From NCBI GenBank assembly GCA_965112155.1, contig OZ218111.1: 64,000 nucleotides of DNA; one strand, given 5' to 3'. Under the pieces are notes generated by a model. It searched no databases. It saw only the letters and a list, made by a program, of their open reading frames with translations, and was not told where the DNA came from. Origin of the DNA: Podarcis liolepis. Its lineage: Eukaryota. Each line of letters opens with the position of its first letter. The stretch's first letter is position 1. Below, one piece after another: positions 1 to 64,000 of this stretch. The translations under genes were made by a program, and so were the position numbers.

Positions 1-2
1 CA

Positions 3-200
3 TGCGAGTGGGGCTTCACCTTCCAAGAACAGGGCCCACTGGAGACGGAGACACCCGCCCTCCTCCTCCTCTTTGGCAGCAATGATTACTGCGCCTTGGG
101 AGGTGGCCACAGCCAGCCAGGCTCCAGGCCTGCTGCTGAGCAGCTGCTGCAGAGCATCTCAGCATGGGGGCCGGGCCAGGCTGCAAAGGACACCCCCTAG
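3..200 (+). CDS. possible 3' end of the terminal coding exon of an unidentified upstream gene
   Basis: Open frame from the window edge: CEWGFTFQEQGPLETETPALLLLFGSNDYC...AKDTP*, GC3-rich codons; no family recognised. Confidence 0.2.
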   Translation, partial: CEWGFTFQEQGPLETETPALLLLFGSNDYCALGGGHSQPGSRPAAEQLLQSISAWGPGQAAKDTP

Positions 201-2879
201 GCTGTTCTGGGCCCCACTAGCCATGTCTGACCCCCACCCACAGATCAAGGCGAGCCCTGTTGCCCTGACCATGGCTGGGCTGATGTCTCAGTGGATGGAT
301 ATTTCCCCAGTGGGGCTGGACAAAAGACTGTCAGTGTGACTTGATGGCTAGGGCTCTCTCTTGTCTGGCCTTGGAAGGGGGCATCCCTGGAAGAAAGGAG
401 GCAGAAGAGCATTTGGGAGCTGTGTTGCAGTGGGAGACTCAGAGCTGATAGTTGGAGTATGTGCAGCTGGGTTGGCAGGGGGTAGTACAGTGTTGGAGAG
501 CAGATGCAAAAACCACAACACGACGGCTTCCTCACTTGAGGTGCCTGCTTCTTTCCAGTGAGTTCTGCTTGCAACTGCAATAAAGTCACACTCAGAACAG
601 ATGCCCTTTGCGTTCTCTGTTCCCTGTCCCCCACCAGAACCCTGCAGTGCTGCTGCTGCCACCCCTTGGGAAAGGTGATGGAGTGGTGACTCACAGGCCC
701 AGCCTTCCTGGGCATCTGAGGTTGCTGGGCCTGGTAGCTGCCACCCACAACAAAAGTCAAGAAGATCAAGGAGCCAGGGAGGGTTGAGCTGTATCCTTGA
801 AACAGCTCTTGGTGCAGTTTCTTGTATTGCAGAGGGGGTTTAATATCTGCAAATCCACCAGAGAATTCAGGCATCCATCAGATTTCCCTGGTCTCCGAAG
901 GCTGACCATCTCAAGTTCCTCCGGCACTGCAGCATGCAGTAGCTGCTTTCAGCCCAAACCTCACCAGGGAATGCTCTGTCGGTGATGATGGATTCACAAT
1001 AAGCCCCCCTCCCCACTTACAGTGTGTGAAGCCCATCCCCAGCCATATGTGCTGGCCCTGTGATGTGCCAAGACAGCTTCGTGGTTATCATATGGGCCAT
1101 GAAGTCCTAGGCTGGCCCATCTGAGGCAGCCTCAGCATGGACATTGAAGCTGCCCAAACTGCCATGAAGGGATTCTCCAACACCACATTCAAGACTACCT
1201 CCGTCAGCTCGGCTCCATTCCTATGGAGGTCAGAGGAAAAACACTCTCCCCACCCTCACAAAATTGCTATTGATCAGGTATGAGGAACTGGTTAGTCTTG
1301 GCCTTGTCTTTCCCAGGTGGGAGGGGTTTTACAACAGACACTATTAGCCTAAATTAGATTGTGTTGCCTCCAGTGTGAGAGTGGCCAACTGCAAACTCAA
1401 AATGACCCAAGCTGGGGCTGTTTATCGTCCATGACTGCTGCCAGGAAGGATGTTTTATTATCTGTGCGGTGCAGCAGCAGTGGCAGCAGCAACACACATC
1501 TCTGCAGACTTCTTCCAGGCTGCTGTGAGGGAGGGCAGAAATCAGTAGATCAGTGCTGAAAGCAACCCCCCCCCCCACACACATGATAATCTTGCCTCAG
1601 GCAAATGCAAGCAGCATCATGCAAGTCTTTTGCTGGAGGTTGGGGGAGAGGGAGAGGGCCGACCAGCCTTTGGCAACTGTGCTTCCTTTCTCTTAGACCT
1701 TCTTCATTCTGCTCAATAACTCTTCCCAAGTTGGGAGGCAAGGAGAGTAGTAGGAGGGTGAGATACTGAGACATTTCTAACCCAAAGAATGCCAAACACC
1801 TTCTCCGCACCTTAGGCCAGCACCTTGCAGCCTTGAGCTGATGCCTGCCTCACTCAACCCCATCCCTTCCTGGCATGTGATGCAGCCACAGATGCTAATC
1901 AGTTCCAATCAGAGCTCTACTCAGAAGCTCCGATCTGCTCTGCTCAGCATTTTCAAGAAAGATATGTTCAAATCTCATGCAAAGATCTAAACTGGTTACG
2001 GTAATTGTTTTGAAAGTACATCCCAGGCTATCTCATGAGTGCAGACATCTGTAGACTAGAGCCCCATACCCTCTGGGGCCAGAAAACCAAAAGGCATAAA
2101 AGGCCAGAAAACCAGTTAGATGTTCTCTTGCCATGAGTTGAGATGGGTGAGTTGAGAGTTGAATCAATGACTTCCAGGTTCACACCCTCAGGACCTGTGT
2201 TCTATCACTAGACCCTCAGCTATAGTGAAATGTGACCATCTTTCAGCCCTGTACCACCCTACACCACCTATGATCTTTCACTGCATGGATGAAGCCCACA
2301 GAGAACAGGGTGGCATAGTTTCAGGACAGGATGTGTGTGGGCGGGGAGAGAGGGTCAGGCATTCACATCCAAAGAGAAAGGAAATGGCTGGCCATCACTG
2401 TTATCAAACTTTATTTCCTGGTGAAGGAGTGCCCCCCTTCCTTCAAGAAACTGCCAGAAACTGAATGTTTTCTACATCTTCACTTTAGTTTGGAGTCTGG
2501 CACAAGAGCTGTGTTTGTGGCTTTGACAATGATGCCCACTTGGAAATCCAACTAGAGAACCTCTTGAATCCACTTTTGACATCCCATTCCCCACAAAGTG
2601 CCTTCAGTGAACCTCTTTTGAATGTGGGATGACTATTCCTTGAAGTTACAAATGCATCCAGTAAGCAGCTTATACAAAAAGGCGACACCTGCTGGTAGTA
2701 CATTCTTGAAATTACAGAAGTTTAAAGGAAGTAACTGTTTGTGTCTGGTTCCTGCCTGCCTCCATACCCATTATATGGCCTTTTAATGCTGGTGAGCAGA
2801 GAAAGAAGCTGAGGAGAAAGAAGTGGCTCTCCACTCCAACCTATTCCATGTGCTCTCCTATTGGATCACTGCTGGGAAG

Positions 2880-3052
2880 GCCAGTGGGTATATGCTTATG
2901 AATAGCACCAGCTGCTAGAAACTGCAGGTGGGCTGGTACACCAGGATCATGCTTGAGAACTTTGCTTTGGGGCATCCGATTGGCTTTTGTGAACACAGGA
3001 GACTGGGCTAGATGGATCATATATCTAATCTGACAGCCAGGCTCTTCTCTTC
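2880..3052 (+). mobile_element. CR1-type LINE 3' tail fragment (degraded)
   Basis: CTGGGCTAGATGGATC...TCTAATCTGACAGCCAGGCTCTTCT resembles squamate CR1 3' ends; similar relics at ~38100-38400 and ~45500-45646. Confidence 0.5.
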
Positions 3053-3699
3053 AGAGTTCCCCCTCCAGTACAGGAGAAAGGGTATTTTCAGGAGTGCCCC
3101 TCCGAAGGAGGCCCAGTTGGCATTACCACTGCCATTTTTTGGGGGGTTGCCAGGCCAAGACTGTTCTTGATTCCCAGACATTTGATGGTTGAGGTCTCTC
3201 TTCTGCTGCTGGCAGGTGGCGTTTGCTGAACTGTTATGTCAAGGCTGTTTTGTTGTTTTAAATTTTCAATACCTTACATGATTGTCTTCAGTTGGTATGT
3301 ATTCTGTTTACTAGCTTTCCAAACATGTGTGTCGGCTGCAGTGTGTGTGTTGCGCAAACAGTCCCCGCGCTGCTCCCGGGGCTGGAAAGGGGTTAGTTTA
3401 ACCTCCGGTTTGCTAGTAAAACTGAATGACTGCGTTGCAAAATGATGCATGACTAAAAAGTGTGTCACCAACATGAAATGTTTGGAAACCTCTGCTGTAT
3501 ACTTTTCCTGTAATGATATAAATAGCAATCAGATCTTTGTGGAATGAGGTGATGAAATAAATATTACAGTATCTTGTTATATCTGATGCTTTCTATTGGT
3601 GCAAGTAGCCCTGAGAATATTTATATTGAAGGGTGGTGGACTCGGGGGCTCTTGCACTATCTTTGTGAGCATAAGAGCAGCGACAGCAGCAGGAGGGTC

Positions 3700-4930
3700 T
3701 CATTGCTGCTGAGGCAGGAAGAGAGCAGACGGAGAAGTCGAGTCCCGGGCCTAAAAGCCTCTTCGCCGCCCTCCGCCTTCCCGAGCTCCAGCCGAGTCAA
3801 TGGGAGGAAGGAAGCCAGCAAGCCAGCTGGCTCCGGGTCATCCGCGGGAGGCGTCCCCAGGCAGCCTCTCTACCGAACAGCTCTCCCCCTTCGGTTTGCC
3901 ACCGTCGAAAGGCGGCAGTAGTGCATCACGGGAAACGGCAGTTGGAGGCGAACCAGAGGCGTTGTGGGTAAAGCGAGTGGGCGTGGCGCATTGCTTCACT
4001 CCCGCTTCCCGCGGAGCCGGCTGGTCAGCTGACCTGCTCCTCTTTCTACTCGCCCCCCGCCCTCCGCCCGGCTTCTTTGGCGCAAGCGCAAGACAGTCTC
4101 GCGTGAGCCGACGAGACGTGGCTGAGTGCCTCGGCGCCCATCCAGTGCTGAAGGGAGGCGGGCGGAAGTCCCGCCCTCCCCTAGCGGAAGAGGGCATTGT
4201 TGTGGCCGACGTCATTCACGGAGGACGCGGGCGTCCCATTGGGTCGGACTCTCTGGTTGGAGCGCGGCCGAGTCGTTCGCTCGCTCGGAGGGCGGGCAGA
4301 CGGACGAGCAGCCCGCGCCCATGGCCAGCACCGGCAGCCCCCTGGTAAGCTCCGCGCGGGAGCCGGCGGGGAAGGGGCGAGGGGAGGAGAGGAGCGGCCG
4401 CTTGGCCTGCGCTGCCTTCCGGGAGGCCGCGGCGCGAGCGGGACCTCTGGCGGAGAGAAGGTGGGGTTCGCCGCTCCCCGACCCCGGGTCTCCTCTTGGC
4501 CAGGGGCTCTGCAGGCGCCTCGGGGTCAGCCTGGGATCCTGGCCGGAGAGGGGCGGGGCCCAGGCTACAGCACGGAAGCGAAAGCTGCGGAGGAGCCGGC
4601 CGGGCCCTGACCTCCCCCCCCCCCCGGTGTTTGGTCTCCCGTCGTCTTACCTGGACAAGCAGGCAGGCCTCGGCCAGAGCCTGCCTTGTTTTGCGTAGCG
4701 GCGCGGGATCCCCGTGAAGTGAGTGCCCCACTTAGGCGGAGAGGGGCGCGCCCATTTGCCCTCGGAATTCCACCTCCTTCCCCCGCCGGCAACGGAGAGG
4801 GCAGCTCGTCTTCCGGTGTGCATTGGGTGTTGGCGCCTCCGACTGTCGCGGGCGATACGGAGGTTGCGATTTCGGCTACATTCCGGGCTTAGCATTAGCG
4901 ATAGAGCAGTGTGTCGCCTTGGCCCACCGT
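3700..4930 (+). promoter_or_regulatory. CpG island / TATA-less promoter of PDPK1
   Basis: High GC and CpG density around exon 1; GC boxes, ETS motif CGGAAGT (~4163), CRE-like GACGTCA (~4208), inverted CCAAT (ATTGG ~4238). Boundaries approximate. Confidence 0.85.
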
Positions 4931-7900
4931 TTTGGGGGCCCTGCTAGTCCTGAGGGATTGAAAAGCTGAATCTTCCAGTGGTCAAAGAAAATTCTTATAT
5001 ATTAGTTAAGGAGCAATTCTGTAAGGCAGACGTCATGCAAAGGATGCCCAGTTGATTTACAGCTGAGGTGAGATCTAATACGCTCAATCCTTAGGAAGTG
5101 CTGCTGTAGAGCGAATTTTTTCTTTTTTCAATATATGTGTAGCTTTTGATGCTTGTTGTCAGAGGCGTTCATTTTCAGCCTGTTCTACTTCAAATTTGTT
5201 TCACATCCTGATTTAAAGTTCTTGAGTAATTGCCATTCTTCCCAGTAGTTTCATTGACACAGTTGGCCACTGTCATGGCTGTTTCTAGTGTCATTTAGTA
5301 AAAAGTGCCCATTGTTCTGTGGCACCAACTCCAACCTCTTCCCACTTACTTACAAATACATATCAGCTGGTGAAAACTGGCACAGGACAGGCAGCTACCC
5401 GGTCCTCACATTATTGTCACATGTGTTTGAGGAAGTGTAGATGTTTCCATATGACCTCTTGTTATCAGCAGAATTAAAAATGCAAATGCCAGCCATGAGT
5501 ACATATGCCATAGGAGGCATAGAAGACTCCACATTGTATTGAATCAAATCAATGACTCATCCAACCAATAATTCCCTGAGCTGGGCAACAGTAGTTCAGT
5601 CTGAATGGAGCAGAGCCTGACATTTTTATACATGCAAACCACAAGTTCTATAACACTTATGGCCTTTTCTGCAGAATTGTGTAACTTTATGCCATCATCA
5701 GACTTCAAACAGGTGTGCCTGTGTCCTTTGCACTTTCATCAGCTTACTTGACTTTTCTTAGTACTGTAGAATGACTTAAATGTGAAAATGATTCCAGATT
5801 TCTTGTGCAGTTTGTGTGTGCATCTGCCTAGCATCATGTATTGTGTGCAAACAGTGTACACTTGCTTATCCTGTGTTCGCCAGAGATAGGCAGATGTAAC
5901 ACCATCCTTGATCATACTTCCTGAGCCTGATACCCTCCACATATTTTTATTACAATTCCCGTTAGCAGCCCCCAGCATGGCTGTGCTGAAATCATAGTCC
6001 AAGGCATCAGAAGGGCACCAGGTTGAGGAAGGCTGTCTTAGCTTCTTGGATTTTAGCATCCCACATGATGGGGCTTCTGCGTCCAGGGATGGCTCTGCCT
6101 TGAAATTTGTAGGCCCTGTTTACAACCTGTTAAGTTCCATACTGAAGAAGCTCCATTGTAAATATTGCCAGGGCATGGATTATATATGTCTTTGCAAGTA
6201 ATTATCAGGGGGCAGTTTGCCTGCTCTTTGCTGTGAGCATAAAATACTGTACTTGCCAAATGTTATCATTCTGCTACAAAACAAACTTGCATTTCACTGG
6301 TGATCCTAGACTTCTCAAGGCTGGATGTAATCAGTGGCAGCAGCAGCGTAACTGTATACCATCTGTCTGGCTACAGAACTCATTACCTGGGCAAGTCAAC
6401 CACATGCTGTGACTCCTGAGAGAGCCGAAGGTTCTTTATTTATTATGTTTATTTTTAATTATCTGCTATGTATATTTTCTCTTGGAACACAATTGTTCTA
6501 AATATAAAGCATCATAAAATAATCATCCCATTAAAATCACATTAAACCTCTTAAAACTAAACAAAACAGTTAAAACAGAAGTGATTAATAAAAGCAACTG
6601 TAGTTAATTAAAAGCAGTTAGCTTCATGCCATATTGATGCTTTTTTATCTGTGGTTTATTGCTGATATATAGCCTTTGACACAATGAAAATAATGGACTG
6701 GACTCAAAATTCAGGTGGGGGTTGAAACCAGCATAAAATTTCAGTTGCTGGGTAAGTGTAACAAGGGTGTGTGCATTTTAAAAATCATGTTAGAAGTAAT
6801 AAGCTACAGAAGTAGAGGAACTGTTATCTAGGCAATAGTATTTTTATTCTATGTGTCAGCAGGATTTTTATAACACTTTCAAACCTATGCATACCTGGCC
6901 TGGGTACTTTTCTTTGGCATTGGCAAGAGCAAGTGGGACATAGTAAGGCAGCCATGAAAGTCATGGCCCATTACAAGTTAGCTCATTTATTCAGTCTGGA
7001 ACACTATTTTTACTCTGAAACTGGATTCATACCTAGATGGCAGACCTTGATAAGCTGTTCAGAGGAAATTGAAATGGCGATGTCAAATGGATAGGAATGT
7101 TTCAGCCAGTCTGATGTGGAAACTTGGGTTTTCTGAGGAGTCTTGACATCTTATAAACCTCTCTCACCTGAAGAAATAGCAACACTGAAGGAAGGAAAGA
7201 ATTAATCATTCATTTAATTTACTTAAAGTTAAGAGTCTAAAGGAAAGTCTGAAAGTTGAACTTGTTGATAATGAAAAGCTTCCTGATATAAATGGGGAAT
7301 ATGCTTGACTTTGGATATTTGAATACCTCTCAATGTAAACAATACTGAATTAGATGGACCAATTAGCCTGACTTGGTATCAGTAGTTTCCTGTGTTTCAA
7401 TGAAAAAACAGGTACCAAGCAATCAGTGAAGCACAATTCCATACATTCACTATAGCAGTCCTCAATATGCTAAGCTTCCAGTCAAAAACATTTACTGTTT
7501 CTTATAATTATTATTAGAATGTAGTTTGGAGGCTACTATTCTACTGTAAGATGACAGAATGACCAGAGGTCCTAGGAGCACATTGTAATAAAATAGTGGA
7601 GGAATTGTAAGTTAGCAGGTAATGTACCTGCTTTGCATGCAGAAGGTCCCATCTTGAGTCTCTGGTGTCTTTGGTTATGTAAAGATATTTTAAAGCCATG
7701 AATTGCAGAATTATTATTTCATTTGAGTAAGCTGCTCTTTTCACTAGTTTGCGTGTCAAATATTAAAACGCCAAATGGTTTCAGACTGTTTCAGTTTCTG
7801 TCTAGCTAATTGGATGTGTGTGTTAGACTTACCAAGTTCTTCAGGCAGCTTCCAAACTTTGTGGGTTGGATTCCTTTAGCCTTCAGATCTCTGAAGACCT

Positions 7901-10900
7901 GCTGTGATCTGAAAGACTTTGGCTTTTATAGATTCAAGTATAGGCTAGGACCTTAGGGTAAAGGGTGTGTAATTAATAATAGTAATTATTTGTGAAGCAG
8001 TAAGGTGGCAACTCTTGACTCTTGAAATTCAGGTCATGAGGTGGCCATTTTTGTGTGTTTTGTACATGCTTGATCTATGGAATCACAACAATGTAGCATA
8101 GCTGCCATGATCACCAGTAGGTGCCTGTAGCCCCCCCTTTTTTGTGGGGAGCAGCACTCCTGAACTTTGGCATATTTCCGACTTGTATACGGGGATGTGT
8201 GGCTAATAGATTGCAAGCTGCAGCATCATGTACATTCTTTCTCTTTCCTTCAGTACGATGCTGTTCCAATCCAGTCCAGCGTGGTTTTATGTTCCTGCCC
8301 ATCACCATCAATGGTGAGGAACCAGGCAGATCCCAGCCCTTCACCTGTTGCTGCTCCCTGTGGCAGCAGGCAGGGACTGAGCATGGAGGGCACAACGGCT
8401 GAGCCAAGGGGGAGTGAAAAATCCTTGCAGCAACCTCCACAGCCTCGAAAGAAACGCCCAGAGGACTTTAACTTTGTCAAGATTCTGGGCGAAGGGTCTT
8501 TCTCAACAGTGAGTATCTACTGCAACTGTGGGTTCTGGGAGTGTCATGGCAGAAGCCAGCCATTTGGCCTTTGTGTATCATTCAGACAGTTCTCTCCCCT
8601 CCCCTCCCCACTTAGCATTCTCTAAGGAAAGCACTTTGCCCACCCGCTTGCCCGGAGGAAGGTTCTACTTGGCTCTGCAGGAGGTCAGAGAAATAATGTT
8701 CACAGCTGTTGACTGTTCTGGTGCTTTTTGTCCTCTTGTGGCCCCTGCAGTCTCACACCAGACTTTTAGTGAGATGAGGTTACCACCTCTGTCTGTCCTC
8801 ATTGAACCCCTGCTGTTGTGCACATGTTCCATTGGCAGGTTTTGACTCTCCACCCCTGTGATGTGTCATTGCTTGCTATAGCTGCCCCCCCAAAAAAATC
8901 AAAAACAAAAAACCTCTTGGGTACCTTAGGATTCCTGGATTTTAGGACTTCTTACAAAATGATGGTTTGCCTCTTCCCTTCTGGACATATAGGACCAGAT
9001 TCAACTAACCAAGCACACTAGCAAAGGCCAGTGCAGTGACTCCCACTCCCCCACCCCCCAGAAAAAAATCTGCCCTAGGAAGTTGGGAGAACTGCCAGAA
9101 CAGTTCCTACATTTTGTCTTTAGGGAGTGCTGGGAATGTGTATGAGACTGGCTGGTGTGGATAGAGCAATGGTCCCTTGGGGCCCTGGGCTCCAATGGGT
9201 GGAATTCCCCCTTTCCACTCACCCCCTCAGTAGGTTGGAGACCTTTTGTGGGATCTTAGTTGTGTGCAAAACATAAGGCAGTTCTTATTTCCCATTTAAC
9301 AGGTCTTCTTGGCCAGAGAATTGTCTACCTCCAGAGAATATGCCAGTGAGTAACCCTTTCTTCATTAGGGTGTGGATTTTAGATGGATGATGTCCTGTCC
9401 TCATAATGGAGCCAAAGGAAGTCTAGGTTACGCCTGCTGCTGCTTTTGTGGGAAGCTGCTCTCTAAGTGTAGCTTCATAGTCAAGCAGAGCAGATGAGTT
9501 TGCAGCTTCACTGTGTATTTCCCAAGTGTATTGTAACTTATTTGTCTTTTTAAAAGTTAAAATTCTGGAGAAGCGCCACATCATAAAAGAGGGCAAGGTG
9601 CCGTGCGTGAATAGGGAGAAAGATATCATGTCTTGCCTGGATCACCCTTTCTTTGTCAATCTCTACTTCACCTTTCAGGATGATGAGAAGCTCTGTATCC
9701 TTCTGGATGGAAATGTTTCATGGTGATATTTGTTGGGATAATGTGTGTGGGGGGGGGGGAAGAACCATGTTTCTTCATTTGCTAACCCAGTGATGTTTTC
9801 AGAATAGTTGTACCAGAATTCTTAGGCAGGATACAAATGTGAAAAATCTTAAATCTTGTAAACCTGGCAGAGGACGAGTCTTGCCCCCCCCCATGGGTAT
9901 GACAGTGCCTTAAGGCACCCCACTCAGCCCCCCTCTCCCACTTTTTATTTTTTAATTTATATTTACATATTTTTTGTTTGATGAGATTGCCTAGTTTTTG
10001 TGGTGGGAGGTAGTTTGTTGTTGTTTTTACTGTGTTTTATTTGTCTCTAGGTGTCTGTGCTTTGCCTTTTAGGTGTATGGGGCTGTTTCTGAATACCACC
10101 AGTTTTTCTTCTGTGGAATGTGTATTTTGTGGTGTCCACAAGTTTCTTTTATCTCCAAATGTGCCCCTTGTCCCAAAATGGTTGGAGACTAAGTTAACCG
10201 CTGTACCGTATTGGCCCAAATATAAGCTGCACACTTAAAATTCAAGGTTTATTTGCAGGTGCGTGCTCGGAACCGAGCGCCAGCACCGGCTTGTGTAGCT
10301 GGTTGGCGGTATGCGTGCTCCCTAGCTGCTTGGCGGGGGGGGGGAGCGTGCGCAGGCTAACCAGCTAGTGAGTGTGCACACTGCCAACCAGCTGGGAGGC
10401 TGCGCATGCTCCCTAGCTGCTTGGCAGGGGACGGGGGAGTGGCGTGCCCGCCTCCCTGCTGGTTGGTGGTGCAAATGCTCCACCCCCACCGCCAACCAGC
10501 TGGGAGGTGGGCGTGCTGCTCCCCCCCCCCCGTCAAACAGCTAGGGAGTGCACGCCGCCAACTAGCTGGGAGGCGCACCACTCCGCCCCGCCAAACACAC
10601 GCTCCCCAGCTGCTTTCAGCAGCATAAGGTAAAAAAAAACCTCCAATATAAGCTGCATTTTAACTTTTCAGGGTCCGAAATTGGGGAGAAAGGGCGGCTT
10701 ATATTCGGGCCAATACTGTAAATCTTTGGCTGTGTGCAGAGTCCAACCTTCTTTTTCCAAGCATATCGCCACCTATCCCTTCTAACATTGCCCCAGATTA
10801 TCTGCCTTTGTGTTTTAGGGTCCAGAGATTCACAGTATAAATTATCCTTAACTTAGTATTCAGATTTTGGTCTTAGCTATGCCAAAAATGGAGAGCTTCT

Positions 10901-13900
10901 AAAATACATCCGGAAGATTGGCTCATTTGATGAGACATGTACTAGGTTTTATACTGCTGAAATTGTGTCTGCATTAGAGTACTTGCACGGAAAGGGAATC
11001 ATTCACAGGTAATGTAATGAATTCAAATCCATCTATTCTTGGTTCTTGTTGCTGTTGTCATAGTTACCGTTTGTTGCCCTCCTGATAGATTTCTCCTGGT
11101 GGCTCAAAACTCAAAAGTTCCCATAGCAAGCAAGCAGTGTCTTAGGTACCTTTGTTGAGACTTCCTGGCTTTCCTGCATTCCTCACCTGTGGCGACACCA
11201 GCCTAGTTAATTTGGCACAATGCATTGGTGCCTTGGAGTACAAAGTATCCAGATGGGGATTTTGGACAGTTGAAATCTCTCTCTCTCTGTCGCCTTTTGC
11301 CTTGGTTGTTTTTTTTTGTAGAGGAGAGGGACGTCCCATTCTGCCAGGTCGCTAGCAGAGTAAATGTAGCGCCTCTTCCATACACTTTGCCTGCCTGCAG
11401 CAGAAGGCAGAAAAGAAGAACTCAGCATGATCTAACATTCAGATTTGCTCCATGTCCCCCTGCTGCCTAGTCCCCTCCTACTCACTTGGGAAGCAGCTCC
11501 CAATACCAGGCAGAGGAGCAGGTAGGAATCTACTTCAAACCTACCAGAACAGGCAGAGACAGTAAAGGCCAAAGGACAGGCTTAATTTCCTAGATAGCTG
11601 CTGTTACTTTAGAAGCCTGGGGGAGAATCAGCTTTCCATGGTTAGGGCATTACATTGACAACTCGGGATTTCCCCAGGGGACACAAATTGTTGGTGAGGA
11701 CATGACTCTATGCATGCATGGCTCATTCCCAGCTGTGCCTTTTGCAGGGACCTGAAGCCAGAGAACATTTTGCTCAGCGGAGACATGCACATTCAGATTA
11801 CAGACTTTGGGACAGCAAAAGTATTGTCTGCAGACAGCAAGCGAGGTGGGTGCAATTTCTCAACCTGTCAACGACTAAAGCAACCTTCTGCAGTTTCAAA
11901 TTCCTTAAAACTGACCACAGTATCCGATGCTACGTCTCAATGGGGTTTATGACGGTTCTTTACTGAGTAAAGGTAAGATGGCTATACCGCAGGAGATGAC
12001 ATCAGAGAGGAAACCTGCGGGGTTACTAAAATGGGGCAGCTGAAATCAGGTGATAGTGGGGTGCCCATGGGGTGAAATACTGCTTAGTAATGCTTAGTGT
12101 TGAGGGGGCGGGGAGTGTTTGAAAAACAATAGTCATTATGTAATATTGGGTGCCTACAAATATAGTTAAATAAAAGCTGATGAAATTTGAATTGCACAAC
12201 AAAAGTGAAAGCATTGTTTCCAAATGAACACATCCAAGCCTTCATGAGGACCTTGTAAGGACATTTTTAATGATTAAGTGCTTACTTGCATCTTGGTTTC
12301 TTCAGCACGGGCGAACTCCTTTGTTGGGACAGCACAGTATGTGTCTCCAGAGCTGTTAACAGAGAAGTCTGCCTGCAAAAGGTGAGTTACATACGTTGCC
12401 TTTGTAGAGGAGTTTTATGACAGAGAGAGAGATCTTCAAGGCAAATGGGTGAGGCCTATTTCCATTAGGGTGTACCCCATTCTTGTGCCTCAGTGCCTCC
12501 TGCATAATCAACACTGAAAAATTTTAAACAGCATGACAATGGCTCTTAGGATTGCTTTTGTCTATTTTTATGTAACATGAATAGTTCATTAGCCCTTGGA
12601 TTTAACATAACATACCAGCAAAACATGAGAGAAGACGTTCTAAGCATTGTCATCATGTTTTCTTGCTGCAATCTCTTGCCGCTTTACTTGGTTTGTACAT
12701 TAAACAAGACAGAGAACAAGAAAGCTCTGTGTGGGCCATTTAATTTATTTCTATTTTTTAAGCACATATTTAGCTTGGGATCTTCCTCAAAGGGCTGTAT
12801 TGGGACCTGGGCCTGGGCGATATATCAATATATTGCCCAGGACTGGTCCTTCCTCCAGCAGGCACTGCTAACACAGGGACTCGGGAGCAGTGGCGGTTTC
12901 ACCAGCGATATACCGCTGAGTGAAGCCAACATCGCGGTCTGCTCCTCATACTAGTCCCGGGCAATATATCAATATATCACCCAGGCCTAGGTCCCAATAC
13001 AGCCCTTATACAACCGAGAGGGAGAAACAAGCTCTATTGGCGAGGCGCCGATACAGCTGTTTCCTCCCTATGCATCTTTCAACTCCTTGGCTGAGGAGTG
13101 TGCAGCTATCCTTTCCTTAGTTGAGCAGTTAAAAGAGCCCCCAGCCCAGCGCAAACAAGTTGCATTGTCCTAGCCCATGAGTCTCGGTGAAACTGCCTCA
13201 GCACTCGAGGTGAGAGCTGGGGCAGTTTCACCCAGTGTTTTTCAGGGAGAGGCCAATGCATCTTGTTTTTTCAGCATCGCAGTATGTCACCAAACTGCGA
13301 TGTTTGGCTGGCGATACACTGCGTTATTGAAAAGCTGATATTGCTCAGCCCTATTGGGACCTTGCTGAATTCTCTCTTCTGCTGTTTCCGTCCTTCCTGT
13401 GGGAGCCTAACCCAGGATGAGGAAATACATAGATCTGGTTCAGGAAGTGCACAGTGGCAGCTTCTGCATCAGATCCTTGGGAAACGCCCAGGGATAAACA
13501 CCTTTTCTTCAAGGTGCCTTTACCAGGCATTCCGAGTAAATTAGAGTCTGATACTCCAGGGGAATTTGCAGCTCTGCCTGAAAGGGAATGTGTTGTATGC
13601 TTTTGTTGTGGGTGCCTAAACTAGGAGATGGTGACATTGGATATGCCCACAGTGCTAACTCTTCTGATTTGCCTTCTCATCTTTTTGCCTGTCTTGATGA
13701 TGAAGTTCGGATCTGTGGGCTCTTGGCTGCATCGTATACCAGCTTGTAGCAGGATTACCACCATTCAGAGCCGGGTAAGATTTTGGAACACACCAGTGCC
13801 AGACTTCCCACCAAGTTAGTGTTTGCCTGTGTACCCATAGGGTGGTATAGTTTCAACCTTGAAGTAGACTTATAGGAAATGTTTGCATAGATGTAACTAT

Positions 13901-16900
13901 ACTTTTCCCCATCCTTTTTGCAGAAATGAATATCTCATATTCCAGAAGATAATCAAATTGGAGTATGAATTCCCAGAGAAGTTCTTTCCGAAGGCAAAAG
14001 ATCTCGTAGAAAAGCTTTTGGTAAATGAATTGTATTGTCAAAAGTTTCCAATCCATGCTAGAAGCCTCCAGTCAGATAACTTGCACAAAATGTGGTACTC
14101 ATTGCTGCTGTTCTACCCCAGCCGGTGTTTTGGCCCTCTAGGCTTCAGAGTCCTGCCCCCCCCCCCCAACTGTTGCCCCTTTGACTTGTTCCCTGTCCCT
14201 CCTGCTTTTCCACAAAGCATCTTCAGGGCCTTGTTTCTTAGTCCCCACTGCCTTCCCATGGGATTTTCTGCCCTTTCGCTTACTAGCCTCACCCCGACCC
14301 ACAGATAGACTCCTCTATACCTTGTATTGAGGTATTAATTTCCAGCTAAGGCCCCCCTACTTTCCCTCTCTTCATGGAACTAGACTGTTAGCTTGGTTCC
14401 CAAACTAGCTGGAACTTTTCAGTCAGTTGGTGTTCAAGATTTTAGCACCACAATACCATATGATACAGATGTCAGCCTCAAGGCCAGCAACCAGCATTCC
14501 TTTCCTTCCTGCCTGTCTCCTTCCACCTCTTTTCTCTTTTAATTGGCCACTTGCCTCCCACTTGTTCCAGGAAGCAAGTTGACTTCATGACCAGTTCCTT
14601 GAGAGGATGTCTATCCCGTTGCTTTACACCAGCTAAACCTATACAAGCCTTTGTTTCACGGGTTATTGCAAAAGCCCCTTGTGAATCACCATGAAGGGGT
14701 ACTTGGAGAAGAAATCTCAATTGTCCTCCTTCTTCCTGGAATCTCGCTTCTACTAGGTACATCAAAGGTCCCACATTAACAGATTGTCCACAGAGGTGGA
14801 CTGACGTGAGTCACCAAGATCTGAAATGACAGGGAGTGGAGCCAGAGACGCCCCATGAGTCTTTCCAGGGAAAATGTAACTGTGTCTTCACCTAACCAGG
14901 TCCAAGATGCTACCAAGAGGTTAGGCTGTGAAGAAATGGGAGGATATGAGCCCTTGAAGGCCCACCCCTTTTTCGACTCCATCACCTGGGAGAATCTGCA
15001 TCTTCAGACACCACCCAAGCTCACTGCATATTTGCCCGCAATGTCAGAAGATGATGAGGATTGCTATGGAAATGTAAGTGCAGGCTTTGATACTGATGCC
15101 AGGGAAGATCCTGAAGGGCAGTTTGCCCTTGTGAGTGCCTCACATCCTTCTCCATCCATCTCAGCAGTCGCAGTAGGAGTGCCCATCTTGATCTACCATG
15201 CTCCATAAAGGTCTTTTCAATACCTTTGCATCCTTCAAGGGAGAAATAGGCCTCTAGTTCTTGCTCTGGTCTAATCCTTGGCTCCTTTGTCACCCTCACT
15301 TTCACTTGTAAAGTTCACATGACCAGAGGGTGAGAGCAGATACTGAGCTGAAAGCAGAGCTCCTTCCCAGCTTCCTCCCTCTCTCGCAGAATTTCTGCAT
15401 GCAAGTGGAGGGTTAAAGAGTGATACATGGATGTACTGTGAGGAGATAATGAAACAAAGCAAGTAAAAGGAAATGTTCTAGTTTCCAGCTGGTTAAAAAT
15501 ATGGGATCGCTGGTGAAATTTGTGAAAGAGATAGAGGCTTTAAAATTTGGAGATGGGGATTTTTCTGATACATAGATTTAATCAATCAAGGCAGGACTAT
15601 TGATCATTCAGAAATTAGGAGAAATTTGAATCCAACAAACCTTCCCCCCCCCCTTTGGCTTGAGTGTCTTAACGTAAAATGGGTAATAAATTATGTAGAT
15701 AGTGAATCAAGAAATGAGGCTGCTACCCGAGCCCCCTCATCTGCCATATTGGGGGTGGGTAGCATGGATGGATAGGGCAGAAATCTCCTTCTGCTGTTCA
15801 GAGTGGCCTCAGCAGCACTCCTCCAGCACCACTGAATTTCTCATGCTGCCTGCCAAATGGGGTGTTCTGGAGAGGGAGGACTGAACTGGCTCCACTGCTG
15901 TCAGCAGTCCCAGGGTGGACTGTAGAGTGGAGCAAGGGTTTGTTTGTCCCCACATCTGTCCTGGTTGACATGTGCAACTGATGGAGCAGTGGCTATGCTG
16001 CCCATCACACTCTCCTGTGCCTTACCCAGATTGGGTGAGGATTGCTCTGAGGAAATTAGCTGATTTGGGGAAATTAGGTCAAATAACCCTTTATTACGAT
16101 GCAGAGTGATATCCAGTGTCTCAGTGTCATATTCAATAGTAGACCCATTGAAATCACTCTACTGGAGCCTCTTGATTTAAATTGGCCTCTTACGACTTGT
16201 AAATCACCCATAAAATTTAGTTAAATAGCTGCAGAATATAGGTAAAATCATTCCAATGAAAATCTTGGGAAGCCTACTGATTTTCTTAAGTATAACTGGA
16301 AAGGAAAATACAAAAAGTCCAGTACAAGCATGTGCTGGAAGTGTCAACAGGAGAAGGGAGGTGGTTATTATTAATGCTATTATTCAAAAGTGGAAGCAGA
16401 TCAAGCATTTTACTATCTATATGAAACCTCTCTAGGTCTTGTCCTTACTAAATTGTGTTGAAGCCTCAGTGAGACAGAGCACGAGGAATTAGTCCCATTT
16501 GTGAATTGAAGCAAGAATGTTTTTAAGCAAAGAAATGGAGAATATCACTAACAGCAGAACAAGTGGCCAGAAAATGAATGGGATTTTGCCTTGATGGCAA
16601 AAGTGATGTACTGAGTAAAATAAAAGATAGCCACACAGTTACCGTATTTTTCCGTGTATAAGACGATTTTAAGCCTAAATTAAGAAATAAATAATCACAA
16701 CATTCTATGTATAAGACGCAACCCCCCCCCCCAATTTTAAACTATTTTTTGGGGGGGGAAATATAGTATTATACACGAAAAAATACAGTATTTTATGATA
16801 CTGTATGTTGGAAGCCATTTGTTTTCTTGCAGATGAAATGTGTAGCTTTCCTAAAGTATGGGCTTACAGTGTTTATACAGCGTAAGTACATGATAGTACT

Positions 16901-19667
16901 ATTAGCATTTAAAGAGAGCATTCAGAATAATAAATAACATTGATTATATCCATTGTTAGTCACATTCATTGGCACATCTAATTTAGATCCATTAATGTTG
17001 CTGGATTTACTCTTGAAGACAACTTGAATATTATGTTGGCAGAAATATTGGTCAGAAGAAAAGGGTAAGATGCCACATACTTTCCCCCCATTTATTCTGA
17101 AAACTATCTTTCTTGTTTTGATAGTATGACAATCTCCTGAGTCAGTTTGGCTGCCTGCAAGTGTCTGGCTCCGCCTCTTCTCAGTCCTTGTCTTCCCCGG
17201 AGACGTCCACCCCACCAACCTCAGGCAGCAGCAACAACATAGAGCAATACATTCACAACCTCGACAGCAATTCCTTTGAGCTGGACCTCCAGTTCTCTGA
17301 AAAGGAGAAAAGGTTACTCTTGGCAAAGCAGGCTGGTGGAAATCCCTGGTAAGCACTGCGGGGTGTGGGGGTTTTTTTCCATAGAGTGGTTTATGCAAAT
17401 GTGTGTGCACGCATGTGCTTGCACTTGCTTTCTCTCCCCCCTCTCGAGTGACGTCCTGCTCCACAAATAAAGTTCAGCTTCATCAATCTTGCACCTCACT
17501 TGCGTGTTCCTAACAATGGAGGGTGGCAGAAACTCGGGCTTTAGAAAAGGGGGAACCAGGACCATTTGAATTCGCCAGAGCTTAGAAATGCAGCCAATTT
17601 CTGCCATGGGATCTGACCCAGAGCTGACAGTCCCATAAAAGTGCTGCTAGAGACCTTTTTCCTCTGCGCGCTGAGCACAATGCCCTTAGCAGGGAGCGCC
17701 CATCTGGCTGCTGGCTACTTTTCCTCCTCTCACTGACACTCTGTCTCTAAAAGCCTGTAAGTGGATAGCTTGGCAATGAATGATGGATTGATGGAAATAA
17801 CACAAGGTGATGTTTTCTTCTCAGGCACCAGTTTGTAGAAAATAATCTAATACTGAAAATGGGTCCAGTTGACAAACGGAAGGTAAGTCACCTTATCCTG
17901 TGCCTCGGATTCATTCTTTAAATGATTGTACAGTGGTACCTCAGGTTAAGTACTTAATTCGTTCCAGAGGCCTGTACTTAACCTGAAACTGTTCTTAACC
18001 TGAAGCACCACTTTAGCTAATGGGGCCTCCTGCTGCTGCTGCGCCGCTGGAGCACGATTTCTGTTCTCATCCTGAAGCAAAGTTCTTAACCTGAAGCACT
18101 ATTTCTGGGTTAGCAGAGCCTGTAACCTGAAGCGTATGTAACCTGAGGTACCACTGTACTTGTGAGTCTAAAGTGCTTGGGGATATGAAATAAAAAAACC
18201 TGCAGAGTAGTGGAGGGGAAAGAAACATATACTAAGAGAAACCAAAAGCAGATTATCCAAATGTAGTAGTTTGTGGTGGGGAGTGTAACCCTGTTTGTTC
18301 TCCTTGACCTCCACATTTCATAATTTTATTTGTATGCTCTTCCATGTGTACCAGGTGGTGGGTAATAGGTAACAGGAAAAAAAATAAAAAAACCAGTGGG
18401 GAGGGAGGGGGGCCTTCTAGTGTTTTGCAGAGCCTGCCTTATATTTGACTATCCCCCCACTAGACAGAAGTCGTGGGTGTATCTAGAGTACAGTGAGCTC
18501 CAGGAACAAGTTGGTTCCCAGACCTGGAAACAGCAAAAGAGGTAGAGAGAGTGTTGGATGGGGTCTTCAGGAGGTCCCACTCCCATGATGACAGTTCCCC
18601 TGCTGTCATAGGGAATGAGGGTCTTGGGGAAGGAGAGCGTTGCCTAGGAGAGAGTTTGAGCTTTGAAGACCTTTCATCATTTGTCCAAAATTTGGTTTGG
18701 AGACTGTTGCAGGAAAGGCAAAAAATAGAATAGGTACTTCCCCTTCCTCGTCCTGTGAGCTGGTTGTGCTGCATATGGTAATGGCAGAGAGGCAAAGGAA
18801 ACTAGCTGCTCAGAAGATGCTGTGATTGATCCCTTTGTGCTCTATAACAAGAGCTTTCTTGACCCTTTCTTTGAAGCTGCTGACCTGCAGCGCTGGCTTA
18901 GCTCTAAGTGTTGTGTCCTCCTCTGCAGGGGCTCTTTGCTCGCAGGCGCCAGCTGCTGCTCACTGAAGGGCCACACTTGTACTATGTGGACCCTGTCAAC
19001 AAAATTCTGAAAGGAGAAATCCCTTGGTCGCTGGAACTCCGGCCGGAAGCCAAGAACTTCAAGACCTTCTTTGTTCACACAGTAAGTGACCTCTTCCTGC
19101 TGACAAGTTCTGACTTGACTGGTCCTGTTCTGTGGGCTCTTGCAGGTGTGGTATTAGCAGGGCCCATTCAGCTGCCAGTGCTACCTGGGAGGTGCTGGAG
19201 GTGTTGAGGAAGGTGCTGGAGGTGTTAATTGGCTGTGGGATCCTTTCCCTTTTTTGAAAAATGGATCTAGAACTTCCTGATGTAGCAGCTCCCCAGTAAC
19301 ACAGCTCCACACACTGATGACTCTTGTACCTTCCCAGGCCAGAGTTGGCTCACACAGCCACCCCTGCCTTTTAATAGCTCCTGCCCATTGTCTGGTTTTT
19401 ACAGTGGGAGACTTCTGATGTACAAAGTGCTGTGTGCAGCCTTCATCCCCAGGGGAGGGAGGGGAGGCCCAAGCCCATGCATTGCCTGCTGGCCTTGGTC
19501 AGCTTAATTAGGTTCTTGCTGCAGGAATGAGTAGGCACTAAACCTTTGTTTACTTGTAGCCTAACAGGACATACTACCTGATGGACCCAAGTGGGAACGC
19601 TCATAAATGGTGCAAAAAGATACACGAGGTTTGGCGACACATATACCACCAGAACACTGCGAAATGA
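4321..19667 (+). CDS. PDPK1: 3-phosphoinositide-dependent protein kinase 1 (PDK1), 14 coding exons, 553 aa
   Basis: Exons: 4321-4344, 8254-8508, 9303-9345, 9557-9694, 10864-11008, 11748-11845, 12306-12381, 13706-13774, 13924-14020, 14900-15073, 17125-17348, 17825-17882, 18929-19081, 19560-19667 (1662 nt, frame intact, GT-AG introns). Motifs: MASTGSPL|[44 protein letters not shown], and a C-terminal PH domain ([30 protein letters not shown]). Confidence 0.98.
9695..10863 (+). other. PDPK1: U12-type (minor spliceosome) GT-AG intron 4 of PDPK1
   Basis: 5' splice site GTATCCTT at 9695; branch site TCCTTAAC at 10845-10852; AG at 10862-10863; no polypyrimidine tract; splicing restores the DDEKL-Y-FGLSY frame. 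Confidence 0.93.
10206..10718. mobile_element. non-autonomous Tc1/mariner(pogo)-like MITE inside the U12 intron
   Basis: TIRs CCGTATTGGCCCAAATATAAGCTGC / GCGGCTTATATTCGGGCCAATACTG flanked by TA; internal repeated units CCAACCAGCTGGGAGG and GCTCCCTAGCTGCTTGGC. Confidence 0.85.
12808..13353. mobile_element. non-autonomous hAT element with 8-bp TSD
   Basis: Termini TGGGCCTGGGCGATAT...ATATTGCTCAGCCCTA; perfect TSD TTGGGACC at 12800-12807 and 13354-13361. Confidence 0.8.
16642..16788. mobile_element. short pogo/Tigger-like MITE
   Basis: TIRs CCGTATTTTTCCGTGTATAAGAC / GTATTATACACGAAAAAATACAG with TA flanks. Confidence 0.8.
17931..18156. mobile_element. Tigger/mariner-like MITE (CAGTGGTACCTC family)
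   Basis: TIRs CAGTGGTACCTCAGGTTA / TAACCTGAGGTACCACTG, TA TSD, internal TTAACCTGAA repeats; inverted sister copy at 63430-63644. Confidence 0.9.
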
Positions 19668-22600
19668 GACTGCCCCCCCCAGTGCCCTGCCTCCCTCCTT
19701 GCTGCTAGAGCGCCACATGCTCCCAGCCTGAGGACTCTTCCCAGCCCAGCCTACATCCATCTCCAGGGCCAAAACTAGTTCCTTCTCTAAGGAAAAGCCC
19801 AACCAATGGAATTCAGGGTCGCTTTGCTTGCTTTTGTGCTTCTGTTGAGGCTTCCAAACACACACACACACTTGCACAGCTCTCTTTGCTGCCGTGAGAG
19901 ACTCCCTTGGCTTCTGCTGCAAACTGCTGACTTCAGTGTAGATGAGTTAAGCCAAGCCACGCGCACAGCCCAGATCATGTGGGGCGGGATTATTACTGTG
20001 ACTTTCCGATTTTATCATGCAACTGTGTTTCGTCAGGGAGCTTTGAAACATCTCCGTGTGAGAGGCCACCATTGTTTCTGCTGCCACTTCCTCCCTTCTA
20101 GTTGGTCTCTAGTTGGTATCCAGCACTTGTAACCGCTGCTGCAAGCGGATGGATGCCCTTGCCGAACCCTTCAGGCCGTGTCCAGTTGCAGGATTCTCCA
20201 TGGATGGTACTTCTAATTGCATGTTTTGCAGATAGATACACTCCGGCACAGGTGGTAAGAGAGGGAAAATTTGAATGTGGCACTTAATCCTGGAAATCAA
20301 ATTTCATACAATTTTAAACATGGAATTTTAATTTGATGCATTTACATGTTGAACTAAGGAGCATTAAAGTTACCAGCATGCTTTTAACTAATACTAACTG
20401 AGAGGTTGCCTAGTTAGTACCAAGCTGTATTGATGTAGTAAATAGACTCTTCACCTTTTCCGAAGAGGGGGAGGGGGAGCAAGCTGGTTCTTTCCAGGGT
20501 GGAGCACTGCAGGGGGCTGGCCTGTTGTGCCTGGGGAGAGAAGCGCGGTTGTACAACTGATGACTTGATTTGTTGTCTCTTTGTATAATGAGGTGTACAA
20601 ATATATTCCTGTCTTGTTCAATGGCAAAGCGTCAGACCTTTTAGCAACTTTGAAACTATTTTACATGATTTAAATATATTTAAGCCCCTCCACTAATCAG
20701 ACTAATTGTTGTGTTTATGTAAAAATGTTGATACAAAGGAGGGGAAGTGTATGGTACTTGAGTCATATCTATCAAATGTTTCATATCGTTCTTTTGTCCT
20801 TTTCCTATTAAACTGTTATGGTCAAACATTTCTTGTAACATAGCAAAGATATTGCTTTCTCACTGCAAGCATTCTTTCTCTATGGTGTGCTCTGATATCT
20901 GGGTAGCCTAAGCATTTTTGCAAGGAGGGGAACAGGTTCTTGCCCAGACACCAGTTCTCTTCCTCACCCCCCAAAAGTACTGGTACCACTTCTGTTCACT
21001 TTTCACTTGTACCGTAAGAGAGAATATTTCACTAGTGCTGAGCAAGAGTTGTCAGATTTAGGTTCCATTTTGAAGGTGAGGGTTTCTCTTGCCCTTAAAG
21101 TCAGGAGTAGACTTGGAAGTGGAGAGTGTCTGGTTGTTGCTGGAAAGAAGAGAATCCGCTCTTTTCAAAGTTCCACCAGCACAAGGTGAATAGCACTTCT
21201 GGAGCAGATGAGACTGGTGTGCTGTTATCTCTAGTCCTGTCTACAAGTTGGACCATTTTTCCTGTAAAGCTTTGACACACCCATGTGTTTGTTCATACAT
21301 GCACACTGTCTGCAATAGCCATCACATGGAACATGGATGTATTCTTTTCCTGCAGCCAGGCAATGCAACCATGACTCTTAACAAGCCACCAGAAGTAGTG
21401 GAGCCAAGTAGAAGTGCTTTTGGCAGTGAGAATCCCCTTTCAACAGCTGTCAGTCATGCTGGTTGTTTTTCTTCCTTCCCCCCACCCCTTGGTAAAACTG
21501 AATCCCATTGGGTGAAAGCAAGTGGCAAGTTAGCATCACACACAACTGTGTTAGATTGTCTCAGGAGAGGTGCTGGGAAGCTCCTCTCTGGAAAATGATG
21601 ACACACACAGATTTGACTTCTCCCATGGATGATAATTGTTCTGCACAGTTCATCTCTCTAATGATTCAAGGAGTCTTTCTAGTAAGAAATGTCCAGCGAC
21701 ATGATTATGTTGGCAGAACTGCTCTGCGACTGCACCAGAGGACACATTTTTCTGCTTGGCTTGCCTAAATTTGCTGGCTGCATCCTGCTGTTTACTTGGA
21801 TTAAGAGGAAGCATCTCTGCCCCATTAAAAATGGTGTCCCATCTCTTCCTGTCAAGCAGTCTCTCCCAGCCTTGAGAAGAGCCAGTGGGAGGACCATAAG
21901 AACAATAGCACTAAAGGGCAATAGTCAGTTTGGACCAAGAGGGAACAAACAGGAGGAGCAGAGAAGGGAAAAGAGATCCAGACATCTCACTTTAACAGCA
22001 GGTCTAAAGCTTCGAAAGGCAAGAGAGCGGAAATGCTGGTTCAGGTGGCTGAGTGGACACCTTTAGAATAGGTGATAATATAATTCAAGTCTGGACTAGG
22101 GTTGAGGTATCTAGTTAACAGCACTCTCCATACTCTTGCTCTCAACTAAATCATCTCTCTTCAGCCACTTTCAGGACAAGTGCAATAGTCTTAAAAGCCG
22201 TGTTTGTCACAGTTCACACTGCTGCAAATATTAGACCTTGGGAGGCGGGTAGCATTTTGCTGCTGCATTTGACTGGATTTCTAAACTGCTTTAAGGGTGG
22301 TTGTGGTTGTTGTTTTTACAATCAAGTGTATATAAATAAACCACACATAAGGCTGAGTATTTTGGAAAAGTTCTGTTCGAATTACCACATAGACAACACC
22401 ATCAGGTATTTGGTCCATGAAGACAAGCTGGGTCTGCTAACTCGTAAAATGCTGGCACAAACCTTTTGTGCCCCAAACCCAGTCTCTGACTCTGCTTCTC
22501 ACTTGCCTCAGATTCACCCATCTTCTGCATTGTGAAAGAACTAGAATTGTTTGGAAGCTTCCCATCAATTAAGGAGCAAACTAATGTGTGAAAAGCTTGT

Positions 22601-22807
22601 TTCAGTTTATGCAAACTTGTTTCTGAAGTCCATGAAGCTCAAAGTGAAAGTTCCAAATGGGAAGCTCTGGGTTTTTCAGGCATTAATTCTGGTTATAGAA
22701 ATAAACATGAGACCTAGGTTAGTATATTCAGTGATGAATTATTTCATGGGGTAGTGATATAAATTAGCTTGGGATAGCTAATTCTTGTCTACAATTATTA
22801 TAAGCAA

Positions 22808-22898
22808 TTGCAACCTTTTGGTATGCATGGTACTTAGAAGCAAATCCCACTGAGTCTATGGGACCTACTCCCAGGTAAGTGTACATAGGAGTGCACAT
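22808..22898. repeat. short quasi-palindromic MITE-like repeat in PDPK1 3' UTR
   Basis: TACTTAGAAGCAAATCCCACTGAGTCTATGGGACCTACTCCCAGGTAAGTGTACATAGGAGTGC; related copies at ~54212-54310 and ~54505-54582. Confidence 0.6.
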
Positions 22899-23082
22899 AC
22901 TTTTAAGTGGTGATCAAGCTGAACTCTCCAATAGTAAAAGTTGTAACAATATCCAGTTTTATTGCTACTTCATAGTTACATTATAGGGGTATTTATTTCT
23001 GAGCTTTTTTCTCTTAAAAATTGAGTTCCTTCTGTTGCTGCATGATGATGCTTATGTCTGCATACTGTTTCTAATCCCAGAT

Positions 23083-23243
23083 AATAAAACCCTCCTGTTT
23101 ATTATGGTGATTGTTTCAAGTTTCAGCTTTTTTATTTCCTCATTTCTTTCTAAGTGGAAAACCTAAGAGTTGTATAACTTAAGATGCAGGAGCTTGCAGT
23201 TTCATCTCTAACACACAGCATTTGTATTGCATGTTTAAATAAA
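23083..23243 (+). terminator. candidate polyadenylation signals of a ~3.6 kb PDPK1 3' UTR
   Basis: AATAAA at 23083-23088 and 23238-23243 at the end of a U-rich UTR-like stretch, before the repeat-rich intergenic DNA. Confidence 0.5.
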
Positions 23244-23453
23244 ACATCTGCGCTTCATTCACGTTCCCAAAATAGCAAAGCAAATTTAGGTTTGGATAAG
23301 TAAACATTGCATATTCCATGGTTCAAAACTTCTGAATTCCCCTATCTGCATTACATATTGCCAGTATGGAAACTGCTGAAGAAAAACGTTGATCCATCTT
23401 TAAAGCCATGTCTTCCTGTATCAATCTGGCAATGGATTGGGAGTTGGGAGACA

Positions 23454-23455
<2 letters not shown>

Positions 23456-23490
<35 letters not shown>
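23456..23490. repeat. (CT)n microsatellite
   Basis: ~17 CT units. Confidence 0.95.
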
Positions 23491-23494
<4 letters not shown>

Positions 23495-24571
23495 TCCCAC
23501 GATCCACATTGGCTTGCATCATTCACTTATTTTTCAGTAGCTGGGTAGGTGGAAGGAGGACAGTCTCCAGTTCCCAGCCCCTTTTTTGTGTGAGGGCCAT
23601 GTATTGTCATATTGTGGCCCAGAGGTGGCTGCTGGGTCCTGAGTGGGAAAAGAACACACAGGCCCCATTATGCTGCATTAGAGTAAGGCTTGCATTGTCA
23701 AACATTACTCCCCCCACCACCACCACCAAAGGTATTTTTAAAGCTGCTTTTTAGGTTTAAGGCTGACCTTTCAAAGAAATGAGGGCTGTAATGACCAACA
23801 TCAGATCAGTATATTCATGAGGATGCAGCCAGTGCTATATCCCCCACACAGAGGACATTTCCACCCACCCTGGCAGCAAAACACCTGCCATGTGTTATTC
23901 TGCTAACCATGAAGCCCCAAGCCAGTCCAGGCAATGTGATCCAGATCCATTTCATTCGGGGTTTAGGCCCAACTTTGGCACAAAAACTGCTTTAGTGGCC
24001 ATGTATGATGATTTGTGTCAGAAGAGGAAATGTGCCTCTTCTTTCTCCTGTCTGCGGCTTTCAATGCTATCAGCCATGGTATCCTCCTGGAGTGGCTGTC
24101 CAAGTTACTGGTGGTTGGCACCGCTTTCTCCATGATCATTTCCAGAGGGTGATGCTTGGGGAGTGCTCTTCGGCTCTGTGGAGCCTTCAGTGCGGGGTTC
24201 CTCAGGGTTCGATTTTATCCCCCATGCTACATGAAGCAGCTGAGGGGTTATCTGGAGTTTTGGAGTATGCTATCAGCAATATGTGGAGGACACACAGCTG
24301 TATTCCTTTACATCTGCAGGTGAGGCAGTGGGTGTGCTGCATTGTTGTCATGCCTTGGTAATGGCCTGGATGAGAGCCAACAAACTGAAGCTTAATCCCG
24401 ATAAGACTGAGGCACTGTTAGTGGGCAGTTCCCTGGACCAGATGGATGGGAGGTTGCCTGCTCTTGAGGGAGTTTAACTCCCTGTAAAGGAGCCGATGCA
24501 CAACTTGAGGGTGCTTCTAGATCCATTGCTGTCACTTGAGGCTCAAGTGGTCTCAGTTGCACAGAGTGCCT

Positions 24572-24715
24572 TAGAATTATAGAATTGTAGAGTTGGAATG
24601 GACCCTGAGGGTAATCTAGTCCAACCCCCTGCAATGCTGGAATATGTAGGTGTCCCATATGAGGATCAAACCCAGGACCTTGGCATTAGCAGCACCATGC
24701 TCTAACCATCAGCTT
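24572..24715 (-). mobile_element. tRNA-derived SINE with CR1-like tail, nested in the L2
   Basis: Reverse strand: GGTTAGAGCATGGTGCTGCTAATGCCAAGGTCCTGGGTTTGATCC (A/B boxes)...GGGTTGGACTAGAT...TTCCAACTCTACAATTCTATAATTCTA. Confidence 0.85.
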
Positions 24716-25130
24716 AGACTGGTGGCCCAGCTGCACCCCTGTCTGGACAGGAATAGCCTAAGTTCAGTTGATTATGCTCTGGTAACCTCTAGGTTAGATT
24801 ACTTCAATGTGTTATAGGCAGGGCTGCCTCTGAAGATGGTTCGAAAATGTCAGTGGGCACAGAATTCAGGAGTCAGGTTGTTCACCAGGACAATATGTTT
24901 TGAGCACATAACACTGATCCTTTCCCAACTACCAGTAAGCTTCCAGGCCCAATTCAAAGTGCTGGTTTTGACCTATAACGCCTTAAAAACTACTCAGGAC
25001 CTCAAGGATATGAATTTCTGATATGAACTGAGGCCCTTTGTGTGCCTCCTTTGTGAGAGGCCCAGAGGGTGGCAACATGAGAAGTGGCCTTTTCTGTAGA
25101 GGCTCCCCCTTTGTTTTGTGCCTTCGTTAC

Positions 25131-25394
25131 TGTTAAGTTGTGGGTGAACATATCAGACGACACAGCAATTCTTCAAACAGCTCTTGTTTATTCACAGGCC
25201 AGAACAGAACAGAACTGAAGGGTTCAGCCAGCCTGCTTATATAGAGCTCCACTACAACACAACAGTAACTACTTTCTGTAACTATCCAATCACTGAACGT
25301 CACTTTCAAACTCTTATTTGCATATGTGGACCTGAGTGAAAACTATCTACAGTATCCCCCTGCTGGCCCAGGGTGAAAACTTCAGTACATAACA
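25131..25394 (-). mobile_element. solo LTR (TG...CA) nested in the L2 tail
   Basis: TGTTAAGT...ACATAACA termini; near-perfect 5-bp TSD GTTAC/CTTAC; minus-strand TATA (25236-25244) and AATAAA (25187-25192). Confidence 0.8.
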
Positions 25395-25619
25395 CTTACA
25401 CAGATTACTAGGTGCCAGGCAAAAACATTCCTCTTCTCCCAGGCCTTTGGCTGATTGATCCAAGGTCTTTAAAAATCTGTTGGGGGGGTGTTATTGTATT
25501 TTGTTTACTGCTATGTTACGTCCTATTCTGCTATAAACTGCCCTGTAAGCCTAAAATGAAGGGCGGTACAGAAATTCAATTTAACTAAATAAATGTGGGC
25601 ATAGTGTTGGTATTGACAT

Positions 25620-26610
25620 GCCCCCCGAATCGCCCGCAAACTCAGGCACGGAGGCGGGAGAGTACAGCGCTTCCTGCGCGAACGGTCTCCTGGCAGACAT
25701 AGAGCTCCCGCTCCCCCCCCCCCCGCCCTCCATTGGCGCGGAAGAAGAGGAGACCAGGCGAGGCGGAGGTTGGATGGTAAAAGCGGCCGGCAGGCAAAGA
25801 GTTAATCAGCGCCTCCGCCCCTCTTCCCGCTGGCGCACCCAGCAAGCAGAAGAAGCCCGCAGAAGGGGCGGGGCCGCTCCGCCCTCACTTCCGGACGACA
25901 GGGGGCGGAGCCACATCGCCGCCGCACATGCGCTCTCGGAGAGCCTGCCGGGACAGCGGCCCGGAGGGGACGCCTTTCGAGAGCGGACCTTCCGGCGCGC
26001 AGCCAGGATGGCGGCGGAGGGCTCCTGCGAGCTGCCGGTGGTGCCGGCGGCAGGGCTTGGCCTGTCCGGGGCTCCCTCCGCCTCCTGCCGGCGCTGCAGC
26101 AGCAGCTCCAGTTCCTCGTCGTCGTCCTTCTCCTCGCCTTCGTCGTCGTCCTCGTCGTCGTGCGGGGGCTGCCTCGCTCCCCCGGCCCCTCCCGTCGCGG
26201 GCGGCGTGCCCGGGAAATGGGTCCGGCTGAACGTGGGCGGCACCTGCTTCCTCACCACCCGGCAGACGCTCTGCAGGGACCCCAAAAGCTTCCTTTTCCG
26301 CCTGTGCCAGGCCGACCCGGACCTCGACTCCGACAAGGTGAGGGGGTGCCGCCGCCGCCGCATTCTGCAGGTGCTCCGGGGACAGGCCGGGCGAGGACCC
26401 CATAGCTTGGCCGCCCCACCGCGGGCACTAGGCTGGAGGGCCGCCGCTTTGCTGCCCCGGTTCCTCCCGGAGTGCCGGGCTCTGCGTGAGAAAGCCGCTC
26501 AGGCCACCTGTGTCAGCGGCTCCGTCGTTACCGTGAAAGAGGCGCCCACCGTCAGGTTCCCGCTCTTTTCTGTTCGGTTACCCGGGAGGTTGGCCGCCTT
26601 TTCTCCCGCA
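25620..26610 (+). promoter_or_regulatory. CpG island / promoter of KCTD5
   Basis: CpG-dense; GC boxes (GGGGCGGGG), ETS CACTTCCGG (~25886), NRF1-like GCACATGCGC (~25925). Confidence 0.85.
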
Positions 26611-29600
26611 TCTAGGCAGGCAACTTTAAGTGTTGAGCATGTATAATTAGTATGCATTAAGCACAGTAGGACTTGCTTCCGAGGAAACACGCATAGGGTT
26701 ACACTGCGAGTTCACGAGGGATCCACACTTGTCTTGAGCTGAGGGTGTGGAGCAACGGGGTTGAAGGGATATCTCAGTGCCAGCTCAAAGCATCATGCTG
26801 CCTGACGTGGAGCACCAGCCGTAGCCCCCTTTCTATAAAAGGAACCCTTCCTATGCCTGTGCAAAGCCCACCTGGGCCTCAATGGGCATGCTGCTGGTCC
26901 CTAGGCATACTGCAAGTGAGAGACTCCAGTACTGAAGTGCTGGGCCCCACCAAAGTCCACAAGTCTTGAAAATATGAGAAGTTTTCAGTTTATCAGAACT
27001 CTCTAGCAAGCAAGATATTAACACAAAGCAAGGTTTTATGAGGGAAAATCAAACCCAAATATAGTTGCTGTGGCCATGTGGCCAGCTGGTTGGTCTCGGT
27101 TCCAGCTTGGAGATCCAGGCCAAACGGGTTCATCCTAGGGGCTACATGAACCAGGTGACCCACCTGGGATTATGTCCTCATGATTTGAGAAAATAAAGCC
27201 TGACTTGTAACCCTAACGTTTCTAACACCCTAGACAAAAGACAGATTTCTTAGGCAGAACAGATGTAACAAGACATGGTAGTATTATTTCACTTGTAAAT
27301 CTAGGAGGGCCATCAAAGGTTATCTGATCCAATTTACTGTTGATGTGGAAAATCAGCTTTGGGAAAGAGACTGTATTTCTTGAGAGTCACTCTAAAAGGC
27401 TTGTTCAAAACAGCTTTGTCTCCGGGCTTCTTTTAGTAGATTGAAGGTTCTCTTGTTTTACCCAGGGGGGGACCTATGATTCTCCAAATGCTGGTGGACT
27501 CTGACTTCCATCATCCATGGCTGGCAGCAGGAGCTAATGGGGGTTGGAGTCCAACGACATCTGCAGAGCACCAGATTAGCAACGGCTGCTCTAGACTCTG
27601 CATACCTGGGTTCTGGGCATCTCCAGGCCTTGACTTCTCTTCACCAGACAGGTTCCTCTTCTCTGGGGCAGGGATGCCAACTTGAATCAAATATTTGGGG
27701 AGGGGGGCAGGTAAGCTCCAGTCCATATAACTGATCACATGATGCAGTGTAATACACCATTTGAATGGCAATGCCCATCAACTTTAGCCCTCCCAAAATA
27801 TATTTTATTGGGGAGGCCGAAGAAGACCTTGGCCCCTAGAAGTTGGCTCCTTTTCTCTGGAGTAAAGTTGTTATTCTCTCCTCTGGTTGGACTCAGAGAT
27901 GAAGGCAACATGCAGAAAGTCTGCTCCCAACAGACTAACTCAGGAATAGCTAACTTGGTGTCCTCCTTATGTTGAACTGTGACATGCTTCAGCGCCAGCC
28001 AGCATGACAAATGGTCAGGGAAGGTGGGAGTTGTAGTTCAGCAACAACTGGAAGGCACCATGTTGGTTGCTCCTGGACTTGAATAAGGAAACTACAAAGG
28101 GGTAGTGAAACTTGGATTTTAAGCTTTAATGCAAATGTGACACCTCTTTTTGCATTGCATTTCCATATGATCTCACTGTTTGTATTTCTTTCTCTACACC
28201 TATGTAGCAATGGCATGCAATGTATCTGATGAGGTAGATGCTAGTCCATAAAAGCTTACAGTCTTCATAGTGTCCATGGCTGCTTAGTTAATTGTTAAGT
28301 GTGCCGTGGCAGTGGTCAGATTGCACTCCAGTCCTGAAAGATTCACTTGGCATATAGCTTAAGCTTGCTTTTAATGACTCAAGTGAGCTGCCTCTCCTTG
28401 CCCTTTAGTTCCTGATAACGCCCCTTGTGTATTGCCTCAGAGTGCAAGTCTGAACTTGCCTAGATCATGTTGTTTATCGATGCTGGTTCTTACTTAACTT
28501 TTTAAATATTCATTGAAAAAATAGAGTAGATACTTTCATAAACAGTGGGCATGCACTAAGAAAATCAGACTGTCAAAACAGCTGTCTCCCAGTATGTCTT
28601 GCCATATTTGCTCATGAAACAGTTGTAGGAGGGGGGGAGAGACCACCTTTCAGATTGCTCCTACTGGCATAAGTACTGCCAAGCAAAAAACAATTTCTCA
28701 TGTCAATATGATCCTAGTATGTCAGTTTCTCAGATAAGCTATTTCCACAGTCCCCCCCCCCCCCACTGTAGTCTTTTCCATTGATTGGCTAATTCTAGCC
28801 ACACTACCACAAGCATAATAGTAATCAGATCCTTATGGAGCAAATATTTATTAGGTCAGTTGAGTAAGCTCAGCAGTGCAAGATTACATTCTACTCAGAT
28901 TTGCTTTCTGATAAGAATAGAGCTGTGCTCTTGATTGTGCTCTTTAATCATGGGGTCAGCAAAATCCAGTGCTGCTGGACCTCACATTGTACACCTCTGT
29001 GCCAAACTCTGCTTTCTAACTTTAGAACTGTGGCAAGCCTGTAATGAAGTGGGGGAAAGAGCTGGATAGATTCTCATGGATCCATGGTTTTTACATGAAG
29101 GTGCCTCAAATCCACTATCAAACCATTGCTTATATCTTTGTCCATGGGCTGATCCATAAAATCACAGTTCATCATGGTGCCAAAAATTAGACCCATGGTA
29201 AAACTCATTCAGTTCCAAGAAAAGCCATTTCCAGGTTTCATGTTTTTCTAGTGGTGCAAAGACTCACCAGAATTGTGAGTTTTGCAGTGCAGATGTTGCA
29301 TACTTAGAGAGATAATTTGCATCCTCAAAACCCATCCATCCACAAGTAGGCTGTATATTTATTGTAAGATACCAATCAATGCAACAGGACCTGGATCCTT
29401 CAGTGTGGATCTTCACAGCATGGACTGAGAGCTCCAAAAAATTTATTAGCCTGAAGTTTGCAACAAGAATGCAAAAGACATTGTAGCATCGTGCTACGAA
29501 TATTGTATGTTATGTCCTGGAAGTACCAGAACAGACACCGAATTGGTAAGCCATGAATGTCCAGAGTGGGATTTGAGTTTACATTTAATCATTAAATGGA

Positions 29601-32600
29601 TCCATCAGGATCTGGCCATCAGAAATGGGCTGTGTACAGCAACAAGAAGCTGATTTTTGTAGTGAGTAACCAGAGGAGTGAACTATAATGATAAGACAAA
29701 GGTGGTAAAGGGTTCCATTTGTAAAAAAAAAAAAGATGTATGAAGATCAGTGCTTCTTCATTCCCAGTTTTTTTGCACCACAAGCATCACGTAGTATTAG
29801 TTTTACAATTTTATAATGTTCATTGTCTTTTGATAGTGAATTTGGGGCATTTTCATGTAAAAATGTTGTCTGATGTTTCTCTGTATTCCTATGGGCATTT
29901 ATTAAAAATACTTATATACCACTATTTCATAGGAAAAAAATCAAAGCAGTTTACAAAGCTCAAATGAATAGGCCACAAACACGACCTGAGCACAGCAGCA
30001 GCACTCTCCCTTTTGGGTTTCCCTCCAACTGAGCTTCAGAGACATAGCACCTCTGACAGTGAAGGCGGAGCATAGCCATTGTGGCTAGTAGCCATTGGTT
30101 GCCATATCTTCCATGAATTTCTCCGATCCTTTTTAAAAGCCGTTCAAGTTGGTGGTCATCACTACTTCTTGCAGGAGTAAATTCTGTAGTTTAACTATGT
30201 GCTGTGTGAAGAAGTCCTTCCTTTTTTCTTTTTAAAAAATCCTAGTGGAAATTCAGTTCTTGTGATTTCCTTTGTTTTAGTGTTGTTTTTGCATTTTCAC
30301 TTTCATTTATTATTATTGTCACAACATCCATATTTCTATATCAAGGAAAAATGAATGAAAAGTCCTTCGTTTTGTCTGTTCTAAATCTTCAAAAGTTCAA
30401 CCTGTTGTGTGGCCCTGAGTCTTGAGGGAGGGAGAGGTTTCTGTACACCATGCATAATTTTATACACTTCTGCCATGTCCCCCCCAACTCATTTTCCCCC
30501 TCTAAATATTATAAATTGCAAATATTGAAGCCAGTGTAATAAAAACAAATAATATCAGGGCAAATTTAATAATTGGAACCACCCCTATGGGAAAGCACAA
30601 TAACAAAATTGTCATTCAGGAAAATGCTGTGAGCCTTGATTGGATGGTGAATTTTTGTGTTCAGCTCATAAAAATAATGTGAATTCAAAGGGCTCTGGCA
30701 ACCTTCTACAAAATCATATTTCTGTACCGGTGTGTAACAAAATACCTTTTAAGCCCCTTGGATGTTTTATTAAACAGCCACTCTTCTTGACAGGAGGAGG
30801 AGATTTTTGCTGATTTCCTGTTCGGTTCCTTTTGCCTTCCAAAAATCTGCTCCAGATGGTTGAGGGACCCACCAAAACCTTTGGGTAGGGGAGATTGCTG
30901 GGGTCTGCAGGGAGAATTGGAGAAAGCCCTCTTCCTGCAATGGATACCTCAACTCAGTCAGAGCGCATTTTATGAACTGTAGGGACCATTCATTACATTT
31001 CTAAGCCTGGATCTAACCCAGAGATTTGAGGGCTTTATTGCTTTGGTTGCAATTTTAGGTTTATTATTTAGTATAAAGATCATAACTACTGGTTGAATAA
31101 AATGGATGGTTCTCATTTGGATAAACGTTATTAAGCTTTTCTTACCCCACATTAATATTGATTGTCATTTGAGCCAAATTATTAATTTTCACAATCCCTT
31201 GCGGTAATTGATTAGAGATTAGAAACTAGCTGAGTAGTAGCTCTGTTTCACAATTAAGACCTCCATACTGAAGCGCTGATTATTCATTAATGCGGTGCAC
31301 TGAATCCATGGTGGAAGCTTCTGGTTTAGGATGAGGGTATGTCAGGGTTGGAATGTCAGGATCTCTGTGGGGTCTCACACTAATTTAATCTGGTATTTTA
31401 ATTTAGTTGGCTGATCTGGGAATAGGATGGCTTAAGTGTGATAAGACAATTTCTATATAAACAAGTAACACACATATTTTAATTAGGATGAAACAGGTGC
31501 CTACTTAATAGACAGAGATCCAACCTACTTTGGACCGGTGTTGAATTATCTCCGACACGGGAAACTGGTTATCAATAAAGACCTCGCAGAGGAAGGTATG
31601 TTTTGCTGTTTAGGAAGACAGCTTTAATGTTTGATCACATCTGTGAAAAATCACTTTGGGTGTACAGTAATTGGTTTCACATATGCAAAGCATGGCAGCC
31701 TGTTTGGGCTGGGCTAGTTTGTAGCATTGCTCTGCAACTTGCAGTGGCCTTCAGATCTTGAGACCTGAATGATCCTTTAGATACCAGGTTCCAGCACCTG
31801 AAGTGCTGTGAGGTCACTGTTTTGGGGAGGTTGTTGGCTGGTGCGTGACCTTCCTGGAACACTCTCCTTACTCCTGGGCTTTCTCTTTCTGCTTTGGTCT
31901 TGGAGCAGAGGCCCTGCCTCATCCTGACCAGGGCAGTGCTTCAGAGGGACAGTCTGCTGCTTGGCCATGCAATGCCTCTCAGGGCCTGTTTGTGACACAG
32001 ACTTTCTCACAAGTAGCTGGAGTTTTATGAGGCCCTCTTTTGACTTTGTGTTCCCCTCCAATCAGGTGTGCTTGAAGAAGCTGAATTCTACAACATCACA
32101 TCCTTAATCAAACTTGTAAAGGACAAAATAAGGGAACGAGACAGCAAAATCTCACAGGTAGGACCTGCTAGTTTTTTAAAAAATTGATTTGTTTTTGAGG
32201 TAGCCTTGGCTTGACTTCATTTCAGAATGTGTGGCTGTGTTTGGTGCCCAAACTGAGGGAATTATGAGAAGTGGCTTCTGGTGGTATCAGATGCCCCTTT
32301 TCCTTCCGTGAGTGAAATGTTTGTGCTTGTGGCAATGCCAAAAGGGAGGAGGGCAGCAGAGAGATCTCAGCAGAGGCTGAGACAAGTGGCTTTTTTGCAC
32401 TCTGGAGCTCAGTGATAACGGAGAAGGGACTCGTTTGGAAGACATGATGGTTGAAACCAGTGGCCATTCTTGGCCTGCTTCATCTTTCAGCTGTCTCTCT
32501 GTGTTTTTCACCAAAGGTGCCAGTCAAGCACGTTTACAGGGTGCTGCAGTGCCAGGAAGAGGAGTTGACTCAGATGGTCTCCACCATGTCTGATGGCTGG

Positions 32601-35600
32601 AAATTTGAGCAGGTAAGAGAACGGGAAGCAAACACTTCAATCTTTCAAGGACCATACAAACAAACAAAAAAGCAGGCAAGAGGAGTGTGAGGGTTGGAAT
32701 AATTGTGGGTGTTGTGGGCTTGGGTCCTGGAATGGTCAGGAAACTCAGACAAATGTTTGTACTTTTACAGCAGTTTGCCTGGTTGCTCAAAGTGCGTCAC
32801 ATATTAACTCTAGTTGTTTCTTAAAGTAACTCTGTAGAGAAGGACAATATCATTATTTCCCTACTGGGAATAAGCCTTTGGGTGTGCCACTGAGCTTGTG
32901 CCTTAGGAGATGCTTGATTTGCAGCTTATACTCTCAGCCCGAGTTGCACCTTCTTGGCATTTCCATGGGAAATCACACAGCAGGCACGAAGCACTTCATT
33001 CCTCCAGCACTGTGCCATGTGGCCATTTCAAGGCAAAGATCCATTTGCTCCACTTTTTATGTAGAGAGCTCTTGGAAACATAGTCCTCTGGGATTAACTC
33101 TGGTGGTGATATGAACACCGTTACACACAAAAAACAGCTAAAAATTAGAAATTCTTGTAACTAGGCTCTAAACTGTAGCCATGTAGTTATGTTTGTCCAC
33201 CAAGATGCCATGTCAGTGCCAGTGCTTCAGATCCTGCCATCAGTATTGCAGTACTGATCAGATCACTGGTATTTGTTTGTACAAGCACCACAGCTCTCTG
33301 TGGTGGAAGATTCTCAGTTAATGGAGATTTGGAGAGCAGGAGGAATCAAGCAAAATCTTTTTGGCTCAGAACTGTCCCTCAACAGGCACTAGCTCTCCAA
33401 GAGCAAAGAAGAGTGTGGAATCCCCACAACTCTGTCTCTGGGCCTGTATTTTGTACATCCATTGTGGATGGCTCTAGGCCTGCAGTCTTCCTTCTGTGCA
33501 ACATTCTAGGAGTTTCACAGCTGTGTGTTTACACAGTCAGTGCTCTGTGTGGTCAGGATTGCTTACACTCCCTGTGAAACACTGACGCCTCCTATCTGCA
33601 CAATGCCACACTCTCCTGCCTGAGCATGAATTATAGGAAGGGACAGGGGCCACTCTTAATGTTAGATGCCCCTTGTGGGAACAGGAAGGAGAGAGCTCCA
33701 CCTTTATTTAATAGCCCAGAATGTTGACTGTCAGAGCTTTGGTTGTAATCCCTTATTAAGTTCTGTCTGAAGCACAAGAACAGCCCCCCTCAGTTGTCTC
33801 TCTTTCCCACCTCCAGCTAGTCAACATTGGATCTTCCTATAACTATGGGAATGAAGACCAGGCCGAATTCCTTTGTGTTGTTTCCAAGGAGCTGCACAAC
33901 ACCCCTTATGGCACGGCCAGTGAGCCCAGCGAAAAGGCAAAGGTGAGTCATCTTCAGGGTGGAGCAAGGCCCAGCTGCTGCCTTCCTCTGCCATCAAAGG
34001 TTGTTTGCCAGTCGCTACTAAGAAAGGAGCTTGCTTGGGTATCCTCTGCCCACCCTTTCTCAGGTGTCCAAGCACAAGACACACATGAGCACACTGAGCA
34101 GTTGTGGAAAAAGGAGGCTCCAACATCACACCTCTTATGCAGGAGCAACAGTAAACCAGCCTTGGGTGTGATAGAGCACTGAGGTGCCTTCATAAGCCAT
34201 TTTAGGCTTCTGTCCATTTCATTGCTGTTAAACTCAACTGTATGAAGATACCCTGCCCCATGCAAAAAGAATCTCTAATGGTTATGGATGTCTAATCATC
34301 AAACACCCAACTCCCAAAGAGCAGCTAAACCTTTTTCTGGAAAATGACAGGTTCTATTCTAGGTGTGCCTGCATGTGGGTGCAACCCAAAAAACACAAAC
34401 GCACCCACCAACACGGAAACCTTCATTTATTGCAACCAAAAAATAAAGGCATATAAATCACATTTCTGTGTCAAGGCTAATTTATGTATGCCAACACAGG
34501 CATGCCTTGTTGGCCTGAATATAAGTCACACTTTCCCCCCAAATTCCGACCGTGAAAAGTGTGGCTTATATTCGCGACCTTATGGTATGCAGCCAGGAGT
34601 GCGGGGCAAACAGCGGCAGGAATGCGGCAAAGTAGTGCTCGCCCTGCACGTAGTTCCCTGTCCTCTCCCCCAAGACCAGGAAGGGAGAGAATGAGGAAGG
34701 GGAAAGGCCGCTGGCAGTGCAGCGCAGCTCCCCCCTGCCCAGTATGCAACCAGAAGCAGCAAGGATGGGAGCAGCATATATTCAAGTATATTTTCTTCCC
34801 CCCCCCCTCCAATTTTAAAGGTGCATCTTATATTTGGGTGCAGCTTATATTCGGGCCAATACGGTATATAGACTTGCAGGTGCTTTTGATTATGATTCTA
34901 ACACACCCATAACTCTAAGCTGGAGAATTTAAGATGCCCTGTGTTGGGAGAAGGAAAGGTAGGGTATCCCATGACCGGGGTTCTCTTTCTCTCCAGTTTC
35001 CAACTTGAGGTACTCAAGGTTTCATGGCCTTAAATCCAGCAAAAGCTTTCCTTGTGAGTGCAGGGTGAAAGAGGCAAAGTGGAGCTCTGAGGAATTCCCC
35101 CCACCTACACAATTCAAAGACTCGCTACTGAAATACACTTTTAGTGAAACTTGATCAATAATGTCAATGATATTCTTACTTTCGAAAAAGTGGTGAGAGT
35201 CCGGTGTGTGGCTAATATCTCCTGTCCTGGGGCCGACGTGGAGCCCAATTCTGGCTGTCTTAGCCCCCCTGAGTTAAACAGCCCCTTGATCTACTCCTAG
35301 CTTTTCCATAAATCATAGCGAGAAATTTCCCTCTGGCCTGAGAAAGCACTCTGCCGACAGGACTATAATTAGAGGCCCTGCCCTTGGTTGCCAGTGTTAT
35401 TGTCTGGCTGCTCTGTTGCGGTTAAAATCAGCATGCCTGCGTTCATGTCATGTGGCATTCAGTAGAGACAAAAGGATCAGAATTCCCGGGGATGAGGGAG
35501 AGAAAGGCAAAGGGGCATATGTTCCAAGATGCATCAGGCCTATGCCAGGCTACAGTCGACTGAGATGAACCAAGGTTCTGGTTTCATACACCATCCTTGC

Positions 35601-38600
35601 ATAATTGTTAATTAACACAGTTGTGCCATGGGCATAAGTTAATGCCAGCCCTCTGCACATTTTTCATTGAGTTTTCCACATAAAATACAATGAAAGCCAA
35701 ACTAATCAAAAGAAGATAAATAGGCACACAAAAGAAGACAATAAAGAAGTAGAAAGAGATGAGGAGGGGAAAAAACCAAGGTTCTCTGTCATAATTATAT
35801 CTTGACCTTTATTACACACACAAACGGGTGAACCCTCCCAGCTCTTACATGGGAGCTTCCCCCTCTTCCCCCAGCCTCCCTCCCTAGGAGATCCTCTCTG
35901 CGCTGAGCCCTTCATCTTCCATCCATCTGCACCTTTTTAAATGAAGCTGCTGCTGCTGCTGTTGTCCAAGAAGCTGGCAAACAGTGTGCCAGGCAGCTTG
36001 GAAGCAAATGTGCGATTTCTGTCTCACTGTCCTATTTCACTCTCTACCTTATGCTTTCCCTTGGCCTTTGGCTTTGTAAACAGACAGCCAGATTGTAGAG
36101 TGATTGTTTCTGAAGGTGCAAATGATGTGCCAGATGCTATAGTGATGTTCAGAAAGATCTAAGCTTCAAGATCCTTGCATGAACTCCTGAATTAATGAAG
36201 AGGGCACAGATAGAAGGCAAGGTCTTTTGTGTTCATCTGGCACTCTTGCATTGTGTGGCATTTGCATGCTAGAGAGAAGTGGCCATGCTGGGATTTGTGC
36301 CTGTTGAGAAGGAGGAAGATGATGTTGGAGTTGGGTGAATTAGTAAAGGTGCAGGGCAGAGCCCACAGACACGAGGAAGCCCAGCTTCTTGCATCTTCAC
36401 TAATGGCCAGTCGTAGTTCAACAAGACCTCTGGCACACGAGGTGGAATCCAGGTGTCCTTGCAGGCATGAGTGCTCTCCAGCTCACACCCTGCAGAGCAG
36501 CTGCTAACCAGCTAAGAAACTGTTTGGATGTTTATCAGAAAAGGTTGTATGGGGGTGGGGTGATGGTGGCTGGGACACAGGGCAAAGGGACAGGCATCTC
36601 TCTGAGTTCTTTTGAAGAGAGAGGTGGCTCTTATGCACATCCTTAAGAGTTTGCTTTTAAATATATCAACAACAAAAACCTCGGGCTCCCATGCCCAATT
36701 AAATCTTGATTAACCAAAAAAAGTTGGTTGGGGGAAGTTAGACAAAAGGATGACGGAATATGGAATTACAGCATCTGAGCCAGACACCCTGAATGTTACT
36801 AAACTGCTTTCACAAGAAAGCACATAAATTAGAAATACTGTTTTCGGTCTGTGGACGAAAGTTAAATTTCCAGTGTTTCCAGGCTAGTAATGTTTAGCCA
36901 CCAAAAGGTGGGATTTAACCATAAGCTGTTTGCCTCTTCTGGATGTGAAACCTATGGAATGGTAACTAGTGACTTACTCTAGTGCAAGGTGAGGCACTCC
37001 GTTTTCAACACACCCACCTATTGCAGCCCTGTGCGCCATGTCCCTTGCTGTGCCAGAGGGTCCTTGACACTGGATATGGGTGTTTTGCTGCTGCTTGGCA
37101 GCTTGACAGCTTTTTTCAGTGGTGGTTCGCCCTCTTCACACTGTGGTGGCTTTTTCCTTGCGTTGTAGCTGCTCTTCCAGCGATTGACTGGCTGGCTGCA
37201 CTGTTGGATTGCTTCTGTGATCAACTCGCAGAAGACTCTTCTGGGTCACCCTTCACAATTCAGGGGCTGGCTTGGTCAGAAGTCTCCTGCTAAGACAAAT
37301 CCAGGCCAGACTTTTCCGGATCTCTTTCCTGGATCTCCTTGTGTAGGGCAGCTGTTGAAGTGAATGGGCCAGTTGTCCAAAGATCACCAAGCAGAAGCCT
37401 TGAATCCTCTCTCAGGCAGCCTGGGGACGTTTGTACTTTACTCACCTTGCACTCTTTTCTTTTCCTTTCCTTCCTGCTCTTTGCACTTGCTTCATGAAAC
37501 TCAGAGTGAAGACGAAGAGACGGATTACGATATGAATGACTCAGATTAAGTGTGAATGCCATGGTGAGCACTAGGACTTCACCCACCTGCCTGTCCTCCC
37601 TCTGGCCTCTCCCACTGGTGCATCTTGTTTTGTGTTTGTAGTTGCTGCCTTGACCCCGTTGCCGGGTAGCCGTAGGCCCCTAGACTGCCTAGTGGTCCAC
37701 TTGTGTGTTGGCTCCTTTACTTCCTGCTGCTGTTGGTCCTCTTCAGAGGAAATGTGTTTTTGTGGCTCTTCTCACAGGGAGGAAAGCAAGACTCCACCAG
37801 GGAACCCATCTGCTTTTCACTTTAGAAAACCAGGGGAAGGTAGGGGCCAAAAGGTCTGAGCCAGGTTGCCTTCCTATGATGGCTACAGACTTTGGGTTGC
37901 TTGCTCTTTTCTTTTTTTAACTAGTACGCCTTCAGGAATTCCGGATTGCATGCCATGAAACATTGTCTTCAATCAATTGCTTTCTCTTTGAGTTTGGGTG
38001 CATCTCATCTGCTATGAGAGCAGGGGAAACAAATTGGAAAGAACTCTGTGTTTGTGGAGAAAGTGGATAGAGTTTCTTTCTCCCTCCTAATACTAGAATT
38101 CAGAGGGGTCATCAAGGAAGCTGCATGCTGGAAGATTTGGGATAGAGAAAAGGAAGTGCTTCCTAACACAGTGCACACTCCTGCAAGATGATGGCTTTGA
38201 AAGAGGATTAGACAGATTTATAGAGGAGGAGGAGGAGACTGTAGATAGCTATGGGGCCCATAGCTAGTATTGGAGGCAGTTGTTGGGGAGTGTAAGTGGG
38301 CAGATGGTGCACCTGTTGCACCGATATGCTGCTTGTGAGCTTCACAGTGGTTGACCACTGTAATAACAGGATAGTGGACTAGATCCAGTAGGTTCATTCC
38401 AAGAGGAGTCTCCTGCTCAAAAATAATCTTGGTTCTTTTCTTTCTGGAGGGAACAGCCTCATGTTCAAAAAGAGCAGAAGGATTGTCACCATGGCTGCCA
38501 GAGCTGTAGTAGAACGTTGGTCTGGTTCTTTTGCTGAGTGAGCAGACTACAAGTGTGTACACCTTCCCTGTTTTGCCATGATGAAAGGAGAAAGAGGTGG

Positions 38601-40787
38601 GGAGAAGGGTGCCAGGAGTCTGAGTCAGGAGGTGTGAACTTTTCCAATGGCGGCTGTACCTGAAAGCAGCACTGGGATGGGCTGGAAATTCCCTGTGCTT
38701 CACACACCCGTAGTGTGCCCCTCCTCCAAGTATATAAAGCCCTGCATTACTGTATGAGGGACTGGCCTTGAGCTACTTAGTGGATTCCACAATCAAGGTC
38801 CTGAGTTGTTTTTAATGCAGCTGATGTGTTGTTGACTCTTATTTCCCTAGCGACAATCTAGTAAAAGCAAGGCATGTTGTGTTTTTCCCTGCTTGCCCTG
38901 AGTGGGGATTTGTCCCTGTTCAAGGCCAACACTATCCATTTTCATCAGTGCTGATGCAAAGAGGAGAAACAGGTGAGGATTTTACAGAGAAGGTCCCTGG
39001 AAATTCTTTGGATGAGGAAGAGGCATAGTGGAAACTGCAGGTGTTGCTGGCCAAATGACGCAGTGCTGAAACATCAACACACACTGTGTTGGCTACAAGT
39101 GATATTTTGCCCTGAGATGTTTTGGGTTCCCAACATGCCAGTGCTATTAAGCAGATAAGGGTCTTTAAAAATAATGACGATTCATGTTATTATTTGAACT
39201 ATCTTATCCTTGCTTGGTGAAGCCAAGGAGTGAGGCTCCTTGATTCTCTGGCAGAGCCACTGCACTGAGTTCTCCTTAGTCCTTGTCCTCCTCAAGCAAC
39301 ACAAATAGTGGCCTGGAATGTGGCTCTTTGAGTGCCCTTCCCAGGTCCTTCAGTTGAGGGCTGAAAAGTACCTCTGATCTGTACTGCACATCCCCAGGCG
39401 AGGAGGAAGGCAGCAGCTTGTGGGCAACCAAGGCCACCTGTGAAGTGTCAGAGTGCACAGCCTGCCACTGCAACACCTTTATTTCCTGTTCTTGGCCAAG
39501 GTGTCTCCAAAGTGACTTGGAGTTTTATGGTGGTTTCTTCTGGTAGTTGATGTCATCACCACCCAGGTTCCAGGCAGGGAGGAGGCAGCCAAAAGGGTTC
39601 TCCAACCCTGATACAGGGCAAGATACTTAATTGCTGGAAAAATCCACGAAGCCAGGATATTTACATATCGTTCCTTCAGAATGTTAAGTTATACTATGGA
39701 ATTATTAAATCTCAGTAACTAGATCCCAATTGCTGAAAATTTGATAGAGGGACCTTACAATTGTCTAAAAATGTGTTACACATTTCTGCCTCAAAGAGGA
39801 GAGTGAAGTGTACCCCCTCCCAATTAAAGTGCATAATCCTTCAGTATTGTATATACGCAAACTAAGACTGATGACTGGACACACCAGAAAGTGGGGTATT
39901 TGTACATCTTTCTTTGGAAAAGGCAGACAGGCTGTACTGTATTAGAAACTTTAAATCTAGCACACTCGCTACTGAAGACATCCTCATTGCTTGAAAAACA
40001 GTAAAATAAGCACTAAAGGGAGGGCATCAAAACTGGAGCAAAGAACCCAGGCAGGCATGGTTCTGCAGCCTCAGGTTGTGATCTACAGCTGTTGTTCATT
40101 TGAATTAACCTTTAGGAGGGGAGGGGGATTTCCAGTGGCTGCACCCCTACTTTCAGATTGCATATGTCATACTAATAAATGCTATAGAGTCATAGAATTG
40201 TAGAGTTGGAAATGGATCTCCAAGGGTCATTTAGTCCAACTCCCTGCAATGCAGGAATCACAGCTGAAAAATCCCTGACAGATGGCCATCCAACCTCTGC
40301 TTGAAAACCTCCAAGGAAGAAGAGCCCACACCTTCCGAGGGAGTCCATTCTACTCTCAAACACTTCTTACCACTAACACTTAGTGAGAACATAATCAGCA
40401 AAGCGAGCTGTTGATCGCATAAATGGCCCATTTTTTAATCCACAACTGTTCTTTTCAAACTGGGAGCTGGACCACTCACATACACTGGCCTAGCTGTACA
40501 ACCTAGCTAGTTTTGTAGGGAATGGGTGAGTCTGGCCTGTTGGCAGTTCCCTTAATTAACTTCCTATGTTTTGAGTAGCAGCTGACTGCCTAGTTCACCA
40601 TCATGTGCCAAGGTGTCTTGCGTCAGAGAACAAAATCAGCTTGTTTGCCTGTTTTAAGGTTTTGCCTTCAAGAATGCCGGAGTCTTTCCACTGTGTGAGT
40701 CTTGCTGGAGAACCTTACCATGCAGAATCTCACCACTTGTTGTTTGTTTCCTTCCAGATCTTGCAGGAGCGAGGTTCAAGGATGTAA
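26008..40787 (+). CDS. KCTD5: BTB/POZ domain-containing protein KCTD5 (CUL3 adaptor), 6 coding exons, 260 aa
   Basis: Exons: 26008-26337, 31487-31595, 32066-32157, 32517-32612, 33817-33942, 40758-40787 (783 nt). Peptides: [86 protein letters not shown], ending ILQERGSRM*. Adjacent to PDPK1 as in human. Confidence 0.97.
27465..27590. mobile_element. degraded short hAT-derived MITE
   Basis: GGACTCTGACTTCCATCATCC...GGGGGTTGGAGTCCAACGACATCTG pattern; related copies at ~5950-6036 and ~27995-28078. Confidence 0.6.
30010..30500 (-). mobile_element. CR1 LINE 3' fragment interrupted by a small insertion
   Basis: CATAGCCATTGTGGCTAGTAGCCATTG...TTTAAAAGCCGTTCAAGTTGG...GTGTGAAGAAGTCCTTCC; same family at ~57340-57540. 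Confidence 0.7.
34505..34864. mobile_element. pogo-like MITE, same TIR family as 10206-10718
   Basis: TTGGCCTGAATATAAG ... GCAGCTTATATTCGGGCCAATACGG(TA). Confidence 0.8.
37505..37563 (+). CDS. KCTD5: candidate KCTD5 cassette exon encoding alternative acidic C-terminus [14 protein letters not shown]
   Basis: Branch-like TACTCAC and long polypyrimidine tract, CAG acceptor at 37502-37504, phase 0 matching exon 5, TAA at 37547-37549, donor ATG|GTGAGC at 37564. Confidence 0.6.
40183..40371 (-). mobile_element. CR1 LINE 3' end
   Basis: CATAGAATTGTAGAGTTGGAA...GTCCAACTCCCTGCAATGCAGGA...CCATCCAACCTCTGCTTGAAAACCTCCAAGGAAG. Confidence 0.8.
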
Positions 40788-43700
40788 CTGTGCCCCAGTA
40801 TTGAATGCTGACAAGTTTTCCTTTGCATTGCCACACGAAGAGGCTTGGCACCAAGAGGATGTCGCTTGTTCAGACCATTTCTGTAGTTCTGGATTTTGAA
40901 CCCTGAAGGTGGTGCTGCAGCTGGAGCTGGCTGCTTGCAGATGCCTGCCTTCAGCAGCAAGAGGGGTTGTGTTGGCTCTGGTGCCCGGTTGTGCTGATCT
41001 TAATCCCATGGAAAGAAGATTTGACTTCACTCTATGCTTTCCTTCCGAAGAGATATAGCGATGCTTTGCTGTTTGTAGGGAAACAATTTGGGTTTTAATA
41101 ATTGTAGGCAGTTCAAGGTCAACATACTTGGTGCTATGAATAAATTACAGCCCACATGTGGGCACACATCCTTAAGCAGCTCCAGTTGACTGTGGCGGCT
41201 GCTGTACATTCCTTGGGGATCTATTGTAAGAATGCACTACCCCAGACTAAGGGAGGGGTGCATCTTCATCCCCCTCCTGACCCTGCTTACTTCAGTAGCC
41301 AGAGGGTATTCTCTTCTTGGGAAGAAGGTCTTATTTTGCCCACATCTCTAGGGAAGCCTTCCTCTCCAGGTAACTTGCTCCTGCAAAGGTTAACCTCCAA
41401 TTTTAGCTACACTTTAGGATTGAAGCCCCAGTTAAACAAAAATAATACGGCAAATACCTTGCCTTGCACACATGTGTGCACACACGAAAACACACACACA
41501 CACCAAAGTTGCGTTCTTCGTTTTTAGAAATGCCTGCAAGTATTGCTACCCCCGTGGACTCACAGCACTGAAGGTAGACATGGGGGTTGAGTCTTCATGG
41601 GTGCTCCATCATGAAGGCTGGGAATGAGAATCTCTGTGCTCAAAAGCATCAGAGTTTGTGCAGCTGAAGGCAGGAATTATTGTGATTCTTTAACAGATGT
41701 TTACAGTCATTTCTACATTCTCTTATCTATGCAGTTCCTTCTGATGTTTGGCAAGTACTGTCAATAACACTTGTGGTTTCATTGAGAGAGGCTTGTGGTA
41801 AATGTGAAGAAACACAACTGGAGCTTTTTAGTGTACTGTGTTTAAATGAAACCATTAGCATGTCTTTTGAAAATAGGTTTAAAGGAGTATATACAGATCT
41901 CTCTACTTCATAGAGCACAGAGAGGAGCCCTTGCTTGTCTGAGGCTCTCTTAACATGCTACCTATATTTTAACTTTCATTAAGCAACTCACAGAAGCTGT
42001 GTGTATACACACCCCTTCCTTTTCCATTCAGATGTGTGGAGTCCTCACAATCTTGAAGCATCCCTTGTCTGCCTGCATTTTTGATCTGGTTTTTGGCAAA
42101 CCTTTTCTGCCCAGTAGATCAGCAAGTGGGCCATTTGTCTTTTGCCATGGAGACTGGTCTGCACAGAAAGTTGCAAGGCCCTCCTCAACATTGAGTAATC
42201 CGTTTGTCTTTTTTAAGATGTTAGCATTGAAATGAATTTACTAAAATGTAATTCTTCTGAAGGGTGAAATGTTTCTACTTTTATACTTTTTTAGGCATCT
42301 GTGTTTGATTACCGTAAAGCGAACGCCAATGTGCTAAGAGATCACATTTCGTGTACGTAGAAAGAAATGTTACTGCGAGTGTGTCTGCGTGTGCATTTGT
42401 GTGTGCACGCGCACATATATGCAGATGCAAAGATGGCTCTTGAATTGGCTGAACAGGCCTTGTTCTCCTTCAGGCCCCACCGTTACTGTGACGCATTCTG
42501 CCAGGGCAGCCTGAGTGACTGACTCGAAAGGCCTCCATCTCCAAACAGCCTTTCCTTAAAGGTGGTGCACATGCCTGTCCAGAAACTGCCTTTGAATGTT
42601 TTTGCTGTAAGTAGCAAAGGATTTGACTGACACAAATTTCAGGCTTGAGGGGGGGCAGCAGCAAAACATGGTGAGTGGAAGGAGGTGGAGCACAGAAGCA
42701 GCCACTCTGTCCATCAAGTGGCCAGTGAACATGTTTGCTGCTTTGGGGTGGGATTTCCCACCTTGCTGCCACTGTCCCCTTATGTCCTTGGAGGAGGGGA
42801 TTTTTGATGTTCCTCCTGTTCCCCCTCTGACTTTAAAGCCAGAAAGCATCAGGAGACACTTTGGAAGGGGCTGAAGCCAGCATCTGTCAGGGTGATGATT
42901 TTGGCTGCAGGCAAGGTTTTCTCTCTGCATTGGTTTGGCTTCTTACTGAACGCAGAAAAAGTTTTAGCATGTTGAACAGTATGAAATTTAAGTTGCATCC
43001 TAGGATTTAAACCTTGCAAGTGTGGAATCCTTTTGTATTCTTCATGATTGTGGAATGTGGTCTGTGGTATAAAGCTTAGCATGTTGAGAACCTCAGCTTC
43101 CATTGTTGGCTTAAGAAAAAATACAGGTTTCTTGCCCTCGTGATGGGTAATGTAGGCAGTGTGAGGAGAGCTCAGAAAGCAAGTGGGTGCCAGACTGGGC
43201 TTTCCTATTCTTTGTGGCTCTACTTCTGTCTCCCAGAACTGCCACCTCAGGCCTTTTATTCTCTCCTTTTCCCTTTGTTACTTGTCTGTAGGCTCCTGAA
43301 ACTTGGAAGCCAGGTATCTTTTAAAAATTAGGGGAAGTATTTAAATTGGCACTGCAGAAGATCACTTTCTTTGGTACAAATTTTAGATTGTACCAAAAAC
43401 CCTATACCATGAAGTGTAGAGGACAGCAGGTAAAGGGCTACCCAGGTGCCTTCTGCTTCTTTGCTAAGGTTCTTTAAGGGGAGAGAACAGGTGCTCCTTT
43501 CAGCCACTTGCCACTTTCCTCACTTCAGTGGGTTAGTGTCTCTATGCATTATGCAAATTACATCCCCCCCTTGGAGAACTGGATAGATTTCAGCAGCTTA
43601 AAAAGGCAAACTTTCCCATTGCCTGTGGGGCCCTCCTGTCTCTGGACTCTGAAATACTAAAGTGGAGACAGACAACTTTTGTTGCACTGCTCAGCTGTAG

Positions 43701-43823
43701 TTTAGCCTCAGCTTTGCCTTCATTTTACTCAGTTTTTTAAAAGAAATGTCAATTATTTATTTAAAAAGGGGGTGGGGAGAGCAAATGTGAAGTTTCTCAT
43801 GTAAACAAGGGGCTTGAAGGCCT

Positions 43824-44066
43824 GCCAGTGTGGTGTAGTGGTTAAGAGCGGTAGTCTTGTAATCTGAGGAACCGGCTTCGCTTCTCCGCTCCTCCACATG
43901 CAGCTGCTGGGTGACCTTGGGCCAGTCACACTTCTTTGAAGTCTCTCAGCCCCACTCACCTCACAGAGTGTTTGTTGTGGGGGAGGAAGGGAAAGGAGAT
44001 TGTTAGCCGCTTTGAGACTCCTGAGGGGGAGTGAAAGGCGGGATATCAAATCCAAACTCTTCTTCT
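43824..44066 (+). mobile_element. full-length tRNA-derived CORE-type SINE with L2-like tail (lacertid POM/Squam-like)
   Basis: A box TGGTGTAGTGG, CORE-like GTGACCTTGGGCCAGTCAC, tail AGCCGCTTTGAGACTCC...GAAAGGCGGGATATCAAATCC(TCT)n. Family name from recollection. Confidence 0.85.
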
Positions 44067-47000
44067 GCCCCCCCCCAAGAGATAATTGACTCTCAAGGCG
44101 CAAGAGGCCCTGCAATGATGCCTGACAACAAAAGAAATAGATGCTTCAGTTACATCTGTGCTCATTTAGCCATGCAACTTTCTGTCTTGTCTGTCCCATC
44201 CCTTGCTGCCATAAGCTGTCATTTAGTCTGGAAAAAACATGCCCCATTTCAGACACTTTCCCCTGCAAGAAAGATAAGTTTAGAGGCACACATACAACCA
44301 TGGCCTGACACCCGGATGCTGCCATTCCCTGACTCTCACATATTTTAGTAAAAGGTGGGTAGAATGAGTAGAGAAAATTGCTTTTGTCGCAAGAGGAGAG
44401 ATCGGCCCAAGGCCTGCTGTGTCCTTGTAGAGGGTGGGAGAGAGAACACTCCTTTCTCACTGTCAGAGCTGCCACTTAACAAAGTTGAGTGTTGCCAAAC
44501 ATTCACATGCTCTCCTACCCCAGGAGTGGCAGCTGTTGCCTCTGTTTCATTGCAAGGTTCTTTCTGCTAGTATGCTGGTCTCTGGAGCAAATGATCTTGC
44601 GCACTGATATAGGACTAGGGCCAAACTATGCTCACACATAGGACATCCACACCATCAGGCATTCTGTGCAATTGCTACTTGTGTGTAGGGGTTCCCTTGC
44701 AGACAGCCAAAATCAGTCACCGTCAGAGGGTAGGACTGGTATGGCATTAGAAAGAGATGCATGGACTCCCTCTGGCTTAAAACCAATAGTTCCCTGCATG
44801 TGAGTTAACACCTCAATTCAAGGAGAAATGGAGTTCCTTTGAAAGGCTGTAGTCCAAGTTCAGTCTTTGTCTACTTCTTGGACCTTCCTTCAAATTCCAT
44901 TTTTAGTGCTGTTGCTGAACTGAGATATTTTTCACAGCCTGGGCTACTTTACCTGCTTGCAAACAGAAAATGGATTTGAAACAAGCCTGGAAGTGGTTCT
45001 TTGCTTATTCAGTTCTCCTTCACTATCTTGGCCATCTCTGAATCCTGCTTTAGAGCTGCCGTTTAAGATGTTGGTAATGCATTTACTTAGGGAAACATGG
45101 GTGCCTCAAGCTTTGTGACAACTTGCTCCAAAAATGAGGGCTGAAAGGGCTACCTGGCTGTAATTGTCATGCAGTAGGAATGTCAAGGGCTGGCCTTTCC
45201 ACAGAACTTGAATGCAAGTTAATGAAAGTTTGCTTGCATTTCAGTGGGGCCCTAATCAAGAAGATGCATTTGCTTGTGAACATTCCATCATTTACAAAAC
45301 TGAATTGTCATGTGTGGAAAAGTGTGTTTTCTGTCCTTCCATAGGGTAGAAAACAGGTCATTGCTTGGGGCCAAGTTTATCAAAGGCAGCGTTTTCACTG
45401 TGCTTACAAAGGACTAGATTTTCTGTGCACCTGGACAGGAAGCAAATCCGAATACTTGATGCATGCTTTACTTTTTAAAACTTAACTACAAACCTAGAAT
45501 TATTGCTACTACTAGTCAGGGGGGTCTGTGTAGTGCATCCATGAGCAGAGGCACTCCTGTGCTTTTGAATACAGCAGTATGAGTGGGCTTCCCAGGAAGG
45601 GCACTTGGTTGCCTTTTGGTCTGATCCAGGAGGGTTCTTCCTACATTAAAACTTCCCAGGTAGACCAACCAACAGGAGAGGTGAGATCATCACACTGCCT
45701 TCCTCTGTGCTCTGGAAAGGTTGACCCTTTAAAACACTGATGAGGAGAGGCTGGTTTGAAATTAGGCTCTCCCTGTGCCTCCCCCCATACCCCACCTGTT
45801 TGCTTTCTGCCAGGGTGGGGGAAGCAGTGACATCAATTATTTTTTTTAAAAAAAGTGGTACAATCTTATCTTCCAGACAGTGGATTAGCAATAGTTCTTT
45901 TTTGCACCAGTTCTTTATCTTTGAAGAGTACTTTTTGCAGCAGTTTGACACCTGGCATTGCACCCTTCCCCGCCTCTGTACTTTTGGCCTGGCTGTGAGC
46001 AGAACAAAATGAAAGATTTCTTAGAGGAGTCCCTTTCGAGGCATCTCTAGTTCGTTTTCAGGTGGATGTGTCACTTCTGGAACAAATATATTACTGATAT
46101 GTGTGGATGTTTTAAAGAAAAGTTTCGTTACACTCGCTCCTTGTAAAGTGCATGAAATAAACGTCTCCTTTCTAACAAAGCTGCCGTTGTGGGTCTTGGT
46201 TTCTGGGGCTGCGCTTGCAGGGCGGTGTCGGAGCGGTGTCCCAGCCTCTTCAGGGCGCAGCTGGAGTTCGGCTTCCAACCTCGCTGCTCCAGCCAACCCA
46301 CCGGCCGTTCTTCGGCTCTGCTCGCGCAGGGAGGGTCGCATCTTGGCCTCGCAGCATTACTACTACTACATTTATTACATATTTTATTATTATCCTCCCC
46401 CATCTGGCAGGATTTCCCCGGTGTTCTCCACGTGTGGCCCACTGTGGGGGCGGAGCTTCCCAGCCAAGCTCCAATGGGGAGGAAGGGGAGGGGCAGTCGA
46501 GCCCCATCCGGGTTCTCAGAGCGACTCCCGTCATCATGGCAACCAGCCCCACCCCCAGAGGTGGGCTCACCGGTTGCCCAGCTCCGTGGATTGGCGGGGA
46601 ATTCGCTCCGCCCCTGGGCGGAACCTACTTCTCTACCCGCGCAGAGTCGGCCCGCTCTGAGCTTCCAGGCCTGGCTGTGGCGCTGAAGTGCGCGCGCACC
46701 GCGCAGGCGCCGTTTGGCGGACGGGTCGCGCCGAGGGACAGGCTGCGCCGACGCGCTCCGCTTCCTGCGAGGGAAAGTCCAGGCTTGAGACAAAAGGGGG
46801 GGAGGCGAGTAGGGAACATCCGGGTCATTCGCCGCCGCCGCCGTCGCCTGAATCCGGGACACGCGCGGGAGCTGCTGCTGCGGCCGCTACACGGTGAGGC
46901 CTTTGGCGGGAGGACGCCTAGGAAGAGGCCGCGGGCAGGAGCGGGAAGCGGAGGAGGCGGCGGCGGCGGACTGGGCCTAGAGGCAGCCCTGAGGCGGAGA

Positions 47001-47529
47001 GGAAAACGCGCGGCGGAGGCCTCTCAGCCCGCGGAGCGGCCGCCTTCTCGGCCTCCTCCCGGGGCTCCCGCTGGTCCCTCAAGGTCAGGCCTGGCTGCTC
47101 GCGCTCCGCCTCCGGGGCGAGGAGAAGGCCGGGCCGGGCCCATAGCCGGGTTCCGCCGAGGCGGGGCTGGTTGCTCCGGGGCCGGGCCTTCCTGCGGCGG
47201 CGGCGATGCTCCTAGGGCTCGCACGGGACTCCTAGGCCGCGGTACTTCTCCGACCTCCTCCCCCCGCCCGCCCGGTTGCTGGACTTGGAGAGGGAGGAGG
47301 CGGCGGGAAGCAGCAGCGCCCGGGGAAGGGGGGAGAGGCTCAGGGTCCTGGGATCCTTCTTTCTCTTCCCCCTCCCTCTCCCGCCTCGTCGGGAAAGCTG
47401 ACAGTTTCCGGGGCTGCGGTGGCAAAGTCGCCCCAAGACGGTTTTTTGCGGCCCATTAGGTGGCGGCGATGCGGAAAACTTCAGCTGCCCTGACTGGCAT
47501 CTGTTTTGTCTTGCAGAAGGACCTTGAAT

Positions 47530-52501
<4,972 letters not shown>

Positions 52502-53063
52502 GCTCCTGTCATCCAGCATCTTAAAGGAAGGGATTAATTGGCAAGAACTTGTTTACAAAACTTTTGCAAATCTATTGTCACTATGTACAATTAATAGTCA
52601 CTTAGGGGAGGGGATTGTATGTGTGCCATTTTCCATATTCGCCACTTGTATACAGTTCTAAATTTGCTGAATTGCCCCCCGTTTTTTCATACAGGGTCTC
52701 TTCCTTCAGTCTTTTGTATTTTTGATTGTTATGTAAAACTTGCTTTTATTTTAATATTGATGTCAGTATTTCAACTGCTGTAAAACTATAAACTTTTATA
52801 CTTCTATAAATTCACTAGTATCTCTAGTTTCTTTGCTTTCTGATGCAGGCATGCTTTAAACTGTTTAGAAGTATATTTTGCCTCTACTTGGCTGTAAGAA
52901 GAAAAGAAAAAAACATGCCCTCCACCCCCTTTTTTGATTTCTACCAATAATAAATTAGGTTGTTGTTGCTTAAAAGCCTCCAGATCCAAAGTCAGCCAGC
53001 ATCTTGATTCTGCATCACTTCCTTTGTGTTTATGGCGTTTTGTCTGTGTTGCTGTTTAGAGTA

Positions 53064-53069
53064 AATAAA
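53064..53069 (+). terminator. UBE2I polyadenylation signal
   Basis: AATAAA followed by a U/GU-rich downstream element, ~560 nt after the stop. Confidence 0.7.
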
Positions 53070-53761
53070 CTTGTTTCTATAAAGCTTTTTTGTCTCACTT
53101 TCTTCCTTTAATATACTTGTCACTTTTGGAGTGACCTCTCTTGCAGGCATTCAATGGCTTTGGGAGAGATATCATGCCATGGTCATTCCAGGCAGCAGGA
53201 GTTAAAAAAATCTGTGTGAGATCTTGAAAAGCCACTGGTAGTTAGTTCCATGTGACCATACTGCTGTATTCAAGCATCCAACATACAATAGCGCATCATT
53301 TGGCTGCTTGGCTTAATAGGATGAAAGGACAAACTAACCAAAGTTTGGTACATTAGTGTTTATTCCACTCCCATGAATATACATGTTGGGGGCAGGGGTA
53401 TGCTTTTCAACATTGCCATATAAGGATTTCCTTCCTTCACTTCAAAGCATCCTTTTAGCTGGACAATAGAGGTTGAAAATGCATGTTTCAGACCCAGTAG
53501 CTTCATTATCCTGGTGATATTCTCATTGGCTACTGTCCCACACCCCACTGGTGACCTAAGGAAGCTTAGAGTGCAGTTTCATCTTTCCTCTTGCCTGCAA
53601 AGTGAGGAATTTTTTTTTGTATCAAGGCACAAGTGACACAGGTTAAATGCTGCAATGGGCTTGGGGTGCTTTTGTAACACTGCAATTTCAGCCACCTTTG
53701 TTTTGCTACCATCTGATCCCCCAGAGGCAGCTCATTAGCCACTGTTGAAAGCTACACTGGA

Positions 53762-53791
53762 GGGTGGGTGGGTGGGTGGGTGGGTGGGTGG
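53762..53791 (+). repeat. (GGGT)7 repeat with G-quadruplex potential
   Basis: Seven GGG tracts with 1-nt loops. Confidence 0.9.
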
Positions 53792-54293
53792 AGTCCGGCC
53801 TTGCTCCAGCAAGGTAGTCCCTTGTGTTCTTCACCCTCAGCAGTATAAGAAGGGTCAGGGTGCCTGCCCATCTCACCTGGAGCTTCTCATTCAGCATCTG
53901 CATTCCCAGCCACCAGGCCACAGCCTCTCTTGGGTATCAGGAGAGGTACTGCATTGAGAGGTGGAGGCGTTACTTTCAGGGAACCTCTCCCAGTTTATTT
54001 CCTTCCAACATCACAACATAGTCTACTAGTAGAAACTAACTGAAATGGTGATTTGAAAGCGTGCCACAGTTGCAGCATATGGCCACTACAACAGAAGAGA
54101 GACGGTGAGGCCCCATTTGCTAGCAGTAAGTGGGGACTGCTATCGACAGAAGGTTCTCAACCAACTTTGTATATATTCTTAACCCACTGGGGTCACCAGA
54201 GCAGAGTGCAGTCAAGCCCAATCCTAGACAGGCTTTATTTAAAAGCAAACCCCATCACTGAGTTCAATGGGACTTACTTCCTTGTAAGAATGC

Positions 54294-57200
54294 TCAGGAT
54301 TGGAACCTTGGTTTATTTTTAGTTTTCTCCCACACAGCTGGCTTGCTGTGTGCAGCACATGTTGCATTCAGGTCCTCTGAGCTGCTACTCTTTCCATCAT
54401 CATCCTCATCAGATGTTTCTTCATCGGAACTTTCATCACCAGCAGTTATTCTATGAACAGAGATCAGTGTAATACAAACCAAGAAGGAAAAGGAAAATGA
54501 GACACTACTGCTATGTCAACTCAGAAGTAAGCCCCACTAAATTCAATGGACTTGTTCCCTGGTGGGTTTAGGACTGCAAACCTGAAGCTCTTACCCTGAA
54601 GCTCTGGCAGGCCTGTTGGGATTAAAAAATTCTTTTCCAGAGTCAATATCAAAGGGGTCTGTGGAGAGAAAAAAGCAGAATGGTAAGCTATTGTTCCAAG
54701 TTTTTTCTTCTTCTCTAGAACCATATGTATGCGGTTACATCCCATCTTTCAGAATGCAAATCATTCCAAGATGACTTAAAAGTAAAATCAATATGCAATA
54801 ATTTACCAGTACAATGCCAATAATAATTGCCACAGGCAGTTGATGGTAGATAACTTGGGAGTGTGGGGTTGGTTTGTTAGTCCAGCTGGTGTAGTCATTG
54901 AAGGCAGGGGAGATGGGCAGAGACTTTAGTCTATATTGACAATAATTACTGCATCAAGGAAACCAGTATCACTGGCTGACAGTGAGCTACTAGGCCTAAC
55001 TCAAGGTGTTAGTGTTGCCATGACAAAGCTCTAAATGTTGAGTTGAGGTGATTTAATACTTGAATTTCACTTTTCCAACAACAAATGTTGAACCATTGTT
55101 TTCTGATTACATTGAGGGGGTTTGTGGGATTTTGGAGCAGTATTTTGTAGATACCAGCCCTTTCTTGTTAGGAGGAGGTTTTTGAAGGTTGTCAAGGGCC
55201 TAGTCGCTGCTCATTTTACGACTGGATTCTTTAAAAGGGCATGTACTTGGTGGTGTGTTAGCCCAGGGCATTTCGGTGTCCCCTAGTTTGTCTTGTATTT
55301 CTTGTGTTGATATGGGTTTGTTATTTTTGTAGAAGTCTGCTAGGCGGTATAAGCCTTTGGCTTGCCAGGTTTTTATCTAGAGGTTTTGTGCTGCGTGGTG
55401 CAATAGTGGGGTGGTATGCCAGGGGGATTAGTGGGGATGGGGTTGAGGACAGTTTACCTGCTTCTTCCTTCCATGTTTTAAGCATGGTCTGTGTGAACCT
55501 GTTTAGTGTGGTAGGGATTTTCCTTAGTTTTTTTGGGGAGGAATGGGTAAGCTGTGGTGGAGGTATTTTCAATTATGTCTCTCTCCAGGTGTACTCATTT
55601 TGTCTTGTCTTCTAGAATGTATGGGATTGTGTGGGACACTTGGTTGGTGATGTAGTATAGTTCTATGCTGGGGATTCCCCCCCGCTCCTAGGGGGCACCC
55701 AAGTTATGTGGCTGACTGATCCCATATGTTCATCCCAGAAGAATGGAGCAGCTTTCTGACTGAGCACCACTTGATTTCCTGACCATGGAGGTGCGGGGGA
55801 GACAAGGGCAATGTCAAGGCATTGTTTAAGAAGACTCAAAGGTCCTCAGAAGTAAAAGTCAGTAGGTTCTTACCTAGTTCTTCTTTTTCTTTTTCTTGGG
55901 CATGAGCCAGAAACTCTTGTTCAACTTTCAGTACTTCCTCTTCACAATTACAGGCTGCATATTTCTCCAGGAGGTCTTTATTCAAATCAAGGAACACTTT
56001 CCCCCATTTAAATTTTTGTAAGAGGATTATGGCAAGATCAGAGAATCCTAAAATAAAGACAAGAAAATCTGCATTTTTAAAAAAATTACAAGGTACTTTG
56101 CAGGCAAAGAAGCTGTCGAGCCCCATACCTCCTAGTTGCTGGTGACATTGTGAAATAAGTAAGTTTTTATCTATCTATCTATCTATCTATCATCTATCTA
56201 TCAGTATCTATCAATCAGACTTCATTGGCATAAAAAGTGCATTTTATACATGGATCAAAATACAACACAGTTAATGAAACATATTAAGAGGTACTTTAGG
56301 ATAAAACTGTCCAGACCAGACATTGTGAGGTATGTTAAGACCTATGGTGACAATTTTATAGCATCACTCAGAAATCTTGCCACATTCTCCAATTAATCAC
56401 TTGGTTGGGACAGAGGCAGGTAGCTCAAAATAAAGACAGAAATCCCTATTAAAAGTAATTGAGCAATGTGTACATTCGCATACACCTTGCTGTAAGCCTA
56501 TAGCAGTGCTCGAAAGAAGGGAGGGAATGTGGAGAGAACAGACCCCAGATTCCTCAGCAGATCCCACAGACCCACAGAACATTTTCAAACTTGTCCCAGT
56601 CATCAAGGAAATATGTTTGACACTAAGGCGTGGCTGCACACAGACAGGCATGTATTCATACAGTCCACTTTACAGCAAAGAATTAGACCTACAAGCTTTT
56701 CTTCCAGCCTCACCCACAATGTAGAAAGTAGCTGCAAATGCTTCCACACAGGAGAGTTTGCAAGGCCGGCCGTAGTTGACTGGATTTGCAGCCACCAGAA
56801 AGGGCAGCAGGCGGAGATGGCTTCCCTTCATCTTGGCAAATGGCGTCTCATCCAGCTTTGCCCAAGAGCAGTCAATCACCGCAATTCCATTCTGAGCCAC
56901 AATCTGTCTAAAAACACAGCAACAGCAATTTCAAACCAGGATGTTGCTGGTTTCTCACCCCACTGGAGCTGCTTTGGGATCCAGTTAGGATAGCAGATGT
57001 GAGTTGCTCAAGACCGCCAAGCCAAACTTCTCATGCAAAGACACTGGATGTGGCCAAATCTGAACAAATCTGAATAACCAAGGACTCAGCAAGTTACATC
57101 GATCCTAAGGTGTGAAGTTTCATCAGCTCACTAGCTTGCGGAAGCATCCACTTGAACACAGCCCAAAAAGAACACTGGCTGGGAACGCACCTCAACCCTG

Positions 57201-58623
57201 AAGTATCAGTCTTACAGGCTCCACATACTGGCCCTACACATGAGCACTAAGAAGAACGCAGCCCTGTAGCTGGACCAGCCTGTTCTTACAGATGCCTGAG
57301 GGAAGCCTGCAAGCAGGGCATGAACACAGCACTCATTCAGAGGCAGCAATAGAGACAGAACAAAACAATTATGGCTAGAAGCCACTGATAGGCTTGTCAT
57401 GAATCTGTCTAATCCTCAGTGAAAATCATTCAAGTTGATGGCTATCACTGCCTCTCAGTGAGCAAATTCCAGAGTTTATTACCAGCTGTGTGAAGAGCTG
57501 CTTTCTTTTGTCTGCCCAACATTACCATTGAGTGGCCCTGAGTATAGTATAGCATGATGAAAGGTCCTGCCTTTTCCCCTCAAACGGGCAGAAACCCTCC
57601 TCCTGTCTTTGCTGGCTACCCCTTTCCTCTAGATGCCTGTAAATACAATCTGGCAAGTATCTAAAAAGGAAGTAAGGGCTTGACCTTTATTGATATTAAT
57701 ACATGTTCCATATTTTCTTTTAACACTATCAATATGCGTAAGAGATTCAGGAACTAAGTATTTACCATCTCAAAGGAATGGCCAGGCTACCCAGAAAAGG
57801 CAATCGTATAAAGCATTATCAGGTATCCTGGCTGACAGGAGAGAAGCAACACACACAACAAATTTCTGCGGGGGACCACCTCTTTCTGTGATGTATGTAT
57901 GATGTTTTGGGGGGTGGTCTTGAGCTACATACAGGGTAGGCTATTTCAAAAGTCTATATAACTGCTTGCACACAAATGTTCTGGGTTGCTCCTCGCTCCT
58001 GAATGTGTTGAGTGAGCACCCTGTTGCAACAGTTCAATAAAGATCCGGCTTACTAGCTGCTTTGCTTCTCAGTATTCTGTGTTATTTTATCCTACCGATA
58101 GAGAACCTACATAAGGACTCTATACGGGCTCTTGGATACCCCATAAGGGAAAAGGGAGCAGATTTTCCTTCTAACACCTTCCTAGCTCCGCCGGCCCCGC
58201 TCACCTGTCTGCGGGGGAGACGAAGCGGGTGGCGGCGGGGCTGAGGATGACGCCTCCGAAGCGCTGCCCCAGGCGCAGCGTCCGCACCAGCCCCTTCCTC
58301 GCCAGCCGCCGCCCCGTGCAGCGCCGCGGGTCGCAGTGGCCCAAGTCCCACATGGCCAGCGGGGGAGAAGGCGAGGCCCGGACCTCGCCGCATCCCCGGA
58401 CGCTGCCGCTGCCGCTACCCGGCTCCGGCTCGGCCGACCCCGCCGCCGCGCCCTTGACGGGGGAGGAGGAAGAGTGGCCGCGGAGCGGGTCCCCGCCCGA
58501 GATGGGGCCGGAGTCGCCGCCGGGGCCTTCCTCATCCTCCGCCTCCGCGAAGGCCTCGAGAGGGGGTCCCGGCCGGGGCTGCCGCTGCCGCCGTTGCTGC
58601 TGCTGCTGCCGCTTCCGCCCCAT
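54294..58623 (-). CDS. TSR3: 18S rRNA aminocarboxypropyltransferase TSR3, 5 coding exons, 335 aa
   Basis: Minus-strand exons: 58623-58205, 56907-56714, 56047-55874, 54658-54595, 54450-54294 (1008 nt). [64 protein letters not shown], acidic tail. Confidence 0.96.
55030..55720 (-). mobile_element. degraded L1/Tx1-clade LINE ORF2 fragment in TSR3 intron
   Basis: Minus-strand relics [14 protein letters not shown] and TMLKTWK...[10 protein letters not shown] resemble the post-RT GGLGLP.L..YY and SPL.PL..NP motifs; A-rich strand. Confidence 0.55.
56168..56216. repeat. (TATC)n tetranucleotide microsatellite
   Basis: Imperfect TATC/GATA array. Confidence 0.9.
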
Positions 58624-58725
58624 CTCCTCGTGTACCAAGGGGAGACGAGGCGGGTAGAGCGGCTCCCTGGCGCCCCGGAAGAGCAACCCCTGCAGGCGCT
58701 TCCGGGTCTCGCCGGAGAAACGAAG

Positions 58726-63385
<4,660 letters not shown>

Positions 63386-63429
63386 GTAAGTTGAGCAAAA
63401 TTATTTCCTCCTCCCACACAACACTGATA

Positions 63430-63644
63430 CAGTGGTACCTCAGGTTACAGACGCTTCAGGTTACAGACTCCGCTAACCCAGAAATAGTACATCGGGTTAA
63501 GAACTTTGCTTCAGGATGAGAACAGAAATCACACGGCAGCAGCGGGAGGCCCCATTAGCTAAAGTGGTGCTTCAGGTTAAGAACAGTTTCAGGTTAAGAA
63601 CGGACCTCCAGAATGAATTAAGTTCTTAACCCGAGGTACCACTG
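63430..63644. mobile_element. Tigger/mariner-like MITE, inverted relative to 17931-18156
   Basis: CAGTGGTACCTCAGGTTA...TTAACCCGAGGTACCACTG; internal sequence is the reverse complement of the 17931 copy. Confidence 0.9.
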
Positions 63645-64000
63645 AATTGGCAGTCTTAGTTAACACTTATTTGGGAATAAGTCTTGTTGAACGTGGCAGG
63701 CCCAAACATTGGCAGTGGAGGGGAGGGGAGAATGACGTAGAGGCAGTATTTAACTTTAACTTGTTTTTACTCCTTCAGTAACATAACATGTATAGTTTAT
63801 AACTTAGGCTTCAAGGTGGGTGACGTGTTGAAAGGGCTTGAGGTGGGGAAAAGCCAGGTTCAGGGTAGGGGAAATGACAGAGCATCCTTCTGAATTCATC
63901 CCAGTCCTAGTATTAGTTCTTGGTTGGGTGGGAAAGCTGTAGCTGGCTTATGGGATCAATGGTCTGAGCTTGGTATAAAGTAATTATCTTCTTATATTCT

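What the first reader, a model, noticed from the sequence alone, without database searches (positions are those of the whole stretch)
37505..37563. NMD-escaping cassette exon that would give KCTD5 an acidic C-terminal tail
Seen: the last KCTD5 intron contains a branch-like TACTCAC, a ~40-nt pyrimidine tract, a CAG acceptor, an in-phase frame [17 protein letters not shown] and a good donor (ATG|GTGAGC) 14 nt after the stop. An RBFOX motif TGCATG lies at 37947. Established: stops less than ~50 nt upstream of the last exon junction escape EJC-dependent NMD. Inference: inclusion replaces the basic tail ILQERGSRM with an acidic tail resembling CK2 sites, on a pentameric CUL3 adaptor whose C-terminal domain binds substrates such as G-beta-gamma.
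Basis: partly seen in the sequence, partly recalled or inferred. Interest (0 to 1): 0.7.

Follow-up and report, generated by a model that had tools for sequence, protein, structure and literature searches.

The report
Photoreceptor exon flips KCTD5 tail charge
This small exon is real and conserved from sharks to mammals, and its likely mouse, human and chicken counterparts are already catalogued as retina-specific; it swaps the positively charged end of the protein-degradation adaptor KCTD5 for a negatively charged one, which would weaken its grip on G-protein subunits and might spare the light-sensing G protein from destruction.

Summary
The 59-nt exon is as described, and it is not chance. 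Its 14-residue acidic tail ends annotated KCTD5 isoforms of sharks, ray-finned fish, a frog, lizards, turtles, birds and placental mammals (44 records, 17 distinct tails, all 14 residues, net charge -5 to -8). Published tables list a 59-nt exon of mouse and human KCTD5, and a 47-nt chicken exon, as retina-specific: mouse rods 74% inclusion, brain, muscle and testis under 2%. Six UAG motifs follow the donor, pointing to Musashi rather than RBFOX, although MSI1 overexpression did not induce the human exon. Four RNA runs of unknown tissue listed only the skipping junction, so inclusion in this species is unshown. The exon replaces 9 of the 13 residues of the basic 'switch helix' that binds G-beta's acidic hotspot in cryo-EM; deleting that tail weakens binding about tenfold. 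Best reading: a photoreceptor isoform that likely binds and ubiquitylates free G-beta-gamma less well, possibly sparing transducin. The exon is catalogued; five literature searches naming KCTD5 found no paper with this functional link.

The parts
26008..26337 (+). KCTD5 exon 1, coding part (ATG at 26008; start of the BTB domain)
   Evidence: Translation; Pfam BTB_2 hit; donor AAG|GTGAGG
31487..31595 (+). KCTD5 exon 2
   Evidence: Translation; GT..AG junction reads to exon 3
32066..32157 (+). KCTD5 exon 3
   Evidence: Junction reads on both sides in 4 of 4 runs
32517..32612 (+). KCTD5 exon 4
   Evidence: Junction reads on both sides in 4 of 4 runs
33817..33942 (+). KCTD5 exon 5 (126 nt), ends ...SEPSEKAK; upstream partner of the cassette exon
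   Evidence: Junction reads; same 126-nt length as the mouse exon upstream of the 59-nt retinal exon
37439..37445 (+). Branch-point-like TACTCAC (use inferred)
   Evidence: Sequence
37447..37494 (+). Polypyrimidine tract, 41 of 48 pyrimidines, with CU/UC elements of the PTBP type (binding inferred)
37505..37563 (+). 59-nt cassette exon: 14 codons [17 protein letters not shown] at 37547-37549, then 14 nt of 3' UTR; an internal GT at 37552 could give a 47-nt form with the same protein
   Evidence: peptide conservation; 59-nt mouse and human and 47-nt chicken retina exons
37564..37569 (+). 5' splice site GTGAGC
   Evidence: 7 of 9 consensus positions
37572..37692 (+). Cluster of six UAG motifs (+9, +76, +104, +110, +118, +127): predicted Musashi-binding intronic enhancer
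   Evidence: 6 in 150 nt; P=0.0004 against 5000 dinucleotide shuffles; 4 of 426 non-overlapping 150-nt windows reach 6; the five other KCTD5 donors have 0-3
37947..37952 (+). TGCATG (RBFOX motif), 384 nt downstream; probably incidental
   Evidence: About 13% by chance
40758..42400 (+). Terminal exon: [13 protein letters not shown] (most of the basic switch helix, ending in the weak PTS1-like SRM) and 3' UTR, which runs at least to 42400
   Evidence: 89 reads for junction 33942>40758; continuous coverage with no GT..AG joint listed inside it

Best explanation
The exon is a photoreceptor-enriched cassette exon, likely switched on by Musashi proteins bound to the downstream UAG cluster, whose inclusion is predicted to give a stable mRNA and a KCTD5 that ends in an acidic tail instead of the basic switch helix, and so would bind and ubiquitylate free G-beta-gamma less well, possibly sparing transducin beta-gamma. 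Steps and status: (1) exon anatomy and peptide conservation, shown here (about 0.97). (2) Retina- and photoreceptor-specific inclusion: published for mouse, human and chicken, inferred for this species by orthology (about 0.9). (3) Musashi dependence: reported for mouse, motif-supported here (about 0.7). (4) NMD escape: predicted from a stop 14 nt before the last junction (about 0.9). (5) Loss of the switch-helix contact: inferred from the cryo-EM structure; residues 226-234 of helix 222-234 are replaced and the net charge of the helix region goes from +2 to -7 (about 0.75). (6) Purpose, to limit degradation of G-beta-gamma in cells that release large amounts of it in light: inference only (about 0.4).
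For: Conservation: 44 of 331 fetched proteins end in EKAK plus an acidic tail; 17 distinct tails, all 14 residues, net -5 to -8, only one with a basic residue; 19 records identical to the window's, from birds, turtles, a frog, sturgeon and gar. Tissue: mouse chr17:24053272-24053330 (59 nt) PSI 74 in rods, 17 in olfactory neurons, 3.8 in Purkinje cells, under 2 in the other columns shown; PSI 0.51-0.70 in wild-type against 0-0.14 in photoreceptor-less Aipl1-/- retina, FDR 1.4e-7, lying between a 126-nt exon and the terminal exon as here; human 59 nt, retina 17.1 against 0.12 elsewhere; chicken 47 nt, 19.9 against 0.07. Regulator: UAG cluster; the authors state that the mouse exon is absent after Msi1 knockdown or dominant-negative Msi1 (peer-review file); UAG clusters downstream mark photoreceptor exons. 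Mechanism: the basic switch helix 222-234 binds G-beta D228/D246; all contacts are to G-beta; tail deletion L209* lowers affinity about 10-fold and fails to lower G-beta in knockout cells. Mammalian tails lose the central residues but keep the charge, as expected if charge is what is selected. AlphaFold2 gave a terminal helix for the canonical tail and none for the acidic tail, in low-confidence models.
Against: No inclusion junction was listed in four RNA runs of unknown tissue, against 89 skipping reads. MSI1 overexpression did not induce the human exon in HEK293 or HepG2 (dPSI -0.75 and -0.26); Msi1 loss also makes rods immature-like, so the knockdown effect may be indirect; no Kctd5 row was found in the supplements of two Musashi-knockout papers (one file of the first was not searchable). 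I saw no protein-level evidence for the isoform. The tail is of secondary importance for binding, and a pentamer cannot engage all five helices at once, so mixed pentamers may lose little; K223 and K225 remain. KCTD2 keeps an ILQERGSRM tail with no acidic exon found in its last intron and could cover the loss. Inclusion in whole human and chicken retina is only 17-20%. The near-invariant centre of the tail in non-mammals asks for more than a loss of binding. Orthology to the mouse, human and chicken exons rests on position, length and peptide, not on a DNA alignment. Both structure models have mean pLDDT about 44.
Confidence: 0.58

Rival explanations
1. The acidic tail is a gain of function: a new, possibly CK2-phosphorylated docking motif that recruits a photoreceptor substrate or partner (for example at the cilium) or closes on a basic surface of the ligase itself, with loss of the G-beta contact as a side effect.
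For: The whole 14-mer is identical from gar and sturgeon to birds (19 records); serines 1 and 13 are invariant in 17 of 17 distinct tails. The paralogue KCTD17 also splices an acidic exon at the same intron position, and that isoform family binds trichoplein.
Against: Positions 7-11 differ freely in placental mammals while the charge is kept. The KCTD17 residues needed for trichoplein (242-297) lie beyond its acidic stretch, and the two acidic exons do not align. No partner is known.
Confidence: 0.22
2. The exon works at the RNA level, as a poison or expression-tuning exon that lowers KCTD5 output in photoreceptors; the peptide is incidental.
For: Highly conserved alternative exons that carry a stop codon are often poison exons (own knowledge). 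No protein evidence was seen.
Against: The stop is 14 nt before the last junction and no later intron was seen. Steady-state PSI reaches 74 in rods. Kctd5 mRNA level is the same with and without photoreceptors (log2FC 0.10, FDR 0.78). Substitutions are D/E-conservative and the length is fixed at 14 residues, a pattern of protein-level selection.
Confidence: 0.07
3. The exon serves to remove the C-terminal SRM, a weak peroxisomal targeting signal, and so changes where KCTD5 sits.
For: The last 12 residues of zebrafish Kctd5a took EGFP to peroxisomes, with strong cytosolic background.
Against: Full-length human KCTD5 was cytosolic with no peroxisomal signal detected; any tail would remove SRM, so the conserved acidity is unexplained.
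Confidence: 0.04
4. The exon is intact but no longer used in this lineage.
For: Only the skipping junction was listed in four runs.
Against: Tissues are unknown and non-retinal samples are expected to skip it; the peptide is identical to the ancestral-type tail and both splice sites and the UAG cluster are intact; annotated isoforms with the tail exist in three other lizard genera.
Confidence: 0.05
5. One reading: an RBFOX-activated brain or muscle exon.
For: One TGCATG 384 nt downstream.
Against: Chance level about 13%; mouse brain, muscle and heart PSI under 2; neural PSI 0.04, 0.36 and 0.03 in human, mouse and chicken; RBFOX is absent from photoreceptors.
Confidence: 0.02

Closest known systems
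Mouse Kctd5 exon chr17:24053272-24053330 (VastDB MmuEX0025234), human HsaEX1018507 and chicken GgaEX2015417 (Ling 2020 PMC6952364; Murphy 2016 PMC4991804; Ciampi 2022 PMC9303857; table rows and passages read)
   Same: Same gene; for mouse the same intron, after a 126-nt exon and before the terminal exon; 59 nt in mouse and human; placental isoforms carry a 14-residue acidic tail at the same junction. Almost certainly the orthologue.
   Different: Those papers list it in tables or as an RT-PCR target; in the passages I read they do not discuss its peptide, its conservation to sharks or any function. The chicken exon is 47 nt. Inclusion in the window's species is unshown.
Musashi-dependent photoreceptor-specific exons such as Ttc8/Bbs8 exon 2A (PMC4991804, passages read)
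   Same: Pyrimidine-rich upstream intron, UAG cluster in the first 200 nt downstream, photoreceptor-restricted inclusion in mouse.
   Different: The human KCTD5 exon was not induced by MSI1 overexpression alone; this exon carries a stop codon and exchanges a C-terminus.
KCTD5 switch helix in the CRL3-KCTD5/G-beta-gamma complex (Nguyen 2024 PMC11047111, sections 8 and 12 read; PDB 8U7Z series)
   Same: The skipped isoform of this gene ends in the same [13 protein letters not shown] helix.
   Different: The included isoform replaces helix residues 226-234 by an acidic tail; the paper's main text has no occurrence of 'splice', 'retina' or 'photoreceptor'.
KCTD17 alternative C-termini (Li 2017 PMC5469494, passages and S2 Fig text read)
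   Same: A paralogue that swaps the terminal helix for other exons at the same KAK junction, one of them starting S-T-D/E-E/Q and strongly acidic; this genome has such an exon too.
   Different: Longer, leads into a trichoplein-binding extension, no sequence alignment with the KCTD5 tail; not listed as retina-enriched in the dataset file searched.

Membership tests
KCTD5 (clade E KCTD, CUL3 adaptor) | BTB_2 domain followed by the KCTD5-type C-terminal domain | tested here: met
   Pfam BTB_2; exon 5 peptide 95-98% identical to most named tetrapod KCTD5 proteins against 76-78% to the two paralogous loci of this genome
Cassette exon | Acceptor, donor and frame in place, and a skipping junction used | tested here: met
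   89 skipping reads
Cassette exon | Inclusion junctions in this organism's RNA | tested here: inconclusive
   None listed in 4 of 4 runs of unknown tissue; listing needs 3 reads
Musashi-dependent photoreceptor-specific exons | UAG cluster within about 200 nt downstream of the 5' splice site | tested here: met
   6 UAG within 127 nt, P=0.0004 by shuffle, 4 of 426 windows
Musashi-dependent photoreceptor-specific exons | High inclusion in photoreceptors, near zero elsewhere | not testable with these tools
   Run tissues are not given; published for the mouse, human and chicken exons
Musashi-dependent photoreceptor-specific exons | Lost on Musashi depletion or gained on its overexpression | not testable with these tools
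   Published evidence is mixed: lost on Msi1 knockdown in mouse retina, not gained on MSI1 overexpression in human cell lines
RBFOX-activated neural or muscle exons | Enriched downstream (T)GCATG and inclusion in RBFOX-rich tissues | tested here: not met
   Motif at chance level; published brain and muscle PSI under 2
Poison (NMD-coupled) exons | Stop more than 50-55 nt upstream of the last exon junction | tested here: not met
   14 nt; no later GT..AG joint listed up to 42400
SRRM3/4-dependent retinal microexons (RetMICs) | 27 nt or shorter and induced by SRRM3/4 | tested here: not met
   59 nt; listed as RetLONG; human exon dPSI between -0.5 and +1.3 on SRRM3/4 expression
CK2 substrates | S/T-x-x-D/E consensus, phosphorylated by CK2 | tested here: inconclusive
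   Consensus (recalled) present at Ser1 in 17 of 17 tails; phosphorylation not testable here

The most novel reading that the evidence does not exclude
Since the origin of jawed vertebrates, photoreceptors have used one Musashi-controlled exon to reverse the charge of KCTD5's G-beta-binding helix, turning the ligase that destroys free G-beta-gamma into an attenuated form (or, in mixed pentamers with canonical KCTD5, KCTD2 and KCTD17, a dominant brake), so that transducin beta-gamma released in bright light is recycled rather than degraded. This would be a splicing-set switch on an E3 ligase's substrate affinity, tied directly to vision.
Probability: 0.35. Interest if true: 0.78.

Novelty: already known. 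Interest (0 to 1): 0.55.

Why it matters
The exon is catalogued, but in what I read nobody says what it does. Putting the retina tables next to the 2024 cryo-EM structure gives a precise prediction: the exon removes most of the helix that contacts G-beta's acidic hotspot and puts eight acidic residues in its place, in the cell type with the heaviest G-beta-gamma load (own knowledge). If true, it explains how photoreceptors keep a ubiquitous G-beta-gamma ligase without destroying transducin, gives a molecular function to one of the Musashi-class exons, and names an exon and a UAG element worth reading in unsolved retinal disease. The test is cheap, since the published binding and ubiquitylation assays need only one new construct.

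Tried and rejected
Raw reads of four RNA runs: no inclusion junction listed; tissues unknown, so this is weak evidence either way. The run search listed no indexed holder on record as RNA (no RNA holder listed). A degenerate DNA pattern for the exon found 0 matches in metagenome contigs, so the flanking intron and the UAG cluster could not be compared across species. RBFOX regulation rejected. Poison-exon reading rejected on distance, PSI and substitution pattern. Homology between the KCTD5 exon and the acidic KCTD17 exon: no alignment; only a positional parallel is claimed. No acidic exon was found in the last intron of KCTD2 by the same scan. AlphaFold2 models of both isoforms (Hemicordylus proteins, 20-row alignments) were low confidence, mean pLDDT 44.5 and 43.8, and were not taken to a fold search. 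No complex prediction was run: the main KCTD5/G-beta patch is a solved pair and would pass with either tail. Supplements of two Musashi-knockout papers gave no Kctd5 row. Six of 18 supplementary files of PMC9303857 (among them possibly the zebrafish srrm3 tables), one of PMC4991804, one of PMC9509328 and all figures were not seen and may bear on regulation. The human retina proteogenomic atlas (PMC11450717) was seen only as a search listing; its supplements could hold peptide evidence. The scan's earlier notes had nothing on this gene.
Full report
Observation. After a branch-like TACTCAC (37439-37445) and a tract of 41 pyrimidines in 48 bases, a CAG acceptor opens a 59-nt exon at 37505-37563. 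It reads [18 protein letters not shown] in phase with exon 5, and the stop ends 14 nt before the donor ATG|GTGAGC. The donor matches 7 of 9 consensus positions; the five constitutive donors match 7-9. Of 24 pyrimidine-preceded YAG sites from exon 5 to the terminal acceptor, only this one is followed by more than 3 acidic residues. The gene is KCTD5: BTB_2 in exon 1, exon 5 95-98% identical to most named tetrapod KCTD5 proteins, against 76-78% for the two paralogous loci of this genome. The flanking PDPK1-like and UBE2I-like exons fit; those two names are my reading. The 200 bases around the exon have one match in the genome.

Conservation. Of 331 proteins fetched in two searches and two cluster look-ups (a sample, not a census), 174 end in [13 protein letters not shown] and 44 end in EKAK plus an acidic tail. 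The 44 give 17 distinct tails. All are 14 residues long, with net charge -5 to -8; one contains a basic residue. Nineteen records are identical to the window's tail and come from birds, turtles, the tailed frog, sterlet and gar. One- to four-residue variants occur in two sharks, reedfish, teleosts and three lizard genera (Anolis, Hemicordylus, Heteronotia). Placental mammals (baboon, macaque, dolphins, cats, wild dog, meerkat, sheep, kangaroo rat) keep Ser1, acidic residues 2-5 and Ser13 but change positions 7-11. No marsupial or monotreme record with the tail was among those read. Most records are predicted database isoforms; I did not see their transcript support.

Where it is used. Raw reads of four RNA runs under one species label, tissues not given, showed all constitutive junctions and 89 reads for the skipping junction 33942>40758 (51, 24, 3, 11). 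No inclusion junction was listed; listing needs 3 reads. One run has about 59 aligned bases in the exon's bin with empty neighbouring bins, which is what one inclusion read would leave; this is unverified. Published tables settle the tissue in other species. Ling 2020 (PMC6952364; abstract, passages, part of Results, one supplementary row and peer-review passages seen) gives a 59-nt mouse Kctd5 exon with PSI 74 in rods, 17 in olfactory neurons, 3.8 in Purkinje cells, and under 2 in brain, muscle, heart, testis and the other columns shown; it was validated by RT-PCR. Murphy 2016 (PMC4991804; passages and table rows) gives the same exon PSI 0.51-0.70 in wild-type and 0-0.14 in photoreceptor-less retina, between a 126-nt exon and the terminal exon, as in the window. 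Ciampi 2022 (PMC9303857; passages and rows of two dataset files) lists it as retina-enriched in human (59 nt, 17.1 against 0.12), mouse (50.5 against 0.07) and chicken (47 nt, 19.9 against 0.07). The window has a second GT 2 nt after the stop that would give exactly 47 nt and the same protein; that the chicken uses this site is inference. Orthology rests on gene, intron, length and peptide; no DNA alignment was possible (one search found no other copy).

Regulation. The RBFOX motif is at chance level (about 13%), and RBFOX proteins are absent from photoreceptors. Six UAG motifs lie 9-127 nt after the donor: P=0.0004 against 5000 dinucleotide shuffles, 4 of 426 non-overlapping windows reach 6, and the other five KCTD5 donors have 0-3. 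The 150-nt window was chosen after I had seen the cluster, and a second, equally UAG-rich stretch lies about 0.6 kb further on in the same intron, so the statistic is supportive, not decisive. Downstream UAG clusters are the published mark of Musashi-activated exons, and Ling's reply to reviewers states that the Kctd5 exon is absent after Msi1 knockdown or dominant-negative Msi1 (figure not seen). Against this, MSI1 or SRRM3/4 expression did not induce the human exon in cell lines, Msi1 loss makes rods immature-like, and supplements of two Musashi-knockout papers (PMC9509328, PMC13175383; supplement search only) gave no Kctd5 row. Musashi is thus likely needed but not sufficient; release from PTBP1 on the CU-rich tract is a plausible second input (inference).

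NMD. The stop is 14 nt before the last junction, and no GT..AG joint was listed in the terminal exon up to 42400. The 50-55-nt rule (own knowledge) predicts escape. High steady-state PSI in rods and an unchanged Kctd5 mRNA level with and without photoreceptors agree.

What it does to the protein. In the cryo-EM structure of KCTD5/CUL3/G-beta1-gamma2 (Nguyen 2024, PMC11047111; sections 8 and 12 and passages read), residues 222-234 form a basic switch helix that binds G-beta's acidic hotspot D228/D246. All KCTD5 contacts are with G-beta. Deleting the tail lowers affinity about 10-fold, reduces but does not abolish ubiquitylation, and fails to lower G-beta in knockout cells. By the numbering in Li 2017, exon 5 ends at K225, so the exon replaces 9 of the 13 helix residues, including both arginines. 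Net charge of this segment goes from +2 to -7. AlphaFold2 placed a helix on the canonical tail and none on the acidic one, but both models are poor. The straightforward prediction is loss of the second contact patch, perhaps with repulsion. Transducin beta-gamma translocates out of rod outer segments in bright light with help from phosducin (PMC2151643, passages), and a paper on its ubiquitylation is cited there (title only seen). That rods use G-beta1, cones G-beta3, and that many lizards have cone-rich retinas is my own knowledge; binding of KCTD5 to G-beta3 was not checked. The purpose, sparing transducin, is the least supported step. The tail is secondary, pentamers cannot engage all five helices anyway, KCTD2 has the basic tail and no acidic exon found, and whole-retina inclusion in human and chicken is 17-20%. 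On the other side, KCTD5 co-precipitates with KCTD2 and, more weakly, KCTD17 (PMC10531988, passages), so the isoform could dampen those too.

Rivals. A gain-of-function tail is the main rival: the centre is nearly invariant outside mammals, two serines are invariant everywhere, and KCTD17 uses an acidic exon at the same junction, though without alignable sequence. Removal of the weak peroxisomal signal SRM is possible but poorly supported (PMC8919083, passages). Poison-exon and RBFOX readings fail their tests.

Known or new. The exon is already known as a catalogue entry in three species and as predicted isoforms in many more. Searches for KCTD5 with splicing terms, with photoreceptor and Musashi, with transducin, with retina and photoreceptors and with retina-specific or switch-helix terms listed no paper that studies this isoform's protein or links it to G-beta-gamma; these were judged from listings and abstract starts, and the library lacks most subscription papers. 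The structure paper's main text has no 'splice', 'retina' or 'photoreceptor', and Li 2017 cloned a single KCTD5 transcript from brain. The scan's earlier notes held nothing on it.

Verdict. Observation confirmed; interpretation partly right. A real, ancient, photoreceptor-type exon, already catalogued, with an apparently unreported and easily tested consequence for a G-protein-degrading ligase. Interest 0.55.

Noticed in passing
L005:2036-2173 (G000:C11, KCTD17-like locus): An acidic exon beginning STEEDLEEEE lies in the intron after the KAK codons, the same position as the KCTD5 cassette; it matches the start of the long mouse and human KCTD17 isoforms in kind. No alignment with the KCTD5 tail.
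   Followed up: partly
window 37550-37557: Internal GT (AGT|GTGAAT) two bases after the stop would give a 47-nt exon, the length listed for the chicken retina exon.
   Followed up: partly
window 37272-37638 (depth bin): Run X21 has about 59 aligned bases here with empty neighbouring bins, and X22 about 22; compatible with single inclusion reads below the listing threshold.
   Followed up: no
window 38120-38330: A second UAG-rich stretch (up to 7 in 150 nt) in the same intron; it overlaps a place where repeat-like reads pile up, so it may belong to a repeat.
   Followed up: no
window about 4100-42400 (PDPK1-like gene and KCTD5): Many turtle and bird database proteins are PDPK1-KCTD5 fusions of 619-729 residues, some ending in the acidic tail; read-through transcripts or merged gene models. 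Not checked in this window.
   Followed up: no
window 26008-26200: KCTD5 exon 1 encodes a long serine-rich low-complexity run before the BTB domain, longer than in the other lizard proteins seen.
   Followed up: no
window 40208-40330 and 34500-34860: Interspersed repeats in the last intron draw many off-target reads.
   Followed up: no
Marsupial and shark KCTD5 records (P0024, P0192, P0178): Other annotated isoforms carry about 39-44 extra residues just before exon 5, suggesting a second alternative exon in the C-terminal domain; not looked for in window 32613-33816.
   Followed up: no
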